DNA of 64,000 bases, taken from contig CAWHFW010000005.1 of the NCBI GenBank assembly GCA_963828735.1, positions 1,184,001 to 1,248,000 on the forward strand, in the 5' to 3' direction. Origin of the DNA: an uncultured Gemmatimonadales bacterium (GTDB taxonomy: Bacteria > Gemmatimonadota > Gemmatimonadetes > Gemmatimonadales > GWC2-71-9). Shown here piece after piece: positions 1-64,000 of this stretch (within the stretch, counting starts at the first letter, position 1; the number at the start of each line of letters is the position of its first letter). Both the position numbers and the translations under genes were made by a program. The notes under the pieces are model-generated. The model was given only the letters and a program-made list of their open reading frames with translations. It did no database searches and was not told the DNA's origin.

Positions 1-88
1 CCGTCTCGTTCTGCGCGGCCGCGACGGCCGGAAACGCATTCAGCAGTCCGAAGGCAAGCAGCCACCCAGGTGCGGTGAGCTTCGTCAT
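1..88 (-). CDS. Partial (N-terminus only) exported protein, possibly PorV/PorQ-family outer-membrane protein
   Basis: ATG at 88 preceded by AGGAG; translates MTKLTAPGWLLAFGLLNAFPAVAAAQNET (signal peptide, AAA|Q). Runs off the window edge. Family guess is from context only. Confidence 0.55.
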   Translation of the reverse strand, partial: MTKLTAPGWLLAFGLLNAFPAVAAAQNET

Positions 89-109
89 GTTGTCATTCTC
101 CTGAAGGTT

Positions 110-133
110 GGGGCGGGTCCGAGGACCCGCCCC
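110..133 (-). terminator. Intercistronic GC-rich stem-loop
   Basis: GGGGCGGGTCC-GA-GGACCCGCCCC perfect 11-nt inverted repeat between co-oriented genes; no U-tract. Confidence 0.55.
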
Positions 134-145
134 CGTCGGGGCCCC

Positions 146-3100
146 TTACTGGGCGAAGTTCACGACCGTGAAGCGGCCCACTCTCCGGGCGCTACCGGCT
201 TCGATGTGATAGAAGTACACACCGCTTGCGACCACCTGGTTGTTGCGGTTCCTGAGGTCCCAGTTGACCTCGCTCCCCTGCGAGTTGCTGGTTGAGCTGT
301 ACTGGCCGCCATGGTGCTCGAGCATACGCACCAGGACGCCGCTCGCCGAGTAGATCCTGATGATCGCATCCTGCGGGAGCCCGACGAATTTCAATACCTT
401 CTGATCGGTGCTCGACTCGAACGCGCTCTTCACGTAGTACGGGTCGGGCACGGTGTGCACGTGGCTGAGATCGTCATCCGTGGCTTCGGCAACGACGCTG
501 CTCACGCCGAACTCGAGCGCCGCCGTGGCGCCGATGGCGGTGAAGGGACGGGTGCCTGCCGGGGTGAAGGTGAAGCTGCCAGGGGTGCCCAGGATCTCTC
601 CGACGTACGACCGGAGTGCCCAGACCGTTCCCTGCGCCGGCAGGGCGGGCATGCTCATCACGAACTGGTCGCCCGCGAGGTAGAAAATGAACCCGCCATC
701 GGCCGCTGGAGCGATCGTGGCCGCCTCGGCCAGCGAGGTCTTGAAGAACGCCACGCTCCCGAGCTGGGCGGTGTTGCTCAGCGCGACCGGCGTGCCGGCG
801 CACTGGATGCGAACGGATGGCTCGGTGACGCCGCCACTCGCCCACGGCTCGACGCATGCCATGTCGGTCGCGGTGAGGACCGTCGGCCGCGCGTCCTGCA
901 CGCTGTTGGCACCCGCGGCCGTGTTCAGGATGCCGAACCCGCCGCCCATGTAGGGCTGGAACGGCACGGGCACGTTGTGCGTGATGTCGATGACCGAGTC
1001 GACCAGGCCGCCGACGCCCCAGTACACGTTGAAGTCCGCGGCACGCCGAACGGTCGGCAGGACCCAGTCCATGTTGCGGTACTCACCATTCAGCTGGATG
1101 TACGGCAGGATCTGCTGAATCGTCGTGACGCCCGTGAGCTGGCCCGCGTTGTTGTAGTTCGTGACGTCGCACTCGGCCGGATTGTGCGGCGTTGCGCTGC
1201 CACCACCGGTGCTGAAGGCGGCCGGCAGACAGTTGCCGCCGTTCGGGTCGTCCTTCGTTTCGTTCGTGACGGGCGAAGGCCCGTCGAACCAGCGCGACCC
1301 GTTGTGGAAGCAGTCGGCGCCGGCGCCGAAGTCGCTGAACCGGCATCCCATGCCCCACCCGCCCAACTCGCTCCCGGTGGGCGCCTTGACGGTGCCCTGG
1401 CCCTGGAGCTTGAACGGCGGGCTGCCCTCGAACCTGGCAGCGGTCGCCGGATCGACGGTCAGCGCTTCGAAGAAGACGCTGGTCGACTCGATCGTCCCTG
1501 CCGCGGCTGCGCTGCCCGCGTACAGAGTCTGGGAGAACGGGATGTTCGTCTTGAAGCTGTCCACGCCGTTGTTCAGGGTCACGTAATACTGCGTCGGGAT
1601 CGTGGGACCGACCGCAGCGCCGTAGAGCGCCGTCGCGTCGTACTGGCCCATATGCAGACTGTCGAGCCGCATCGTGAGCGCGCCGCTCTGGGTCGGCTGG
1701 ATGACCGAGGAAGCGAACTCGCCGACGAAGCCCACCACCCCACCATCAGCCGCCTGGAACGGGCCGCTGAACTTGCCGGTGGTGGCGTCGATCGATGGCG
1801 CCGAGCTGATGGCGGTGTCCATGGCCACCCCGCGCCCGATCACGTGGGTCACGAGGTTGCTCGCGATCTGCTGGTTCGACTCGGCCGGCACCGGGGTCAC
1901 GGCCTTCGTGGCCCGGTTGGACTCGAGGCTCGAGAGACCCGAGACCAGGGAGTTCACGTCGAACGCGACCACCGAGTAGAAGTACCGCAGGCTGTTCCGG
2001 ACGTTCCGGTCGATGAAGATGAACGGCACGCCGGTGTTGGCCAGGTCGGTCGAGACGCCCTGCGCGATGCGCCCCTTCGAGACGTCCGCGAACGCGGTGT
2101 CCAGGGTACCCGGCAGGATCTGCGCCTTGCCGTCCGCGAGCAGCACGCGGTTGCCCGGGGTGACCTGGGTGATGGTGCCGACAATATCGATGTCCGCGTT
2201 GCCGACGAACGGGCTGCCCGGCGCCGGCGTGGAGTACACGATCCCCGCGCAGTCGAGCGTGACACCCAGCTCGGGCGCGCAGGTCGCCGTCGGATTGACC
2301 AGGGCACGGAAGTCCTTGAAGATGCCCTTCCCGGTGGCCGGATCAGGCGCATAGTCGAATTGCGCGACCAGCTGCAGCTCGGTCGGGCTGCTGGTCCGGC
2401 CGCGGTAGATCCGGTAGCCCTCGACGTCGTTGCCGCGGAAGTTCGGGTCGTACAGCGGATTCGGGTTGCCGTCCTTCGTGGGCTCGCTGGCCACCTGGAA
2501 GAACGGATCAGGCGTCGTCTCCGTGGCCGAGGCGGCCCAGAGGACGGTGACCTGGTTGTTGCCCGGGACCAGGAAGAACTCGGGGCGCTCCGGCGCGAAC
2601 GGGAGCAGGAACTTCCCGTCGAACACCGCCTGCGCCACGGTGGCCTTGCCCAGCAGGGAGCCCGGCTGGGTCACGAACTCGGCCTGGCTGACCTTGGTGG
2701 GGTCGGTGTCGGTCGGGCCACCGTTGTTGAAGCCGATGTAGCCGGTCATCTGATCGATCTGGTTGACACCGGTCGCCATCCGGGCAGGATCCCCAAGAAT
2801 GGTCAGGTCGCCATTCGAGGTGGCGGGCTTCACGTCGCACGCGGCGCCGGGGCAGCCACCCGCCGAGACAGGCGCGGCGAAGATGTACGCCACCACGATC
2901 GTGCCCGAGCCGCCGGGCGCGAGGTTGAGCGGACCGGAGGACTCGAAGAACCGCATGTCCGCCGCGCTGCCGATGTTGACGAAGCAGATCTTGGAGACGA
3001 GCGGGTCGGCCAGCGAGCAGGCGCCGTCGGTCGGCAGCAGGCCGCCCGTGATGTACCGGTAGAGCTGCCTGTCGTCGTTCGGGTCCTGCAGCGAGCCGGA

Positions 3101-4231
3101 CGACCGGGAGAACGTGCCGAACAGCGACAGGCCGACCTCGTTGCCCAGACTATCCACGGGGCTGCGAAGGTACTTCACGCCCACGAAGCCCACGCCGTTG
3201 AAGAACGGCGCCGAGCCGAAGATGGCCGGGTCGAACGTCCAGCCGATGCTCCGGGCCGTCGCCTCGCTGAACGTGTGCTCGTAGGTGTAACCCATCGCGA
3301 ACGGCACGTTGACACTGGCGTAGTTCGCGTCGGCCTGGGCCACGTCCATGTCCGCCACGAACGCGGCGAACAAGTTGTTGATGGTGTAGCCGCCGGCCGG
3401 GAGGTTGATCCCGTACTTGGCGGTGTTGAGCGCCTGGAAGTCCGCGGCCTTCTGCAGCAGCACCTCGCGCATGGCCGGGCGGATCGCCGCGTAGTCGGCC
3501 GCGTTGGTGCTGGTGATGTTGTAGAAGGTGTAGACGAAGTAGATGATGTCCTGGTTGCCGCTGGGGAAGTTCCAGCCGAGCGCCCGGGTCTCGACCGCGA
3601 TGCCGAGCGGGTGGGCGCGGCTCTCGAGGCGGGCCGGATTGCCCTCCCAGCTCACGAACCAGAGGTCGCCCTGGGACGCGGCGATGCCACCCTGCAGCGC
3701 CGGGTCGAACAGGTCGCCCTGCGGGTCACTGCCCAGCGCCAGGTCGACACATGGCGTGGCCGTGGAGCCGACCGCGCACGGCACGCGCGCGACGTCGGGC
3801 CAGTTGGCCGCGTCGGTCGCGTCGGCGGATGCGAAGATCGGCCGGACCTCTTCGCCGTTGTCGCCGCCGGCCGTGTTGTTGAAGAACGCGCCCGCGGTGT
3901 CACCCGCGAACCCGTTCACCGACTTGTCGCCGGGTTCGATGACGCCGGCGATGTTGATGCCGGAGCCGAAGACGTATTGGTCAGCGGTGCCGCGGGGCCA
4001 GATGCCGCCGCCGACCGTCGACGAGCCCGTGGCGCAGATCTGGCCGGACGAGAACACCCGGCACTGCACCCGGTTCGGCGTGAAGACGTTCTGGGCACTC
4101 GAAAAGAGCCGGAACCCGCCGGGCTTCGAGGGCCGCGGCTTGGCGACCGCCGTCGAGGCGACCGTGGCGCCCAGCGCCAGGGCCGCGACGACTGCCCGCA
4201 AGACTACGCGCTGACAACGCGAGAAACGCAT
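146..4231 (-). CDS. Large secreted protein with C-terminal T9SS-CTD/FlgD-Ig-like domain
   Basis: AAGGAGGA before ATG 4231; N-terminal signal peptide; FnIII-like segment (VTVLW..., VEGYRIYRG, YFYSVVAFD); C-terminus VPDPY...IRIYSASGVLVRML...WDLRNRNNQVVASGVYFYHI. Confidence 0.8.
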   Translation of the reverse strand: MRFSRCQRVVLRAVVAALALGATVASTAVAKPRPSKPGGFRLFSSAQNVFTPNRVQCRVFSSGQICATGSSTVGGGIWPRGTADQYVFGSGINIAGVIEPGDKSVNGFAGDTAGAFFNNTAGGDNGEEVRPIFASADATDAANWPDVARVPCAVGSTATPCVDLALGSDPQGDLFDPALQGGIAASQGDLWFVSWEGNPARLESRAHPLGIAVETRALGWNFPSGNQDIIYFVYTFYNITSTNAADYAAIRPAMREVLLQKAADFQALNTAKYGINLPAGGYTINNLFAAFVADMDVAQADANYASVNVPFAMGYTYEHTFSEATARSIGWTFDPAIFGSAPFFNGVGFVGVKYLRSPVDSLGNEVGLSLFGTFSRSSGSLQDPNDDRQLYRYITGGLLPTDGACSLADPLVSKICFVNIGSAADMRFFESSGPLNLAPGGSGTIVVAYIFAAPVSAGGCPGAACDVKPATSNGDLTILGDPARMATGVNQIDQMTGYIGFNNGGPTDTDPTKVSQAEFVTQPGSLLGKATVAQAVFDGKFLLPFAPERPEFFLVPGNNQVTVLWAASATETTPDPFFQVASEPTKDGNPNPLYDPNFRGNDVEGYRIYRGRTSSPTELQLVAQFDYAPDPATGKGIFKDFRALVNPTATCAPELGVTLDCAGIVYSTPAPGSPFVGNADIDIVGTITQVTPGNRVLLADGKAQILPGTLDTAFADVSKGRIAQGVSTDLANTGVPFIFIDRNVRNSLRYFYSVVAFDVNSLVSGLSSLESNRATKAVTPVPAESNQQIASNLVTHVIGRGVAMDTAISSAPSIDATTGKFSGPFQAADGGVVGFVGEFASSVIQPTQSGALTMRLDSLHMGQYDATALYGAAVGPTIPTQYYVTLNNGVDSFKTNIPFSQTLYAGSAAAAGTIESTSVFFEALTVDPATAARFEGSPPFKLQGQGTVKAPTGSELGGWGMGCRFSDFGAGADCFHNGSRWFDGPSPVTNETKDDPNGGNCLPAAFSTGGGSATPHNPAECDVTNYNNAGQLTGVTTIQQILPYIQLNGEYRNMDWVLPTVRRAADFNVYWGVGGLVDSVIDITHNVPVPFQPYMGGGFGILNTAAGANSVQDARPTVLTATDMACVEPWASGGVTEPSVRIQCAGTPVALSNTAQLGSVAFFKTSLAEAATIAPAADGGFIFYLAGDQFVMSMPALPAQGTVWALRSYVGEILGTPGSFTFTPAGTRPFTAIGATAALEFGVSSVVAEATDDDLSHVHTVPDPYYVKSAFESSTDQKVLKFVGLPQDAIIRIYSASGVLVRMLEHHGGQYSSTSNSQGSEVNWDLRNRNNQVVASGVYFYHIEAGSARRVGRFTVVNFAQ

Positions 4232-4271
4232 CCCGTCCTCCTTAGAGAGATACACAGCCCCCTCGCCTGCC

Positions 4272-4299
4272 GCGGGCCGGCCGAATCCGGCCGACCCGC
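4272..4299 (-). terminator. Intercistronic stem-loop
   Basis: Minus strand GCGGGUCGGCCG-GAUU-CGGCCGGCCCGC, 12-bp stem with one G-U pair. Confidence 0.5.
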
Positions 4300-4320
4300 A
4301 GCATGCTCGGGGTGTTTACA

Positions 4321-7300
4321 TCAGAAGTTGATCTCGAAGCCCAGGCGGGCCCGGCGCGGGGCGCCGTACTGCTCCTGCGTGCCGCGGCCGACGTCGTACA
4401 GCGCATTGATCGCGCTCGTCTGCTCCTCGAGCGTGTAGACGTGGTCGCCGTTGCCATAGCGCTCTTCGGCGCGGATCAGGTAGACACAGTTGGCGGCAGC
4501 CGGATCGTTCTTGCTGCTCACCCAGGTGTTGCAGCTCGCGCGCGGATCCGCCGCCCCACCGAAGGTGAGGTCGAGCGCTCCGTCGGGCCCGACCGCATTG
4601 TTGTTGTCGCGCTCGGAGGCCAGGTCGTCCAGATCGGCCTTCAGGTTCTCGGCGCGCTCGTTGTCGTTCCGCACGTCGCCGTTCACCGCGAAGACCTGGA
4701 GCACGTTCTTGAAGTTCAGCATGTTCCGGACGTCGAGATAGCCCGTCAGGTCCAGCTTACCCAGCGAGAAGCCCTTGGTGAACTTCGCGTTGAGCTCCTT
4801 GAGGGCCGGAAGCCGCTGCGTGTTGATGCCCTCGGGGAACAGGCGCACGCAGTTCTCGATGGACATGATGCTCTGCTCTTCGGCGCTCTCGCCGCACTTG
4901 GTGTACGCGGTGCCGCTGGTGTAGCGGAACGTCGCGAACACGCTGGTGTTCTGGAAGATCGTGCCGGAGACGGTGCCCTTGTTCCAGTCGTCCGGCATGG
5001 TGACCGAGAACGCGGTCGCCAGCGTGTGCGGCCGGCTGTTGTCGGTGGGCAGGATGCCCTGCGGCGGCGGCTGGGCGCCGTTGTTGCCACCGACCTGGTT
5101 CACGATGCGCGACCCGTAGTTCACGTAGGTGAACGGATCGGAACCGGTGTTCTTGGCCTGCTGGAACGAGTAGCTGAACGTGCCGTTGAAGTAGTTGCCG
5201 AAACGGCGGTCGAGGCGGACGTCGAGACCGCGGACGTTCCCGAAGTCCAGGTTCGTCAGGATGCGGAAGTCGTTGTCGCGCCTGAGGGCCGGGTCGTACA
5301 GGGTGACCAGGCGGGCCGCCGGATCGGACACGATGTCCTTGTTGTACGCCGCGACGTCGAGCACCATGTCGTCGCTGAACGCGTGCCGGATGCCGAACTC
5401 GAAGGTGATCGTCTTGCCGAAGTCGAGGTCCGACCCGAACACCTGGTTGGTGTTGGTGTTGCCCAGGTCGGTGTTGATGCCGCCGAGGAGCAGCGCGAAG
5501 TCAGGCGTCTGCACCTGGTGGGCGTACGACAGACGGAAGTTCGTCTTGTCGGTCACCGGGAACGACACCTGGACGTGCGGGCTCAGGTAGTCGTGGTGCT
5601 TGTCCTTCACGAAGATCGACGTCGGATTGGTCTGGTCGAACCCGGGCATGCTCGAGACGCGCGGGAACGCATAGGTGTTGCCCAGCGTGTCCGTCGCGAA
5701 CGGGCGGGAGGCACGGGTGTCGTAGTAGTCGTACCGCAGGCCGCCCACCACGACCACGTCACCCAGGTCGAGGCGGTCTTCCACGTAGCCGTTCCACCGG
5801 ATCGGCTTCTCGCGATACGCGTCCGAGAAGAACTTGTCCTGGAGGCGGAACGTGTAGTTGTCGATGTGGTACTGGGTGAACTCGGCGCCGATGTTGAGGC
5901 GGTTGTACCGGTCGGCCTGCCAGTCGAGCTTGGCCTTGCCGATGTACCGGTCTTCCTTGTACAGGCTGAGCCGGGTGGGGAAGCCGTTGCCGTTGGCCGG
6001 GCCGCCGCCCTCGCCGAAGGTCCAGGTGGCGCCGTCCAGCGTGTTGGCGAAGTTCTGGTACTGGCCGTACAGGCCGTAGGCGTTGTTCCGGGTCACATCG
6101 AGGATGTTGTAGATGCCGCCGTTGTTGGCGTCGAACGGCGTGATCCGGCCCTGGTTGACCCGGACGTTGTTGATCAGCTCGTCGGTGATCGGGAACTTGT
6201 CGAAATCGAACAGGAACTTCATCGGCGACATGATGAAGCCGCCGAACGGATCACGCGTGGAGAGATCGCTCTCGGTCGTGAGCGGGCTGTTGATCGTCCG
6301 GTCCTGCTGGTACGACAGCGCCACGTCGAGGGCCAGCGCCCGCTCGCTGCTCTTGCTCAGGTTCTGGGTCCAGTTCAGCGTCGCGAAGTAGTTCCGGTTG
6401 GAGAACCCGCGATCGGATGACGGGAGCGAGATGTTGTTGATGTACGAGATGATGAACGGGAAGGTGTGGCCCTGGTTCCGGCTGGTGGCCAGACTGAGCG
6501 AGAGTCGCGAGCCCGTGCCGTAGGTGTAGTTCAGCTTGCCCGACGCCGTGTAGAGCGTCGAGGCGGTCGCCGGAAGGCGGACGCCGTTGCAGTCCAGCCC
6601 GAAGTTGTTCCGGATCTGGTTGATGTACCCGGCGTCGGCGCCGTTCACGCCGTCGGCGCCCGCGTTCTGGAAGGCGTCGCACTTGCCGCGCGAGATCGCA
6701 TAGTTGTAGATCGGCACCTGGGTCGAGTCGGCGGTAGCCGATTCGTCTTCCGGGGTGGCCGGATCATCCAGCGCGCTGAGCTGAGTGATCGTCGTGTCGA
6801 TGCCCGCCGGCAGGAAGATCGGCACGTTCTCGCTGCCGAAGCCTTCCTCCGCGGCCTTGTGGCCCTCGAGCGTGCCGCTCAACGCGAAGGTGAGGCGACC
6901 CGCCAGCGGCCCGCTGAAGGCGCCTTCGAACCGGTTGAACCCGACCGAGTGGTTCACGCCGAACGGCTCGTCCGTCGAATAGGAGAACGACCCGTTGTAA
7001 TCGCTCCCGCCGGTCTTGGTGACGTAGTTGATGATACCGGACTTGGCGTTGCCGAACTCGGCGGAGGAGGAACCGGTGGTGACGGAGGCTTCTTCGAAGG
7101 CGTTGGTGCCGATCTCGAGCGCCGTGCCGGCGGAGCCCGCGAATCGATCGCCGCGGTAGCCGGCCTGGACCGGGACGCCGTCGACGTACGTGGCGGCTTC
7201 GTTGTTGCGGCCGCCGCGGATCGAGAGCTTCCCGGCGTTGTCCGCGGTGACGCCCGGCTGGAGCTTGAGGACGTCGTTGATCCGGTCGACCGGGAGCGCG

Positions 7301-7752
7301 TCGGCGAACTGGCCGTCTACCCGCTGCTTGGTCGTGACCTCGTCACGCGGCACGAGCGGCTGCGTCTCCGTGACGACGGTGATCTCCTGGATCTGCACGG
7401 CCGTCTGCTCGAGCTGCACGTCCACCGTGATCGTCTGGCCGGCGAGCACCTTCACGCCTTCGACCTGGGTCGACTTGTAGCCGATGAAGTTGGCGCGCAC
7501 CACCACCGATCCGGCGGGGATGTTGTTGATGAAGTAGTAGCCCTGCGGGTTGGTCAGGGCGTTGAACGCCGTCCCAACCACGAACACCTGGGCGTTGGCA
7601 ATGGGCGCGCCCGCTTGGTCGCGCACCCTGCCTTCGATCTTACCAGTCGAGCCTTGGGCGAGGAGCGAGCTTGCTCCCAGGCCCAGCGCGACTGCCGCGC
7701 ACGCGATGACCCGCGCAACGCGTACGAAGGCGCTGACACGGCAATGCTTCAT
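4321..7752 (-). CDS. TonB-dependent outer-membrane receptor with N-terminal carboxypeptidase-regulatory-like domain
   Basis: GGAGGA before ATG 7752; signal peptide; GKIEGRVRD domain; plug motif LSIRGGR...YVDGVPV; barrel motifs GGLRYDYY, LSPHVQVSF; terminal RLGFEINF. Confidence 0.9.
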   Translation of the reverse strand: MKHCRVSAFVRVARVIACAAVALGLGASSLLAQGSTGKIEGRVRDQAGAPIANAQVFVVGTAFNALTNPQGYYFINNIPAGSVVVRANFIGYKSTQVEGVKVLAGQTITVDVQLEQTAVQIQEITVVTETQPLVPRDEVTTKQRVDGQFADALPVDRINDVLKLQPGVTADNAGKLSIRGGRNNEAATYVDGVPVQAGYRGDRFAGSAGTALEIGTNAFEEASVTTGSSSAEFGNAKSGIINYVTKTGGSDYNGSFSYSTDEPFGVNHSVGFNRFEGAFSGPLAGRLTFALSGTLEGHKAAEEGFGSENVPIFLPAGIDTTITQLSALDDPATPEDESATADSTQVPIYNYAISRGKCDAFQNAGADGVNGADAGYINQIRNNFGLDCNGVRLPATASTLYTASGKLNYTYGTGSRLSLSLATSRNQGHTFPFIISYINNISLPSSDRGFSNRNYFATLNWTQNLSKSSERALALDVALSYQQDRTINSPLTTESDLSTRDPFGGFIMSPMKFLFDFDKFPITDELINNVRVNQGRITPFDANNGGIYNILDVTRNNAYGLYGQYQNFANTLDGATWTFGEGGGPANGNGFPTRLSLYKEDRYIGKAKLDWQADRYNRLNIGAEFTQYHIDNYTFRLQDKFFSDAYREKPIRWNGYVEDRLDLGDVVVVGGLRYDYYDTRASRPFATDTLGNTYAFPRVSSMPGFDQTNPTSIFVKDKHHDYLSPHVQVSFPVTDKTNFRLSYAHQVQTPDFALLLGGINTDLGNTNTNQVFGSDLDFGKTITFEFGIRHAFSDDMVLDVAAYNKDIVSDPAARLVTLYDPALRRDNDFRILTNLDFGNVRGLDVRLDRRFGNYFNGTFSYSFQQAKNTGSDPFTYVNYGSRIVNQVGGNNGAQPPPQGILPTDNSRPHTLATAFSVTMPDDWNKGTVSGTIFQNTSVFATFRYTSGTAYTKCGESAEEQSIMSIENCVRLFPEGINTQRLPALKELNAKFTKGFSLGKLDLTGYLDVRNMLNFKNVLQVFAVNGDVRNDNERAENLKADLDDLASERDNNNAVGPDGALDLTFGGAADPRASCNTWVSSKNDPAAANCVYLIRAEERYGNGDHVYTLEEQTSAINALYDVGRGTQEQYGAPRRARLGFEINF

Positions 7753-7941
7753 GGATACGTCCTCCAAAGGCGTGAACCTGCACGTACGACCGACCGTGAG
7801 CGGGGAGCGCACGCCTCCCCATGGCTCTGGGCCTGCTTCGAGATGCGGCCTGCTGTGGGAGTACGTCCTACGTTGAGAAGAGGGGGCGCAATGTCGGTTC
7901 CGACATCGCGTGCGACAACCGCGGCCCGGCCGTCGCAGCCT

Positions 7942-7970
7942 AATATGAAGCCCGTAAAATTTCGTGTCAA
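7942..7970 (-). promoter_or_regulatory. sigma70-type promoter of the TonB receptor operon
   Basis: Minus strand TTGACA-N17-CATATT in an AT-richer patch. Confidence 0.65.
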
Positions 7971-8232
7971 GCAAGGGTCACACACGCGCACTCGGCGAAT
8001 CACCGCCGGCGTAACTCTCTGAAACCGAGGCAGTTGCCTATTGAAACAACCTGCAAGCGGTCGGGCGCGCGCGATCGAGCGGCGGTGCGCTGACGCAACC
8101 GAGAAACCGTCGCGGGCGCGAACACAAAAAAGCGGGCGCTGTGTATTCGGATTGGTACAGGGAAATAGACGGACGCGATTCTAACGTATCGCCGGAGATT
8201 TGGGAAGGGGTCGCCCTCCGCGACCCGGTTTC

Positions 8233-9402
8233 CTAGGCCGGTGCGAGGATCAGCTCGGCCTGCGGCTCGCGCGGAGTGACCTCCGGACCCGACCCACCCC
8301 AGTGCATGTTGACCTCGCTCCGTACGCCGAATTCGCCAGGGAGGTATACCCCCGGCTCCACCGAGAACCCGATGCCGGGAATCAGCCGGCGGTCGTCGTG
8401 GGTCTCGTAGTCGTCCAGATGCGGTCCCGAGCCGTGCAGGTCCCGGTCGATCGAGTGGCCGGTGCGATGCACGAACCGCTCCCCGAGCCCCGCCGCCTCG
8501 ATGACCCCGCGCGCGGCCCGGTCCGCCTCGAAGCCCGCGATCGGCCGCCCCTCCGCCACCGCGGTCCGGACCAGCGCCACCGCCGCCTCCCGCGCCGAGC
8601 GCACCACCTCCCACACCCGGGCGACGCGCTCGGGCGGGCGCTCGCCGGCGAAGCCCATCCAGGTCTGGTCCGCGAAGACCGTGGTCCGGCTCCGGCCGGC
8701 CCACAGGTCGAGCAGCACCACGTCACCCGCGCGAAGCGTGGCGTCCCGGCCGGGCTGCGGCTCGTAGTGGGGGTTGGCGGAGTTGGGACCGAACCCGACG
8801 ATCGGCAGGGTGTCGAAGACGAGCCCTCTGGCCTCCACCGCCGCCACGACCCGCGCCTGGAGCGCGGTCTCGGTGAGGCCCCTGCCCGCCTCGCGAACGG
8901 CCCGCGCGAGCGCGGCGCGGGCGACGTCCGCCAGCACCTCCGCGGCGAACCGGTGGTCCGCCGCCTCCGCCGCCGTCCATCCCGACGCGAACCGGCTGAC
9001 CAGCGGCGCCGAGGGAACCACCGTGCCCCCCAGCCGACGCACCAGCTCCACCACGCCGCTCGGCACGCGATCGAGGTACGGCACGGCGTCGTCCGGGAAC
9101 ACCTCCATCGCCAGGCGCTTGCCCGCCACGACCGCCCCCAGGGCCGCGTGCAGCTCCTCCCATCGAGCATACGGCACGACCCGCCCCGGGAATCGTTCCA
9201 CCGGCGCGAGCTCGATCCGGTGGGCCACCGCCACCGGCTCGCCCTCCGCCGGCAGCAGGACGAACAGCCGACGGGTGTTGAGTCCCTCGAGCTCGAGGAT
9301 GCGGGTCGCGACCGGATTGAGCCCGTGGAAGGCGTACAGGAGCCAGCCGTCCGCCCCGGCCGCCGCGAGCTCCTCTCGCAGCGCGTCGCGGTCGGGGATC
9401 AC
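8233..9402 (-). CDS. M24 family metallopeptidase (Xaa-Pro aminopeptidase-like)
   Basis: LLDLW...ADQTW, HRTGHSI, FSVEPGVY, GVRSE metal-ligand motifs; GTG start overlaps upstream stop. Confidence 0.9.
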   Translation of the reverse strand: MIPDRDALREELAAAGADGWLLYAFHGLNPVATRILELEGLNTRRLFVLLPAEGEPVAVAHRIELAPVERFPGRVVPYARWEELHAALGAVVAGKRLAMEVFPDDAVPYLDRVPSGVVELVRRLGGTVVPSAPLVSRFASGWTAAEAADHRFAAEVLADVARAALARAVREAGRGLTETALQARVVAAVEARGLVFDTLPIVGFGPNSANPHYEPQPGRDATLRAGDVVLLDLWAGRSRTTVFADQTWMGFAGERPPERVARVWEVVRSAREAAVALVRTAVAEGRPIAGFEADRAARGVIEAAGLGERFVHRTGHSIDRDLHGSGPHLDDYETHDDRRLIPGIGFSVEPGVYLPGEFGVRSEVNMHWGGSGPEVTPREPQAELILAPA

Positions 9403-10028
9403 TCGTAGACCTCCGCGGCCGCGCTCCGCCAGACGCACGCATCGTCCCCGCGCGAGCGGCAGCGCTCGTGCAGCATGGCGCCCTCGAACGCCGTGAGCTT
9501 GCGGAGCAGCTCGCCGTAGGCCGCTCCGTAGAAGGCGCAGGCGGCGCCGTCCGGCACGGCCAGGATCGAGAGCGGATCGCTCATCCGCACCTCGGTATCG
9601 TGCGCCGGGACCCGCAGGTCGCCCCCGAAGATCTGGCGCGCCAGCCGCGAAGCCGCCCGCAGCGATACCTGGCGGCCGAGCCCCGCGGGCGACATGCGCG
9701 CGAGCGTCCGCGCCGATCGCCCGCGCGAGCGCGCGGCGTAGCGCGCGGCCCGACGGCCCGCGTCGGCGAAGACCAGCGCGGCGTCCGGGCGCCGGCTCAC
9801 CAACCGGAGCACGCTCACCACCTCGTCGAGCTCCACCGTCCCCTCTCGCTCGGCCGCCACGCGGTAGCGCTGGATCTGCGCCGCGACCGTCGGGCTCAGG
9901 CCGAGCCGCCGGACCACGATCTCTTCGGCGAGCTCGTCGAGTCCGTCTTCGACGGGTGTGTCCAGATTGCGGATCGCCTCGAGCAGGCTGAGCGGAAGCA
10001 GCGCGGGAACGGCGGCGGGAGTAGGCAC
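9399..10028 (-). CDS. V4R-domain-like protein
   Basis: C-terminal ACAFYG...HERCRSRGDDACVW resembles the V4R Cys motif; start codon uncertain. Confidence 0.6.
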   Translation of the reverse strand: MPTPAAVPALLPLSLLEAIRNLDTPVEDGLDELAEEIVVRRLGLSPTVAAQIQRYRVAAEREGTVELDEVVSVLRLVSRRPDAALVFADAGRRAARYAARSRGRSARTLARMSPAGLGRQVSLRAASRLARQIFGGDLRVPAHDTEVRMSDPLSILAVPDGAACAFYGAAYGELLRKLTAFEGAMLHERCRSRGDDACVWRSAAAEVYE

Positions 10029-10072
10029 GGAGTTTGTGTTCCTGAAGCTAGTGGGTCCATTACATTCTTTCC

Positions 10073-10645
10073 ATGGCCGAGCCGACGACCGCCGGGCGCC
10101 AATTCGACGCCGAGGCGCTGCCCCATCTCGATGCACTGTACCGCGTCGCGCTCCGCCTCACCGGTGATCCCACCCAGGCCGAAGACCTCGTCCAGGATAC
10201 CATGCTCAAGGCGTACCGCTCGTGGCAGCAGTATCGCCCCGGGACCAACGCCAAGGGCTGGCTGCTCACCATCCTGCGGAACACGTTCATCAACGACTAC
10301 CGCCGGCGGAAACTCGAGCCGGTGGCCACCGACCTCGAGCTCGTCGAGCCACATGCCATCTACCGGAACGTCGAGGACGTGGATCCGGAAGGCGCCTTCT
10401 TCTCCAAGATCGTGGACGAGAAGGTGCTCGAAGCGGTGGACGCGCTGCCGCCGGAGTTTCGCGAGGTGCTCGTGCTGAGCGATATGGAAGGCCTGAGCTA
10501 TGGCGACATCGCCGACACCCTCAAGATCCCCGTCGGAACCGTCAAGTCGCGGCTCTTCCGAGCCCGGCGACAGCTCCAATCCTCCCTGTACCGCTACGCG
10601 GTCGAGACCGGCATCATCCCGGCCCGGGAGACGCGCGATGAGTGA
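10073..10645 (+). CDS. ECF RNA polymerase sigma factor (SigH/SigR-like)
   Basis: AEDLVQDT, WLLTILRNTFIN, IADTLKIPVGTVKSRLFRAR region 2/4 motifs. Confidence 0.93.
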   Translation: MAEPTTAGRQFDAEALPHLDALYRVALRLTGDPTQAEDLVQDTMLKAYRSWQQYRPGTNAKGWLLTILRNTFINDYRRRKLEPVATDLELVEPHAIYRNVEDVDPEGAFFSKIVDEKVLEAVDALPPEFREVLVLSDMEGLSYGDIADTLKIPVGTVKSRLFRARRQLQSSLYRYAVETGIIPARETRDE

Positions 10646-10886
10646 GAAGATCGACTGCCGCGAGGCCCACGCCCGCCTTCACGACTACCTCAAGCAGGAG
10701 CTCACGTCGGATCTGGCCGCGGAGGTTCAGGCCCACCTCGAGCGCTGCCGGCCCTGCTTCAAGCAGGCCAGGTTCGAGCAGAGCTTCCTGGCGATGCTGG
10801 AGGCGAAGGCCCAGGGCACCTGCTGTCCCAACGCGCTCAAGGCTCGCATCCTGGCCGTGCTCCGCGCCGAGCAGGAGCGCGACTGA
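10638..10886 (+). CDS. zf-HC2 (ZAS) anti-sigma factor
   Basis: C...HLERCRPC (HxxxCxxC); overlaps the sigma stop codon. Confidence 0.88.
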   Translation: MSEKIDCREAHARLHDYLKQELTSDLAAEVQAHLERCRPCFKQARFEQSFLAMLEAKAQGTCCPNALKARILAVLRAEQERD

Positions 10887-11647
10887 CGTCGGTCCTGGTC
10901 GCCGCCGTGGTGGCCCTGCTGGCGTGGCGCGCGGAGACCCTGACGGCGGGCGGCGCGATCGCCGCGGCGGCCGTGGGCACGCTGGTGCTGGTGGGGACGG
11001 GGTGGGCGGGCGGCGCGGTGCTGGCCGCCTTTTTCGTCTCCAGCAGCGTGGTCGGCCGCCTCGCGCCTCGTCCCGGGCGCCCGGATGCCAAGGGCGAGCG
11101 GCGGGACGAGCTCCAGGTCGCGGCCAACGGCGGGCCGGCGGCGCTGGGCGCGCTCCTCGGGCTGCACGAGCCCTCGCTCGGGCTCTGGCTCGTGACCGGG
11201 AGCCTCGCCGCCGCCGCGGCCGACACTTGGAGCACGAGCCTCGGTGCCTTGAGCCGCACGCCGCCGCGTCGCCTCCTGGTGGGCCCACGGGTCCCGGCCG
11301 GCACGAGCGGAGGCATGAGCGTCGTCGGGACGCTGGGCGCGGTCGCCGGGGCGGCGCTCGTGGCGGCCGTCGGCGCGGTCGCCGGGCGCGCGACGGCCCT
11401 CGCGCCGCTCGGAACGCTGGTAGGTTTCGCTGGGATGGCAATCGACTCCCTGCTCGGCGCCGCCTGGCAGGGGCGTTTCCATTGTCCGGCATGCGACGCC
11501 GCGAGCGAGTGGCGGATCCACGGCTGCGGTTCCCGGACCCACTGGAAGGGGGGCATGGCATGGCTGGACAACGATGGGGTCAATCTCGCCGCGACCTCGC
11601 TCGCGGCGCTGCTCGCGGTCGTGGCGTGGCACTCCTGGTCTCATTGA
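10883..11647 (+). CDS. DUF92 family membrane protein
   Basis: QVAANGG, AAAADTWSTSLG, GTSGGMS, DSLLGA, NDGVN motifs; start CTG 10883 or GTG 10907. Confidence 0.85.
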   Translation: MTSVLVAAVVALLAWRAETLTAGGAIAAAAVGTLVLVGTGWAGGAVLAAFFVSSSVVGRLAPRPGRPDAKGERRDELQVAANGGPAALGALLGLHEPSLGLWLVTGSLAAAAADTWSTSLGALSRTPPRRLLVGPRVPAGTSGGMSVVGTLGAVAGAALVAAVGAVAGRATALAPLGTLVGFAGMAIDSLLGAAWQGRFHCPACDAASEWRIHGCGSRTHWKGGMAWLDNDGVNLAATSLAALLAVVAWHSWSH

Positions 11648-12048
11648 TCCTCGCCGCGTCGGCCTGCGGCAACGAAGCCACCGCTCCGAATCCGGTCCGC
11701 CCCGGCAGCGACTTCGGCTCGGGGACCAGCAGCAGCGGCAGCGAGACGGCGACGATCGTAGGGGTGTGGCAGGCCGTGATCGTGGTGCAGGTCCCCGGCG
11801 ACGTCCAGACCTGGACGACGACCTGGCAGTTCGACGCGGACGGAAGCTGTCGCCAGACGCGCGTCACCGAGTCGCTCGCGGAGGGGTTCCCGCGGACGAC
11901 GGTTCTCGCATGCACCTGGACCATCACCGGCACCCAGCTCCAGATCGCCTTCGCGGGCGGGGGCACGCTCGTCATGGAGTTCTCGTTCGCGGGCCTGTCG
12001 CCCGATCGGCTCGTGCTCGATGGCTTCGAGTACCAGCGGCAGTCCTGA
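11626..12048 (+). CDS. Hypothetical lipoprotein (lipocalin-like beta fold)
   Basis: Lipobox-like ILAASA|CG; IVGVW motif; start uncertain. Confidence 0.6.
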   Translation: MALLVSLILAASACGNEATAPNPVRPGSDFGSGTSSSGSETATIVGVWQAVIVVQVPGDVQTWTTTWQFDADGSCRQTRVTESLAEGFPRTTVLACTWTITGTQLQIAFAGGGTLVMEFSFAGLSPDRLVLDGFEYQRQS

Positions 12049-13261
12049 CGCCGACGCGGCCGTCGACGTCCTCGTCGTCGGTGCCGGGCCCGGCGGGAGC
12101 GCGAGCGCCGCGCTGTTCGCCGGGATGGGATACCGCGTCCGCGTCGTGGATCGCGCGGCCTTCCCCCGCGACAAGGCCTGCTCGGAGTACATGAGCCCGG
12201 AAACGGTCCGGCTGCTCGAGCGGTTCGGCGTGATGCCCGCGCTCGAGGCGGCGGGCGCCCCGCTTCACGGCACGGTGGTGACCGCGGCTCGGGGCAGCCG
12301 CCTGCACGGCCGGTTCGCGCTCGCCGGGCCACCGCCGTCCCGACCGACGGGGCTCTCGGTATCGCGCCGCATCCTGGACCACGCGCTCCTGGACGCGGCG
12401 CGGCAGGCCGGCGCCGAGGTGTCGGAGCGCACCGCCGTGGACGAGCTGCTCTACGATCGCGGCGCCGTGGCCGGCGTCGTCGCCCGCGACCACGAGGGCC
12501 GTCGCCGCACCATGCGGGCACGGCTCACGGTCGGCGCCGATGGGCTGCGCTCCGTCGTCGCCCGGCGGATCGGCCGGCGCCGGCACGGGCAGCCCCGCCG
12601 ACTCGCGTTCGTCGCCCACGTCGATGGCGTGACGGGCATGGACGGCTCGGCAGAGCTCCACGTCGGCCCGCACGGCTACGCGGGACTCAACCTGATCGGC
12701 GGGGAGCGCACCAACGTCGCGCTGGTGGTCCCGGCCATCCGGGCCGTCGAGGCGCGTGGGAGGAGAGAGGCCTTCTTTCGAGAGGCGCTCGACGCGTTCC
12801 CGGGCGTGGCCGCGCGCGTCGGCGGCGGCCGCCTGGTGCGGAAGGTGCTCACCACCGGGCCGTTCGCCGCCTGGTCGGGACGAGTCGTCGCCGACGGCGC
12901 GGCCCTGGTGGGCGATGCGGCGGACTTCTTCGATCCGTTCACGGGCGAGGGGATCTACAGCGCGCTGCTGGGCGCCACGCTCCTCGCCGACACCGCGGGT
13001 CGAGCTCTCGACGGGCGCGGCCCGGTCACCGCCGGACAGCTCGCGGCGTATCGGCGCGCCCGCCGGCGGGCCTTCGCCGGCAAATGGGCGGTGGAGCGGC
13101 TGATCGGCTACGGCATGCTCTTTCCGGCGCTCTTCGATCGCGCCGTCGAGCGACTCGGCCGCCGGCCCGGCATGGCCGACACGCTCGTGGGCGTCACCGG
13201 CGACTTCGTGCCCGCCCGCCGGGTGCTCAACCCGCTGTTCCTCGCGAGGATGCTGCTCTGA
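12020..13261 (+). CDS. FAD-dependent oxidoreductase, geranylgeranyl-reductase family
   Basis: VVGAGPGG, FPRDKAC, VGADG, LVGDAADFFDPFTGEGI. Confidence 0.88.
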   Translation: MASSTSGSPDADAAVDVLVVGAGPGGSASAALFAGMGYRVRVVDRAAFPRDKACSEYMSPETVRLLERFGVMPALEAAGAPLHGTVVTAARGSRLHGRFALAGPPPSRPTGLSVSRRILDHALLDAARQAGAEVSERTAVDELLYDRGAVAGVVARDHEGRRRTMRARLTVGADGLRSVVARRIGRRRHGQPRRLAFVAHVDGVTGMDGSAELHVGPHGYAGLNLIGGERTNVALVVPAIRAVEARGRREAFFREALDAFPGVAARVGGGRLVRKVLTTGPFAAWSGRVVADGAALVGDAADFFDPFTGEGIYSALLGATLLADTAGRALDGRGPVTAGQLAAYRRARRRAFAGKWAVERLIGYGMLFPALFDRAVERLGRRPGMADTLVGVTGDFVPARRVLNPLFLARMLL

Positions 13262-13740
13262 GCCAGACCGCGATCGATCCCGCACGCTTCCGCCAGCTGC
13301 TCGGCCGCTTCGCGACGGGCGTCACCGTTCTCACGGTGCGCGATCCCTCGGGGCAGCCGGCGGGGATGACCGCGAGCAGCCTGGCCTCCGTGTCGCTCGA
13401 GCCGCCGCTCGTCTCGGTGTGCGTGGACCACACGGCCGACCTGCACGACCTCATCATCGCCGCGCCCGAATTCGTGGTGAACGTGCTGGAGAGCGCCCAG
13501 GAGGAGCTCTCGCGGCGCTTCGCCGACCAGCATGACGACCGGTTCGCCGGCGTGGGCTACCACCTCGGACCCGACGGCCAAATCCGGCTGGACGGCACGC
13601 TGGCGCACATCGAGTGCGAGCGGTTCGCCACCTATCCTGCCGGCGACCACACGATCGTGATCGGTCGGGTGATCGGAGGCGACGCGCACGACGGGCATCC
13701 TCTCCTCTACTATCGCGGCGGCTACGCCGCCCTCACGTGA
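13258..13740 (+). CDS. Flavin reductase family protein
   Basis: FRQLLGRFATGVTV, SVSLEPPLV, GDHTIVIGRV, PLLYYRGGY; probable CTG start. Confidence 0.88.
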   Translation: MSQTAIDPARFRQLLGRFATGVTVLTVRDPSGQPAGMTASSLASVSLEPPLVSVCVDHTADLHDLIIAAPEFVVNVLESAQEELSRRFADQHDDRFAGVGYHLGPDGQIRLDGTLAHIECERFATYPAGDHTIVIGRVIGGDAHDGHPLLYYRGGYAALT

Positions 13741-14444
13741 CGTCGCTCGAGCCCCTGGCCGTGAGCGGTGTGGGTGCCGAGCTGCTCGACGATCCGACGG
13801 CCGATCCGGTGACGGTCGCCGCCTCGCTCCGGGACATCTCGCGGGCCAACCGATGGTTCGGCGGCGCGGCCGCGATGCGCCGAGGCCTGCGGAGCGCGCT
13901 GGACGGCGTTCCACCCGGATCGGTGCTCACCCTGGCGGACCTCGGAACCGGCCTCGGCGATCTGCCCCGCGCGGCGATGCACTGGGCGGCACGCCGGGGC
14001 CTCCGGATCGTGCCCGTCGGCCTCGAGCGGAGCCCGGTGGCGGCTCGTCTCGCGCGGGACGGCGGACTGCCGTGCGTCGTGGGCTGCGCGGGGATCGCGC
14101 CGTTTCGGGACAAGTCCGTGGATGTCGTGATCGTGAGCCAGGTAGTGCACCACCTGGCTCACGATTCGGCGGTCCGGCTCTTCCAGGCCTGTGACCGCCT
14201 CGCCCGCCGCGCGGTGGTGGTAGCCGACCTCCGTCGCGGCTGGCTTGGCCCGCTCACCTTCTGGGTCGGCGCCCGGGCGCTCCGGTTCGACCCCGTGACG
14301 GTGGCCGACGGCATGACCTCGCTCCGCCGCGGCTACACCGCGGCGGAGCTCCGTGCCCTGCTCGAGGCGGCCGGCGTTCGCGCAACGGTTGAGCGGCGTC
14401 CGGGCTATCGCCTCGTCGCCACCTGGCGCCCCGTGGCGTCCTGA
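13737..14444 (+). CDS. Class I SAM-dependent methyltransferase domain protein
   Basis: ADLGTGLGD SAM motif, VVHHL, DLRR, DGMTSLRRGYT. Confidence 0.82.
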   Translation: MTSLEPLAVSGVGAELLDDPTADPVTVAASLRDISRANRWFGGAAAMRRGLRSALDGVPPGSVLTLADLGTGLGDLPRAAMHWAARRGLRIVPVGLERSPVAARLARDGGLPCVVGCAGIAPFRDKSVDVVIVSQVVHHLAHDSAVRLFQACDRLARRAVVVADLRRGWLGPLTFWVGARALRFDPVTVADGMTSLRRGYTAAELRALLEAAGVRATVERRPGYRLVATWRPVAS

Positions 14445-14902
14445 TGCGGACCGTCGACGCCATCCGGATGCGTGCGCCGGCCGCGCGGGTGCTCGAGGCC
14501 GCGGTGGACGTCGAGCGCTGGCCCGCGCTCCTGCCCCACTACCGCTGGGTGCGCCGCCTCGAGCGTGAGGGCGACGGCGGCCTGGTGGAGATGGCGGCCT
14601 GGCGACCGTTTGGCCCGGTCAGGTATCCGACGTGGTGGGTATCGGAGATGCGCGTGGACCGCGCGGCGCATGCGGTGCACTACCGCCACGTGCGCGGCGT
14701 CACGACGGGGATGGACGTGGTGTGGCAGATAGCGTCCGTCGGCGAGGCGACCGACGTGACGATCGTGCACGAGTGGACCGGGCCGCGGTGGCCGCTGATC
14801 GGAAGCGCTGCCGCCGCATGGGTGATCGGCCCGGTGTTCATCCATGGAATCGCATCGCGGACGCTCGAAGGCATCCGGCGGGCGGTTGAGAGGGAGACAT
14901 GA
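14444..14902 (+). CDS. SRPBCC/polyketide cyclase-aromatase family protein
   Basis: DVERWPALLPHY; GMDVVW; VTIVHEW START-fold pattern. Confidence 0.78.
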   Translation: MRTVDAIRMRAPAARVLEAAVDVERWPALLPHYRWVRRLEREGDGGLVEMAAWRPFGPVRYPTWWVSEMRVDRAAHAVHYRHVRGVTTGMDVVWQIASVGEATDVTIVHEWTGPRWPLIGSAAAAWVIGPVFIHGIASRTLEGIRRAVERET

Positions 14903-16146
14903 GCGAGCCGCGGCGGGTGGTGGTGACGGGCATCGGGGCGATCACGCCCATCGGACTGGGGGTGGACGGGCTGTGGGACGGACTGCGGCGACGGACGTCG
15001 GCGGTCCGCTGCATCACGCGGTTCGATCCGACCGTGTTCAAGTCGCGGATCGCCGGCGAAGTCCCGGATTTCGTGCCGACGGACCACATCGAGGAGCGCC
15101 GAGCCCGGCGCCTCGACCGGTACTCCCAGTTCACCATTGCCGCCACCCGTCTGGCGTTGGGCGACGCGGCGCTCGATCTCAAGCGCGAGGATCCCGATCG
15201 GGTCGGGGCCATGATGGGCACCGCGCTGGGCGGCGTGGCCCATGGCGAGCAGAACTACCACGCGTTCCTCACCGAGGGGCCACGCGCGGTCGATCCCGCG
15301 CTCGCCCTCACCGTCTTCGCTGGCGCCGCCAGCTGCAACATCGCAATCGAATTCGGGTGCACCGGCCCCAACTCCACCAACGGGATGAGCTGCGCGTCCG
15401 GCGCGATCGCGATCGGCGACGGATTTCGTGCCATCGTCCGCGGCGACGCCGACGTGATGATCACCGGCGGGGCCGAGGCCCCGCTCGCGCCGCTCTGCTT
15501 CGGCGCCTTCGCGATCATTCGGGCGATGTCCACCCGCAATGACGATCCCGCCCACGCGAGCCGCCCGTTCGACGCGGGACGTGACGGCTTCGTCATGGCC
15601 GAGGGGGCGGCGGTGTTGGTGCTCGAAGAACGCGGGCGAGCATTGGCGCGTGGCGCGCCGGTGTACGCCGAGATCTGCGGGTTCGGGTTGACCAACGACG
15701 CGCATCACATGACGGCGCCCCGGCCGGATGGGCGCCAGGCCGCGCGCGCCATGCAGAACGCGCTGACCGAGGCGCACGTCTCGCCGGGCGAGGTGGGCTA
15801 CATCAATGCGCACGGCTCGTCCACGCCGCTGAACGACCCGACCGAGACCTCGTCGATCAAGCAGGTCTTCGGCGACAGCGCGTACCGGGTCCCCCTGAGT
15901 GGGACCAAGGGATACTACGGCCACGCGCTCGGCGCGAGCGGCGCGATCGAGGCGGCGATCTGCGCGCTGGCGGCGCGGCGGGGCTGGCTGCCGCCCACCG
16001 TCAACCTGGAGACGCCGGACCCCGCGTGCGATCTTCCGCTGGTCGTGGGCGATGGCCGCGACCTCACGCCAGACATCATCCTCAGCAATTCGTTCGGGTT
16101 CGGGGGCATCAACGCGGCGCTGGTGTTTCGGCGGATGGATGCCTAG
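14899..16146 (+). CDS. fabF: Beta-ketoacyl-ACP synthase II-like ketosynthase
   Basis: RVVVTGIG, SCASG (catalytic Cys), INAHGSST, GHALGASG, SNSFGFGGINA; C-H-H triad intact. Confidence 0.88.
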   Translation: MSEPRRVVVTGIGAITPIGLGVDGLWDGLRRRTSAVRCITRFDPTVFKSRIAGEVPDFVPTDHIEERRARRLDRYSQFTIAATRLALGDAALDLKREDPDRVGAMMGTALGGVAHGEQNYHAFLTEGPRAVDPALALTVFAGAASCNIAIEFGCTGPNSTNGMSCASGAIAIGDGFRAIVRGDADVMITGGAEAPLAPLCFGAFAIIRAMSTRNDDPAHASRPFDAGRDGFVMAEGAAVLVLEERGRALARGAPVYAEICGFGLTNDAHHMTAPRPDGRQAARAMQNALTEAHVSPGEVGYINAHGSSTPLNDPTETSSIKQVFGDSAYRVPLSGTKGYYGHALGASGAIEAAICALAARRGWLPPTVNLETPDPACDLPLVVGDGRDLTPDIILSNSFGFGGINAALVFRRMDA

Positions 16147-16188
16147 ATTCGCGCCGTCCCTTTCCCGACACATCAAAAAGGATCGCTG

Positions 16189-16872
16189 ATGTCTTCGCTG
16201 CTTCGACGCTCGCTCGCTGAAGCCTTGGGTACCTTCGCGCTGGTGTTCATCGGCGTCGGTTCCGTCGCCGCCAAGTACTATCCCGACGCCAACTACGGGA
16301 TCTACGGGATCGCGACCGCGCACGCGATGGTGCTGGCCGTCATGATCACGGCCACGATGGCCATCTCGGGCGGCCACCTGAATCCGGCCGTGACGGTGGG
16401 CCTGCTGGTGGCGCGCCGGACCGATGGTCGCACCGCCGGGGCGTACATCGTCGCGCAGCTCCTGGGTGCCGTCCTCGCCGCGCTCGCCGTAAAGGCCATC
16501 TTCCCGCTCGGCGTTACCCGCCCCATCGCACTCGGCACGCCGAGCATCGCGAGCAATATCCAGATCACCCAGGCAATCGCGCTCGAGGCGGTGCTGACGT
16601 TCTTCCTGGTGTCGGCCGTGTTCGGCACGTGCGTCAACGCCGAGGCGCCGAAGGTCGGCGGGTTCGGCGTGGGCCTGGTGCTCTGGTTCGACATCATCGT
16701 CGGCGGCCCGCTCACCGGCGCGGCGATGAATCCCGCGCGGGCCTTCGGCCCGGCGCTGGTGGCCGGCCAGTGGGTGGCCCACATCGTGTACTGGGTGGGG
16801 CCTCTGCTCGGCGCGATCGTCGCGGCGCTCCTGTGGGAGCACGTGCTGCTGCCGCCGCGCGAGCGGAAATAG
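16189..16872 (+). CDS. MIP/aquaporin family channel
   Basis: SGGHLNPAVT and AMNPARAFGP NPA motifs. Confidence 0.93.
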   Translation: MSSLLRRSLAEALGTFALVFIGVGSVAAKYYPDANYGIYGIATAHAMVLAVMITATMAISGGHLNPAVTVGLLVARRTDGRTAGAYIVAQLLGAVLAALAVKAIFPLGVTRPIALGTPSIASNIQITQAIALEAVLTFFLVSAVFGTCVNAEAPKVGGFGVGLVLWFDIIVGGPLTGAAMNPARAFGPALVAGQWVAHIVYWVGPLLGAIVAALLWEHVLLPPRERK

Positions 16873-16906
16873 CGGAAGGTCACGAAGCGCCGGACCCGGT
16901 CCCGAA

Positions 16907-16967
16907 CGAAGCGAGGGATCTTCCTGACCGGTCTCCGAACCGGGCGGGAAGATCCCTCGTCGCTTCG
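16907..16967. repeat. REP-like imperfect palindrome between convergent genes
   Basis: CGAAGCGAGGGATCTTCC ... GGAAGATCCCTCG[TCG]CTTCG. Confidence 0.6.
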
Positions 16968-17062
16968 ATGACGGCTTCCGACGGCCGGCGCCCATCGCCC
17001 GCGCCGACTTCTCGGGGAGCATCGGGGGTTCGCGCGCACGCCTTCCCGAGCCCCCACATCGC

Positions 17063-17185
17063 CTACCCCCGCAGTGCCCGCTTCACCCGTCCCACCAGCG
17101 ACACCAGGTACCCCACCAGGATCACCGGGGCGACAATGTACGCGGCCAGCATGTACCCCGCGTTGTGAGGAGGCTCAGACAGCAT
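17063..17185 (-). CDS. ccmD: CcmD-like small membrane protein (40 aa, absent from ORF track)
   Basis: MLSEPPHNAGYMLAAYIVAPVILVGYLVSLVGRVKRALRG; single TM helix, basic tail; overlaps the ccmC end. Confidence 0.6.
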   Translation of the reverse strand: MLSEPPHNAGYMLAAYIVAPVILVGYLVSLVGRVKRALRG

Positions 17186-17873
17186 CGGTCGCCTCGTCTC
17201 GCGCGTCCTCGGCCAAGGCCAGGCCGTAGCGCAACGTCACCAGGCCGATGTACAGCAGGGTGAACACCAGCATCGAGATCAACAGCGTGCGCAGCATCTC
17301 GGGCGGGAGCGACGGCGCGCTCGGCTTGAGGACCACCGGTTGCGGATGGAGCGTCCGGAACAGATAGACGCTCAGATGAATGAAGGGCACGAGCAGCATG
17401 CCGAGAATGCCGACCACCGCGCTGAACCGAGCCCGCTCGGCCGGATCGTGCACCGAGGCGCGGAGGGCCAGGTAGCCGACGAAGAGGAAGAACAGGAACA
17501 GCGTCAGCGTGAGGCGGGCATCCCAGGTCCACCAGGTGCCCCAGATCGGCTTGGCCCAGATCGGCCCCGTCGTGAGCATGACGGCGCTGAATGCCACGCC
17601 GACCTCCGCCGAGGCGGCGGCGAACCGGTCCAGTCGCGGGTCATGCAGCCAGAGGTAGAGCGCGGAGGTGAGGCCCACCAGCATGAAGGCCATCAGCGCG
17701 CACCACGCGGCGGGCACGTGAAGATAGAAGATCTTCTGCGCCACGCCCTGGCGAGCCTCGATGGGCGTGTAGCGCAGCGCCAACACGTACACGCCCGCGA
17801 GTCCCACCAGGGCCGCCACGCTGATGCGGAGTCCGCGCCGCGTCAGCGCGCGCGCCGCTTCGGCCGTCGTCAT
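17175..17873 (-). CDS. ccmC: Heme exporter/cytochrome c maturation protein C
   Basis: KIFYLHVP, WAKPIWGTWWTWDARLT (WWD domain), RTLHP. Confidence 0.92.
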   Translation of the reverse strand: MTTAEAARALTRRGLRISVAALVGLAGVYVLALRYTPIEARQGVAQKIFYLHVPAAWCALMAFMLVGLTSALYLWLHDPRLDRFAAASAEVGVAFSAVMLTTGPIWAKPIWGTWWTWDARLTLTLFLFFLFVGYLALRASVHDPAERARFSAVVGILGMLLVPFIHLSVYLFRTLHPQPVVLKPSAPSLPPEMLRTLLISMLVFTLLYIGLVTLRYGLALAEDARDEATDAV

Positions 17874-18551
17874 TCGTCCACCACCGCCGCGAAGGCCATC
17901 GTGCAGAGGGTCACGAACACCACGTCGTAGAGAGCAAGGAGTCTAAGCCATCCCAGCATCTCGCTCAACGGACGTCCGGCGAGCAGGCGCGAGGTGACCT
18001 GCACGGCGCCGATGAGCGGCGGCACCATGAACGGCAGCAGCAGCACCGGCAACATGAGCTCGGCGAACCGGGTGCGCACGGCCATCGCGCTGAAGATGGT
18101 GCCCACCGAGACGAAGCCAATGGTGGCCAGGGCCGTCACCCCGACGATGCCCGGAAGCGAGGCGCTCAGATCCACGTTGAAGAAGAGCACGAACAGTGGC
18201 AGCGTCACCGCCTCGACGGTGCCGACGAAGGCCAGATTGGCCAGCAGCTTGCCCAGGAACAGCGCGCCGCGCGGCACCGGCGCGAGCAGCAGGCCGTCCA
18301 GGGCGCCGTTCTCGCGCTCGATGGTGAAGGCGCGGTTGAGCGCGACCATCGCCGCCAGCGCGAAGGTCACCCACAGGACGCTCGGCGCCAGATCGGTCGC
18401 GGCCAGCGCCGTCGGGTCCCGCGCGAAGTTGAACACGACGAGGACGCAGGGCCGCGAAGACGACCGCCGACAGCAGCGCCGTGCGGCTCCGCAGCTCGGC
18501 CCGAATGTCCTTGCCCGCGATGGCGAGCGCGAGCCGGAGCGCGTCAGGCAC
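17870..18551 (-). CDS. ccmB: Heme exporter protein B (apparent +1 frameshift near 18446)
   Basis: N-terminus KDIRAELRSR in one frame; LNRAFTIERENGALDGLLLAP, LPVLLLP in another; one extra base in GCC CTG C GTC. Confidence 0.85.
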
Positions 18552-19263
18552 TGATCCACTCCCGGTAGCGCGGGAGAAACGCGGCGAGCGATCCCGCCCT
18601 GGCCTCGTCGCACACCCAGCGGCCGTCCACCATCACCGCGATGCGTGTCGCCAGGTCCCACACCTCCGCCAGATGGTGGGTGACGACCACGAGCCCCAGG
18701 CCCTCGTCGCGGCGCGCGCTCAGGTCCGCGCGCAGGCGATCGGCCGACGGCGCGTCGAGCGCCGTGAAGGGCTCGTCCAGCAGCAGCACCCGCGGGCCGT
18801 GAAGCAATGCCCGCGCGATGGCGGCCCGCTGAAGCAGGCCGCGGCTCAGCCTGCGCGGCAGGTCGCCCGCCCGCGCCTCGAGGCCGGCGGACTCGAGCGC
18901 GCGCCGGGCGGCGGCGGCGGGGCGTTCGAGCCCGTACAGCCGCGCGGCGAACGTGAGATTCTCCGCCAGCGTGAGGTCGTCGTAGAGGAGCGACTGGTGC
19001 GACAGCAGTCCGATTGCCCGTCGCGTCTCGGCGCTGCCGCCGGCGAGCGAACGCCCGAGCACGCGCACCTCGCCGGCAGCGGGTCGCATGAGCCCGGCGA
19101 GCACCCGCAGCAGCGTGCTCTTCCCCGCGCCGTTCGGACCCGCCACGGCCAGCACCTCGCCCGGGGCGAGGGTCAGCGTGATGTCGTTGAGGACGCGGAC
19201 GCGGCCGAAGGAGCGGCGGATGCCCCGGGCGGCAAGAAGAGGCTCGCCGTCATGAGACGGCAT
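18544..19263 (-). CDS. ccmA: Heme exporter ATP-binding protein A
   Basis: GPNGAGKST, LSRGLLQR, LLLDEPFTALD; adjacent to ccmB. Confidence 0.88.
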   Translation of the reverse strand: MPSHDGEPLLAARGIRRSFGRVRVLNDITLTLAPGEVLAVAGPNGAGKSTLLRVLAGLMRPAAGEVRVLGRSLAGGSAETRRAIGLLSHQSLLYDDLTLAENLTFAARLYGLERPAAAARRALESAGLEARAGDLPRRLSRGLLQRAAIARALLHGPRVLLLDEPFTALDAPSADRLRADLSARRDEGLGLVVVTHHLAEVWDLATRIAVMVDGRWVCDEARAGSLAAFLPRYREWISA

Positions 19264-19618
19264 CGATGCGCGCGCCGAGCTCGTCGAGACGGAAGGGTTT
19301 GACGATGTAACCGGAGTGGGGGAGATTGAGAACCTTGAGCTGGGGTTCGATGCTCATGTAGGCGGTGGTGATGATGACGGGAAGGTCCGGCTGGGTCAGG
19401 CGGATGCGCCGCAACAGCTCGACGCCGTCGGTATCCGGGAGCCGCATGTCGAGCACGGCCACGTCGGGGGGCTGCTGCTCGAGCAGCTCGAGCGCTTCGG
19501 CGCCGGTCGAAGCGAAGACCAGGTCGTAACGTGGCTGGAACGCGCGCTCGTAGCTCAGTCGCAACGCGGGCTCGTCCTCGACGATCAGGACGCGCCGGCG
19601 GCGCTTTCTCTGCGTCAT
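19250..19618 (-). CDS. Single-domain response regulator
   Basis: VLIVEDE, VLDMRLP, ITTA, VKPF. Confidence 0.85.
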   Translation of the reverse strand: MTQRKRRRRVLIVEDEPALRLSYERAFQPRYDLVFASTGAEALELLEQQPPDVAVLDMRLPDTDGVELLRRIRLTQPDLPVIITTAYMSIEPQLKVLNLPHSGYIVKPFRLDELGARIDAVS

Positions 19619-19718
19619 GCCGCGTACTCCGCAAACCGGTGCCCAACGGCGACCGCTGAGTGATGGGGGCCAGCGGGATACCATAACCGGTTGCGGAGGA
19701 GCCGTCCATAGCACGAGG

Positions 19719-19738
19719 GCCCCGGGAGCAACCGGGGC
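19719..19738 (-). terminator. Stem-loop after STAS gene
   Basis: GCCCCGG-N6-CCGGGGC; no clear U-tract. Confidence 0.4.
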
Positions 19739-19744
19739 ACTCGC

Positions 19745-20059
19745 TCAGTCATAACTCGACTCGACGGAGAAGAGGTCGTAGAGCTTCGTCATGGTGAGGA
19801 GGAACCGGAGCTCCTCGCTCGGATTGCGGAGTATCACCGGCTGGCGTCGCTCGGCCGCGAGGCGCTGGATCAGCATGAGCGCGCCCAAGCCCGCCGAGTC
19901 GATTTCCTTGGTGTGTGTGAGATCGATGACCAGTCGGCCGGAGCCTTCGGGCATCTCCTCGAGCAGCTGTTCCGCCGCCTCGCGGATCGCGACACGTGTC
20001 TCCAGGCCGAGCGTCTCCGGCGCGGCCAGACCACGTTCCAACGCCTGCGGGGTCCTCAT
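19745..20059 (-). CDS. STAS domain protein (anti-sigma factor antagonist-like)
   Basis: LVIDL...IDSAGLGAL phosphoacceptor motif; AAGGAGG SD. Confidence 0.85.
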   Translation of the reverse strand: MRTPQALERGLAAPETLGLETRVAIREAAEQLLEEMPEGSGRLVIDLTHTKEIDSAGLGALMLIQRLAAERRQPVILRNPSEELRFLLTMTKLYDLFSVESSYD

Positions 20060-20065
20060 CCATCC

Positions 20066-20156
20066 TCCTTCGGCACCGAGCTATCTCACCATCGACCGGT
20101 GAGACCTCTAGTTTTGCGGCCCCGGATCACTCCGGGTGTGCTCTTATCGGGCGGAT
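20066..20156 (-). ncRNA. GEMM-I (c-di-GMP-I family) riboswitch, A20 variant (3',3'-cGAMP-type)
   Basis: CGAUAAGAGCACA-CCCGGA-GUGA-UCCGGG-GCCGCAAAACUAGAGGUCUCACC...GGUGAGAUAGCUCGGUGCCGAA: P2 with GNRA loop, GCAAA junction, P3 and terminal GCCG. Confidence 0.85.
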
Positions 20157-20199
20157 CGACGCCTTGCCGCAGGTCAGTTGCGGCTGCGCCCCCGAGAAA

Positions 20200-20216
20200 G
20201 GCGAGTCTGGTGCCAA
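20200..20216 (-). promoter_or_regulatory. sigma54 -24/-12 promoter upstream of riboswitch/STAS gene
   Basis: Minus strand TTGGCACCAGACTCGC, GG-N10-GC. Confidence 0.65.
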
Positions 20217-20426
20217 GCGCTCCAAGACTATGTCAGTTAATGGCTTACAGGTTGGTTCACAACACAAAGTGCGACCGGTTGCGCCGCACTCCGCGGCATT
20301 CTACCGCAAAAGAGACGTGAGGGTAAGAGGAGCGGTCGAGCACGCCGTCTGCGAGTCCTCCATTGCAGGGTCTTCGTCCCGCGTTCTGTCGTCACGCCTC
20401 GCGCGAAATCATGCAGTCGATGATGC

Positions 20427-22369
20427 TCAAAACTGAATCTGCGCGCCAAGCTCGACGACGCGATTCGGCGGCAAGCCGAAGAACGCCGTCGCGGAGCGCG
20501 CGTTCCTGGTCATCAGGATGAAAAGCTTCTTGCGCCAGAGCGACATGCGGCCGAAGCCGGCTCCATCGGACGCCGCGCCGGCCTTCGCGCCGGCCCGCGT
20601 CGCGATGAGCGTCTCCCGTCCCAGGTAGAAGCTGGTTTCCATCACCTTCACACTCACCGGCTTCCCATTCCCCCCTGAGCGGCCAAGCGCCTGCAGGACC
20701 GCCGGAACATCGGGTGTCTCCATGAACCCGTAGTGGGCGATCACTTGGTAGAACCCTTCGCCGAGCTCCTTGCAGGCCACCCGGTCGTCCTGGTCCACCT
20801 GCGGGATCTCCTCGGTCACCACGGACAGCAGCATCACCTTCTCGTGGAGCGTCTTGTTGTGCTTGAGATGATGCAGGAGCACCGGCGGAACACCGCCCGC
20901 ATCGGAGGTGAGGAAAACCGCCGTACCCGGAACCCGAGGCGGCTTCCGCGCTCGATGTCGGCGAGAAACAGGTCCATGGGCAGCGTATTCTCGCGCACGA
21001 TCGCGGCAAGGCGCGCCCGCCCGCGATTCCAGGTCGTCATGAGCGTATAGATGCCGAGAGCCACCACGAGCGGGAACCAGCCACCCTGTTGGATCTTGAC
21101 GAGGTTGGCGGCGAAGAACGCGCCGTCCACGGCGAGCAGCAGGCTGGTGAGCGCCCAGGATCGAGGGCCCGGCCAGCCCCAGAGGTCGCGCGCGACGGTG
21201 TGGAACAGCAGCGTCGTGATGATCATCGTGCCGGTGACCGCGACGCCGTAGGCGGCCGCCAGGTTGGTGGAGCTCTTGAATCCGATCACCAGCGCCAGGC
21301 ACCCGAGCCAGAGCGCCTGGTTCACCTCCGGGATGTAGATCTGGCCCATCTCCGTCTTGGAGGTGTGAATGATGGTGACCCGCGGACTGTAGCCGAGCTG
21401 CACCGCCTGTCGGGTCAGCGAGAAGGCGCCGGAGATGAGGGCCTGCGATGCGACGATCGCCGCCGCGGTGGACACCACGACCATCGGATACAGACCCCAC
21501 TCGGGCACGAGCGAGTAGAACGGATTGACCGCCGCCTCAGGGCGCTCGAGCAGCAGGGCCGACTGGCCGAAGTAGTTGAGCAGCAGGCAGGGCAGAACGA
21601 GCACGAACCAGGTCATCCGGATGGGCCGTTTCCCGAAATGGCCCATGTCGGCGTACAGCGCTTCGGCTCCCGTCATCACCAGGACGACCGACCCCAGGAC
21701 CAGGAAACCCTGGACTCCATCGCGGGCGAAGAGCTCGATGGCGTGCACCGGGTTGACCGCCGTCAAGATCGACGGGTTCATCGCGATGCCACGGAGGCCC
21801 AGCAGCGCGATGCTCGCGAACCAGACTGTCATGATGGGCCCGAACACCCGGCCGACACCCATCGTCCCTTGCCGCTGGAAGAGGAAGAGCACCGTGAGGA
21901 TCACCACGGCGAGGGGCCACACGAAGCGGTTGAAGGCGGGCGTGGCTACGCCGATCCCCTCGATGGCGCCCAGCACCGAGATCGCCGGCGTGATGACGCC
22001 GTCTCCGTACAGGAGCGCCGCGCCGAACAGTCCGAGGCTGATGAGGATGGCTCGCGCGCCCTTGGCTCGCGTCCGCGGGCGCACGAGGGCCAGCAGCGCG
22101 AGGATGCCGCCCTCGCCCCGATTGTCCGCCTGCAGCACGAAGGTGACGTACTTGAACGAGACCACGAAGTTGATCGACCAGAAGACCAGCGACATGACGC
22201 CGAGCACGTTCTCGCGGGTCGCCGGGATGCTGTGGTGTCCCGCGAAGCACTCCTTGAGCGCATAGAGCGGGCTGGTGCCGATGTCGCCATAGACGACGCC
22301 CAGAGCCGTGATGCACAACGCCAGGAGCGGGAGCCCCTTGGGAGGTACCTTGCCCGTCGCGGTGGACAC
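20427..22369 (-). CDS. kup: Kup/HAK/KT potassium transporter (apparent -1 frameshift near 20948)
   Basis: GVVYGDIGTSPLY, ADNRGEGG, GAEALYADMGHFG; C-terminal RVPGTAVF...VVELGAQI continues in a second frame. Confidence 0.92.
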
Positions 22370-22821
22370 TAGCGCGTTCCGGCGACCGGCGCGGGTGCGG
22401 TCGCTCCGACCCGCTTGAGCTCGAGCAGCGACAGGATAAGGATGGTCACGATGATCGCCGCCGAGCCGACGCACCAGCGGCAGATGGCGTGGATGACGAA
22501 CAGCTCGAGGGACGTGAGATAGATGGTGAAGAGCACGCCCCCCGCGGCGAGCGCCGCGAGCGCGAGAGCGGGCTCCCGTCGCTCCGTGTAGGCCGGGCGG
22601 AGGGCGAGGAGGGCCACGAGCAGGAGCGCCGCGTAGCCGAGGAGGCCGATGAGCGCCACCTCCACACCGAGGAAGCGGCTCCACTCGCTTGTCTGAACGG
22701 TCTCGCAGCCCCCCGTACCGCAGGCCAGCGTGCCGATTCGACCAATCTTATAAAGGTAGAGGTAGGCCGACACGAAGAGCCCGAGCAGGCTCATGAGCGC
22801 CGCGCCCATTCGGTAGATCAT
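22369..22821 (-). CDS. Vitamin K epoxide reductase (VKOR) family protein
   Basis: C-x4-C loop (CGTGGC) and CRWC redox motif; four TM helices. Confidence 0.88.
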   Translation of the reverse strand: MIYRMGAALMSLLGLFVSAYLYLYKIGRIGTLACGTGGCETVQTSEWSRFLGVEVALIGLLGYAALLLVALLALRPAYTERREPALALAALAAGGVLFTIYLTSLELFVIHAICRWCVGSAAIIVTILILSLLELKRVGATAPAPVAGTR

Positions 22822-23504
22822 TTGGCGCCGGTGCGAGGAGCGAGCGAGTCGACCAGCCGGGTGATGGCGTCCGAGTCGAGCCGGCCCTGGTAGAGCCGAC
22901 CTCCGACGAGCAGCGTCGGCGTGGAGCTCACCCCCACGCGGGTTCCCTCGTCATAGCTGGCCTGAATGCGGCCCGCGTACTTGCCGGCGGACATGCACGC
23001 GTCGTACTTGGCAAGGTCCAGTCCGTTGCCCTGCGCGTAGCGACGGAAGATGCCGCCGGCGTCCCGAACCGCCGACCACTCCGACTGACCCTCGTAGATC
23101 TTCTCGTGCTGCTCCCAGTACTTGCCCTGCTCGTCGGCGCAGGCCGCCGAGTGGGCGGCGAGCCGGCTGAAGGGATGCTGCTGCAGCGGGAAGTCGCGGT
23201 ACCGCCACCGCAGTCGTCCCGTCTTGATGAGGCGCTCTTCGATCGTGGGCATCTGCAGGGTCGCGAACGTCTGGCAGAACGGGCACTGATAGTCCGCGTA
23301 CTCCGTGATCTCGACCGGTGCGTCCGCCGAGCCTTTCAGATACCCGTGAAAGCCGGCCGTATCGTTCGGCTGGACCACCACGTTCGCCGGGATGCTCACG
23401 GTGGCCGGCTTCGCGAGCTGATAGCCGAGGATACCGACGCCCACCACCGCCACCGCGGCAAGCAGTATGTAGAAGCGCTTCATTCCGACGGGCGATGCCG
23501 CCAT
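22818..23504 (-). CDS. DsbA family thiol-disulfide oxidoreductase
   Basis: EYADYQCPFC, RDFPL, GVSSTPT; N-terminal TM (start may be 23483). Confidence 0.9.
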   Translation of the reverse strand: MAASPVGMKRFYILLAAVAVVGVGILGYQLAKPATVSIPANVVVQPNDTAGFHGYLKGSADAPVEITEYADYQCPFCQTFATLQMPTIEERLIKTGRLRWRYRDFPLQQHPFSRLAAHSAACADEQGKYWEQHEKIYEGQSEWSAVRDAGGIFRRYAQGNGLDLAKYDACMSAGKYAGRIQASYDEGTRVGVSSTPTLLVGGRLYQGRLDSDAITRLVDSLAPRTGAK

Positions 23505-23785
23505 GGTTCCTCATCCTCCGGGTCGTCCGGGTGAAACGAGTCCTGTCGCTGCGCCTCGTCCACGATGCGCCGGCTGTCGGCGACCTCGGGCGTGTCGTAG
23601 GTGGAACGGACCTCGTAGTGGAACATCTCGCTGCGTGCGTCTCCCATCAGCCGGAGCAGCTCCGGAACCCCGCTGAGCAGGTGGCCCGACCGGTCCAGCT
23701 GCCGGATGCGCTCCGCCAGGGCGCGCAACATCTCGGCGAGCCGGTCGGCCCGCGCGTCGTCGTACACTTCCTCATGCTCTGCCAT
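23480..23785 (-). CDS. Hypothetical protein
   Basis: GAGG SD; typical codon use; first gene of the DsbA-VKOR-kup run. Confidence 0.65.
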   Translation of the reverse strand: MAEHEEVYDDARADRLAEMLRALAERIRQLDRSGHLLSGVPELLRLMGDARSEMFHYEVRSTYDTPEVADSRRIVDEAQRQDSFHPDDPEDEEPWRHRPSE

Positions 23786-23882
23786 GGCTACCTCGAGGAG
23801 CGGCGGACCCCTCGGTCAAGTTCATGTGAATGTTGCCGATAAACATAATCACCAGCGCCACGGCGGGGTGAAACCAAGGGGT

Positions 23883-23900
23883 TTGCACCAAAAGGTGCAA
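23883..23900. promoter_or_regulatory. Palindromic operator-like site in divergent intergenic region
   Basis: TTGCACC-AAAA-GGTGCAA perfect 7-bp arms. Confidence 0.5.
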
Positions 23901-23967
23901 CCCGGTTAGATTCCGGTACGGGTTCGCCCGCGAATCACCCCCGGACTCGACGCTCAAAGGACGGTGC

Positions 23968-24234
23968 ATGAACAAGAAGAAGACCCCGCGTGACTCTGAG
24001 GCTGTGGCCTTCGCGCAGGCTCGAGACGAGATGTTCAGTCACGTACTCCGCTGCGGCGTCATCGACGCCCTCCCGGAGCACCAGAAGGACTGGTTCGACG
24101 ATACGATGCTCTACCTGGCCGATCGGTACGAAGACTTGAGTGAAGAAGAGCTGGCGCAGCTCCGCCAATTGGGCGAGCGGTTCTGCCAGCCGGTCCAGCG
24201 GAAGGTGGAGGCCGTCGAAAGCGGCGCAGCATAA
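23968..24234 (+). CDS. Hypothetical small helical protein
   Basis: AAGGA SD; followed by a terminator. Confidence 0.7.
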   Translation: MNKKKTPRDSEAVAFAQARDEMFSHVLRCGVIDALPEHQKDWFDDTMLYLADRYEDLSEEELAQLRQLGERFCQPVQRKVEAVESGAA

Positions 24235-24255
24235 CACAGCGGTGAGTCATGTCGC

Positions 24256-24294
24256 CGCCCCGATGCACGCACTGTGCATCGGGGCGTTTTGTTT
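24256..24294 (+). terminator. Rho-independent terminator
   Basis: CGCCCCGATGCAC-N5-GTGCATCGGGGCG (13 bp) + TTTTGTTT. Confidence 0.85.
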
Positions 24295-24296
24295 GC

Positions 24297-24785
24297 TCAC
24301 TCGGCCAGCCACCCCGGTGGGAGCCGGCGCCACCGATATCCGAGCGCCAGACGCGCGCCGCCACCGATGCCCGCCTCGGCGAACCAGCCCGACGGCGATC
24401 CTGGCCGGCTCTCGATCCCGAGCGTCAGGACGACGTATCCCTGGTCCACGGGCCCACCGGCGACCGCAATCCCGCCCGCGCCATACAGTCCGACCCCGCT
24501 CCGTCGAGTGGGATTGAGGAGGAAATGCGCCAGCAGCTCGCCGCGCCACGCGGCGTCGCCATCGCTCACGCCCGCCGCGAGCGCGGCCGACACCCGTGTG
24601 CGGAGCGACGTCCGGAGCGCGCCGTAGGCCCCGGCGACGGCCACTGCTGGATCGGCCGTGGTGGCGATGCCCTGGACGCCCAGCTCGAGGACGCGCTGTG
24701 CCGCGGCCGCCGGCGCCAACGCGAGGCAGGCCGCCAGAATGCAGGCGCACGGGAGCGCTCGCCGGATCGAAAGGTGCGATGACAT
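24297..24785 (-). CDS. Hypothetical exported protein, small beta-barrel-like
   Basis: Signal peptide AAA|Q; alternating beta strands ending LALGYRW. Confidence 0.6.
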   Translation of the reverse strand: MSSHLSIRRALPCACILAACLALAPAAAAQRVLELGVQGIATTADPAVAVAGAYGALRTSLRTRVSAALAAGVSDGDAAWRGELLAHFLLNPTRRSGVGLYGAGGIAVAGGPVDQGYVVLTLGIESRPGSPSGWFAEAGIGGGARLALGYRWRRLPPGWLAE

Positions 24786-24821
24786 GGTCGGGGTGCGCGA
24801 CTCGGCCGGCGGCTCGGAACC

Positions 24822-25232
24822 CTAGCTCAGCGTAAGCCCGCTCGTGATCGTGATGTCCGGCGCGAGCGAGTGCAGCACCGAGCAGTATTTCGTGATCGAG
24901 AGATCGATGGCGCGGCGCGCCTTGGCCTCGTCGATCCCGTCGCCGCGGATGTGGTACTCGAAGTGGAGCGCCGTGTAGCGGCGCGGCTCCTGCTCCCGAC
25001 GCACCCCGCTGGCCTCGATCCGGAACTCGTGCAGCGTCGCCCGCATCTTCTCGAGGATGACCACCACATCGGCCCCCGTGCAGGAGGCCGCGGCGAGCAG
25101 CAGCGTGAGCATGGGCCCGGGCGCGGTCGCGTTGTCACCGTCGACCGTCGTCTGCGGCCCGCCCACCTCGCCACCGCGGAAGATGAGCCGCTCCTGCCAG
25201 GCCAGGGAGACGCGCTTGGTCTCGATCGTCAT
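24822..25232 (-). CDS. OsmC/YhfA family protein
   Basis: PGPMLTLLLAAASCTG and KYCSV conserved cysteines. Confidence 0.88.
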   Translation of the reverse strand: MTIETKRVSLAWQERLIFRGGEVGGPQTTVDGDNATAPGPMLTLLLAAASCTGADVVVILEKMRATLHEFRIEASGVRREQEPRRYTALHFEYHIRGDGIDEAKARRAIDLSITKYCSVLHSLAPDITITSGLTLS

Positions 25233-25235
25233 CGC

Positions 25236-25796
25236 TCATTCGCCTCCGCCCACGCGGCGCTCGGCCTTCGGGGCCACCCGGTAGTAGTCCCAGATCGCGT
25301 ACAGCGCCACCGCCGCCGTCGCCCAGGCGAGCGGTCTCAGGTGCGGCGAGTCCGCCAGGAACGCGAGCAGCGTGAGGACCTGCGCCACGGTTACCGCCTT
25401 GCCGCCGGCCCTCGCCGGAATGGCGCGCGGCCGGTGCGAGACGAAGGTCGCGACGAACGCCACGGTCGCGACGATGTCGCGGAGCAGCACCCCCAGGATC
25501 TCGTACCACTCGAGCCGCCCGCTGAACGCCACCACGCCGAACGCCGAGGCCATGAAGAGCTTGTCGGCGACGGGATCGATCACCGTGCCGAGGGACGAGC
25601 TGCCGAACCGTCGCGCGAGCTGGCCGTCGAGGAGGTCGCTTGCCGCGGCAGCGGCCAGCAGGATGAGCCGCACGTCGTTGGCGACGAACGGAAACGCGAT
25701 CGCGAGCGGGATCCGCACCGCGCTCAGCAGGTCCGCGGTGGTCCAGCGCGCGCGACCTTGCTCGGCTTCCAGGCGCGGACTAGGTTCGGACGGCAT
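25236..25796 (-). CDS. CDP-alcohol phosphatidyltransferase
   Basis: SDLLDGQLARR...LGTVIDPVADK signature. Confidence 0.88.
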   Translation of the reverse strand: MPSEPSPRLEAEQGRARWTTADLLSAVRIPLAIAFPFVANDVRLILLAAAAASDLLDGQLARRFGSSSLGTVIDPVADKLFMASAFGVVAFSGRLEWYEILGVLLRDIVATVAFVATFVSHRPRAIPARAGGKAVTVAQVLTLLAFLADSPHLRPLAWATAAVALYAIWDYYRVAPKAERRVGGGE

Positions 25797-25814
25797 GGCC
25801 TGCAAGATACTCGC

Positions 25815-26588
25815 ATGACGCTGGATACCGCGGTCATTCCGTGCGGCGGTCGCGGTACCCGGTTGCATCCGATCACCCGCTGGCTGCCGAAGGAGATCCT
25901 CCCCGTGGGTCTCCGCCCCGTGCTCCACTGGACGCTCGACGAGGCCGCCGACGCGGGCCTCCTCCGCGCGATCATCGTCACCAATCCGCACAAGCCGCTG
26001 CTCGAGGCCGCCGCCCGCAACTACGAGGGCCCGCTCGAGCTGGAGTTCGTGCCGCAGGACCACCCGCGCGGACTGGGTGACGCGTTCCTCCGAGCCCGGG
26101 ATCATCTGGCCGGCTCGCCGTTCCTGGCGGTGCTTCCGGACAACCTCTTCCGTGGACCGAATCCGAGCGCGGCGGTGGTGGCGAGCTTTCGCGCCAGCGG
26201 CCGCGCGACCGTGCTGCTCGCCGAGGTGTCGCGAGAGGCGGCCACCTCGAAGGGCGCATCCGGCCGCGCCACGACCCGTACCGACGCGGACGGCTCCCTG
26301 CGGGTGACGGACGTGACGGAGAAAGGCACCGGGAAATTCGACACGGCTGGCGAGGCGGCCGCGGTCACCCCGATCGGCCGGATGGCGTTTCCCGGCGACA
26401 TCCTCGAGGAGTTCGCGGAGGTGGGACGAGGGTTGCCCTCGGGGGTCGAGCTGGACGATGTGCCGGTGTTGCAGCGCCTCGCGCGGCGCGACGCGCTCGC
26501 GGGCGTGATCAGCCGGGCCGAGTTCTTCGACGTCGGCGCGCCCGAGGGCTACCGGGACGCGGTCGCCGCCTTCCCGGCTCGCGCCTGA
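25815..26588 (+). CDS. Sugar-phosphate nucleotidyltransferase (GalU-like)
   Basis: AVIPCGGRGTRLHPIT..PKEILPV, Q..PRGLGDA, FDVG. Confidence 0.85.
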   Translation: MTLDTAVIPCGGRGTRLHPITRWLPKEILPVGLRPVLHWTLDEAADAGLLRAIIVTNPHKPLLEAAARNYEGPLELEFVPQDHPRGLGDAFLRARDHLAGSPFLAVLPDNLFRGPNPSAAVVASFRASGRATVLLAEVSREAATSKGASGRATTRTDADGSLRVTDVTEKGTGKFDTAGEAAAVTPIGRMAFPGDILEEFAEVGRGLPSGVELDDVPVLQRLARRDALAGVISRAEFFDVGAPEGYRDAVAAFPARA

Positions 26589-26604
26589 GCGGCGGACCAC
26601 TCGC

Positions 26605-26931
26605 GTGGACGCCGCCTTCGCCTATCACCTCGACGAGCTCACTGGCATCAGCGGAGCGCGACTCGCGGACCCGGCCGGACTTTCGGCCGCGGTCGTGGCG
26701 GCGGCGGGCGCCGTCGGCATGGCGCCGCTCGGCCCACCGATCGTGCGCGAAGGCCCGAGCGGCGCCGCGGTGGCTCTGCTGTGCCGCGACGGGCACATCG
26801 TGCTGCACACCGCCCCGCACGAGGGGTTGTGCTTCGTCGCCGTCGTGGCCCGCGCGCCCGCGGATGTCGGGCGCGGGGTCGAAGTCATCGCGCGCGGGCT
26901 CGCCAGAGAGCCGGGCCGAGAAGCACCCTGA
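26605..26931 (+). CDS. S-adenosylmethionine decarboxylase (SpeD/SpeH)-fold protein lacking the ES cleavage site
   Basis: GAAVALLCRDGHIVLHTAPHEG aligns with the family motif GVSxVxLLxESHxSxHTWPExG. Confidence 0.6.
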   Translation: MDAAFAYHLDELTGISGARLADPAGLSAAVVAAAGAVGMAPLGPPIVREGPSGAAVALLCRDGHIVLHTAPHEGLCFVAVVARAPADVGRGVEVIARGLAREPGREAP

Positions 26932-27003
26932 CGACCGCGAGCACCGACTGGGCAGCTGTCGGACGACAAACGGGCGAGTCGAGCGGAGTAGTATCGGCTG
27001 CGG

Positions 27004-29664
27004 TCAGGACTGAAGCGCTGCCACGGGTGGCCGGACCGCGCCGTGGCCGCGCACGACGCCCTCGACACGGCGGGACGGGTCGAGGCACGCCCGGGCCACC
27101 CTGAGCACGTCCTCGGCGGTGACGCCGCGGAAGGCCGCGCCCGGATCCACCAGGTCGCCGAGGCCGTTGCCCGCCATCCATGCCTCGAGAATCTCCGCCG
27201 CGACGGCGCCCCCGCTTTGCCGGCTCACCTCGGCCTGCCCCGCGAGAAAGTTCACCGCCTGGCGTAGCTCGCTCTCGCTCACCGGCTCGCGCGTAAAGCG
27301 ATCCAGCTCACGCAGCATCTCCTCCCTGGCTTCCTCCTCGCGCTCGGGCGAGGTCGCGATATACGTCAGGATCGCGCCGGCCCGCGCCTTGAGCCACGCG
27401 GTAGCGACGACGGTGTAGGCCAGCGACCGCCGATCCCGAAGTGCCTCGAACAAGCGGCCCCCCAGCCCGCTCGCCACCGCCGCCCACACCTGGGCCGCCG
27501 CTCGATCCGGATGTCGTCGGGGCAGACCGGGGAAGGCCATTGCGATGGCGGCTTGCGCCTTGTCCCGCGGGACGACCCGCGAGGGGGCCTCGGCGCCGTT
27601 CTCCCCCGCCATCCAATTCAGAACGGGCAGCACGCCTGTCCCCCCGCGCGGCGCGCCGCCGTCGAAGGCGTTCGCCAGTTCGGCCGACGCGCGCTCGGGA
27701 TCCACGTCACCGACGGCGATCACGATGGGCCGCACGTCGCCAAGCGCGCGTGCGTGCCACGCTCGGGTATCCGTCGCGGTAATCGCGGGGAGGGTGTGCG
27801 CGAGCCCGGAGACCGGCAGCCCGTACCCCTCCTCGCCGAACGCTTCGGCGAACGCGAGCTGGAACGGGTACCGGAACATGTCGTCGGCCACCTGCTCCGC
27901 TTCGGCGATCATCAGCCCGCGCTCCCGCTCCACGTCCGGCTCGTCCAGCCGCGGCGAGGTGTAGACCAGCTGGAGCAGACCGGCCGCCTCGGACAGGTGA
28001 TCAGCCAGGACGGACGTGCCGAATCCGAGCCAGTCGGTCATCGCAGACGGGCTCAGGGACCCACCCAGCCGCTCGAACGCGAAGGCGAGCGCGCCGGCGT
28101 CCAGGTCACCCGCGCCCCGGATCGCGCTTCGCACTGTGAGCGCGCCAATGCCCGCCTGCGCCGGCGGATCGAGCTGGACCCGTGGGACGTAGATCCCCAG
28201 ATGCACGAGCGGAACGCCGGCCTTCGGCCGGACCAGCAGATCGACGCCGGGAAGCGAGGTGTGAAGGACGTCCGCCTCGCGGCTACCAGTCGAAGCGCGC
28301 TTCGTGGGGAGGACACGCCGCGGCGCCACGTTCGCGGGCACCGCCTTCTCCGATCGGCGCAGCTCCGTCACCGCGAACGCCCCGCCGAGCGCGTCCGCGG
28401 TCAGCTCGGCGCCTTCGTCCTCCGGGAGATAGAGGACCGCCGACACCGCGTCCGGCTGGAGGTACCGTCCGGCCGTGGCGCGGACGTCGTCAGATCGGAC
28501 CGAGGCGATCGCCTCGAACTCGCGGTCGAGGAAGGTGTAGCCGTCCAGTGCCTCGGCGGCGGCGAGCGCGGACGCGCGACCGTCCATGGACTCGAGCCGG
28601 CGCGCCCAGCGAGCGCGAAGCAGCGTGCGAGCCCGGTCCATGTCGTCGTCCGTCGGACCGAGCAGTGCGAGTCGGTTGACCGAGGTCGCGATCGCGTCGA
28701 GCGCCGCCGGCACGCGCGCCGGCTCGAGCTCGGCCGCGACGCCGAATACGCCCAGGTCGGTCGGGGCGTAGTAGTGGGCCGTGATCGAGGTGACGAGGCC
28801 GCTCTCGCGGAGCCCGCGGTAGAGCCAGCTGCCCCGGCCGGCGCCCAGCACGGCGCCCGCGACGTCGAGTGCCGGGGCCGCGGCGTCGAGCGGCGGGGCC
28901 GCCCGCCATCCGAGCGAGAGCTCGGCCTGATTCACGTCGCCGCGCAGGGTGCGGACCCGAATCTCACGGTGCTCGGGCTCCGCCGGCGATGGATCCACCG
29001 CGCCGGGCGCGGCCGGCCAACGGCCGTAGACTTCGCGGGCGCGCGCTATGGCCTCGGCCGGCTCCACTGCGCCGACGATGGACACGATCGTGCGCTCCGG
29101 CACGTACCGCGAGGCGTAGTAGCCGTGGACGTCGGCGCGCCTGAAGCCGGCCAGTTGGGCCTCGTGGCCGATGCGCCACCGGCGAATCCGGTGATGATCA
29201 AACATCACTTCGTGCAGCGTCTCGTAGGCGACGGCTGACGGCGTGTCGAGCTTCCGCTTCGCTTCCTGGATGATGACCTGGAGCTCGCGGGCCAGCTCGG
29301 TCTCGTCGATCAATGAGTTGAGGAGGGCGTCGGCCTGGATATCCAGCGCCTCGGCAAAGCCGGACGCCGGGAGGACGGCGAAGTACGTGGTGTGATCGTA
29401 GCTCGTGCTGGCGTTGAGGTAGCCGCCGGCGCTCTTGGTCTCCCGGGCGATCGCCCCCACGCCGCGGCGCGGAGTGCCCTTGAAGAACATGTGCTCCAGC
29501 ACGTGCGAGATGCCGGCCCATCGGTCGGGCTCGTCGAAGAAGCCCGCCCTCACGTGCGTCACCACCGCCACCACCGGCGCCGAGCGGTCCTCCTGCGCCA
29601 GCAAGGTCAGTCCGTTCGGCAGCACCTCCCGGCGGACGCCGTCGGTCCAGCGCGTCCGCGCCAC
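27004..29664 (-). CDS. M16 family (pitrilysin/insulinase) zinc protease, two-module
   Basis: LPNGL, GISHVLEHMFFKGT (HxxEH), NASTSYDHT, RLFEALRDRRSLAY. Confidence 0.9.
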   Translation of the reverse strand: MARTRWTDGVRREVLPNGLTLLAQEDRSAPVVAVVTHVRAGFFDEPDRWAGISHVLEHMFFKGTPRRGVGAIARETKSAGGYLNASTSYDHTTYFAVLPASGFAEALDIQADALLNSLIDETELARELQVIIQEAKRKLDTPSAVAYETLHEVMFDHHRIRRWRIGHEAQLAGFRRADVHGYYASRYVPERTIVSIVGAVEPAEAIARAREVYGRWPAAPGAVDPSPAEPEHREIRVRTLRGDVNQAELSLGWRAAPPLDAAAPALDVAGAVLGAGRGSWLYRGLRESGLVTSITAHYYAPTDLGVFGVAAELEPARVPAALDAIATSVNRLALLGPTDDDMDRARTLLRARWARRLESMDGRASALAAAEALDGYTFLDREFEAIASVRSDDVRATAGRYLQPDAVSAVLYLPEDEGAELTADALGGAFAVTELRRSEKAVPANVAPRRVLPTKRASTGSREADVLHTSLPGVDLLVRPKAGVPLVHLGIYVPRVQLDPPAQAGIGALTVRSAIRGAGDLDAGALAFAFERLGGSLSPSAMTDWLGFGTSVLADHLSEAAGLLQLVYTSPRLDEPDVERERGLMIAEAEQVADDMFRYPFQLAFAEAFGEEGYGLPVSGLAHTLPAITATDTRAWHARALGDVRPIVIAVGDVDPERASAELANAFDGGAPRGGTGVLPVLNWMAGENGAEAPSRVVPRDKAQAAIAMAFPGLPRRHPDRAAAQVWAAVASGLGGRLFEALRDRRSLAYTVVATAWLKARAGAILTYIATSPEREEEAREEMLRELDRFTREPVSESELRQAVNFLAGQAEVSRQSGGAVAAEILEAWMAGNGLGDLVDPGAAFRGVTAEDVLRVARACLDPSRRVEGVVRGHGAVRPPVAALQS

Positions 29665-29668
29665 GCCG

Positions 29669-30787
29669 CTACTGCACGATCCGCAGCACGCCAGCCTCGG
29701 CGCTGCCGCGAATGAAGGCCTCCGCATCCGTGGTGGGGATGACGACGCCGGTCTCGGCATGGCCCCGCCGCGCGAGGCTGGCCATGAAATCACTCAGGGA
29801 GCCGGCGGCCCAATCGCGGTCGGCGGCCTTCATCTGCAGCAGGATCTCGTCCCAGCTCCCCCGGATCGGCTGTCCCGCGAGGGTCACGACCAGATGCGAC
29901 TCGCCCAGCGCGGGCTTCTTCTGCATTGCGTGCAGCTCGCTCAGGAGCGTGCCGAACAGCTCCAGCTGGTGAGGGTCCCGCACCCCGCCGTCGGCCTGCT
30001 GCGCCTCGACCTCGGCGAGCAGCATGTCGATGGCGTCCGGCTCTCCCGCCACCTCGCCCAGCCGCGTGAGCCAGGGCGCCAGCTCCGGATCCTCGTCCGG
30101 CAATCGGTAGATGGTCTTCTTGAGCTCGATGTGCCGCCAGATGCCGAGCTCGTCAAAGTGATCGTCGGGCTGGGTGCGCTCGAGTTGATGGAGTGCCGCC
30201 TCGGTCTCGCCGCGATCGTAGAGCAGGTTGGCCAGGTAGATTCGCGCCTCGGCGTACGACCCATCGAGCTCGAGCGCGCGCCTGAGCCAGTACAGCGAGC
30301 CGGCATCGTTCCCCAGCCGGTGCGAGGCGTAGCCCAGGCAAGCGGCCGCGTCCGGCGAATCCGGGTGGGCCGATGCGGCGAGATCGAAGAACCGGTGCGC
30401 GGGCGCGATGTGCCCCTCGCGGAAGAGCGCCCGACCCACCTGCAGCATCAGCTCGTGATCGTCCTCGAAGCCAAGCTGGAGGATCCGCTCGAAGGCGCGC
30501 ATGGCGCCGGGCCGGTCGCCCAGCTTGAGGAGGCTTTCGCCCAGGCCGGCCAAGCCATCCTCGTGGTCCGGGTCGAGCGCCAGGGCATGCTCGAAGCTCC
30601 GCCGGGACCAGGCGTATTCCTCCCGGGCCAAGTGGGCGTAAGCCCTGCCGATGTGCAGTTCGACGGAGTGGGGGTAGAGGGAAATGCCTTCTTTGAGGAT
30701 CAACAGCGCTTCATCGTACCGGCCTTCGTTATAGAGTTGATGGGCTTGTTCGTCGAAGTCGTCGGAGCTGAGGAAGGCATCCGACAT
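29669..30787 (-). CDS. Tetratricopeptide repeat protein
   Basis: Multiple TPR units (ALALDPD, ALELDGSYAEA); GGAGG SD before ATG 30787. Confidence 0.82.
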   Translation of the reverse strand: MSDAFLSSDDFDEQAHQLYNEGRYDEALLILKEGISLYPHSVELHIGRAYAHLAREEYAWSRRSFEHALALDPDHEDGLAGLGESLLKLGDRPGAMRAFERILQLGFEDDHELMLQVGRALFREGHIAPAHRFFDLAASAHPDSPDAAACLGYASHRLGNDAGSLYWLRRALELDGSYAEARIYLANLLYDRGETEAALHQLERTQPDDHFDELGIWRHIELKKTIYRLPDEDPELAPWLTRLGEVAGEPDAIDMLLAEVEAQQADGGVRDPHQLELFGTLLSELHAMQKKPALGESHLVVTLAGQPIRGSWDEILLQMKAADRDWAAGSLSDFMASLARRGHAETGVVIPTTDAEAFIRGSAEAGVLRIVQ

Positions 30788-30869
30788 CGGCGGTCCTCCC
30801 GCTGGTAGGTTGATGCAAACTAGGGACTTGAGGCGACGGGAGCAAGAGAAGGCGGTGCGAGGTCGGCCC

Positions 30870-30911
30870 TTGACGGGAGCCTGGGTTCGCATATCTTACT
30901 GACCGGTCAGT
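30870..30911 (+). promoter_or_regulatory. sigma70 promoter plus TetR-type operator
   Basis: TTGACG-N16-TATCTT directly followed by perfect palindrome ACTGACCGGTCAGT (30898-30911). Confidence 0.7.
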
Positions 30912-30919
30912 TACTAATT

Positions 30920-31597
30920 ATGAAGCGGGTAGCCGTGTCTCATCCCGATGCCCCCTCCTCCACATCTCGACGCTGGCAGCGTCGGCCTGAGGCCCGCCCC
31001 GAGGAGATCCTCGACGCCGCCCTGACCGTCTTCGGCGAGTCCGGATTTGCCCGCGCCAAGATCGACGACGTCGCACGCCTCGCCGGCGTCAGCAAAGGCA
31101 CCGTCTACCTCTACTTCGACTCGAAGGAGTCGCTGTTCCGCGAGATGGTGCGAGCCAAGGTAGTGGCCTCGCTCGCGGAAGCCGAGGCGTTCGTGCGCAC
31201 CTACGAGGGATCCGCACGCGGGCTCCTGGTGGAGGTGATCAGGCAGATGTACACCCGGGTGCGGCGCGAGCCGATCATGCAGCTCGCCAGGGTCGTCCAG
31301 GGTGAGCTGCCACACTTTCCCGAATTGGCCCGCTTCTACTTTGACGAGGTGATCCTCCGCGCCCGGCGTCTCGTCGAGCAGGTGCTGGAGCGCGGCACGG
31401 CTACGGGTGAGTTCCGGCCGAGCGCGACCGGCTTCGCGGCACGGGGCCTGTCCTCGATGCTGGTGCACACCGCCCAAGTCCAGTGCTTTTTCCAACGCTT
31501 CGATCCGCAGGCGCTCACCGAGGAGCAGGCGGTCGAAGGGCTCATTGACCTGTACCTCCACGGCGTGCTGGCGCATCCCGCGGAGCCCCTGAGGTGA
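30920..31597 (+). CDS. TetR/AcrR family transcriptional regulator
   Basis: ILDAALTVFGESGF...DDVARLAGVSKGTVYLYFDSKE HTH. Confidence 0.92.
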   Translation: MKRVAVSHPDAPSSTSRRWQRRPEARPEEILDAALTVFGESGFARAKIDDVARLAGVSKGTVYLYFDSKESLFREMVRAKVVASLAEAEAFVRTYEGSARGLLVEVIRQMYTRVRREPIMQLARVVQGELPHFPELARFYFDEVILRARRLVEQVLERGTATGEFRPSATGFAARGLSSMLVHTAQVQCFFQRFDPQALTEEQAVEGLIDLYLHGVLAHPAEPLR

Positions 31598-32925
31598 GCG
31601 CCATGCGCCGCTCGTCGTCCCGCTTCGCGCCCGTCGTGCTCGCGCTGATGCTCACCGTCGCTCCCGCCGCGGCGCAGCAGCCGGGCGTGCCGCAAGGCCC
31701 GGTCACGCTCCTGCAGGCGATTTCGCTCGGGCGAAGTCAGGGCGTGAACGCCGCCATCGCCCAGCTCAATGTCCGCACCGCCGATGCGCGCGTCGGGCAG
31801 CGGCGCGCCGATTTGTTGCCGAGCATCAGCGGGAACGCCGCCTACACCAACCAGAAGCTGAACCTCGAAGAGTTCGGGTTGCCCGGCGTCACCGGCGTGA
31901 CTGACCCGTTCAACATCTACCGCCTGCAGCTCAAAGCCTCGCAGACGATCTTCGACGCGTCGGCCATCGGGCGGGTGCGCGCGGCGCGCGACACCGCGGT
32001 CGCCGCCGGTCTGGATGCCCGCGCAGCCGGCGAGCTCGCGGGCGCGACCGCCGGCTTCGCCTACCTGCAGGCCTTGAGCGCGCGCGAGACCGTGCGGGCC
32101 CGCGAGGCCGACAGCACGATCGCGGCGACCCTGCTCGACCAGGCCCGCCAGCTGGTGGGCGCTGGCGTGAGCCCGGCCATCGACCAGACCCGAAGCGAGG
32201 TGAGCTTCGCGTCCGTGCGGACGCAGCTCGAGCTGGCGCGGAACGCGGCGAACCGGTCCCGCCTCGATCTCCTGCGCACGCTCGACCTGCCCTCCGGTAC
32301 CCGGATCGAGCTGGCCGACTCTCTCGGCCCCGGCGCGCTGGACTTGCCGCTCGATCCGGATTCAGCCGCCGGATTCGCGCGTGAGCATCGGGCCGAGCTC
32401 GCAGCGGAGCGGGCGCGGACGCAGGCGGCCCACCGTTCGCTGGGAGCCATTCGCGCCGAGTACCTGCCGAGCCTCGGCCTGAGCGGCCAGTACCAGCAGA
32501 CGGGTCAGACGACGGGCAGTCTCGCGGGGACGTACAACGTCCAGCTCCAGCTCACCGTCCCGATCCTCGACGGCTTCCGTCGGCAGAATCGGGTCGAGGA
32601 ACAGGACCTTCGCGTGCAGATCCAGGAGATCCGCGAGCGGGACCTGGTCAATCAGGTGGAGACCGAGGCCAGGCAGGCGGTGCTCGACGTCGCCTCGGCC
32701 CAGCAACAGGTGGCCATCGCCGGCGACCGCCTGCGTCTCGCCGAGCAGGAGCTGGCGCAAGCGCAGCAGCGCTTCCAGGCTGGCGTCGCGGGAAGCGTCG
32801 AGACGACGAACGCGCAGAGCTCGGTGATCTCGGCGCGCGACGCGCTGATTCAGGCGAGGGTCAACTTCGGCACCGCTCGCGTCAGCGCGTATCGCTCGCT
32901 CGGCGTGATCGACCAGCTGCATTAA
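31594..32925 (+). CDS. TolC family outer-membrane efflux protein
   Basis: Signal peptide; LLPSIS, YLPSLGL, VPILDG repeats; operon context. Confidence 0.88.
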   Translation: MSAMRRSSSRFAPVVLALMLTVAPAAAQQPGVPQGPVTLLQAISLGRSQGVNAAIAQLNVRTADARVGQRRADLLPSISGNAAYTNQKLNLEEFGLPGVTGVTDPFNIYRLQLKASQTIFDASAIGRVRAARDTAVAAGLDARAAGELAGATAGFAYLQALSARETVRAREADSTIAATLLDQARQLVGAGVSPAIDQTRSEVSFASVRTQLELARNAANRSRLDLLRTLDLPSGTRIELADSLGPGALDLPLDPDSAAGFAREHRAELAAERARTQAAHRSLGAIRAEYLPSLGLSGQYQQTGQTTGSLAGTYNVQLQLTVPILDGFRRQNRVEEQDLRVQIQEIRERDLVNQVETEARQAVLDVASAQQQVAIAGDRLRLAEQELAQAQQRFQAGVAGSVETTNAQSSVISARDALIQARVNFGTARVSAYRSLGVIDQLH

Positions 32926-32964
32926 CCGCGCTTCGGCGCAACGAGAAACGCGACGAGAACGACT

Positions 32965-34062
32965 ATGGCAACCGATATCGCGATGGACGTGCCGGCCACG
33001 GCGGAGCCCGCCACCACGCGGAGCTGGACGCGCCGCATTCCCCTGGTGATCGGGGTGCTCCTGGTGATCGCGCTCGCCACCTGGGGCGTACGCCGGTGGG
33101 TCTACAGCCGGACTCATGTGAGCACCGACAATGCGCAGGTGGACGGCCACATCACGGCCATCGCCCCGCGCATCGCGGGATTCATCGACCGCGTTCTGGT
33201 GGACGAGAACCAACACGTGAGGTTGGGCGACACGCTCGTCGTGCTCGACCGGCGGGACCTGATCAACCGCGTGGAGCAGGCCGAGGCGGACCTTCGGAAC
33301 GCGCAGGCGGCCGTAGGCTCGCGCAAAGCCGCCGGCCAGGCGCAGGCACAGCTCCAGGCCACGCGTGCCGAGGCGGCATCGGCACAGGCTTCGATCGCCG
33401 CGGCCGAAGCGAACTACCACCAGGCCAGCGCCGACTACGAGCGCTATCGCGGACTCGCCGCGTCCAAGATCATCTCCGCCCAGCAGCTCGACGCAGCCGA
33501 GAGCGCGCGTGACGCCGCGGCGGCCAATCTCGAGGCTGCGCGGCGGCAGGCTGCCGCCGCCGGAAGCCAGGTCTCGGCCTCCGGCGCCGCGCTCCGGGGC
33601 GCCGACGCGCGCCTCGCCGCGGCGCAGTCCGCCGTGGACAACGCGAAGCTTCAGCTCAGCTACGCAACGCTGCTCGCGCCGAACTCCGGCGTCGTGGCCA
33701 AGCGAAATGCGGAGCCGGGGGCGCTGGTGCAGGTCGGGCAGAACCTGCTCTCGCTCGTTCCGGAGGAGGATGTCTGGGTCACCGCGAATCTCAAGGAGAC
33801 GCAGCTCGCCAAGGTGGCGGTGGGTGACGACGCCGAGTTCAGCGTGGACGCGTACCCCGGTCGGACGTTCCGTGGCAAGGTGGAAAGCTTGAGCCCGGCG
33901 ACGGGGGCCCGGTTCTCCCTGCTTCCCCCGGACAATGCGACCGGGAACTTCACCAAGGTCGTGCAGCGCGTTCCGGTGCGCGTCGCGGTGGACAACACGA
34001 CGGACGCAACCCACCCGCTGCGCCCGGGGATGTCGGTCGAAGTCACGATCACGACCCGCTGA
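32965..34062 (+). CDS. HlyD/EmrA family membrane fusion protein
   Basis: STDNAQV, FSLLPPDNATGNFTKVVQRVPVR, LRPGMSV. Confidence 0.92.
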   Translation: MATDIAMDVPATAEPATTRSWTRRIPLVIGVLLVIALATWGVRRWVYSRTHVSTDNAQVDGHITAIAPRIAGFIDRVLVDENQHVRLGDTLVVLDRRDLINRVEQAEADLRNAQAAVGSRKAAGQAQAQLQATRAEAASAQASIAAAEANYHQASADYERYRGLAASKIISAQQLDAAESARDAAAANLEAARRQAAAAGSQVSASGAALRGADARLAAAQSAVDNAKLQLSYATLLAPNSGVVAKRNAEPGALVQVGQNLLSLVPEEDVWVTANLKETQLAKVAVGDDAEFSVDAYPGRTFRGKVESLSPATGARFSLLPPDNATGNFTKVVQRVPVRVAVDNTTDATHPLRPGMSVEVTITTR

Positions 34063-34072
34063 CGGACCGATC

Positions 34073-35656
34073 GTGGCCACCCTGGCGCTGCCGGCCCGCC
34101 CGCCGGTGCTTTCCCGCGAGCAGATCTATCGCTCGCGCTACCTCATCGCGTTCGCGGTGACGCTCGCGAGTGTGCTCGAGCTGGTCGACACGAGCATCGT
34201 CAACGTCGCAATCCCGCATATGATGGGCAACCTGGGCGCGACCCTCGACGAGGTCGCTTGGGTGAGCACCGGCTACATTGTCGCCAACGTGATCGTGCTG
34301 CCGCTGACGAGCTGGTTCTCGGACCGGTTCGGGCGACGGAACTACTACACCGGCTCCATCCTGCTCTTCACCCTCGCGTCGTTCTTCTGCGGAGCCGCCC
34401 GTTCGCTCGAGGGGCTGGTGCTCTGGCGGGTGATCCAGGGCATCGGCGGCGGCGCGCTGATCAGCACCGCCCAGGCCATCCTGTTCGACGTCTTCCCGGT
34501 GCGCGAGCGCGGGACCGCCATGGCCATCTTCGGCATGGGCGTGATGGTCGGTCCCACCCTGGGGCCCACGCTCGGCGGCTGGATCACCGACAACTACTCC
34601 TGGCCCTGGATCTTCTACATCAACGTGCCCCTCGGCCTCCTCGCCGCGGGGCTGACATGGCGGTCGGTGCCGGAGCCCGCGCACCTGATTCGCCGCACAC
34701 GCGTGGATTGGCCTGGCCTGGCCCTGCTGATCGTGGGCATCGGGTCACTGCAGGTTCTGCTGGAGCGCGGCGAGAGCAAGGACTGGTTCGATTCGCGGGA
34801 GATCATCATGGAGGCCGCGGCGGCCGCGATCGGGCTGGCCGCGTTCGTCTGGCACGAGCTGAGGACCAGGGACCCGATCGTGGACCTGCGGATCCTGCGC
34901 AACCGACAGCTCGCCGGCGGAGTCACCTTCGCCGTGATCTTGGGCTTCGCGCTCTACTCCAGCGTTTTCGCGCTCCCGGTCTTCCTCCAGAACCTTCTCG
35001 GCTACTCGGCCTGGGACACGGGCCGCGTGATTCTTCCCGGCGCCATCGCGAGCGCCTTCACGATGGCGTTGATGGGTCGCCTGAGCGCCCGGGTCGACGC
35101 GCGCCTCCTGGTGACGACCGGAGTGCTGCTGTTCCTCTGGTCGATGTGGCTCCACTACCACCTGACCACCGCGATCGGGGTTCACGACCTCTTCTGGCCC
35201 ATGGTGCTGCGCGGCGTGGGGCTCGGGTTCATCTTCGTGCCACTCACGGGAGCGTCGGTCGCGGACCTGCGGCCGGACCAGCTCGCCCAGGGGACGGGGC
35301 TGTTCAATCTCTCCCGTCAGCTCGGCGGCAGCTTCGGCATCGCCGTGACGGCGACACTGCTCTCACGATTCACCGAACAGAGTCGCGAGGCGTTGCTGCC
35401 GCATCTTGCGACCGGGAGCCCTGCGGCCACCAGCTGGCTGGAGCAGGCCACCAGGCGTCTCGTCGCCCTCGGCGGCTCGCTGCCGGAAGCCCAGCAACGA
35501 GCCCAGGCCTTGCTCGAGGCCACGCTTCGGCAACAGGCGTCCATGGTGGCGTTCGAGAAGGTGTTCCTTACCATGGGCATCACCTTCGTGGCGGCGTTGC
35601 CTCTCCTGCTCCTGTTCCGCACCGGCCGGGTCCGTGGAGGCGCGGCGGCCCACTGA
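34073..35656 (+). CDS. DHA2 family (EmrB/QacA) MFS efflux permease
   Basis: DTSIVNVAIP, WVSTGY, GPTLGPTLGGWITDNYSWPWIFYINVP. Confidence 0.92.
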   Translation: MATLALPARPPVLSREQIYRSRYLIAFAVTLASVLELVDTSIVNVAIPHMMGNLGATLDEVAWVSTGYIVANVIVLPLTSWFSDRFGRRNYYTGSILLFTLASFFCGAARSLEGLVLWRVIQGIGGGALISTAQAILFDVFPVRERGTAMAIFGMGVMVGPTLGPTLGGWITDNYSWPWIFYINVPLGLLAAGLTWRSVPEPAHLIRRTRVDWPGLALLIVGIGSLQVLLERGESKDWFDSREIIMEAAAAAIGLAAFVWHELRTRDPIVDLRILRNRQLAGGVTFAVILGFALYSSVFALPVFLQNLLGYSAWDTGRVILPGAIASAFTMALMGRLSARVDARLLVTTGVLLFLWSMWLHYHLTTAIGVHDLFWPMVLRGVGLGFIFVPLTGASVADLRPDQLAQGTGLFNLSRQLGGSFGIAVTATLLSRFTEQSREALLPHLATGSPAATSWLEQATRRLVALGGSLPEAQQRAQALLEATLRQQASMVAFEKVFLTMGITFVAALPLLLLFRTGRVRGGAAAH

Positions 35657-35740
35657 CGGGCGCCTCGGCCTGACGGTCGCGTCGAGCGACGCACTTCCGG
35701 GTACCCGTGCGCCCCTTCCGGCGGCGGGTATGTTTGATTC

Positions 35741-37195
35741 GTGACCTTCCAGCGGAAGCTCCTCTTCGGTTTCTCTCTTATGGTCCTCCCCGCCCTGCTC
35801 GTCGGGGCGGAGGCCATTCGCAGCAACTCGCTGGAGCGTCGGGCGCTCACGGCGCTCGGCGAGAGCATGGCGCGGACCCGCACCTACGCCGAGCTCGAGA
35901 CCGCGATGTTCGATCAGACCGAGCTGGTTTGGCGCTACCTCAGCGGCCTCGACGCCACCGCCCGGCAGGAGTTCGTGCTCACCGGGCAGGTGGTGGACTA
36001 CTGGCAGGACCGCTGGCGGGCCGAGCTCAAGCCGGGGGAGGTGGCGCTGGCGGATGGGGTGGCCGGCATCCAGCGTCAGATCGTGGCCGTGTCGGACAGC
36101 GTCTTCCACCTTGCGGACGCCGGCCACCGCGTCGAGGCGTACCGCCTCGCTCAGCGTGAGCTCAAGGGCCGGCTGCAACCCGCGCTCACCCAGATGAACC
36201 GGGAGATTTATCGGCGCGCCCGCGAGTCCAGCGTGAAGGGAGCCTACAGCCGCCTCGAGGAGATCCTGGCGGCCGAAGGCCGCACGCTGGTAGCCATTAT
36301 CGCGCTCTCGCTCGCGGCGGGCCTCGCGGCGAGCTGGCTCATCTCGCGAAGCCTCGCCCGACCGGTCGCTAACCTCACGCGCGCCATGGCGGTCGTCGGC
36401 GGGGGCGATCTCGATCACCCCATCCAGGCCACTTCGCGCGACGAGATCGGGGATCTCGCCCGCGCGCTGGAACGAATGACCGCCAAGCTCCGGGAGTCGC
36501 GCCAGCAGTTGGTCCAGGCAGAGAAGCTCGCCTCCATCGGTGAGATGTCGGCGGCGGTGGCGCACGGCCTCAGGAATCCGCTCGCGAGCCTCCGGGCGGC
36601 GGCCCAGCTGGTGCGGCGCCACCCCGGCTCGCCGTCCGCCACGGAGCACCTCGATGCCATCATCGAGGAGGTGGACCGGCTGGACCGCCGCATCAGCCAC
36701 CTGCTCAGCTTCAGTCGCCCGGCGCCGTTCCACCCGGTGAGCGAGAGTGTGCCGCGGCTCATCGAGGAGCTCCTGCCCGCGGTCGCCCAGCCCATCCACG
36801 AGCAGCATGTGGATCTGGAAATGGCGGTCCCGGCGACACTTCCGCAGGTGAGGGTGGATCCCATGCAGGTCGAGCAGGCCATCCTGGAGATCGTCTCCAA
36901 CGCGCTCGACGCGATGCCTAGGGGCGGAAAGCTCCGGATCGGCGCCTTCGTGTCCGACGGCGCGGAGCCCGGCGCTGTCGTGGTGGAAGTGACGGACACC
37001 GGCGGCGGCATCCCGGACCACGTGTTGCCGTCCGTGTGCGAGCCGTTCTTCACGACGCGACAGGAGGGGACCGGTCTTGGCCTGGCGATCGCGAAACGCT
37101 ATGTGGAGATGAACGGCGGCCGCCTCGAGATCGCGAGCCGCGCCGGCGTCGGCACCACCGTGCGGGTCCGCCTGCCGACGGAGCACGCCCCATGA
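35741..37195 (+). CDS. HAMP-containing sensor histidine kinase (NtrB-like)
   Basis: Two TMs, HAMP (DEIGDLA), H-box AHGLRNPL, D.GGGI, GTGLGL. Confidence 0.92.
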   Translation: MTFQRKLLFGFSLMVLPALLVGAEAIRSNSLERRALTALGESMARTRTYAELETAMFDQTELVWRYLSGLDATARQEFVLTGQVVDYWQDRWRAELKPGEVALADGVAGIQRQIVAVSDSVFHLADAGHRVEAYRLAQRELKGRLQPALTQMNREIYRRARESSVKGAYSRLEEILAAEGRTLVAIIALSLAAGLAASWLISRSLARPVANLTRAMAVVGGGDLDHPIQATSRDEIGDLARALERMTAKLRESRQQLVQAEKLASIGEMSAAVAHGLRNPLASLRAAAQLVRRHPGSPSATEHLDAIIEEVDRLDRRISHLLSFSRPAPFHPVSESVPRLIEELLPAVAQPIHEQHVDLEMAVPATLPQVRVDPMQVEQAILEIVSNALDAMPRGGKLRIGAFVSDGAEPGAVVVEVTDTGGGIPDHVLPSVCEPFFTTRQEGTGLGLAIAKRYVEMNGGRLEIASRAGVGTTVRVRLPTEHAP

Positions 37196-38604
37196 GCGGC
37201 TCGACCGTACTGATCGTAGACGACGAGCGCACGCTCGCGCGCGCGATCAGGGCCTTTCTCACCGAATCCGGATATGAGGCTGAGGTCGCCGGCGATGCGG
37301 AGCAGGCGCTCCGGCTGCTCGAGACGATGAAGCCCGACGTCGTGTTCACCGACGTCCGGCTGCCGGGCATGAACGGGATCGACCTGTTGCGCCGCATCCG
37401 GGAGTTCGACCCCGCCATTCCCGTGATCATCATGACGGCGCACGGCACGATCGAGGGCGCCGTCGAGGCCGTGAAGCTCGGGGCCTTCGACTATCTCAAG
37501 AAGCCGGTGGACCTGGAGGAGCTCCGACTGCTGGCTGACCGGGCCCGCGAGAACTCGCAGCTCCGGCAGGAGCTCAGCTACTACCGCCGGCGCGACGCCG
37601 CGCGAGAAACGCCGCTGGCGGGCGTGATCGGTGACTCGCCCGCGATTCGGGCCGTGCTCGATCAGGCCCGGCAGATTGCCGCGCTCGACGAGACGCCGCC
37701 GGTCCTCATCATCGGGGAGACCGGAACCGGCAAGGGTCTGGTGGCCCGGATGATTCACGGCGCGAGCCCCCGATCGGCCAAGCCGTTCATCGAAGTGAAT
37801 TGCACCGCGATCCCATCCACGCTCATGGAAGCCGAGCTGTTCGGCCACGAGCGCGGCGCGTTCACCGACGCGAAGGAGTCGCGGATGGGCCTCTTCGAGG
37901 CGGCGGACGGCGGGTTTCTGTTCCTCGACGAGGTGGGCGACGTGGAGTTGAGCCTGCAAGGGAAGCTGCTGAAGGCGGTGGAGGACCGGACCATCCGCCG
38001 GGTCGGCGGCATTCGCGACCGCCGGATCGATGTGCGCATCATGGCGGCAACCAATCGCGATCTCGAGCGCGACGCGCAGCGCGAGCAGTTCCGGAGGGAT
38101 CTCTATTTCCGTCTCGCCGTGATCATCCTGCATTTGCCGCCTCTGCGCGAGCGGGGCAACGACGTCCTGGTCCTCGCGCAGCACTACCTCGATCGGTTCA
38201 ACGCGAAGTATGGAAAACAGGTGCGGCAGATCGATCCTCGGGCCCGCGAGCTGCTCTTGGCCAACCCCTGGCCCGGCAACGTCCGCGAGCTGAGCCACGT
38301 GATCGAGCGCGCGGTGCTCTGGAGCCGGGGAGCGACGCTCGACGCGGAGCACCTGTCTCTCGCGACGCCCGTCCCCGTGGCCGAGACGGCCGAGCTGCCG
38401 GCCGAGCCGGTGCCGCCGCCTGAGGCGGTGGTTGCTGGGGCGCCCGGCCTCCCGCCAACCGGGATGGATCTCGAGGGATGGGAAAGGGCTATGATCGAGC
38501 AGGCGCTCCGCGAGTGCGAGGGCAATCAGACACGGGCGGCACAGCGGCTTGGAATCAGCCGCGACACCCTGCGGTATCGGCTCAAGAAGTTCGGCCTCTC
38601 CTAG
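37192..38604 (+). CDS. sigma54-dependent response regulator (NtrC/AtoC family)
   Basis: REC domain; GETGTGKG; GAFTDA (GAFTGA variant); WPGNVREL; Fis-type HTH. Confidence 0.93.
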   Translation: MSGSTVLIVDDERTLARAIRAFLTESGYEAEVAGDAEQALRLLETMKPDVVFTDVRLPGMNGIDLLRRIREFDPAIPVIIMTAHGTIEGAVEAVKLGAFDYLKKPVDLEELRLLADRARENSQLRQELSYYRRRDAARETPLAGVIGDSPAIRAVLDQARQIAALDETPPVLIIGETGTGKGLVARMIHGASPRSAKPFIEVNCTAIPSTLMEAELFGHERGAFTDAKESRMGLFEAADGGFLFLDEVGDVELSLQGKLLKAVEDRTIRRVGGIRDRRIDVRIMAATNRDLERDAQREQFRRDLYFRLAVIILHLPPLRERGNDVLVLAQHYLDRFNAKYGKQVRQIDPRARELLLANPWPGNVRELSHVIERAVLWSRGATLDAEHLSLATPVPVAETAELPAEPVPPPEAVVAGAPGLPPTGMDLEGWERAMIEQALRECEGNQTRAAQRLGISRDTLRYRLKKFGLS

Positions 38605-38613
38605 AATCGGCGC

Positions 38614-38647
38614 TGGGTGGAATCACCCAATTGGGTGAGATCCCCCA
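38614..38647 (+). promoter_or_regulatory. Tandem palindromic upstream activator sites
   Basis: TGGGTG-GAAT-CACCCA (38614-38629) and TGGGTG-AGAT-CCCCCA (38632-38647). Confidence 0.7.
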
Positions 38648-38747
38648 CTCATTGCCGATCCGCGCGCCGCGGCTTGCCGCTCGGTTGCTGCGTTGCAACT
38701 CCTTTACCAACTTGTGATTGCACGTCGATGCCAGCTCAGTGCCGTTT

Positions 38748-38764
38748 TCGGCACGCGCTCTGCA
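38748..38764 (+). promoter_or_regulatory. sigma54 -24/-12 promoter of pqqA
   Basis: TCGGCACGCGCTCTGCA; GG(38750-51)-N10-GC(38762-63). Confidence 0.7.
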
Positions 38765-38801
38765 TTTGAGCGGGCGTCGTCGGGTTATCTCTGAATCCGA
38801 C

Positions 38802-38817
38802 TGGGTGGCAACACCCA
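38802..38817 (+). promoter_or_regulatory. Third copy of the TGGGTG-N4-CACCCA palindrome, downstream of the promoter
   Basis: TGGGTG-GCAA-CACCCA, perfect. Confidence 0.6.
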
Positions 38818-38868
38818 ATGTGAGTCAGGGCCAAGCCGGCCCCCCTTCAACCCCCGGAGGATTCGATC

Positions 38869-38943
38869 ATGAAGTGGACCAAGCCCGAGGCCGAAGTCGT
38901 GGCCGTCACGATGGAAGTCACCGCTTACGTCGCGACGCTCTAA
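38869..38943 (+). CDS. pqqA: PQQ precursor peptide (24 aa, absent from ORF track)
   Basis: MKWTKPEAEVVAVTMEVTAYVATL; WxKP leader and E-x3-Y core; GGAGGA SD. Confidence 0.93.
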   Translation: MKWTKPEAEVVAVTMEVTAYVATL

Positions 38944-38957
38944 GGTAAAGTGCTGAT

Positions 38958-38993
38958 CTGAGGGGCTCGCGAAAGCGGGCCCCTCAGTCTTTT
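38958..38993 (+). terminator. Terminator/attenuator hairpin between pqqA and pqqB
   Basis: CTGAGGGGCTCGC-GAAA-GCGGGCCCCTCAG + TCTTTT. Confidence 0.8.
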
Positions 38994-39014
38994 CAGCCCC
39001 ACCGCCGCGCCAGA

Positions 39015-39923
39015 GTGCAGGTCGTTCTCCTCGGTACCGCCGCCGGCGGGGGATTCCCCCAATGGAATTGCTGGTGCCCCACATGCCGGATCGCGCGAAT
39101 CGATCCGCGGCGTGCTGTGCCGCGCACCCAGTCGTCGGCCGCGGTCAGCGCGGACGGCGAACGTTGGTTCCTGCTCAACGCGTCGCCGGACGTTCATGAC
39201 CAGCTGCGGTGGCTCTCCGTCCCGAACCCTGGTGCTGTCCGTCATGTGCCGGTCGAAGGCATCGTCTTGACCGACGCCGAGCTCGACCACACGCTTGGAC
39301 TGGTGCTCCTGCGCGAGGCTCGGCGGCTGCAAGTGGCCGCGACTGACGCGGTACGCCGGGTCCTCGAGGACGATTCGCGACTGCTGCCGGTCACGCGGGC
39401 GTTCGCCGAGGTCACCGTCACCGAGCTGGTGCCCGATCGAGGCGTGGGGCTCTGCTATCGCGACGGCACGGCGAGCGGCCTCCGGGTCACCTGCTTCCCG
39501 GTGCCGGCCGGACCGCCCCGGTTCGCCCGGGAGGACCAGCCAGGCCATACGGTGGGCCTCGTCATTCAGGATGAACGGTCCGGGGCCACGTGCGCCTTCG
39601 TGCCTGGCTGCGGCGGCCTCGACGAGGCGCTCTCGCGCCGCCTCGCGTCTGCCGATCTCGTCCTGTTCGATGGCACCTTCTGGACCGACGACGAACTGAT
39701 CCGCCTCGGGATCGGTGACCGCACCGCGCGGGAGATGGATCACGTACCCGTGTCGGGCGCTGATGGGAGCCTCGCCCGTCTGGGTACGTTACAGGCCAGG
39801 CAGCGGGTCTACACGCACATCAACAACACCAACCCCATGCTGCTCGAGGACGGACCCGAGCGGGACCAGGTCGAGCGAGCCGGTCTCCGGGTCGGCGTCG
39901 ACGGCATGCGATTCACCCTGTGA
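39015..39923 (+). CDS. pqqB: PQQ biosynthesis protein B
   Basis: LGTAAGGGFPQWNC.C..C, RTQSS, LDHTLGL, HINNTNP. Confidence 0.95.
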   Translation: MQVVLLGTAAGGGFPQWNCWCPTCRIARIDPRRAVPRTQSSAAVSADGERWFLLNASPDVHDQLRWLSVPNPGAVRHVPVEGIVLTDAELDHTLGLVLLREARRLQVAATDAVRRVLEDDSRLLPVTRAFAEVTVTELVPDRGVGLCYRDGTASGLRVTCFPVPAGPPRFAREDQPGHTVGLVIQDERSGATCAFVPGCGGLDEALSRRLASADLVLFDGTFWTDDELIRLGIGDRTAREMDHVPVSGADGSLARLGTLQARQRVYTHINNTNPMLLEDGPERDQVERAGLRVGVDGMRFTL

Positions 39924-40685
39924 CCAGGCTCATGACCACGACGCTCACCGCTTCGCAGCTCGCGACCCCGCCTCGACCTCCGATTCCCGCGCTCGAGCGC
40001 CCCCTCAGTCCGGCGGAGCTGGAGGACGCCCTGCGATCCTTCCACGGCTCGTACTACGTGCAGCACCCGTTCCACCAGCTGATGTACGCGGGCAAGCTGT
40101 CACAGCGGGCAGTTCCAGGGCTGGGCTGCCAACCGGCTCGCCTACCAGCGCGTGGTGCCCCGGAAGGACGCCGCGATCCTTTCCAATTGCCCGGATCCCG
40201 AGGTCCGCCGCGAGTGGATCCAGCGGATCGTGGATCACGATGGCGCGTCCCCCGGCACCGGCGGCATCGAGATGTGGATCCGGCTGGGCATCGCGCTCGG
40301 CGTACCGCGGGAGGAGATGGAGGATGAGCGCCACGTGCTGCCGGCCGTGCGGCTCATCTGCGAGTCGTACGTGACCTTCTGCAAGAGCAAGCCGTGGCAG
40401 GAAGCCTGCGCCTCGTCCCTCACCGAGCTGTTCGCGCCAAAGATTCACCAGCAGCGGATCGAGGCCTTCCCGGTCCACTATCCATGGATCCCGCCCGAGG
40501 GGCTCGACTACTTCAAGAGCCGCCTGGTGCAGGCGCCGCGCGACGTGAGTCACGGGCTTCGCATCGTCCGCGCATGGGCCACCACGCCGGAGCGCCAGCG
40601 CAAGGTGTTCGAGGCGCTCGCGTTCAAGCTCGAGATGCTGTGGGCGATGATCGACACCATCCACAATGCCTACCGCGAGGATTGA
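39920..40685 (+). CDS. pqqC: PQQ synthase (apparent +1 frameshift near 40108)
   Basis: HPFHQLM, then after the shift WAANR.AYQ...KDAAILSNC, LTELFAP.IH, RL.QAPRD. Confidence 0.92.
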
Positions 40686-40686
40686 A

Positions 40687-40950
40687 GTGGCGCTTTCGCC
40701 GGACGCGGTGCCCCGGATCTGGCGCCTGGCGCGGCTGGACTATGATCCGGCACGCCAGCGGCCGGTGCTGCTCTATCCCGAGGGCGCGGTGCTGCTCAAC
40801 GAGACCGGCCGCGCCATCCTCGAGCTGGTCGACGGCACCCGCACCGTCGCGCAGATCGCCGCCGAGCTGAGCGAGCGTTACCAGACCGACGTCGCGGCCG
40901 ACGTGACCGAGTACCTGTCGCAGCTGGCCGAGAGAGAGCTGATCCAATGA
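40687..40950 (+). CDS. pqqD: PQQ biosynthesis peptide chaperone (RRE)
   Basis: VLLYPEG..LNET...ILELVDG.RTV. Confidence 0.92.
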   Translation: MALSPDAVPRIWRLARLDYDPARQRPVLLYPEGAVLLNETGRAILELVDGTRTVAQIAAELSERYQTDVAADVTEYLSQLAERELIQ

Positions 40951-42042
40951 CCACGCACGAACGCCCGACCACCCTGCTCGCGGAGCTGACCCACCGCTGC
41001 CCGCTCCACTGCCCGTACTGCTCGAATCCTCTCGACCTGCTTCGGGCCGAGAGCGAGATCGCAACGGAGGAATGGAAGCGGGTCTTCACCCAGGCACGCG
41101 AGCTGGGCGTGCTGCAGCTCGGTCTGTCGGGCGGCGAGCCGCTGGTCCGAAAGGACCTCGAGGATCTGGCGCTGCATGCCCGCGGCCTCGGGCTCTACAC
41201 GACGCTGGTGACCTCCGGCCTCGGCCTGACGCGCAAGCGCGCCGAGGCCCTTCGCGCCGCCGGCCTCGAGCACGTGCAGGTCTCGGTGCAGGATGTCGAC
41301 CCAGAGACGGCTGAGCGCATCGCGGGGGTGAGCTCGGTCAAGCAGAAGCAGGCCGCGATCGCGCTGGTGAAGGAGCTGGGGTTCGCGTTCTCGGTGAACG
41401 TCGTGCTGCATCGCGCCAATCTCGATCGGATCGGCGAGATCATCGACCTGGCCGCGGGGTATGGCGCCGACCGGCTGGAGCTCGCCAACACGCAGTACTA
41501 CGGCTGGGGGCTTCGCAATCGTGCGTCGCTCATGCCGAGCCGAGACCAGGTGCTTCGGGCCAAGGACATCGCGCAGGACCGGATGCAGCGCTACAAGGGC
41601 ACGATGCAGATCACCTTCGTTCTGCCCGACTATTTCGAGGAGCTGCCCAAGGCCTGCTACGGCGGATGGGGACGCTACTACATCGTCGTGGCGCCGGACG
41701 GCCGCGCGCTCCCCTGCCACGGGGCCTACGCCATTCCATCGCTCGAGCTGCCGAACGTCCGGCAGCATTCGCATCGACTGGATCTGGCGCGAGTCTTCGG
41801 CGTTCCAGGCCTTCCGCGGGGACGCGTGGATGAAAGAGCCCTGCCGAAGCTGTCCCCGTAAGGCGGTGGACTTCGGTGGCTGTCGCTGTCAGGCGCTCGC
41901 GCTGACCGGGGACGCCGCCAATGCCGACCCGGTCTGCACCCTGAGCCCCCACCGGCATCTGATCGACGAGGCGCTGCTCGAGCACGCCGACGCCGACACG
42001 TACGTCTACCGCGACTACGCCTCCGAGCCACAGCGCGCGTGA
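40947..42042 (+). CDS. pqqE: Radical SAM/SPASM PqqA cyclase (apparent +1 frameshift near 41772)
   Basis: [39 protein letters not shown] tail CRSC...DFGGCRCQA...DPVC in the next frame. Confidence 0.93.
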
Positions 42043-42965
42043 GCGCGACAGCTCCTGCGATCGTCACCGAAGGGCTCGGGCGCGACTACGGCGGCGTTCG
42101 AGCCCTCGACGCGCTGGACCTCGAGGTGCCGGTCGGGTCCCTGGTCGGACTGCTCGGCCCCAACGGCGCGGGCAAGACGACGGCGATGCTGCTGCTTGCC
42201 ACGCTTCTCGCTCCCACGCGAGGGACGGCGCGCGTTCTCGGGCATGACGTCGTGCGCGCCAGGCGGCCGGTGCGGCGGCGCCTGGGGCTCGTGTTTCAGG
42301 AAAGCAGCGTGGACGGACTCCTGACCGTCGAGGAGAACCTGCGGTTCGCGGCGCGACTCGTGGGACTCGGCGGACGCGAGATGCGCTCGGCCGTCGCCGT
42401 GGCCATCGATCGGGCCGGCCTCGGCGTACGCGCCGCTCAGCCCGCGGGTCAGCTCTCCGGAGGGTGGAGGCGGCTCGTCGATGTGGCCCGGGCCACCCTG
42501 CACCGGCCGGAGCTGTTGATCCTCGATGAGCCCACCGTCGGGCTCGATCCCGAGCACCGGGAGCTGATCTGGACCATCCTCGCCGCGGAGCGGCGGGAGC
42601 ACGGCACCACGGTCCTCTTCTCCACCCACTATCTCGCGGAGGCGGAGCCGGCCGACCGGGTGGTGCTGCTCTCCCGCGGGCGAGTCGTGGCCGATGACGA
42701 CCCTGCGACACTTCGATCCTCGATCGGCGCCGAAGTCGCGGAGATCGAGGGGCCGGGAGCGGAGCGCCTGGTGCGGGCGCTTCGCGGCCTCGGGGCGGTT
42801 GCGACGGTGTTGCGTACCGAGCGGGGCTTTCGAGTCGGCATCGCGCGCGAGCGCGAGGCCGTGATCGAGCTCGCCACGGTCGCGGAGGGCCTCGAGCGCT
42901 TCGCGTTCCGGCCGGCGAGCCTGGAGGACGTCTACTTCGCGCGGACGCGCGGAGGCGAGGCGTGA
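42039..42965 (+). CDS. ABC transporter ATP-binding protein
   Basis: [24 protein letters not shown]. Confidence 0.9.
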
Positions 42966-43762
42966 GCGCGTGGAGCGCGGTCGTCGGCATCGTCGTCCGG
43001 GACCTGATCCGCACGACCCGGCAAACCAGCCGCCTCCTCGGTGGGCTCGTCCGCCCGTTCATGTGGCTGCTGCTCGTCGGGACGGGCTACAACGCCATCG
43101 CGCGGCTGTCCAACGGGCTACCCTACCACGCGTTCGTGTTTCCCGGAATCGTGATCATGGCGGCGCTCTTCGGGGGAATGCTGACCGCGATCGGTACGGT
43201 GTACGATCGCGAGTTCGGGATGCTGCGCCTTATGCTCGCGAGCCCGGCCGGCGTGCCCGCCGTGCTCACGGGTCGCATGATCGCGGCGGCACTCGTCGGG
43301 ATTCTCCAGGGAGGGGTCGTGCTGGCCTGCGCGCCGCTCGTGATCGCGGTCTCCGCCGGCCACTTCGCCGCGGCGATCGGTGCGCTGTCGCTCGCGGCGG
43401 TCTCCAGCGCGGTGCTGGGACTGCTGGTGGCCTCGCGCCTGCGCTCGGTGGAGAACTTCGCCGGGGTGATCAACGTGGTGCTGTTCCCGCTCCTGTTCGT
43501 GAGCGGCGCGCTCTATCCCACCTCCGGCATGCCAGGCCCCCTGCGACTGCTCGCCGGCCTGAACCCGGTCACCTACCAGGTGGACCTGATGCGGCGCGCG
43601 CTCGGCCAGCCGGCGGAGTTCGGGGTCGTGCGGGACCTCCTCGTGCTCGTCGCGACGACGGTCGTCGCGTTCGGCGTGACGGCGCTGGTGTTCGATCCGG
43701 AGCAGCGGTTCGTCCGGCGGACGGGTGGGCGGGTGGACGTCGGGGGTACGGCGAGGCCCTAG
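42962..43762 (+). CDS. ABC-2 type permease (resembles PQQ-dehydrogenase-associated permeases)
   Basis: LVRPFMWL, VYDREFG, FVSGALYP, NPVTY. Confidence 0.85.
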   Translation: MSAWSAVVGIVVRDLIRTTRQTSRLLGGLVRPFMWLLLVGTGYNAIARLSNGLPYHAFVFPGIVIMAALFGGMLTAIGTVYDREFGMLRLMLASPAGVPAVLTGRMIAAALVGILQGGVVLACAPLVIAVSAGHFAAAIGALSLAAVSSAVLGLLVASRLRSVENFAGVINVVLFPLLFVSGALYPTSGMPGPLRLLAGLNPVTYQVDLMRRALGQPAEFGVVRDLLVLVATTVVAFGVTALVFDPEQRFVRRTGGRVDVGGTARP

Positions 43763-43763
43763 C

Positions 43764-44591
43764 TCAGCGCGCGGAGGCTCCCTCGTCGCAGCCTCTCGGT
43801 CCCAGCACCAGCTCCACGTCCTGCTCCAAACGAGAGCGGAGCGGCAGCTTGAGGGGGCCGCCGGCGGGCACGGTGGTCTCGACCACGATATGCCGGCCGC
43901 GCCGCAGCAGGCCCCGCTCCTGGTCCCAATCGATCTCGCCGTCCTCCGTGGTCACTTCCGTCGCCGAGAGCTGGGTGGTGTCGCCCTTGATCGACGCGGT
44001 GCCGGATCGGGATCGGGCATGCATCACCAGGCGCTGGATCAGCCGTCTATCCGCGGTGCTGTCCGCGATCCGGCGCAGCTCGAGTCCGTGGCCGTCGCTC
44101 CATTCCTGTCCCACGGCGAGGGCGCGGGTCGGGAGTGGAGGCAACAGGTCATCCAGGGCGGCCCCGACATCCGCGACTTCCGCGACCTCGTCGGGAACGA
44201 ACGGACGAGCCTGGACCTGGTAGCGGCCTGACGTCGAGAGCGTGCCCCGGAATCGCCCGCCCAGGAGCCCGTCCGTGTCGGGCACGAGCTTGGCCTCGGG
44301 GCTCTCGCGGGACAGCGCGAGCGAATCGTACCATGCCTCGAGCGCGATCGCCTCATTCGCGGGCCGTGCCCGGAATCGCAGCACCCCGTCGCGCAGCAGG
44401 GTTTCCCGCCGGCGGCGTGCGCCCGTCTCGGCCTCGAGCCGCGCGCGCGATCGCTCCGCGTAGGTGGCACAGTCGAGCTGGGCGGGCACGTAGCGGAACT
44501 GGATCGTGCCGGCGGGCTGCTGGGAACGCGCGGCTCCCGCGGCCGTGAGCGCGAGCAGCGCGATGACCGCGGGACGCGATCCGGCGATCAC
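43764..44591 (-). CDS. Hypothetical exported protein
   Basis: Signal peptide; GTG overlaps pruA stop; beta-rich. Confidence 0.65.
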   Translation of the reverse strand: MIAGSRPAVIALLALTAAGAARSQQPAGTIQFRYVPAQLDCATYAERSRARLEAETGARRRRETLLRDGVLRFRARPANEAIALEAWYDSLALSRESPEAKLVPDTDGLLGGRFRGTLSTSGRYQVQARPFVPDEVAEVADVGAALDDLLPPLPTRALAVGQEWSDGHGLELRRIADSTADRRLIQRLVMHARSRSGTASIKGDTTQLSATEVTTEDGEIDWDQERGLLRRGRHIVVETTVPAGGPLKLPLRSRLEQDVELVLGPRGCDEGASAR

Positions 44592-46228
44592 GCCTCAGCC
44601 ATGAACGGGTAGCGATAGTCCGTGGGGGGCGCGAGAGTCTCCTTGATGCTCCGGGGCGATACCCAGCGAAGCAGGTTCAGCACCGAGCCGGCCTTGTCGT
44701 TGGTTCCGCTGGCTCGTGCGCCACCGAAGGGCTGCTGCCCCACCACGGCGCCGGTGGGCTTGTCGTTCACGTAGTAGTTCCCGGCGGCCTGGCGGAGGAC
44801 CCGGTCGGCCTCGACCACGGCGGCACGATCCCGCGCGAACACCGCTCCGGTGAGCGCGTACGGTCCCGTCCGGTTCACCAGCTCGAGCGTCTCGCTCCAC
44901 TTGCCCGCTGGATAGACGTGGGTCGTGAGCACCGGGCCGAAGAGCTCCTCGCACATGGTGCGGTACGTCGGGTCCTCGACCTGCAGCAGGGTCGGCTGGA
45001 TGAAGTAGCCCACGCTGTCGTCGGCGCCGCCGCCCGCGAGGATCGTGACGCCCGCGGCCTTCCGCGCGGCCTCGAGGTGGTCCCGGAGGCGGGTGAACGC
45101 GCGCCGGTCGATCACGGCGCCCATGAAGTTCCGGAAATCCGCCACATCGCCCATCCGGATATCCTCGATCATCGCCACGGCCCGGTCGCGGACGGCCGGC
45201 CACAGGGTGTCCGGGATGTACGCCCGCGAGGCCGCGCTGCACTTCTGTCCCTGGTACTCGTAGGCCCCGCGAACCATCGCGACCGCCAGCGCCTCGGCAT
45301 CCGCGCTGGGGTGGGCGACGATGAAGTCCTTGCCGCCCGTCTCACCGACGATCCGCGGATAGGTGCGGTAGCGCTCGAGGTTGTCGCCGATCGTCTTCCA
45401 CAGGCTGCGGAAGACCGTCGTCGACCCGGTGAAGTGGATACCGGCGAACTCGGGATGCGAGAGGAGCGTCCGGCTCACCGCGACCGCGTCGCCCGGCACG
45501 AAGTTGATCACGCCAGGGGGAAGCCCGGCCTGCTCGAGCAGCTTGTAGAAGTGCCAGTTGCTGAGCACGGCGGTGTGCGATGGTTTCCACACGACCGTGT
45601 TCCCCATGAGCGCCGGCGCGGTCGGCAGGTTGCCGCCGATGGCGGTGAAGTTGAAGGGCGTGATCGCGTAGACGAAGCCCTCGAGCGGCCGATGATCCAT
45701 CCGGTTCCAGGCCCCCGGCGCCGACTCGGGCTGCTCCTGATAGATCCGCTCCGCGAAGTGGACATTGAAGCGGAGAAAATCGATCAGCTCGCAGGCGCTG
45801 TCGATTTCCGCCTGGAACGCCGTCTTGCTCTGGCCTAGCATGGTGGCCGCGTTCACGCGCTGGCGGTGCGTCGTCGCCAGCATGTCGGCCGCCCGGAGGA
45901 AGACCGCCGCGCGGTCCTCGAAGCGCGAATTGGCCCAGTCGCGCTGGGCCTCGACCGCGGACGCGACGGCGGAGTCGATCGTGCTCTGCTCCGCTTCGTG
46001 AAGCTTGGCCAGGACCCGGGTATGACAGTGAGGTGAGACCACGTCGTGGACGTTGCCGCTTCGGATCTCACGCCCACCGACGACGGCGGGGATGTCGGGG
46101 CGGTCCGCGCCCACGCTGGTGAGAGCGCTCTTGAGGGCGGCGCGCTCGGCCGTTCCCGGCGCGTAGGTCAGGACCGGCTCGTTGTGGGGGCGGGGAATGT
46201 TCGGGATGCCGCTCATCAGCGTGTCCAA
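44588..46228 (-). CDS. pruA: L-glutamate gamma-semialdehyde (P5C) dehydrogenase
   Basis: ITPFNFT, FTGST, GETGGKDF, YQGQKCSA, QPFGGARASGTNDKAG. Confidence 0.95.
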   Translation of the reverse strand: MDTLMSGIPNIPRPHNEPVLTYAPGTAERAALKSALTSVGADRPDIPAVVGGREIRSGNVHDVVSPHCHTRVLAKLHEAEQSTIDSAVASAVEAQRDWANSRFEDRAAVFLRAADMLATTHRQRVNAATMLGQSKTAFQAEIDSACELIDFLRFNVHFAERIYQEQPESAPGAWNRMDHRPLEGFVYAITPFNFTAIGGNLPTAPALMGNTVVWKPSHTAVLSNWHFYKLLEQAGLPPGVINFVPGDAVAVSRTLLSHPEFAGIHFTGSTTVFRSLWKTIGDNLERYRTYPRIVGETGGKDFIVAHPSADAEALAVAMVRGAYEYQGQKCSAASRAYIPDTLWPAVRDRAVAMIEDIRMGDVADFRNFMGAVIDRRAFTRLRDHLEAARKAAGVTILAGGGADDSVGYFIQPTLLQVEDPTYRTMCEELFGPVLTTHVYPAGKWSETLELVNRTGPYALTGAVFARDRAAVVEADRVLRQAAGNYYVNDKPTGAVVGQQPFGGARASGTNDKAGSVLNLLRWVSPRSIKETLAPPTDYRYPFMAEA

Positions 46229-46298
46229 GGCTCGAAAGGAGCAGGGAAAATAATCATAGGAAGGGGGCGGCGCGGGCAGGCTGAGGTTCCTGAGGCAC

Positions 46299-46324
46299 GA
46301 CGGGCCATGCCTGCATGGCCCGTC
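46299..46324 (-). terminator. Stem-loop downstream of PAP2 gene
   Basis: GACGGGCCATGC-CT-GCATGGCCCGTC perfect 12-nt inverted repeat. Confidence 0.55.
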
Positions 46325-46360
46325 ATCGTCCTATGTCTTCGGTCAAGCAGAGCCGTCGGA

Positions 46361-47128
46361 CTACCGAAGTCGGAACTCCGTGTGCCAGCCCAGTCCGGCG
46401 CCCTGCGAACCGGTGATGAGCGTCGGCGCCCTCAAACCGAAAATCCGCCACCGCCCCGACGCCACCTTGGCGGACGTGATGCCGACGAGCGCGCCCGCCG
46501 CCACGTCCGTGAACCAGTGGCGATTGTCGTTGATCCTGGACCAGCCCACCGCGGTCGCCAGCCCGTACAGACCGACGGTCGCCCAGGGCCGATGGATGTC
46601 ATCTGCCAGCGAGGTCGCCATCGCGAACGACATCGAGGTGTGGCCCGAGGGAAAGGAGGCCTGGCCGGAAAAAGGCACATACCCGTCGGCGTCGAGGCTG
46701 GACTCGGGCCGAGGACGCCCGAAGACGGTCTTGCCGGCCTCCGTCACGAGACCCGCGAGCACCAGGGAAAACCCGAGGTGTCTTCCGGCCAGCGAGATGT
46801 CCCGCTGGCCCGTGACGAGCCCCGTGGCCAGCAAGCCGAGGGTCACGGTTGCGTAGATCTCCGGCTGGCCAAAGTGCCTCACCGTTCCGGCCACCTCGTC
46901 CGCACCGGGGCCGCTGTTGTGGATGGCGTAGCGCTGGACCGGATGATCCAGGACCATCAGCGCCGATAGGCCGCCCACGGCCGCCAACACGTGCCACACC
47001 TTGACGTCGGGTTGCGACGAGATCGGTGTGGCGGTGGGCCGCTCGGGAAGGGAGTCGAGCGCCTGGGCCCGGACTGGCCCCGGCACCGCGGCCATCAGGC
47101 CGAGGAACAGCACCACCTTGCGAATCAT
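46361..47128 (-). CDS. PAP2 family phosphatase
   Basis: K..FGRPRP, SFPSGH, SRI...RHWFTDV. Confidence 0.9.
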   Translation of the reverse strand: MIRKVVLFLGLMAAVPGPVRAQALDSLPERPTATPISSQPDVKVWHVLAAVGGLSALMVLDHPVQRYAIHNSGPGADEVAGTVRHFGQPEIYATVTLGLLATGLVTGQRDISLAGRHLGFSLVLAGLVTEAGKTVFGRPRPESSLDADGYVPFSGQASFPSGHTSMSFAMATSLADDIHRPWATVGLYGLATAVGWSRINDNRHWFTDVAAGALVGITSAKVASGRWRIFGLRAPTLITGSQGAGLGWHTEFRLR

Positions 47129-47214
47129 GACACTCTCTGAGCGGGGTGTACCACGGCGCCCCGGGTATAGTTACCTTCGGACGACGCCATCCACGTTCTC
47201 GGCTGAGGATCCAG

Positions 47215-47577
47215 ATGAAGCGACGCTTGAGCCTGTGCCTGGCCGCGTTGGCCCTCATGTCCTGCCGCAGCTACGACTACCAGTCCAAGGTGACCAACCA
47301 GCACGGGTTGGTGCCGGCAGACCAGTTCGCCCGCTACGGCCACGATCAGGCAGAAGCCATTGCGATCGGGCGGGAATTCGGCCGGACGGGCCGGGCCGAT
47401 TCCGCGATGGCCTATGCGCGTACGCTCGGGGATGTGACCGACATTTCCGCGGACACGCTGGGCTACCGGATCACCGCGCTCTTCAAGAGCGGGTGGCGAA
47501 CCGGTATCGCTCCCATCGATGACGGCAAGCGCGGCGGCGAGACGCCGGGCTTGAGCAAGGCGCCGGCCAACCCGTAG
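47215..47577 (+). CDS. Hypothetical lipoprotein
   Basis: MKRR...LALMS|C lipobox; GAGGA SD. Confidence 0.7.
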   Translation: MKRRLSLCLAALALMSCRSYDYQSKVTNQHGLVPADQFARYGHDQAEAIAIGREFGRTGRADSAMAYARTLGDVTDISADTLGYRITALFKSGWRTGIAPIDDGKRGGETPGLSKAPANP

Positions 47578-47603
47578 CGCTCTCAATATACAGGGACACG
47601 CCG

Positions 47604-47936
47604 ATGTCGAGCGCGCCCGCCTGCTGTCAGGTCACCACCACTTTTCCGGACAAAATGGCCGCCGATCGTGCGGCCGGAGCGCTGGTCGAGGAACGCTGGG
47701 CCGCATGCGCCCAGGTCGCCGGTCCGGTCGAGAGCACGTACCGCTGGGAGGGTAAGGTCGAGCGGGCCTCGGAATGGTACTGCCATCTGAAAACGACGCT
47801 GGCCCGGGCGCCCGGACTGCGTCTCCGCCTCCGTCAGCTCCATCCGTACGACACACCCGAGATCATCGCCGTGCCGATGGTGGATGGCGACCCCGACTAC
47901 TTGCGCTGGATCGAAGCCTCCGTCGCCGAAGACTGA
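47604..47936 (+). CDS. cutA: Divalent-cation tolerance protein CutA
   Basis: AACAQ, STYRWEG, HPYDTPEII. Confidence 0.92.
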   Translation: MSSAPACCQVTTTFPDKMAADRAAGALVEERWAACAQVAGPVESTYRWEGKVERASEWYCHLKTTLARAPGLRLRLRQLHPYDTPEIIAVPMVDGDPDYLRWIEASVAED

Positions 47937-48967
47937 CCCCGGTCGCGGCCGACGCGCGCCAGCAACTCCGCGATCTCGTCCAGCCCAAGCACCAGCGTGG
48001 CGCCGCCCCGCTGGACGGCCGCGCGCGGCATGCCGTAGACCACGCAGCTGGATTCGCTCTCCGCGATCGTGATGCCGCCGCCCGCGCGGATGGCCACCAT
48101 CCCGTCGGCCCCGTCCTCGCCCATGCCGGTGAGCAGTACACCGACGACCTTGCCGGACCGGGAGCGGGCGGCGCTCCGCATCATCACATCGACGCTCGGG
48201 ATGTGCTTGGCGTCGCTGGGCTCCGGCGTGAGGACCACGGCGAGGTTCGGCGAGATCCGCACATGGCTCCCGGCCGGGGCGATCAGGGCCATGCCCGGCA
48301 CCAGTCGCATACCGTCCTCCGCCTCGGCCACCCGCACTCGGCTCAGTGACGCGAGCCGCTGCGCGAACGGACGGGTGAACCCGACCGGCATGTGCTGAAC
48401 GACGACGATCGGCATGGGGAAGCTCGCCGGCAGCCCCTGAAGGATCTGCTGGACCGCCGCGGGCCCGCCGGTCGAGGCGCCGATGACGCACAGATCAAAC
48501 CCCATCAGGTCCGGCGCCTCGGGAATCGGGGCTCGCGCCACGGATGATGTCTTCGAGACCCCGATGACCCGGGGAGTCGGCGCCACTGCCCGCATCCGGT
48601 CGACGACCTCCCGCCGCAGGTACTCCAGATCCATCACGTTGAACGTCGTCTTGTCGATGAAATCCACCGCGCCGGCCGCGAGCGCCGCCACGGTGGCGTC
48701 CGCGCCGTCGCGGGTGTGCGCCGAGATCATGAGGACCTTGAGCGACGGCTTCCATCGCAGCAGCGCGGGGAGCAGCTCAAGCCCGTCCATGCCGGGCATG
48801 GCCACGTCGAGCGTGACCAGGTCGGGATCGGCCGCCGCGACCCTGGCCAGCGCCTCGCTGCCGCTTGCCGCCTCGCCGACCACCCGGAACTCGGGCTCGA
48901 CGGCCAACACGCGCGTCAGCGCCCGCCGCACGAACGCCGAGTCGTCCACCAGAAATACCCGGATCAC
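47897..48967 (-). CDS. cheB: Chemotaxis response regulator methylesterase
   Basis: REC domain + GASTGGP, VQHMP, LTGMGEDG. Confidence 0.93.
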   Translation of the reverse strand: MIRVFLVDDSAFVRRALTRVLAVEPEFRVVGEAASGSEALARVAAADPDLVTLDVAMPGMDGLELLPALLRWKPSLKVLMISAHTRDGADATVAALAAGAVDFIDKTTFNVMDLEYLRREVVDRMRAVAPTPRVIGVSKTSSVARAPIPEAPDLMGFDLCVIGASTGGPAAVQQILQGLPASFPMPIVVVQHMPVGFTRPFAQRLASLSRVRVAEAEDGMRLVPGMALIAPAGSHVRISPNLAVVLTPEPSDAKHIPSVDVMMRSAARSRSGKVVGVLLTGMGEDGADGMVAIRAGGGITIAESESSCVVYGMPRAAVQRGGATLVLGLDEIAELLARVGRDRGQSSATEASIQRK

Positions 48968-49797
48968 GCGGCCTCCAGCTTTCGGTAGACCACCGCTCCG
49001 CCGACCATCGCGGGAGCGAAGGCGGTCTTTCGGTCGAGCAGCGATTCCGAGTGGCCGAGGAAGAGGTAGCCGCCGGGAAGGAGCGAGCGCGCGAAGAGAC
49101 CGATGACGCTCGCGAACGCCTGGTCGCTCACATAGATGAGAAGGTTGCGGCACAGGATCGCGTCATATACGGACCAGCCGAGCGCGCCGTTCGGCGCCAT
49201 GAGGTTGGCCTGGAAGCAGCGTACGCCCTTCCGGTACTTCTCTCGCAATCGGAAGGCGCCGCCCTCGGGAACGAAATACTTCCGCCGAGCGTCGGCGTCG
49301 CAGGTCCTGAGCGAGCTCTCGGGATAGAGCGCCTGCTGGGCGCGCGCGACGCGGTCGGCGTTGAGATCGCACGCGTCGATCTCCCACGTGACCCCCGCGA
49401 GCGCCAAGCCGGCATTGTGCAGCGCGATCGAGAGCGTGTACGGCTCCTCGCCGGACGAGCAGCCGGCCGAGAGAATCCGGAAGGGTCGTCCCTGCAGCGC
49501 CCCGCGGCGCTCGGGAATCACGTGGTTCACCAGGAGGTCGAACTGGTGGGTCTCCCGGAAGAAATAGGTCTCGTTGTTCGTGACCATCGCCGGCAGTCGG
49601 GCGAGCTCGCCATCGCGGTCCGGGTGAAACCGGAGGTACTGGTAGTAGTCGCGAACGGTGGTGAGGTGCAGCTCCCGCAGGCGCGGGCGCAGCTTCGACT
49701 CGAGGATTTCCAGCCGGATGCCCTGGAAGGTCAGGCCGAACCGCTCCTCGATCAGGTCGGTCAGGAGCTTGAGTTCGGCCTGATCGAACGGGGTCAC
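48964..49797 (-). CDS. cheR: Chemotaxis protein methyltransferase
   Basis: NNETYFFRE, SAGCSSGEEPY, CRNLLIY, LGHSE. Confidence 0.93.
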   Translation of the reverse strand: MTPFDQAELKLLTDLIEERFGLTFQGIRLEILESKLRPRLRELHLTTVRDYYQYLRFHPDRDGELARLPAMVTNNETYFFRETHQFDLLVNHVIPERRGALQGRPFRILSAGCSSGEEPYTLSIALHNAGLALAGVTWEIDACDLNADRVARAQQALYPESSLRTCDADARRKYFVPEGGAFRLREKYRKGVRCFQANLMAPNGALGWSVYDAILCRNLLIYVSDQAFASVIGLFARSLLPGGYLFLGHSESLLDRKTAFAPAMVGGAVVYRKLEAA

Positions 49798-51776
49798 GCC
49801 GAGATCCGAACGGCCTCGGGCTGCAACCGGTCGAGCGAGGCGCGCGCCGTGGCGGCGACGACCGGTTCCACGTCGCGCGCCAGTGCCAGGAGCACGTTCC
49901 GGGTCGCGGGCTTGGCCAGGCGGCCCAGGCCCCGGGCTACCTCGTTGCGGATGCCCCAATCGGCGTCGTCCGCGAGGGGAAGCAGCACGGCGAGCTCGCG
50001 CTCGTCGGCCACGTCAGCGAGCCCCTGCACGGCCATGCGTCGCATCTCCACCTCGGCGTCGCCCAGGCGCTCGCGGAGGAACTCGCCGATCCACGACGGA
50101 GCGATCCGGACGAGCGCCGCGACGATCTGGAGCTGCTCGTACGGGCCGCACTCCGGCAGGATGGAACGCAGCTTGGGCGCCGCGGCGGACGCGCGACAGT
50201 GTCCCAGCGCGCGAATGATGTGGAACCGGAGCGAGTCCGCCGTGCCGAGCATGGCGGCCAGCACCGCCACCGCCTGATCGCCGCCGCGCGCGACGAGCAG
50301 GTCGAGCGCTTCGACCTGGGTGGCCTGGTGGCGATCGGCCAGGGCACGGAGCAGCAGCACGTCGGTCCGCGAACCGGGCAGTCTGGCCGCGGCACGTAGG
50401 CCGGCTCGCCGAACGGCGGGACGGCGATCTTCGGCGAGGCGGAGGACGGCAGGCTCGAAGGCGGCGACCGGTCGGTTGGCCAGCACCTGAAGGGCGAGGG
50501 CCACCACCGCCTCGTCGGCCTCGGGCCGGAGGCAGCTCTCGAGCTCGCCCAGGGCGGCCCCCGAGAGGCGTCCGAGCGCCTGGGCGGCGGCCGCCTGTTC
50601 CACGGGCTCCCCACGGCGCAGCCGCTCGGCGAGGAACGGCGCGGTCGCGTCGAGCTCGAGGCAGCCCATGGCATAACAGGCCGCCGCTCGGACGTGCGGG
50701 TTGGGGTCCTCGAGGTGCTCGAACAGCGCCGACAGCTCCTCCTCCTCGAACCGGGCTGCGCGCAAGGCGCCGCTTCGCACGTCGGGGTTCGGATCGGCGA
50801 CGAGCCGCATCCGACGCGCGGCCAGGCCGGCGGGGAATCGGCGCAGGAGCCCCTCGAGCCACGAGGCCTCGGGATCGGTCGCCAGGCGCGCCAGGAGCAC
50901 CGGCTCGAGCGCTTCGAGCCCGGCCGCCGCGATGAGGGTGGCCGCCGCGCGCCGGAGACTCTCGCCCTCCTCGCCCTCGTCGTCCCCCGGGAGCGCGCCC
51001 AACACCTGGACGAGATAGGCGACGAGCGTCTCGGAGGCCGCCAGCTCGGGCCCGGCGCGCTCGAGCAGTGGCGCCGGATCGGGATGGAGATCGATCACCA
51101 CGCCCGCGGCCAGGAGCAGCGGATCCCGCAAGGCGCGCTCCTGGACGACCGGAAGCAGGCTGAGGAGCGGCTCCAGCGACTCGGGCGCCGCGATGCTCCG
51201 GAGCGCCTGGACGGCCGGCTCCGCCAGGACCGAATCGGGCACCAACGCCATCAGCGGCCGCACCGCCTCCGGAGCACCGATCGCGCCGAGGGCGTTGATG
51301 GCCGCGAGCTGCAGCCAGAGCCCGCCGTCCACCAGCTTGATGAGCGCGGGCACGGCCTCGCGCGTCCGCAGGTGCCCCACCGCCTCGATCGCGGCCTGGG
51401 CCACGTTCGGATCGTTGTGCTGCAGCAGCGGCAGGATCGAGCGACCGGCCGGCGGGTAGCCGACGCGCGCCAGGCTCTGGAGCGCGAACATGATCAGCTC
51501 GGGATCGGGGTCGCCGAGCATGACGGTGAGGTGAGGCACGGCGTAGGGGCCCTGGCGCTCGAGCGCGCTCAGCCCCGCGTTCCGGCGGACGGCGTTCTCG
51601 CCGTCGGCCACCATGGCGCCGAGTACTGCAGGCTCGACGTAGCGCGCCGCCAGGCGGATCGCGCGCTCCCGCACCGGCAGCTCGTCGTCCTCCAGGGCGA
51701 GCAGGATGGTGCGCTCGCGATCGGGCCCGCGCACCGCCTCGTCGAGCGCGGCAAGCCGTTCAGCCGGTGTCGTCAT
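49794..51776 (-). CDS. HEAT/PBS-lyase repeat protein
   Basis: Repeated D.....VR..A...LG helical units across 660 aa. Confidence 0.88.
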   Translation of the reverse strand: MTTPAERLAALDEAVRGPDRERTILLALEDDELPVRERAIRLAARYVEPAVLGAMVADGENAVRRNAGLSALERQGPYAVPHLTVMLGDPDPELIMFALQSLARVGYPPAGRSILPLLQHNDPNVAQAAIEAVGHLRTREAVPALIKLVDGGLWLQLAAINALGAIGAPEAVRPLMALVPDSVLAEPAVQALRSIAAPESLEPLLSLLPVVQERALRDPLLLAAGVVIDLHPDPAPLLERAGPELAASETLVAYLVQVLGALPGDDEGEEGESLRRAAATLIAAAGLEALEPVLLARLATDPEASWLEGLLRRFPAGLAARRMRLVADPNPDVRSGALRAARFEEEELSALFEHLEDPNPHVRAAACYAMGCLELDATAPFLAERLRRGEPVEQAAAAQALGRLSGAALGELESCLRPEADEAVVALALQVLANRPVAAFEPAVLRLAEDRRPAVRRAGLRAAARLPGSRTDVLLLRALADRHQATQVEALDLLVARGGDQAVAVLAAMLGTADSLRFHIIRALGHCRASAAAPKLRSILPECGPYEQLQIVAALVRIAPSWIGEFLRERLGDAEVEMRRMAVQGLADVADERELAVLLPLADDADWGIRNEVARGLGRLAKPATRNVLLALARDVEPVVAATARASLDRLQPEAVRISA

Positions 51777-51784
51777 CGAGGCCT

Positions 51785-53272
51785 TCAGACCTGGAACACG
51801 GCCACGCGCTGCCGCAGCGCGTCGGATTCGCCGGCGAGGCTCTTGGCCGCGCCAGTCATCTGCTCGACCGCCACCAGGTTCTGCCGCGAGACCACGGCGA
51901 TCGCCTCGACGGCTTTCACCACCATCTCGCCGCCCCTGCGCTGCTCGGCCACCGCCTCCGACATCTGGTGGGTGAGCTGGTTCATCTTCTGGGCGGCCGC
52001 GTTGATCTCCTGCGCGCCGGCAGCGTTCTCGGTGATGGAGCCCGAGATATGGCGCGCCAGCGTGGCCATCTCGGTCACGGTGCTGAGCACGGTCCGCGCA
52101 TCCGCGGCCTGCGCATCTGCGGCGCGCGCGGCATCGGCCACCAGCGCCGAGGTCTTGCCGATGGAGTCCACGATGCCGGTCAGCACCTGCCCCATCAGGG
52201 CCACGGCGTGGTGGGTGTCCTTCTGCACCGTCTCGATGACGGACCCGATCTCCTGGGTAGCCTGCACCGAGCGCTCGGCCAGGCGGCGCACCTCGTCAGC
52301 CACGACCGCGAAGCCCTTGCCCGCTTCGCCAGCGCGCGCCGCCTCGATGGCGGCGTTCAGCGCGAGGAGGTTGGTCTGGTCGGCGATACCCTCGATCACC
52401 TTCACGATCTTCCCGATCTCGTCGGAGCGCTCGCCGATCGAGCCGATGGCCTCCTGGAGCCGCTCCCCGTTCCGCCGCGAATCCTCGACCGACTGCTGGC
52501 TCACCTGATCTACCTGGTGGACCCGAGCCGCGATCGCGCCGACGTTCTCGATCATCGTGGTCAGCGTGCCCGTGGCGCGCTCCACGGCCCCGAGGAGGAC
52601 CTCGCCGTTCTGCGCGGTCTGCGCCAGTGTCGCGCTCATCTGCTGGATGGAGGCCGACGTCTGATCCACATTGGCCGCGAGGGCCTCGGCGCTCCGGGCG
52701 AGATGCTGCATCTGGGAGGCGATCTCGACCATGGTGGACGAAGTCTCCTCGGTCGAGCTGCTCTGCATCTCCGCGCCCTTCGCCATCTGGGTCGAGTTGG
52801 CGGAGATTTCCTCGGCCGACGTCGCCACGGTGCGCGAGGAGGCGGCGATTTGGATCGCGATGTCTCGGAGATTCTTCACCATCTGTCGCATCGAGTGCTC
52901 GACCCAGCCGATTTCATCCCGCGAGCGGCTGCGAATGTCGGCCGTCAGGTCGCCCTTGGACACCTGCTCGGCCAGGATACCGAGACTGGTGAGCGGATCG
53001 GCGATGAGCCGGGAGAGCAACAGAGCGAGCGCGAGCCCCAGGCCGATCGTGATCACCAGCAGCATGAGGATGGCGGTCTGGGAGTCGTTCACGATGCGTT
53101 CCGCGCCGGCGAAATCGCCGGCCGCGAGCCGGGTCATCTGGCTCAGACCGTGGAGGGCGCGCCAGCCGAGCAGTGCCGTGAGCGCCAGCACCACGCCGAA
53201 GCCGGTGAGGATCTTCCGTCGGATCGTCCAATCCTTGATGACCTGCGCAAAGCTCTGCATCGGAGCACCCAT
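51785..53272 (-). CDS. Methyl-accepting chemotaxis protein with very short extracytoplasmic loop
   Basis: Two TMs, [38 protein letters not shown]; start 53272 or 53260. Confidence 0.93.
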
Positions 53273-53280
53273 GGTGAGAG

Positions 53281-53802
53281 CTACTCGGTCGGCGCGAGCG
53301 CCTTCTCGAGATCGAGGAGAATGATCAGTCGGGACTGCCATCGGGCAACGCCGGTGACGTAGTCTCCCTCGCCGGAAAGGACTTCATCCGGCGCGGGCGC
53401 CACGCTCGCCTGCGGCACCTTGGTCACCTGCGACACCGCATCGACGAGGAGGCCCAGCACCCGGCCGCGGACTTCGACCACTACCACGCGCGCGCGTGGG
53501 GTGAGCTCGGCCGGTGCGAGCCCCAGACGCGAACGCAGCTCGACGACGGCGAGAATCCGCCCCCGCAGGTTGGCGACGCCCCGGACGTGGGCGGGCGCCT
53601 GGGGCACGCGGGTGATCTCCGACACACGGATCACCTCGCGGACCTGCGTGACCGGGATCCCGAACTCCTCGCGATCGAGCGCGAATGTGAGCAGGTGGAG
53701 CTCGGGTCCGGGCGCGGGCATCGCGTCCGCGGCGGCGCGCGCTTCCATGGTGTCGGCGAAGCCGAGCAGCCCGTCGGGCGCGCGCACGTTGTCAACCGGC
53801 AC
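53281..53802 (-). CDS. cheW: Chemotaxis coupling protein
   Basis: VREVI...TRVP, GVANLRG, GLLVDAV; AAGGAGG SD. Confidence 0.92.
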
Positions 53803-55453
53803 GTCGGCCTCCTTCGAGTATGCGGACCGTGTCGAGGATGCAGGCGACCCGTCCATCACCGAGAATCGTCGTGCCCGATACGACGTCCGGGCGACCGAGC
53901 TCGGGATCCAGGCCCTTGACCACCACGTCCTGGTGGCCGACGAGGCGGTCCACCATCAGGCCCCGTCGCTTGCCGCCCGCCGCCATGACGACGTAGAACC
54001 GGCGAGGCGCGAGGCGCCCGCCACCCGTGCCGAGCACCGTGCCGCCATCGGCCACGTGGATCAGGTCGCCGCGCCACTGGGCCACGCCGCGCTGGTTGAT
54101 CTGGCGGATCGCCTCGGGCTCGGCGCGGACCGTCTCCGCCACGTGCGCGAGCGGCAGCGCGTAGCGCTCCTGGTCGATCTCGACGATGAGCGAGCGGACG
54201 ATCGCGAGCGTCACCGGCAGGCTCAGCGTGAACGCCGTCCCTTGCCCGACGGCGGTCTCGACATCGATCGTGCCGCCCAGCGCGTGGATCGCGCCGGCTA
54301 CGACGTCGAGACCGACGCCGCGGCCCGCAAGCGTCGAGACGCGTTCGGCCGTCGAGAGCCCCGGCAGGAAGATCAGGTTGCGGAGCGGGATGCTCTCGTC
54401 GTTGCGCGCGTCCTGACCCAGTGCCTCCGCCTTCTTCCGGATCGCCTTCTCGTCGAGGCCGCGGCCGTCGTCGGAGACGCGGATGACCACCCGGCCCGCC
54501 TGAGGCGCGGCCTCCAGCCGTACGGTGCCCTCCTCGGGCTTCCCGGTCCGGCGGCGGACGTCCGCCGACTCGAAGCCGTGGACGATCGCGTTGGTGACGA
54601 GATGCACGAGCGGCTCGCTGAGCCGGTCGAGCACCGCCTTGTCGAGTGGTGTCTCGCCTCCCGCCTGCACCAACCGCACGCGCTTGCCCTCGGCCTCCGC
54701 CGTGTCGCGGACCATCCTCGGGAAGCGGCCGAACACGGTCGAGATCGGCAGGAGCCGGGTTTCCATGAGCGTCGACTCGAGGCGCTTGAGCGTCTTCTGC
54801 AGCGCGACCACGGCCTGGTCCAGCCGGTCCAGCTCGACGCTCGCGGCGCTGCGCCGCGCGATCTCGCGGTACGCCTCGGCCAGGGCGGCGTGCTGAATGA
54901 GTCCTTCACCCAAGACCTCGAGCATCGCGTCGAGACGGCGGAAATCCACCCGCACCACGCTGGCGGCCTTGCCCGGCTCCGCCCCGCCCTCCGCCCCGCG
55001 CCGCTCCGACCGTCGGCGCTCCGGCTGCGTGTCCGAAGCCGGAGCCACGCTCGAGCCCAGCCATTGGCGCACACGCTCGACGTACCGGTCGGCGGGGGCG
55101 GGATCGAGCGTGGGCGACGCCTGGCGAACCAGATCCGCGAGGAGTCCGGCCCCGGCGATGAGCAGCGCCGCCGCGGCGTCGTTGCGCCGCTCCGGCTGCT
55201 GCCGGAGCAGCCCGCAGGCGTCCTCGAGCGCGTGGGCGACGTCGCGCATCGGCGCCAGGCCCATCATCGCGGAGTTGCCCTTCACCGTGTGCAGGCGTCC
55301 GGGTAACGAAGCGAGCACCTCGTCCGCCGCGTCGTTCGCACGCCAGCGCCGCTCGAGCTCGACGAACGCGTCCGCCACCTGCTCGGCCAGCGGCAGACAC
55401 TCGAGGACGTAGTCCTGAAGCAGCTCCCCGAAGGGATTCTCGTCCCCGCTCAC
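53792..55453 (-). CDS. cheA: Chemotaxis histidine kinase (no obvious P2 domain)
   Basis: HTVKGNS HPt, HLVTNAIVHG, DDGRGLD, GRGVGLDVV, C-terminal CheW-like domain. Confidence 0.93.
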   Translation of the reverse strand: MSGDENPFGELLQDYVLECLPLAEQVADAFVELERRWRANDAADEVLASLPGRLHTVKGNSAMMGLAPMRDVAHALEDACGLLRQQPERRNDAAAALLIAGAGLLADLVRQASPTLDPAPADRYVERVRQWLGSSVAPASDTQPERRRSERRGAEGGAEPGKAASVVRVDFRRLDAMLEVLGEGLIQHAALAEAYREIARRSAASVELDRLDQAVVALQKTLKRLESTLMETRLLPISTVFGRFPRMVRDTAEAEGKRVRLVQAGGETPLDKAVLDRLSEPLVHLVTNAIVHGFESADVRRRTGKPEEGTVRLEAAPQAGRVVIRVSDDGRGLDEKAIRKKAEALGQDARNDESIPLRNLIFLPGLSTAERVSTLAGRGVGLDVVAGAIHALGGTIDVETAVGQGTAFTLSLPVTLAIVRSLIVEIDQERYALPLAHVAETVRAEPEAIRQINQRGVAQWRGDLIHVADGGTVLGTGGGRLAPRRFYVVMAAGGKRRGLMVDRLVGHQDVVVKGLDPELGRPDVVSGTTILGDGRVACILDTVRILEGGRRAG

Positions 55454-55454
55454 G

Positions 55455-55850
55455 TCAGGAGCTCGTCGCCGCCTCGGCGACTGCGCGGCTCACCAATCGC
55501 TCCACATCGGCCGGCTGAAATGGCTTTCGGAGGTATTCCCACGCACCGGCGTTTCTGCCGCGCGCCTCGTCTTCCGCCGTCCCTTCCGTGGTCACCAGGA
55601 CGATCGGGATGTGAGGATGGAGTCCTTCCGCCCGCCGACGTTCGAGCACTTCCAGTCCGTTCATCTCCGGCATGTTCAGGTCGAGCAGCACCAGGGTCAG
55701 CTCGGGGTGCGCCGCGAGGAGACCGTAGCCTTCGCGGCCGTTGGTCGCGAAGTACACCGTGCTTCCCACGAGCGAGCCGCGCGAGAAGATGAGGCGGTAC
55801 ATCTGATGATGCAGTTTCGAGTCGTCGATCACGAGAAAGGTGTGTCGCAT
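55455..55850 (-). CDS. CheY-like response regulator
   Basis: VIDDS, LDLNMPEMNG, VTT, KPF. Confidence 0.88.
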   Translation of the reverse strand: MRHTFLVIDDSKLHHQMYRLIFSRGSLVGSTVYFATNGREGYGLLAAHPELTLVLLDLNMPEMNGLEVLERRRAEGLHPHIPIVLVTTEGTAEDEARGRNAGAWEYLRKPFQPADVERLVSRAVAEAATSS

Positions 55851-55853
55851 GGG

Positions 55854-56234
55854 TCACCCGGTCGGAGGGTCCACGATCTGCTCGACGACGAGCCGCAGCT
55901 TCTGCGGCGTCCACGGCTTCTTCACCACGGCAGCCACGCCCAGCTCGGTGGCCTCCCGCATCAGAAGGGAATCATCCGCCTCGGCCGTCGTGAGCACGAC
56001 CGGCGTGCGTCGGTGCACCGGTAGCTGCCGGAGGGCCCGGATGAACTCGGCCCCATTCATGTCCGGCATCCGCAGGTCGAGCAGCACCGCATCGAATGGG
56101 GCGCGGGCGCTCGCGAGCACTTGGATCGCCTCGCGGCCGTTTTCCGCCTGCCCCAGTTCGTGGAACTGCTGGGGGAAGGCGAGGCCGAACATCTTCCGGA
56201 GTAGGGAAGAGTCCTCCACGACGAGAAGTCTCAT
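55854..56234 (-). CDS. CheY-like response regulator
   Basis: VVEDS, LDLRMPDMNG, LTT, KPW. Confidence 0.88.
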   Translation of the reverse strand: MRLLVVEDSSLLRKMFGLAFPQQFHELGQAENGREAIQVLASARAPFDAVLLDLRMPDMNGAEFIRALRQLPVHRRTPVVLTTAEADDSLLMREATELGVAAVVKKPWTPQKLRLVVEQIVDPPTG

Positions 56235-56495
56235 CAGCCTCTATCCGAGTGGGCGCAGCGATGTCCGGGGGTGCAACGGCGAGTGCAAGAGACAGACCTG
56301 CTTTGGTGCAGGCCCGTAAGTCACGTTGGGACAAGGAGATGAAGAAACGGATGGCGCCTGGAAGAGAACAGCTGGGTCCGCCTTGTTCCATCTTCGCGGC
56401 CAACTGCAACGACTGGCGCACGATGGTCCGGACCGGATTGGCCACGACGCCAACGGCGCGCTCCGGTGGGACGGCTCCGGTGGGACTGAAGGATT

Positions 56496-56723
56496 CTACC
56501 GGCTCGAAAGACGGGCGAGCACCGCAGGCCGCAGCCCCGCGGGGACAGGGCAAGGGTGGTTGAGGCTACGGACGACCAGCATGAGGAAGGCGCGGTCGCA
56601 ACGGCAGCGTGGGAGGCAGTGGGGACAGCCTGCCAGATGATGATCGATGGCCGCGACCTCTTTCGCCGCAAGCTCGCCGTCCAGATATTCCCAGAGTCGT
56701 TCGATGACCTCGGGACACTCCAT
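56496..56723 (-). CDS. zf-HC2 (ZAS) anti-sigma-like protein, orphan
   Basis: MEC...LWEYLDGEL...HLAGCPHC; GGAGGA SD. Confidence 0.8.
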   Translation of the reverse strand: MECPEVIERLWEYLDGELAAKEVAAIDHHLAGCPHCLPRCRCDRAFLMLVVRSLNHPCPVPAGLRPAVLARLSSR

Positions 56724-56805
56724 TCGCAATCCTCCATCAAGGTGCCGGCCGACTCCCGTGGCCACGCCCTCGTGAACAGCGCATCACCGCCGGAGGTTCC
56801 TCCGC

Positions 56806-57075
56806 ATGACTGCCCGCGCCACCATCGCCCTGCTTGTCGTGGTAGGGTTCGTCGCCTTCCTGCTCTGGTCCACCCTCGCGAGCCAGCGCGCGGAGTGCAT
56901 GATTTCCGTCCGCTACCAGGGTCACGAAGGATCGGCCACCGCCTCCGGCGCCTCCGAAGCGGATGCGGCGCGCGAAGCCCAGACCGCCGCCTGCGGCCCC
57001 CTCACGGCCTCGATGAACGACCGGGTGGCCTGTGCCAGGCTGCAACCGGTCACCCAGCGTTGCCGGCCGCTGTGA
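56806..57075 (+). CDS. Small membrane-anchored Cys-rich hypothetical protein
   Basis: GGAGG SD; N-terminal TM; four Cys. Confidence 0.65.
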   Translation: MTARATIALLVVVGFVAFLLWSTLASQRAECMISVRYQGHEGSATASGASEADAAREAQTAACGPLTASMNDRVACARLQPVTQRCRPL

Positions 57076-57091
57076 GCCCGGCCGCGCCCGC

Positions 57092-58459
57092 ATGAGCGCT
57101 CCCCGGCTCAAACTTCCCCACCCCCTGATTCTCCTCGTCTTCTGTATCATCGCCGCCGCGGCGCTCACCTGGGTGCTGCCGGCCGGCGAGTACAGCCGGC
57201 GGCAGGACGAGAACGCGGGCCGCGAGGTCGTCGTCCCCGGCACCTATCACGCCGTCGCCGCGAGCCCCGTGGGTCCGTTCCAGACGCTGGTCGCCATCCC
57301 GAAAGGGATGGCCGACGCGGGCTCCATCATCTTCTACGTCTTCCTGGTCGGCGGCGCATTCGCCGTTGTTGAGCGGACGGGCGCGCTGGCGCGGCTGGTC
57401 GAGTGGCTGGCCCGGCGGCTCGCCGACCGGGGTCTCTGGGCCATTCCCATCGTGGGATTCGCGTTCGCCTGGGGCGGCATCCTCATCCAGATGCAGGAGG
57501 AGCTGATCGCGTTCGTTCCCGTGCTCCTGCTCCTCGTTCGACGGCTCGGCTTCAACGCGCTCACGGCGGTCGCGATGAGCCTGGGCGCGGCCGCAGTGGG
57601 CGCATCGTTCAGCTTCATCAACCCGTTCCAGGTCGGCATCGCGCAGAAGGTGGCCGAGCTCCCCTCGCTCAGCGGCTGGGGCTTCCGATCGGTGGCGTTG
57701 ACCCTGGCGTGGCTCGTCTGGATCGGCGGGACGATGCGTTTCGCGCGGCGGACGCGCAACGCGCCCGAGTCCGTGGCATCCGAGAAGGTGCCGCGGGAGG
57801 CGCTGGCCGGAACCGCCGGCTGGCGCCAGACCGTGGTGCTGGGGCTCGTGCTGGTCACGTTCGTCGTGTTCGTGATCGGGGTGAAGCAATACAGCTGGGA
57901 CTTCGACCAGCTGTCGGCGCTGTTCTTTCTCATGGGGGTCGCGGCCGGATTGGTTGGCGGGCTCGGTCTCGGCGGGACGGCCGACGGGTACGTGGAAGGA
58001 TTCCGCTCGATGGCGTTCGCCGGCCTGCTCATCGGGTTCGCGCGCGGGATCTTCATCGTCCTCGACCAGGGGCACGTCGTGGACACGATCGTCCATGGGC
58101 TGCTCGGCCCCATCGCCACCCTGCCGACCACCCTGTCGGCCCTCGGCATGATGACGTTCCACGCGCTGGTGCACCTCCCCGTACCGAGCACGAGCGGCCA
58201 GGCCGTGCTGACGCTGCCCCTGCTCGTGCCGCTGTCCGACCTGATCGGCCTCTCGCGGCAGGTGACGGTACTGGCCTACCAGTATGGGGCGGGACTGTGC
58301 GAGCTGGTGACGCCAACCAACGGCGCGCTCATGGCGATGCTCGCCGCAAGCGGAGTGCGCTACGAGGAGTGGCTTCGGTTCGTCGTCCCGGTTGTGGGGG
58401 CCTTGGTGGCCCTCGCGGCCGTGGCCATCGGGCTCGCAGTGGCGACCGGCCTCAGGTGA
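57092..58459 (+). CDS. YfcC/DcuC-like (AbgT-related) transporter
   Basis: LPHPLILL, LPAGEY, NPFQVGIAQ..AELP, PSTSGQA, PTNGALM. Confidence 0.88.
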   Translation: MSAPRLKLPHPLILLVFCIIAAAALTWVLPAGEYSRRQDENAGREVVVPGTYHAVAASPVGPFQTLVAIPKGMADAGSIIFYVFLVGGAFAVVERTGALARLVEWLARRLADRGLWAIPIVGFAFAWGGILIQMQEELIAFVPVLLLLVRRLGFNALTAVAMSLGAAAVGASFSFINPFQVGIAQKVAELPSLSGWGFRSVALTLAWLVWIGGTMRFARRTRNAPESVASEKVPREALAGTAGWRQTVVLGLVLVTFVVFVIGVKQYSWDFDQLSALFFLMGVAAGLVGGLGLGGTADGYVEGFRSMAFAGLLIGFARGIFIVLDQGHVVDTIVHGLLGPIATLPTTLSALGMMTFHALVHLPVPSTSGQAVLTLPLLVPLSDLIGLSRQVTVLAYQYGAGLCELVTPTNGALMAMLAASGVRYEEWLRFVVPVVGALVALAAVAIGLAVATGLR

Positions 58460-58895
58460 GGCCCGCGAGGGTTTCGAGCGTCTTGAGGTCCGCGACGCCG
58501 ACGTGACGTCCACGCTCCTTGCCGCGCTCGAAGACGATCACCGTCGGTATTCCCCGGATGCCGAACCGTCCGGAGATCGCGGGATCGGCATCGGTGTCCA
58601 GTTTGAGCACGACCGCTTCCCCCGCATGCCGCCTGGCGAAATCGTCGAGGGTCGGCGCCATCATGTGGCATGGGCCGCACCAGTCCGCGAAGAAGTCCAC
58701 CGCCACCGGCACGGTCGTACCCTCGAGCGTCTGTTCAAAAGCCGATCCGGTCACCTTGAGCGGACGATCGAGCAGGATCGGTCGATGGCAACTGGCGCAC
58801 TTCGGCCCCAGCGACAGCTTGGTCAGGTCGACGCGATTGGGCGTCTCACAGAAGACACACCGGACGACGGCGCGACGGTCAGCATTCTGGTCCAT
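58452..58895 (-). CDS. trxC: Thioredoxin 2 with N-terminal zinc finger
   Basis: CVFC...NRV...CASC plus WCGPC and GIPT. Confidence 0.9.
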   Translation of the reverse strand: MDQNADRRAVVRCVFCETPNRVDLTKLSLGPKCASCHRPILLDRPLKVTGSAFEQTLEGTTVPVAVDFFADWCGPCHMMAPTLDDFARRHAGEAVVLKLDTDADPAISGRFGIRGIPTVIVFERGKERGRHVGVADLKTLETLAGLT

Positions 58896-58991
58896 GCCCC
58901 CTCCTTACTCGAAGAAGCTAGATCGTCCGCAGGACAGGGCAAGCGCGCTCGCGCCCCGGGGTGACAGTCTTCACAGACAGGAACACCTCGG

Positions 58992-59008
58992 CTGGCATTA
59001 CTGTTGCA
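58992..59008 (+). promoter_or_regulatory. sigma54 -24/-12 promoter of GNAT gene
   Basis: CTGGCATTACTGTTGCA; GG(58994-95)-N10-GC(59006-07). Confidence 0.7.
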
Positions 59009-59043
59009 CAGGGAAGTCGGCTATCACCCCAGAAGGCGGTCAC

Positions 59044-59475
59044 ATGAGCGAGCTCACCATTCGGGAAATGGGACAGGACGAGGACTTCTCGGCCTGGTTC
59101 TCCGAGCTCCTCGAGCAGGAGGAGGGGCTGGCCGGCTCCGGCAGCCTCGACGAGCGTTACCTCATCCTGAGCAATGAGATCGGCGACTGGGTCGGCGGTC
59201 TGCGGTATTGGCTCCGCGGCGGGGTGGCCCATCTGGTCGACGTGGTGGTCCTGCCTCAGGAGCGGCACAAGGGCCACGCCCACCGCCTGCTCGCGGCCTT
59301 CGAAGAGCGAGCGGCCGAGGCGGGCGGACACCTGGCCGAATTCTGGACGGACGACGAGCGATCCGAGGGACTGCTGGGCGCCCTGGGCTGGCAGCGTATC
59401 TTCCGCCGGGAGGATTACATAGGCCGTAAGCGCTGGGCTCTCATGGAGAAGCGGCTCGGCTCGGAGCCCCGATAG
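59044..59475 (+). CDS. GNAT family N-acetyltransferase
   Basis: VVVLPQERHKGHAHRLL motif A variant. Confidence 0.8.
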   Translation: MSELTIREMGQDEDFSAWFSELLEQEEGLAGSGSLDERYLILSNEIGDWVGGLRYWLRGGVAHLVDVVVLPQERHKGHAHRLLAAFEERAAEAGGHLAEFWTDDERSEGLLGALGWQRIFRREDYIGRKRWALMEKRLGSEPR

Positions 59476-59589
59476 ACGACGGCTCGTTGGCGCAGGCACG
59501 ACCAGTCACTATATCTTTGGTGGCTGGTCGTTTTGTCGTTTGGGATGCCAGGGTCCGTCGCTGAGGCGTCACGCCACTAGAGGAAACGC

Positions 59590-60567
59590 ATGGGCATCGC
59601 CCCCGATTCGGCGCGCGAAATCGCCTTGAAAATCGAAGTGTTACGGGACCTCGAGGAGCCGGTCCGCGAGCTCATGGAATCCCACGAGCGGAAGCGGGAC
59701 ATCTGGTTTCCCTCGGAGATCCTGGGGCCCCAGCCCGAGGGCTGCCCCGACGAGTTCACCCGCGCGCTCCGCAATGAGGCCAGAGGGATTCCCGACCCGA
59801 TTCGCGCTGCGCTGGCGCTCAACATGCTGACCGAAGAGGGCCTCCCCCACTTTCACCGCCTCCTCGCCGTGTATCTCGGCGACGACAGCCACTGGCGGGC
59901 CTGGAACAATTTGTGGACGGCGGAGGAAGACCGACACGGCCAGGTGCTGCACGATTACGCCAGGGACACCCGCCTGTTCGATCAGCGGAAGATCGAGGAG
60001 ATGCAGTTCGAGTACATACGGGCCGGCTTCCACCCGGAGTGGGACAGGGACCCGTACCGGGTGTTCGCGTACACCACCGTACAGGAGCGCGCGACGCAGT
60101 TCTCGCATAGCGAGACGGGCCGGATCGTAGGCGAGTACGAGCCCCGCCTTGCCGAGGTGTTGAGCCACGTCGCGAAAGACGAGGCCCGCCACTACGCATT
60201 CTACCGCAGTGTGTTCGAGCTCATCCTCGAGCGTGACCCGAATGGCGCGCTCCACTCGGCATCGTTCATCCTGCCGGCCATCGACATGCCCGGTGTCAGC
60301 ATGCCGGGCTTCAAGGAGCTGGCCGAGGTCATCCGACGGGCGGGCATTTACGGCCCGCGAGACTACCTGCGCATCGTGCAGGAGCAGATCCGTTACTGGA
60401 GGATCGAGAGCCTGCAGGGGCTCAACGAGATCGGTCGGATCGCCCAGGAAAAGATCATGGGCATCCCGGCCAGGCTGAAACGCATCGCCGAGATAATGGA
60501 GACCCGCAGCCGGGCCAAGACGTTCCGCTTCGAAGTCGTGTTCAACCGCGAATTCGCGATGGACTGA
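59590..60567 (+). CDS. Soluble acyl-ACP desaturase (DesA-like, di-iron)
   Basis: LTEEGLP, WTAEEDRH, QERAT, DEARH, MPG. Confidence 0.92.
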   Translation: MGIAPDSAREIALKIEVLRDLEEPVRELMESHERKRDIWFPSEILGPQPEGCPDEFTRALRNEARGIPDPIRAALALNMLTEEGLPHFHRLLAVYLGDDSHWRAWNNLWTAEEDRHGQVLHDYARDTRLFDQRKIEEMQFEYIRAGFHPEWDRDPYRVFAYTTVQERATQFSHSETGRIVGEYEPRLAEVLSHVAKDEARHYAFYRSVFELILERDPNGALHSASFILPAIDMPGVSMPGFKELAEVIRRAGIYGPRDYLRIVQEQIRYWRIESLQGLNEIGRIAQEKIMGIPARLKRIAEIMETRSRAKTFRFEVVFNREFAMD

Positions 60568-61016
60568 TGGGCCGAGTCGGGGCGGGAGCCGTGCTCGCGC
60601 TGGTCCTGCTGGCCGGGTGCGGCGCCAAGGACGCCGACCGTCCGCAACGAGCGGAGTCGGAGGACGCCCTTCCTCCCGACGAGCGCGATGCCCAGGCGCT
60701 CGGCCGGGAGGTTTTCGAGCTCGTGGACCGCGCCGTGGACTATCGCGGATCGCACCAGGGGCGGCCCGCGGCATCCTTCCGCCAGATGGGCGTCGACAGC
60801 CTCACGCCGGCCACCGTGCGCCGTCTCGTGAACATCGCGCGCGAGCCCGTCATCACGGTGGCCTACCGCCGGACGGGCGGACGCGAGATCACCTCGTGCC
60901 GCGGCGACAGCCAGATCCTCGAGGAGTCCACCCTGAACGGCGGCCGTTTCACGGTCATGTGTACCACCTCCTCCGGTGCGCAGCGGCCCATGCATGTAGG
61001 CACCGCCGAGCGCTGA
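60567..61016 (+). CDS. Hypothetical lipoprotein
   Basis: LLAG|C lipobox; coupled to the desaturase stop. Confidence 0.7.
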   Translation: MGRVGAGAVLALVLLAGCGAKDADRPQRAESEDALPPDERDAQALGREVFELVDRAVDYRGSHQGRPAASFRQMGVDSLTPATVRRLVNIAREPVITVAYRRTGGREITSCRGDSQILEESTLNGGRFTVMCTTSSGAQRPMHVGTAER

Positions 61017-61026
61017 GCCCGACGTC

Positions 61027-61602
61027 ATGGTCTTCGCAGCCATCAGTCTCGCCGCCCGCATCATCGTCGTAGTCGCCCTCGTATACGCGTCGGCGGTAGC
61101 GCTCACGCATTGGGCCGTCCGGAGCCGGCGGATCACGCCATTCGGCCGCTGGCCCCGATTCATTCGACGCGCCAGCGATCCGTTGCTGCTCCCGCTCGAG
61201 CGCCGCGTCATCCGCGCTGGCGGCAGCCCGCAGGATGCCCCGCTCTGGCTCGTGGGGGTCGTCATCGTCGGCGGGTTGCTCCTGCTGAGCCTGACCCAGT
61301 GGCTGACCGGATTCGCCGCGACGCTCGTGGCGATGGGCCACTCGGGTCCGCGCGTCTGGACCCGTTTCCTCGTGAGCGGGCTCTTCACCCTCCTGATTGC
61401 CGCCCTGCTCGTGCGGGTGGTGTCGTCATGGTTCGGGATCTCGCCGTACCGACCCTGGATGCGGCCCGTCATGGTGCTCACCGACTGGATCCTCGATCCG
61501 ATCCGGCGAGTGCTTCCGCCGTTCGGCATGATCGACTTCAGCCCTCTGGTGGCGTGGCTCGTGCTGACGATCGTTCGCGGGTTCGTGATGTCGTGGATCT
61601 GA
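61027..61602 (+). CDS. yggT: YggT family membrane protein
   Basis: Tandem YggT repeats; PIRRVLPPFGMIDFSPLVA. Confidence 0.85.
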   Translation: MVFAAISLAARIIVVVALVYASAVALTHWAVRSRRITPFGRWPRFIRRASDPLLLPLERRVIRAGGSPQDAPLWLVGVVIVGGLLLLSLTQWLTGFAATLVAMGHSGPRVWTRFLVSGLFTLLIAALLVRVVSSWFGISPYRPWMRPVMVLTDWILDPIRRVLPPFGMIDFSPLVAWLVLTIVRGFVMSWI

Positions 61603-61675
61603 GCGGTCGGTCGGGGCCGTCAGCCGGGAGCGAAGCACGACGCCCGCCTCACACGGTCCAGCGCGCACCGCATGC

Positions 61676-61975
61676 ATGAATAGCCGCCGCTCCCCGATCG
61701 AGCAGACACCGACCGGCGTGCGCCTGCGATGTCACGTGCAGCCCCGCGCCTCGCGGACCGAGATCGTCGGCCCCCACGACGACGCGCTCAAGCTACGGCT
61801 CGCGGCACCGCCGGTGGACGGCGTGGCGAACGAGGCACTCGTCCGGTTCCTGTCCGAGCGCCTGCAGGTGCCTCGCTCGGCCATCCGGCTCGAGCGAGGC
61901 GCCGGGGCACGGGCGAAGGTGATCGCGATCGAAGGGATCGGCCTCGAGGAGGCCGGTCGCCGGCTCGGCATCTGA
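61676..61975 (+). CDS. yggU: DUF167/YggU family protein
   Basis: VQPRASR, AAPPVDGVAN. Confidence 0.88.
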   Translation: MNSRRSPIEQTPTGVRLRCHVQPRASRTEIVGPHDDALKLRLAAPPVDGVANEALVRFLSERLQVPRSAIRLERGAGARAKVIAIEGIGLEEAGRRLGI

Positions 61976-61981
61976 CGCGGT

Positions 61982-62010
61982 TTGCCCCGCCGGGAGCCCC
62001 CCGTTACCTT
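61982..62010 (+). promoter_or_regulatory. sigma70-type promoter for metH leader
   Basis: TTGCCC-N17-TACCTT about 20 nt before the aptamer. Confidence 0.5.
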
Positions 62011-62029
62011 ACCGGGGTCGAACAATTCG

Positions 62030-62077
62030 TTCGTGGCGATTTGCGCTGCTTGCGGCCACGTTAAACAACCGCTAAAA
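62030..62077 (+). ncRNA. SAM-II (SAM-alpha) riboswitch aptamer
   Basis: CGUGGC-GAUUUG...GCUUGCG-GCCACG-UUAAACAAC-CGCUAAA: P1 CGUGGC/GCCACG plus pseudoknot strand; upstream of metH. Confidence 0.88.
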
Positions 62078-62082
62078 CGCAT

Positions 62083-62114
62083 CCCTTGAGGCGTTTTGGC
62101 TTCAGGGGTTTTTT
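62083..62114 (+). terminator. Riboswitch-controlled intrinsic terminator
   Basis: CCCTTGAGGC...GCTTCAGGGG + TTTTTT. Confidence 0.8.
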
Positions 62115-62131
62115 GATCCCCGGAGCGCCCC

Positions 62132-64000
62132 GTGCTGGTCGACCAATCCGCTCCTCCCTCCTCATCGGCAACCGGTCTGACCCGGGACGCGCGGCTCGCG
62201 CTCCTGGAGCCCCTCCTCGCCCAGCGCATCCTGGTGCTCGACGGCGCGATGGGGACCATGATCCAATCCTACCGGCTCGACGAACGGGACTACCGGGGCG
62301 AACGGTTCGCGGACTGGCCGCGCGAGTTGCGCGGGCACAACGACCTCTTGACCCTCACGCAACCCGACGTCATCCGGGCCATCCACTCGGCGTACCTCGA
62401 GGCCGGCGCCGACATCGTGGAAACCAACTCGTTCACGTCGAATGCCATGTCGCTCGCCGACTATGGCATGGAGAGTCTGGTCTACGAGCTGAATCACGCC
62501 GCGGCCCGGCTCGCCCGGGCCGCGGCGGATGAATGGGAGCGCCGGACCCCCGATACGCCACGCTTCGTCGCGGGAGTGCTGGGCCCCACCAACCGGAGCG
62601 CCTCGCTCTCGCCCGACGTCAACGATCCGGGGTTCCGGAACGTCACCTTCGATCAGCTCGTGGCGACGTACGCCGAGGGCGCCCGCGGGCTGGTGGACGG
62701 GGGCGCGGACCTCCTTCTCGTCGAGACGATCTTCGATACCCTCAACGCGAAGGCGGCGATCTTCGCGATCGAGTCGCTGTTCGACCAGCTCGGTTTCCGG
62801 CTGCCGGTCATGATCTCGGGCACGATCGTCGACGCAAGCGGCCGAACGCTCTCCGGCCAGACCACCGAGGCGTTCTGGCATTCCGTGGCGCACGCGCGGC
62901 CCCTCAGCGTGGGGCTCAACTGCGCGCTCGGGGCGGTCCAGCTCCGGCAGTACGTGCAGGAGCTCTCCCGGGTGGCGCCGGTCTACGTGAGCGCGCATCC
63001 GAACGCGGGTCTGCCGAACGAGTTCGGACAATACGACGACACGCCCGAGCACATGGCCGAGGTGCTGCGGGAGTTCGCCGAGCACGGGCTGGTGAACTTC
63101 GTCGGAGGCTGCTGCGGGACGACGCCGGCGCACATCCGCGCGATCGCTGACGCGGTGCGAGGCCTCGCGCCGCGGGAGCGGCCACGCCTGGAGCCGAGGC
63201 TCCGTCTCAGCGGGCTCGAGCCGCTCACGATCGGGCCCGACAGCATCTTCGCGAACATGGGCGAGCGGACCAACGTGACCGGGTCGAGGAAGTTCGCGCG
63301 CCTCATTCTCGCCGGCGACTACGAGGCCGCCCTCAACATCGCGCGGCAGCAGGTGGAGAGCGGCGCGCAGATGATCGACGTGAACATGGACGAGGGGATG
63401 CTCGATTCGGCGGGGGCGATGGTCAGGTTTCTCCAGCTCATCGCCGCCGAGCCGGACATCAGCCGCGTGCCCGTCGTCCTGGATTCGTCCAAGTGGTCAG
63501 TCATCGAAGCAGGCCTTCGGTGCGTCCAGGGCAAGGGCGTCGTCAACTCCATCAGCCTCAAGGAGGGCGAGGAGGAATTCGTCCGCCACGCGACGTTGGT
63601 GCGGCGGTACGGCGCCGCCGTGATCGTGATGGCCTTCGACGAGCAGGGCCAGGCGGATACTGCCGATCGCAAGGTGGCCATCTGCAGCCGCTGCTATCGC
63701 ATCCTGACGGAGCGGGTGGGATTTCCGCCCGAGGACATCATCTTCGATCCCAACATCTTCGCGATCGGCACCGGGATCGAAGAGCACAACGACTACGCGG
63801 TGACCTACCTCGAGGCCACCCGCCGTATCAAGGCGACACTGCCCCACGTCCAGGTGAGCGGCGGCGTCAGCAACGTCTCATTCTCGTTCCGCGGCAACGA
63901 TCCCGTGCGCGAGGCGATCCACGCGGTGTTCCTCTATCACGCCATCGAGGCGGGGATGGACATGGGGATCGTGAACGCGGGCCAGCTGCCGATCTACGCC
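62132..64000 (+). CDS. metH: Cobalamin-dependent methionine synthase (partial, runs off window)
   Basis: [55 protein letters not shown]. Confidence 0.96.

Follow-up and report, generated by a model that had tools for sequence, protein, structure and literature searches.

The window, a 64,000-nucleotide stretch of a contig from an uncultured Gemmatimonadales bacterium, carries on its minus strand a gene for a stand-alone STAS protein, which is preceded by a riboswitch leader and a predicted sigma54-type promoter (Table 1). The gene is the head of a conserved cluster, in which it is followed by a single-domain receiver and by ccmA, ccmB and ccmC of cytochrome c maturation. A hairpin and about 125 bases separate the STAS and receiver genes. 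The first-pass annotation had recognised the STAS gene and considered the organism a probable member of the Gemmatimonadota. Both points hold, since two Pfam profiles score over their cut-offs and all 80 of the closest STAS loci are titled Gemmatimonadales or Gemmatimonadota. The protein has two characters of the SpoIIAA/RsbV type: its STAS domain stands alone and it has a phosphorylatable serine, which is kept in 80 of 80 orthologs. With TIGR00377 it scores 30.8 bits, below the cut-off of 53.45. The partner-switching role proposed for the protein is suggested by this serine, but no partner could be assigned to it: neither a kinase nor a sigma factor is encoded adjacent to the gene, and HATPase_c_2 proteins are present elsewhere in the genome. 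A frameshift interrupts both ccmB and the gene of the kup potassium transporter (20427-22684). In relatives the matches to the two halves of kup are contiguous, and both frameshifts are probably indel errors of long reads.

Table 1. Features of the STAS locus in window coordinates. Counts refer to 80 orthologous STAS loci; those of neighbouring genes are limited by loci ending at 2.5 kb.
Feature	Position	Strand	Basis
sigma54-type -24/-12 motif (GG 20214-20213, GC 20202-20201)	20201-20215	-	motif in 77/80 loci
5' hairpin of the leader	20166-20184	-	fold; conservation
5' strand of extended P1 (C13 = 20149, G14 = 20148)	20148-20160	-	fold and leader alignments
GEMM-I/c-di-GMP-I aptamer (RF01051), three-helix junction	20069-20152	-	cmscan and compensatory changes
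A20 (G in Vc2, A14 in Gs1761)	20142	-	sequence and Rfam alignment
C92, pairs with ligand guanine	20073	-	sequence and Rfam alignment
Shine-Dalgarno (20064-20068) and start codon (20057-20059), 3' strand of extended P1	20057-20068	-	sequence, alignment, fold
STAS protein, stand-alone, 104 aa, anti-anti-sigma motif serine	19745-20059	-	Pfam STAS_2 42 bits, STAS 34.5 bits, both over cut-off
Single-domain response-regulator receiver	19250-19618	-	adjoins STAS gene in 78/80 loci
ccmA, heme exporter ATPase	18544-19263	-	TIGR01189 over cut-off; 77/80 loci
ccmB, frameshifted in the assembly near 18450	17870-18551	-	Pfam CcmB; 72/80 loci
ccmC, cytochrome c assembly protein	17175-17873	-	profile match; 71/80 loci

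Within the window alone the GG-N10-GC motif of the promoter is not above chance, with 2 matches against 0.79 expected and 17 of 100 shuffles reaching 2. It is conserved in place upstream of the orthologous STAS genes, whether the aptamer is present or absent; two of the three loci that lack it are truncated and the third has C for the first T of the motif. One copy of sigma54 is encoded in the genome. Conservation in place and the presence of the sigma factor are what is expected of a sigma54 promoter, and the promoter claimed in the first-pass annotation is upheld as a motif. At sigma54 promoters the usual spacing from motif to start is about 12 nt, and on this basis transcription is predicted to start near 20190. 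The 5' hairpin of the leader is paired in 91.7% of cells across 48 leaders, and two of its six pairs are changed on both sides. The unconstrained fold of the leader is no better than that of shuffles (z -1.07). RNA contigs from 4 of the 16 listed runs cover the aptamer and the STAS gene, one of them corresponding to 19904-20158, and another (20022-20235) crosses the promoter; these contigs have neither strand nor start, may originate from DNA and are not counted as evidence.

The leader RNA is a genuine GEMM-I-family riboswitch by fold. When the whole window was searched with cmscan, RF01051 (c-di-GMP-I) was the best-scoring family of its clan at the aptamer and matched it over its full length; the score of 49 bits (E 1.5e-6) exceeds the gathering threshold of 35. 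The c-di-GMP-I fold read earlier from the letters thus passes the covariance check proposed for it. The GUGA tetraloop and P3 (GUCUC/GAGAU) were confirmed on the sequence and the Rfam alignment, as were the G21-C46 pair (20141/20116), the C22-G45 pair and A47 (20115). Bases are numbered as in Vc2. C92 is invariant in both leader alignments, one of short leaders and one of a diverse set. The diverse set comprises 20 leaders: that of the window, the paralogous L001, and 18 taken from 25 parsed loci after exclusion of L420, L423, L425, L427, L430, L435 and L087. In this set 10 of the 28 pairs of the P1-P2-P3 junction are changed on both sides; none of 500 shuffles is as high. The contacts A47 and C92, the location 5' of a gene and the presence of an expression platform are all as in RF01051.

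The base at position 20 had been claimed to be A, and it is. The G20 of a strict c-di-GMP reading is therefore absent. Position 20 reads the alpha nucleotide of the ligand, as described in PMC6140456. An A at this position, which the leader has, is a mark of GEMM-Ib, membership of which would hinge on selectivity for cGAMP.

The combination of promoter, A20 aptamer and STAS gene is widespread. The aptamer could be parsed in 57 of the 80 STAS loci, and position 20 is A in all 57. Two further loci end inside the aptamer, and 21 have no aptamer but retain the promoter motif, at a distance of about 30-75 bases upstream of the gene. The sister family has the same unit in two genomes: in G037, where ccmA and ccmB follow, and in G384. 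The unit is thus an old one, which some genera have probably lost.

The Shine-Dalgarno sequence of the STAS gene itself forms the 3' strand of P1. The arrangement was examined in 48 short leaders, consisting of the window and 47 of 55 aligned short-leader loci. In all 48, the Shine-Dalgarno sequence is invariant and abuts the aptamer, the core of which is also invariant, and the extended P1 reaches the start codon too. Three bases of the 5' strand of P1 differ in five of these leaders, and at each of the three pairing is preserved or becomes better; covariation inside the 48 near-identical leaders is no stronger than in shuffles (65-128 of 500). When the binding-competent fold is forced, the modelled accessibility of the Shine-Dalgarno sequence drops in 39 of the 48 leaders, from a median of 0.30 to 0.21. 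The modelled switch is small, and the Shine-Dalgarno sequence is modelled as largely paired even without ligand. Because the ribosome-binding site is a strand of P1, the ligand would likely turn translation of the STAS gene off in the short leader. Neither this platform, predicted to be translational, nor the cytochrome c maturation cluster had been noticed in the first-pass annotation.

The leaders of other genera are built differently. The 3' strand of their P1 is not a Shine-Dalgarno sequence, and they are 45-110 bases longer. In 19 of 20 A20 leaders of other genera, a segment complementary to the 5' strand of P1 is situated just before the Shine-Dalgarno sequence (18 found as the best duplex in a scan run without a shuffled control, and one by motif). 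Such an anti-P1 element implies an ON switch in the long leaders, and its absence from the short leader implies OFF, both polarities being predictions from the arrangement of the platforms. The energy model of the long leaders gives no uniform direction, with a Shine-Dalgarno sequence that is more open in 6 and less open in 4 of the 17 scored, 8 of 25 having been skipped. A 5' anti-P1 helix was considered for the short leader as well and rejected: the bases that could form it are located upstream of where transcription is predicted to start, and they show no covariation.

Twelve RF01051 matches, nine of them over the cut-off, were found in the genome; position 20 is A in five, G in five, C in one and U in one, and the search for other A20 aptamers suggested in the first-pass annotation thus gave a positive answer. 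Other A20 copies precede lipoprotein-like genes, as G20 copies do. One A20 aptamer (G000:C3:219743-219828; L001, L136) is a near-identical paralog of that of the STAS leader. Behind it come a terminator-like hairpin and then genes for a lipoprotein-like and a TPR-HD-GYP (RxxK) protein, and its platform is apparently transcriptional. A degenerate A20 aptamer (G000:C5:763965-764039) lies before a weakly PilX-like gene. In orthologous PilX-like leaders (L391-L415), many of which have a sigma54 motif as well, position 20 is A or G, and in G071 there are six tandem copies of the gene; among 20 such loci six aptamers could be parsed, three with A and three with G at position 20. Five aptamers with a long P3 insertion, four G20 and one A20, are found at G000:C5:1048203-1056704, each before a different predicted exported protein. 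The aptamers at C5:459397, C5:2524696 and C5:1573752 have C20, U20, and G20 together with U92, respectively, the last under a sigma54 motif.

The earlier description of A20 as the hallmark of cGAMP-preferring riboswitches did not survive, as the base is not diagnostic. According to PMC6140456, all three A20 aptamers measured bind cGAMP (120 nM, 463 nM and 0.5-70 nM), and they range from the selective Gs1761 to the c-di-GMP-preferring Cbe 1-2: Cbe 1-2 binds c-di-GMP at 30 nM against 463 nM for cGAMP, and the G20A mutant of Vc2 at 53 nM against 120 nM.

The distribution of the base among genomes is in keeping with this. The genomes G037 (100% complete), G384, G045 and G305 have A20 aptamers, yet all of their intact GGDEF domains have Asp at the specificity site (29 matches read). 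In G037, G384, G043 and G039, none of the HD-GYP domains that could be parsed has RxxQ, several domains being unparsed. The SMODS profile of CD-NTases (PF18144), which does not represent all CD-NTases, matched neither the genome itself nor any of five outside genomes, G037 and G384 included. In the sister family, A20 is found in 6 of the 20 best-scoring aptamers, and a non-Asp GGDEF pattern in none of 53 genomes. Three of six sister-family hits to the A20 pattern (G322, G329 and G399) were discarded as false since P3 is missing. In three other sister-family A20 aptamers (L324, L325 and L327) the base that follows A47 is changed and P1 is flanked differently, and their genomes are without a non-Asp GGDEF. 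G132, assembled as one contig, combines an A20 aptamer and RxxQ without a non-Asp GGDEF.

Within the family of the organism, the A20 pattern was found in 82 of 201 genomes. A non-Asp GGDEF accompanies it in 73 of these 82, against a background of 180 of 201, which is no enrichment, and among the 45 family genomes that encode at least two non-Asp GGDEFs only 7 have A20; these counts were tallied by hand and come from kin that are not independent. Co-occurrence of A20 and enzyme within the family is uninformative because the enzymes are almost universal there.

A few deltaproteobacteria are the organisms in which Hypr-type cGAMP signalling has been characterised, and the rule used to look for it is that Ser or Thr is present at the specificity site. 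Eight full-length GGDEF domains are encoded in the genome, six of which have the canonical Asp. The search for a Ser/Thr enzyme proposed in the first-pass annotation did reveal one with Ser and GGDEF, the membrane protein C5:2314234-2314695, which is of the Arg type at the cross-dimer site, sits on a long branch and is sporadic: only 2 of 36 genus genomes have a relative at E<=1e-22, and Asp is found in each of the 10 nearest homologs retrieved. The Arg type is reported to make more c-di-GMP (PMC6456294). This enzyme was accordingly rejected as the conserved partner of the genus-wide A20.

A better candidate is an enzyme with 4Fe-4S and hydrogenase-like input domains (C5:1083620-1085338). It was aligned to the structure 6D9M, which is GacA (Gmet_1914) of G. 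metallireducens (PMC6456294), and has Tyr at Y304 and Asn at S348, with intact GGDEF and RxxD I-site. It thus resembles GacA in its aromatic cross-dimer residue, its GGDEF motif with central Asp, its I-site and its non-Asp specificity residue, and differs from it in having Asn in place of Ser348 and in having its input domains where GacA has a receiver. Besides the residue at the site of PleD D344 and GacA S348, Hypr enzymes are recognised by a GGDE[F/Y] motif and a non-Arg cross-dimer residue, as stated in PMC6456294. By its signatures the candidate is like a Hypr GGDEF in the motif and in the Tyr, but departs from the Ser/Thr rule; it also has Thr at the usually conserved Asn before the Tyr. 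No description of a GGDEF with Asn at this site was found in the literature searched, in which tests reported in the original Hypr paper or its supplement could be missed.

The Fe-S-GGDEF is well conserved. Of the 36 genus genomes, 25 have an ortholog at E<=1e-60; Asn and Tyr are found together in all 24 parsed genus loci (6 of 30 loci are incomplete) and in 117 of 120 database homologs; and in 27 of 29 genus loci the gene is immediately preceded by that of a sigma54 activator. A quick tree was made of 95 GGDEF domains, most near-identical genus orthologs having been thinned out; there the clade of the Fe-S-GGDEF comprises 30 members with Asn, 3 with Ser and none with Asp. A separate clade comprises 20 members with Ser and one with Asn, accompanied by a GacA-like Tyr or His, and four of its members are MASE1-GGDEF proteins. 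The best PDB match of one Ser member from each clade is 6D9M. The exchange of Asn and Ser to the exclusion of Asp suggests that both residues may serve the same purpose. A non-Asp GGDEF pattern is found in 180 of 201 family genomes, and two more Fe-S orthologs missed by the pattern have Asn too; in a draw from the whole phylum it is found in 104 of 114 genomes of the family versus none of 53 of the sister family.

In the genome itself, the Fe-S-GGDEF gene is part of a cluster at C5:1080964-1086969 (L134), which consists of the sigma54 activator (frameshifted in the assembly), the Fe-S-GGDEF, an unknown but conserved protein and an HD-GYP protein with RxxR; the activator and the unknown protein stay adjacent across the family. 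The MASE1-GGDEF clade with the GacA signature of Ser, Tyr or His, and GGDEF (L233-L274, for example L266, L238, L263 and L248) is found in many genera of the family. These genera are mostly without the A20 switch, so that any readers of cGAMP there would be proteins or other RNAs.

A candidate for the removal of cGAMP is the receiver-HD-GYP protein C5:1377851-1378888, in which Gln stands opposite K317 of PmGH. RxxQ at this position is the signature of PmxA (bioRxiv 10.1101/600031). It replaces Rxx(K/R), as Rxx(Q/N) does in enzymes of the PmxA type, and is kept in 33 of 33 orthologs; all five parsed paralogs have RxxR, as do all six parsed sister-family HD-GYP homologs, 6 of 20 extra loci being unparsed. 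The RxxQ pattern was found in 173 of 201 family genomes, some chance matches included. This putative cGAMP phosphodiesterase shares RxxQ at the position of PmGH R314/K317 with PmxA of Myxococcus xanthus (MXAN_2061) and is unlike it in being a cytoplasmic receiver-HD-GYP instead of a Cache-TM-HAMP-HD-GYP protein. Three of five active candidates were selective for cGAMP, and some RxxQ enzymes cut both dinucleotides (bioRxiv 10.1101/600031).

The cGAMP signalling proposed by the first-pass annotation is therefore backed in part, by the Asn/Tyr GGDEF, by the RxxQ HD-GYP and by the Ser GGDEFs of GacA type that other genera in the family have; against it stands the occurrence of the same unit in the Asp-only G037 and G384. 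The reading which we prefer, with a probability of roughly one half, is that the leader is a dual sensor of cGAMP and c-di-GMP. A sigma54 activator would license transcription of the leader. The cGAMP in the cell would be made by the family-wide Fe-S-GGDEF, itself encoded behind a sigma54 activator, and would be removed by the RxxQ HD-GYP. A20 would confer a response to cGAMP while weakening, not abolishing, that to c-di-GMP, and would distinguish the aptamer from the switches with G20 that the genome also has. Once bound, the aptamer would lock P1 over the ribosome-binding site and start codon, and translation of the STAS gene would cease. The output would be the level of phosphorylatable STAS protein, and polar effects on ccmABC are possible.

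The strongest competitor, which we consider rather doubtful though far from negligible, is a switch for c-di-GMP only, in which A20 lowers affinity so that the response occurs at higher c-di-GMP than that of the G20 switches, and any cGAMP acts through protein receptors. It would account for the complete unit in G037 and G384 in the absence of any cGAMP-type enzyme, for the frequency of A20 among the top sister-family aptamers and for the flips between A and G at the PilX-like locus; it also agrees with the predominance of Asp among the GGDEF domains of the genome and with the tighter binding of c-di-GMP by Cbe 1-2 and Vc2 G20A (PMC6140456). It has to contend with the expectation that an A20 aptamer binds cGAMP wherever cGAMP is present, with a candidate synthase and a candidate phosphodiesterase in about nine of ten family genomes, and with the lack of any reversion of A20 among the 57 orthologs, in which, admittedly, hardly any base of the core varies. 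Should it be true, A20 is not to be read as a marker of cGAMP.

A selective GEMM-Ib sensor of cGAMP, like Gs1761 and Gm0970, within a cytochrome and pilus regulon of the Geobacter kind is unlikely. The genome does combine A20 with a candidate synthase and a candidate phosphodiesterase, and the cytochrome c maturation target and the A20 copy before the weakly PilX-like gene recall Geobacter targets (PMC6456294). Such selectivity is hard to reconcile with the A20 hosts that have no candidate enzymes (G037, G384, G045 and G305), with G132, with the missing enrichment in the family, with the A/G flips and with the lipoprotein-like genes shared by A20 and G20 copies, and A20 alone does not decide ligand preference in the reported measurements (PMC6140456). 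That the ligand turns the STAS gene on, or that the short leader no longer switches, is very improbable: the anti-P1 elements of other genera and the Shine-Dalgarno sequence modelled as largely paired without ligand would speak for it, but the short leaders have no such element, their Shine-Dalgarno sequence abuts the aptamer and takes the place of the P1 3' strand, and the core invariant in 48 of 48 argues against decay.

The proposed dual sensor has parallels among known systems. With Vc2 of V. cholerae (RF01051) the STAS leader shares the fold, G21-C46, A47 and C92, its A20 being as in the G20A mutant; it differs in a natural, lineage-wide A20, a sigma54 leader and a STAS-receiver-ccmABC target. 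Vc2 exerts translational control through P1 (PMC9262584), and the same is predicted for the STAS leader. The Geobacter GEMM-Ib aptamers (Gs1761, Gm0970, pilM) likewise have A at position 20, a Hypr-like GGDEF in the host and cytochrome-related targets. The pilM switch, however, is a transcriptional ON switch (PMC9262584), whereas the STAS leader is predicted to be a translational OFF switch, belongs to a different phylum and is accompanied by a conserved candidate synthase with Asn and not Ser. Cbe 1-2 of Clostridium beijerinckii is the comparable case of a natural bispecific A20 aptamer outside Geobacter, and the sister-family A20 copies likely behave like it; the Gemmatimonadales family contrasts with it in having a candidate cGAMP synthase and phosphodiesterase.

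For this large family as a whole, we tentatively suggest, with the odds somewhat against it, that these soil Gemmatimonadales run a complete cGAMP circuit, in which an Fe-S-gated GGDEF with Asn and an aromatic residue and an RxxQ phosphodiesterase act on an A20 switch that gates the STAS-ccm cluster under sigma54, and in which ON has been flipped to OFF in the genus by loss of the platform. In the literature searched, no description was found of cGAMP with GGDEF or of a c-di-GMP riboswitch in Gemmatimonadota, in agreement with the first-pass annotation, which knew of none in the lineage, and no relevant description was found of a riboswitch controlling a STAS gene. If Asn works, the Ser/Thr rule misses a synthase in about nine of ten family genomes, and a phylum abundant in soil is added to the range of cGAMP signalling. 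The orthologous aptamers, which occur in hosts with and without candidate cGAMP enzymes and beside G20 copies in the same genomes, provide a natural test of the meaning of A20, and this test also spans long (predicted ON) and short (predicted OFF) platforms.

Two other observations were made in the window. On the plus strand, 12020-16146 holds a small cluster of genes for a FAD-dependent monooxygenase, a flavin reductase-like and a methyltransferase-like protein (these two named from translations only), a polyketide cyclase and a ketoacyl synthase. A SAM_alpha riboswitch match with 41.7 bits is located at 62023-62092, also on the plus strand.
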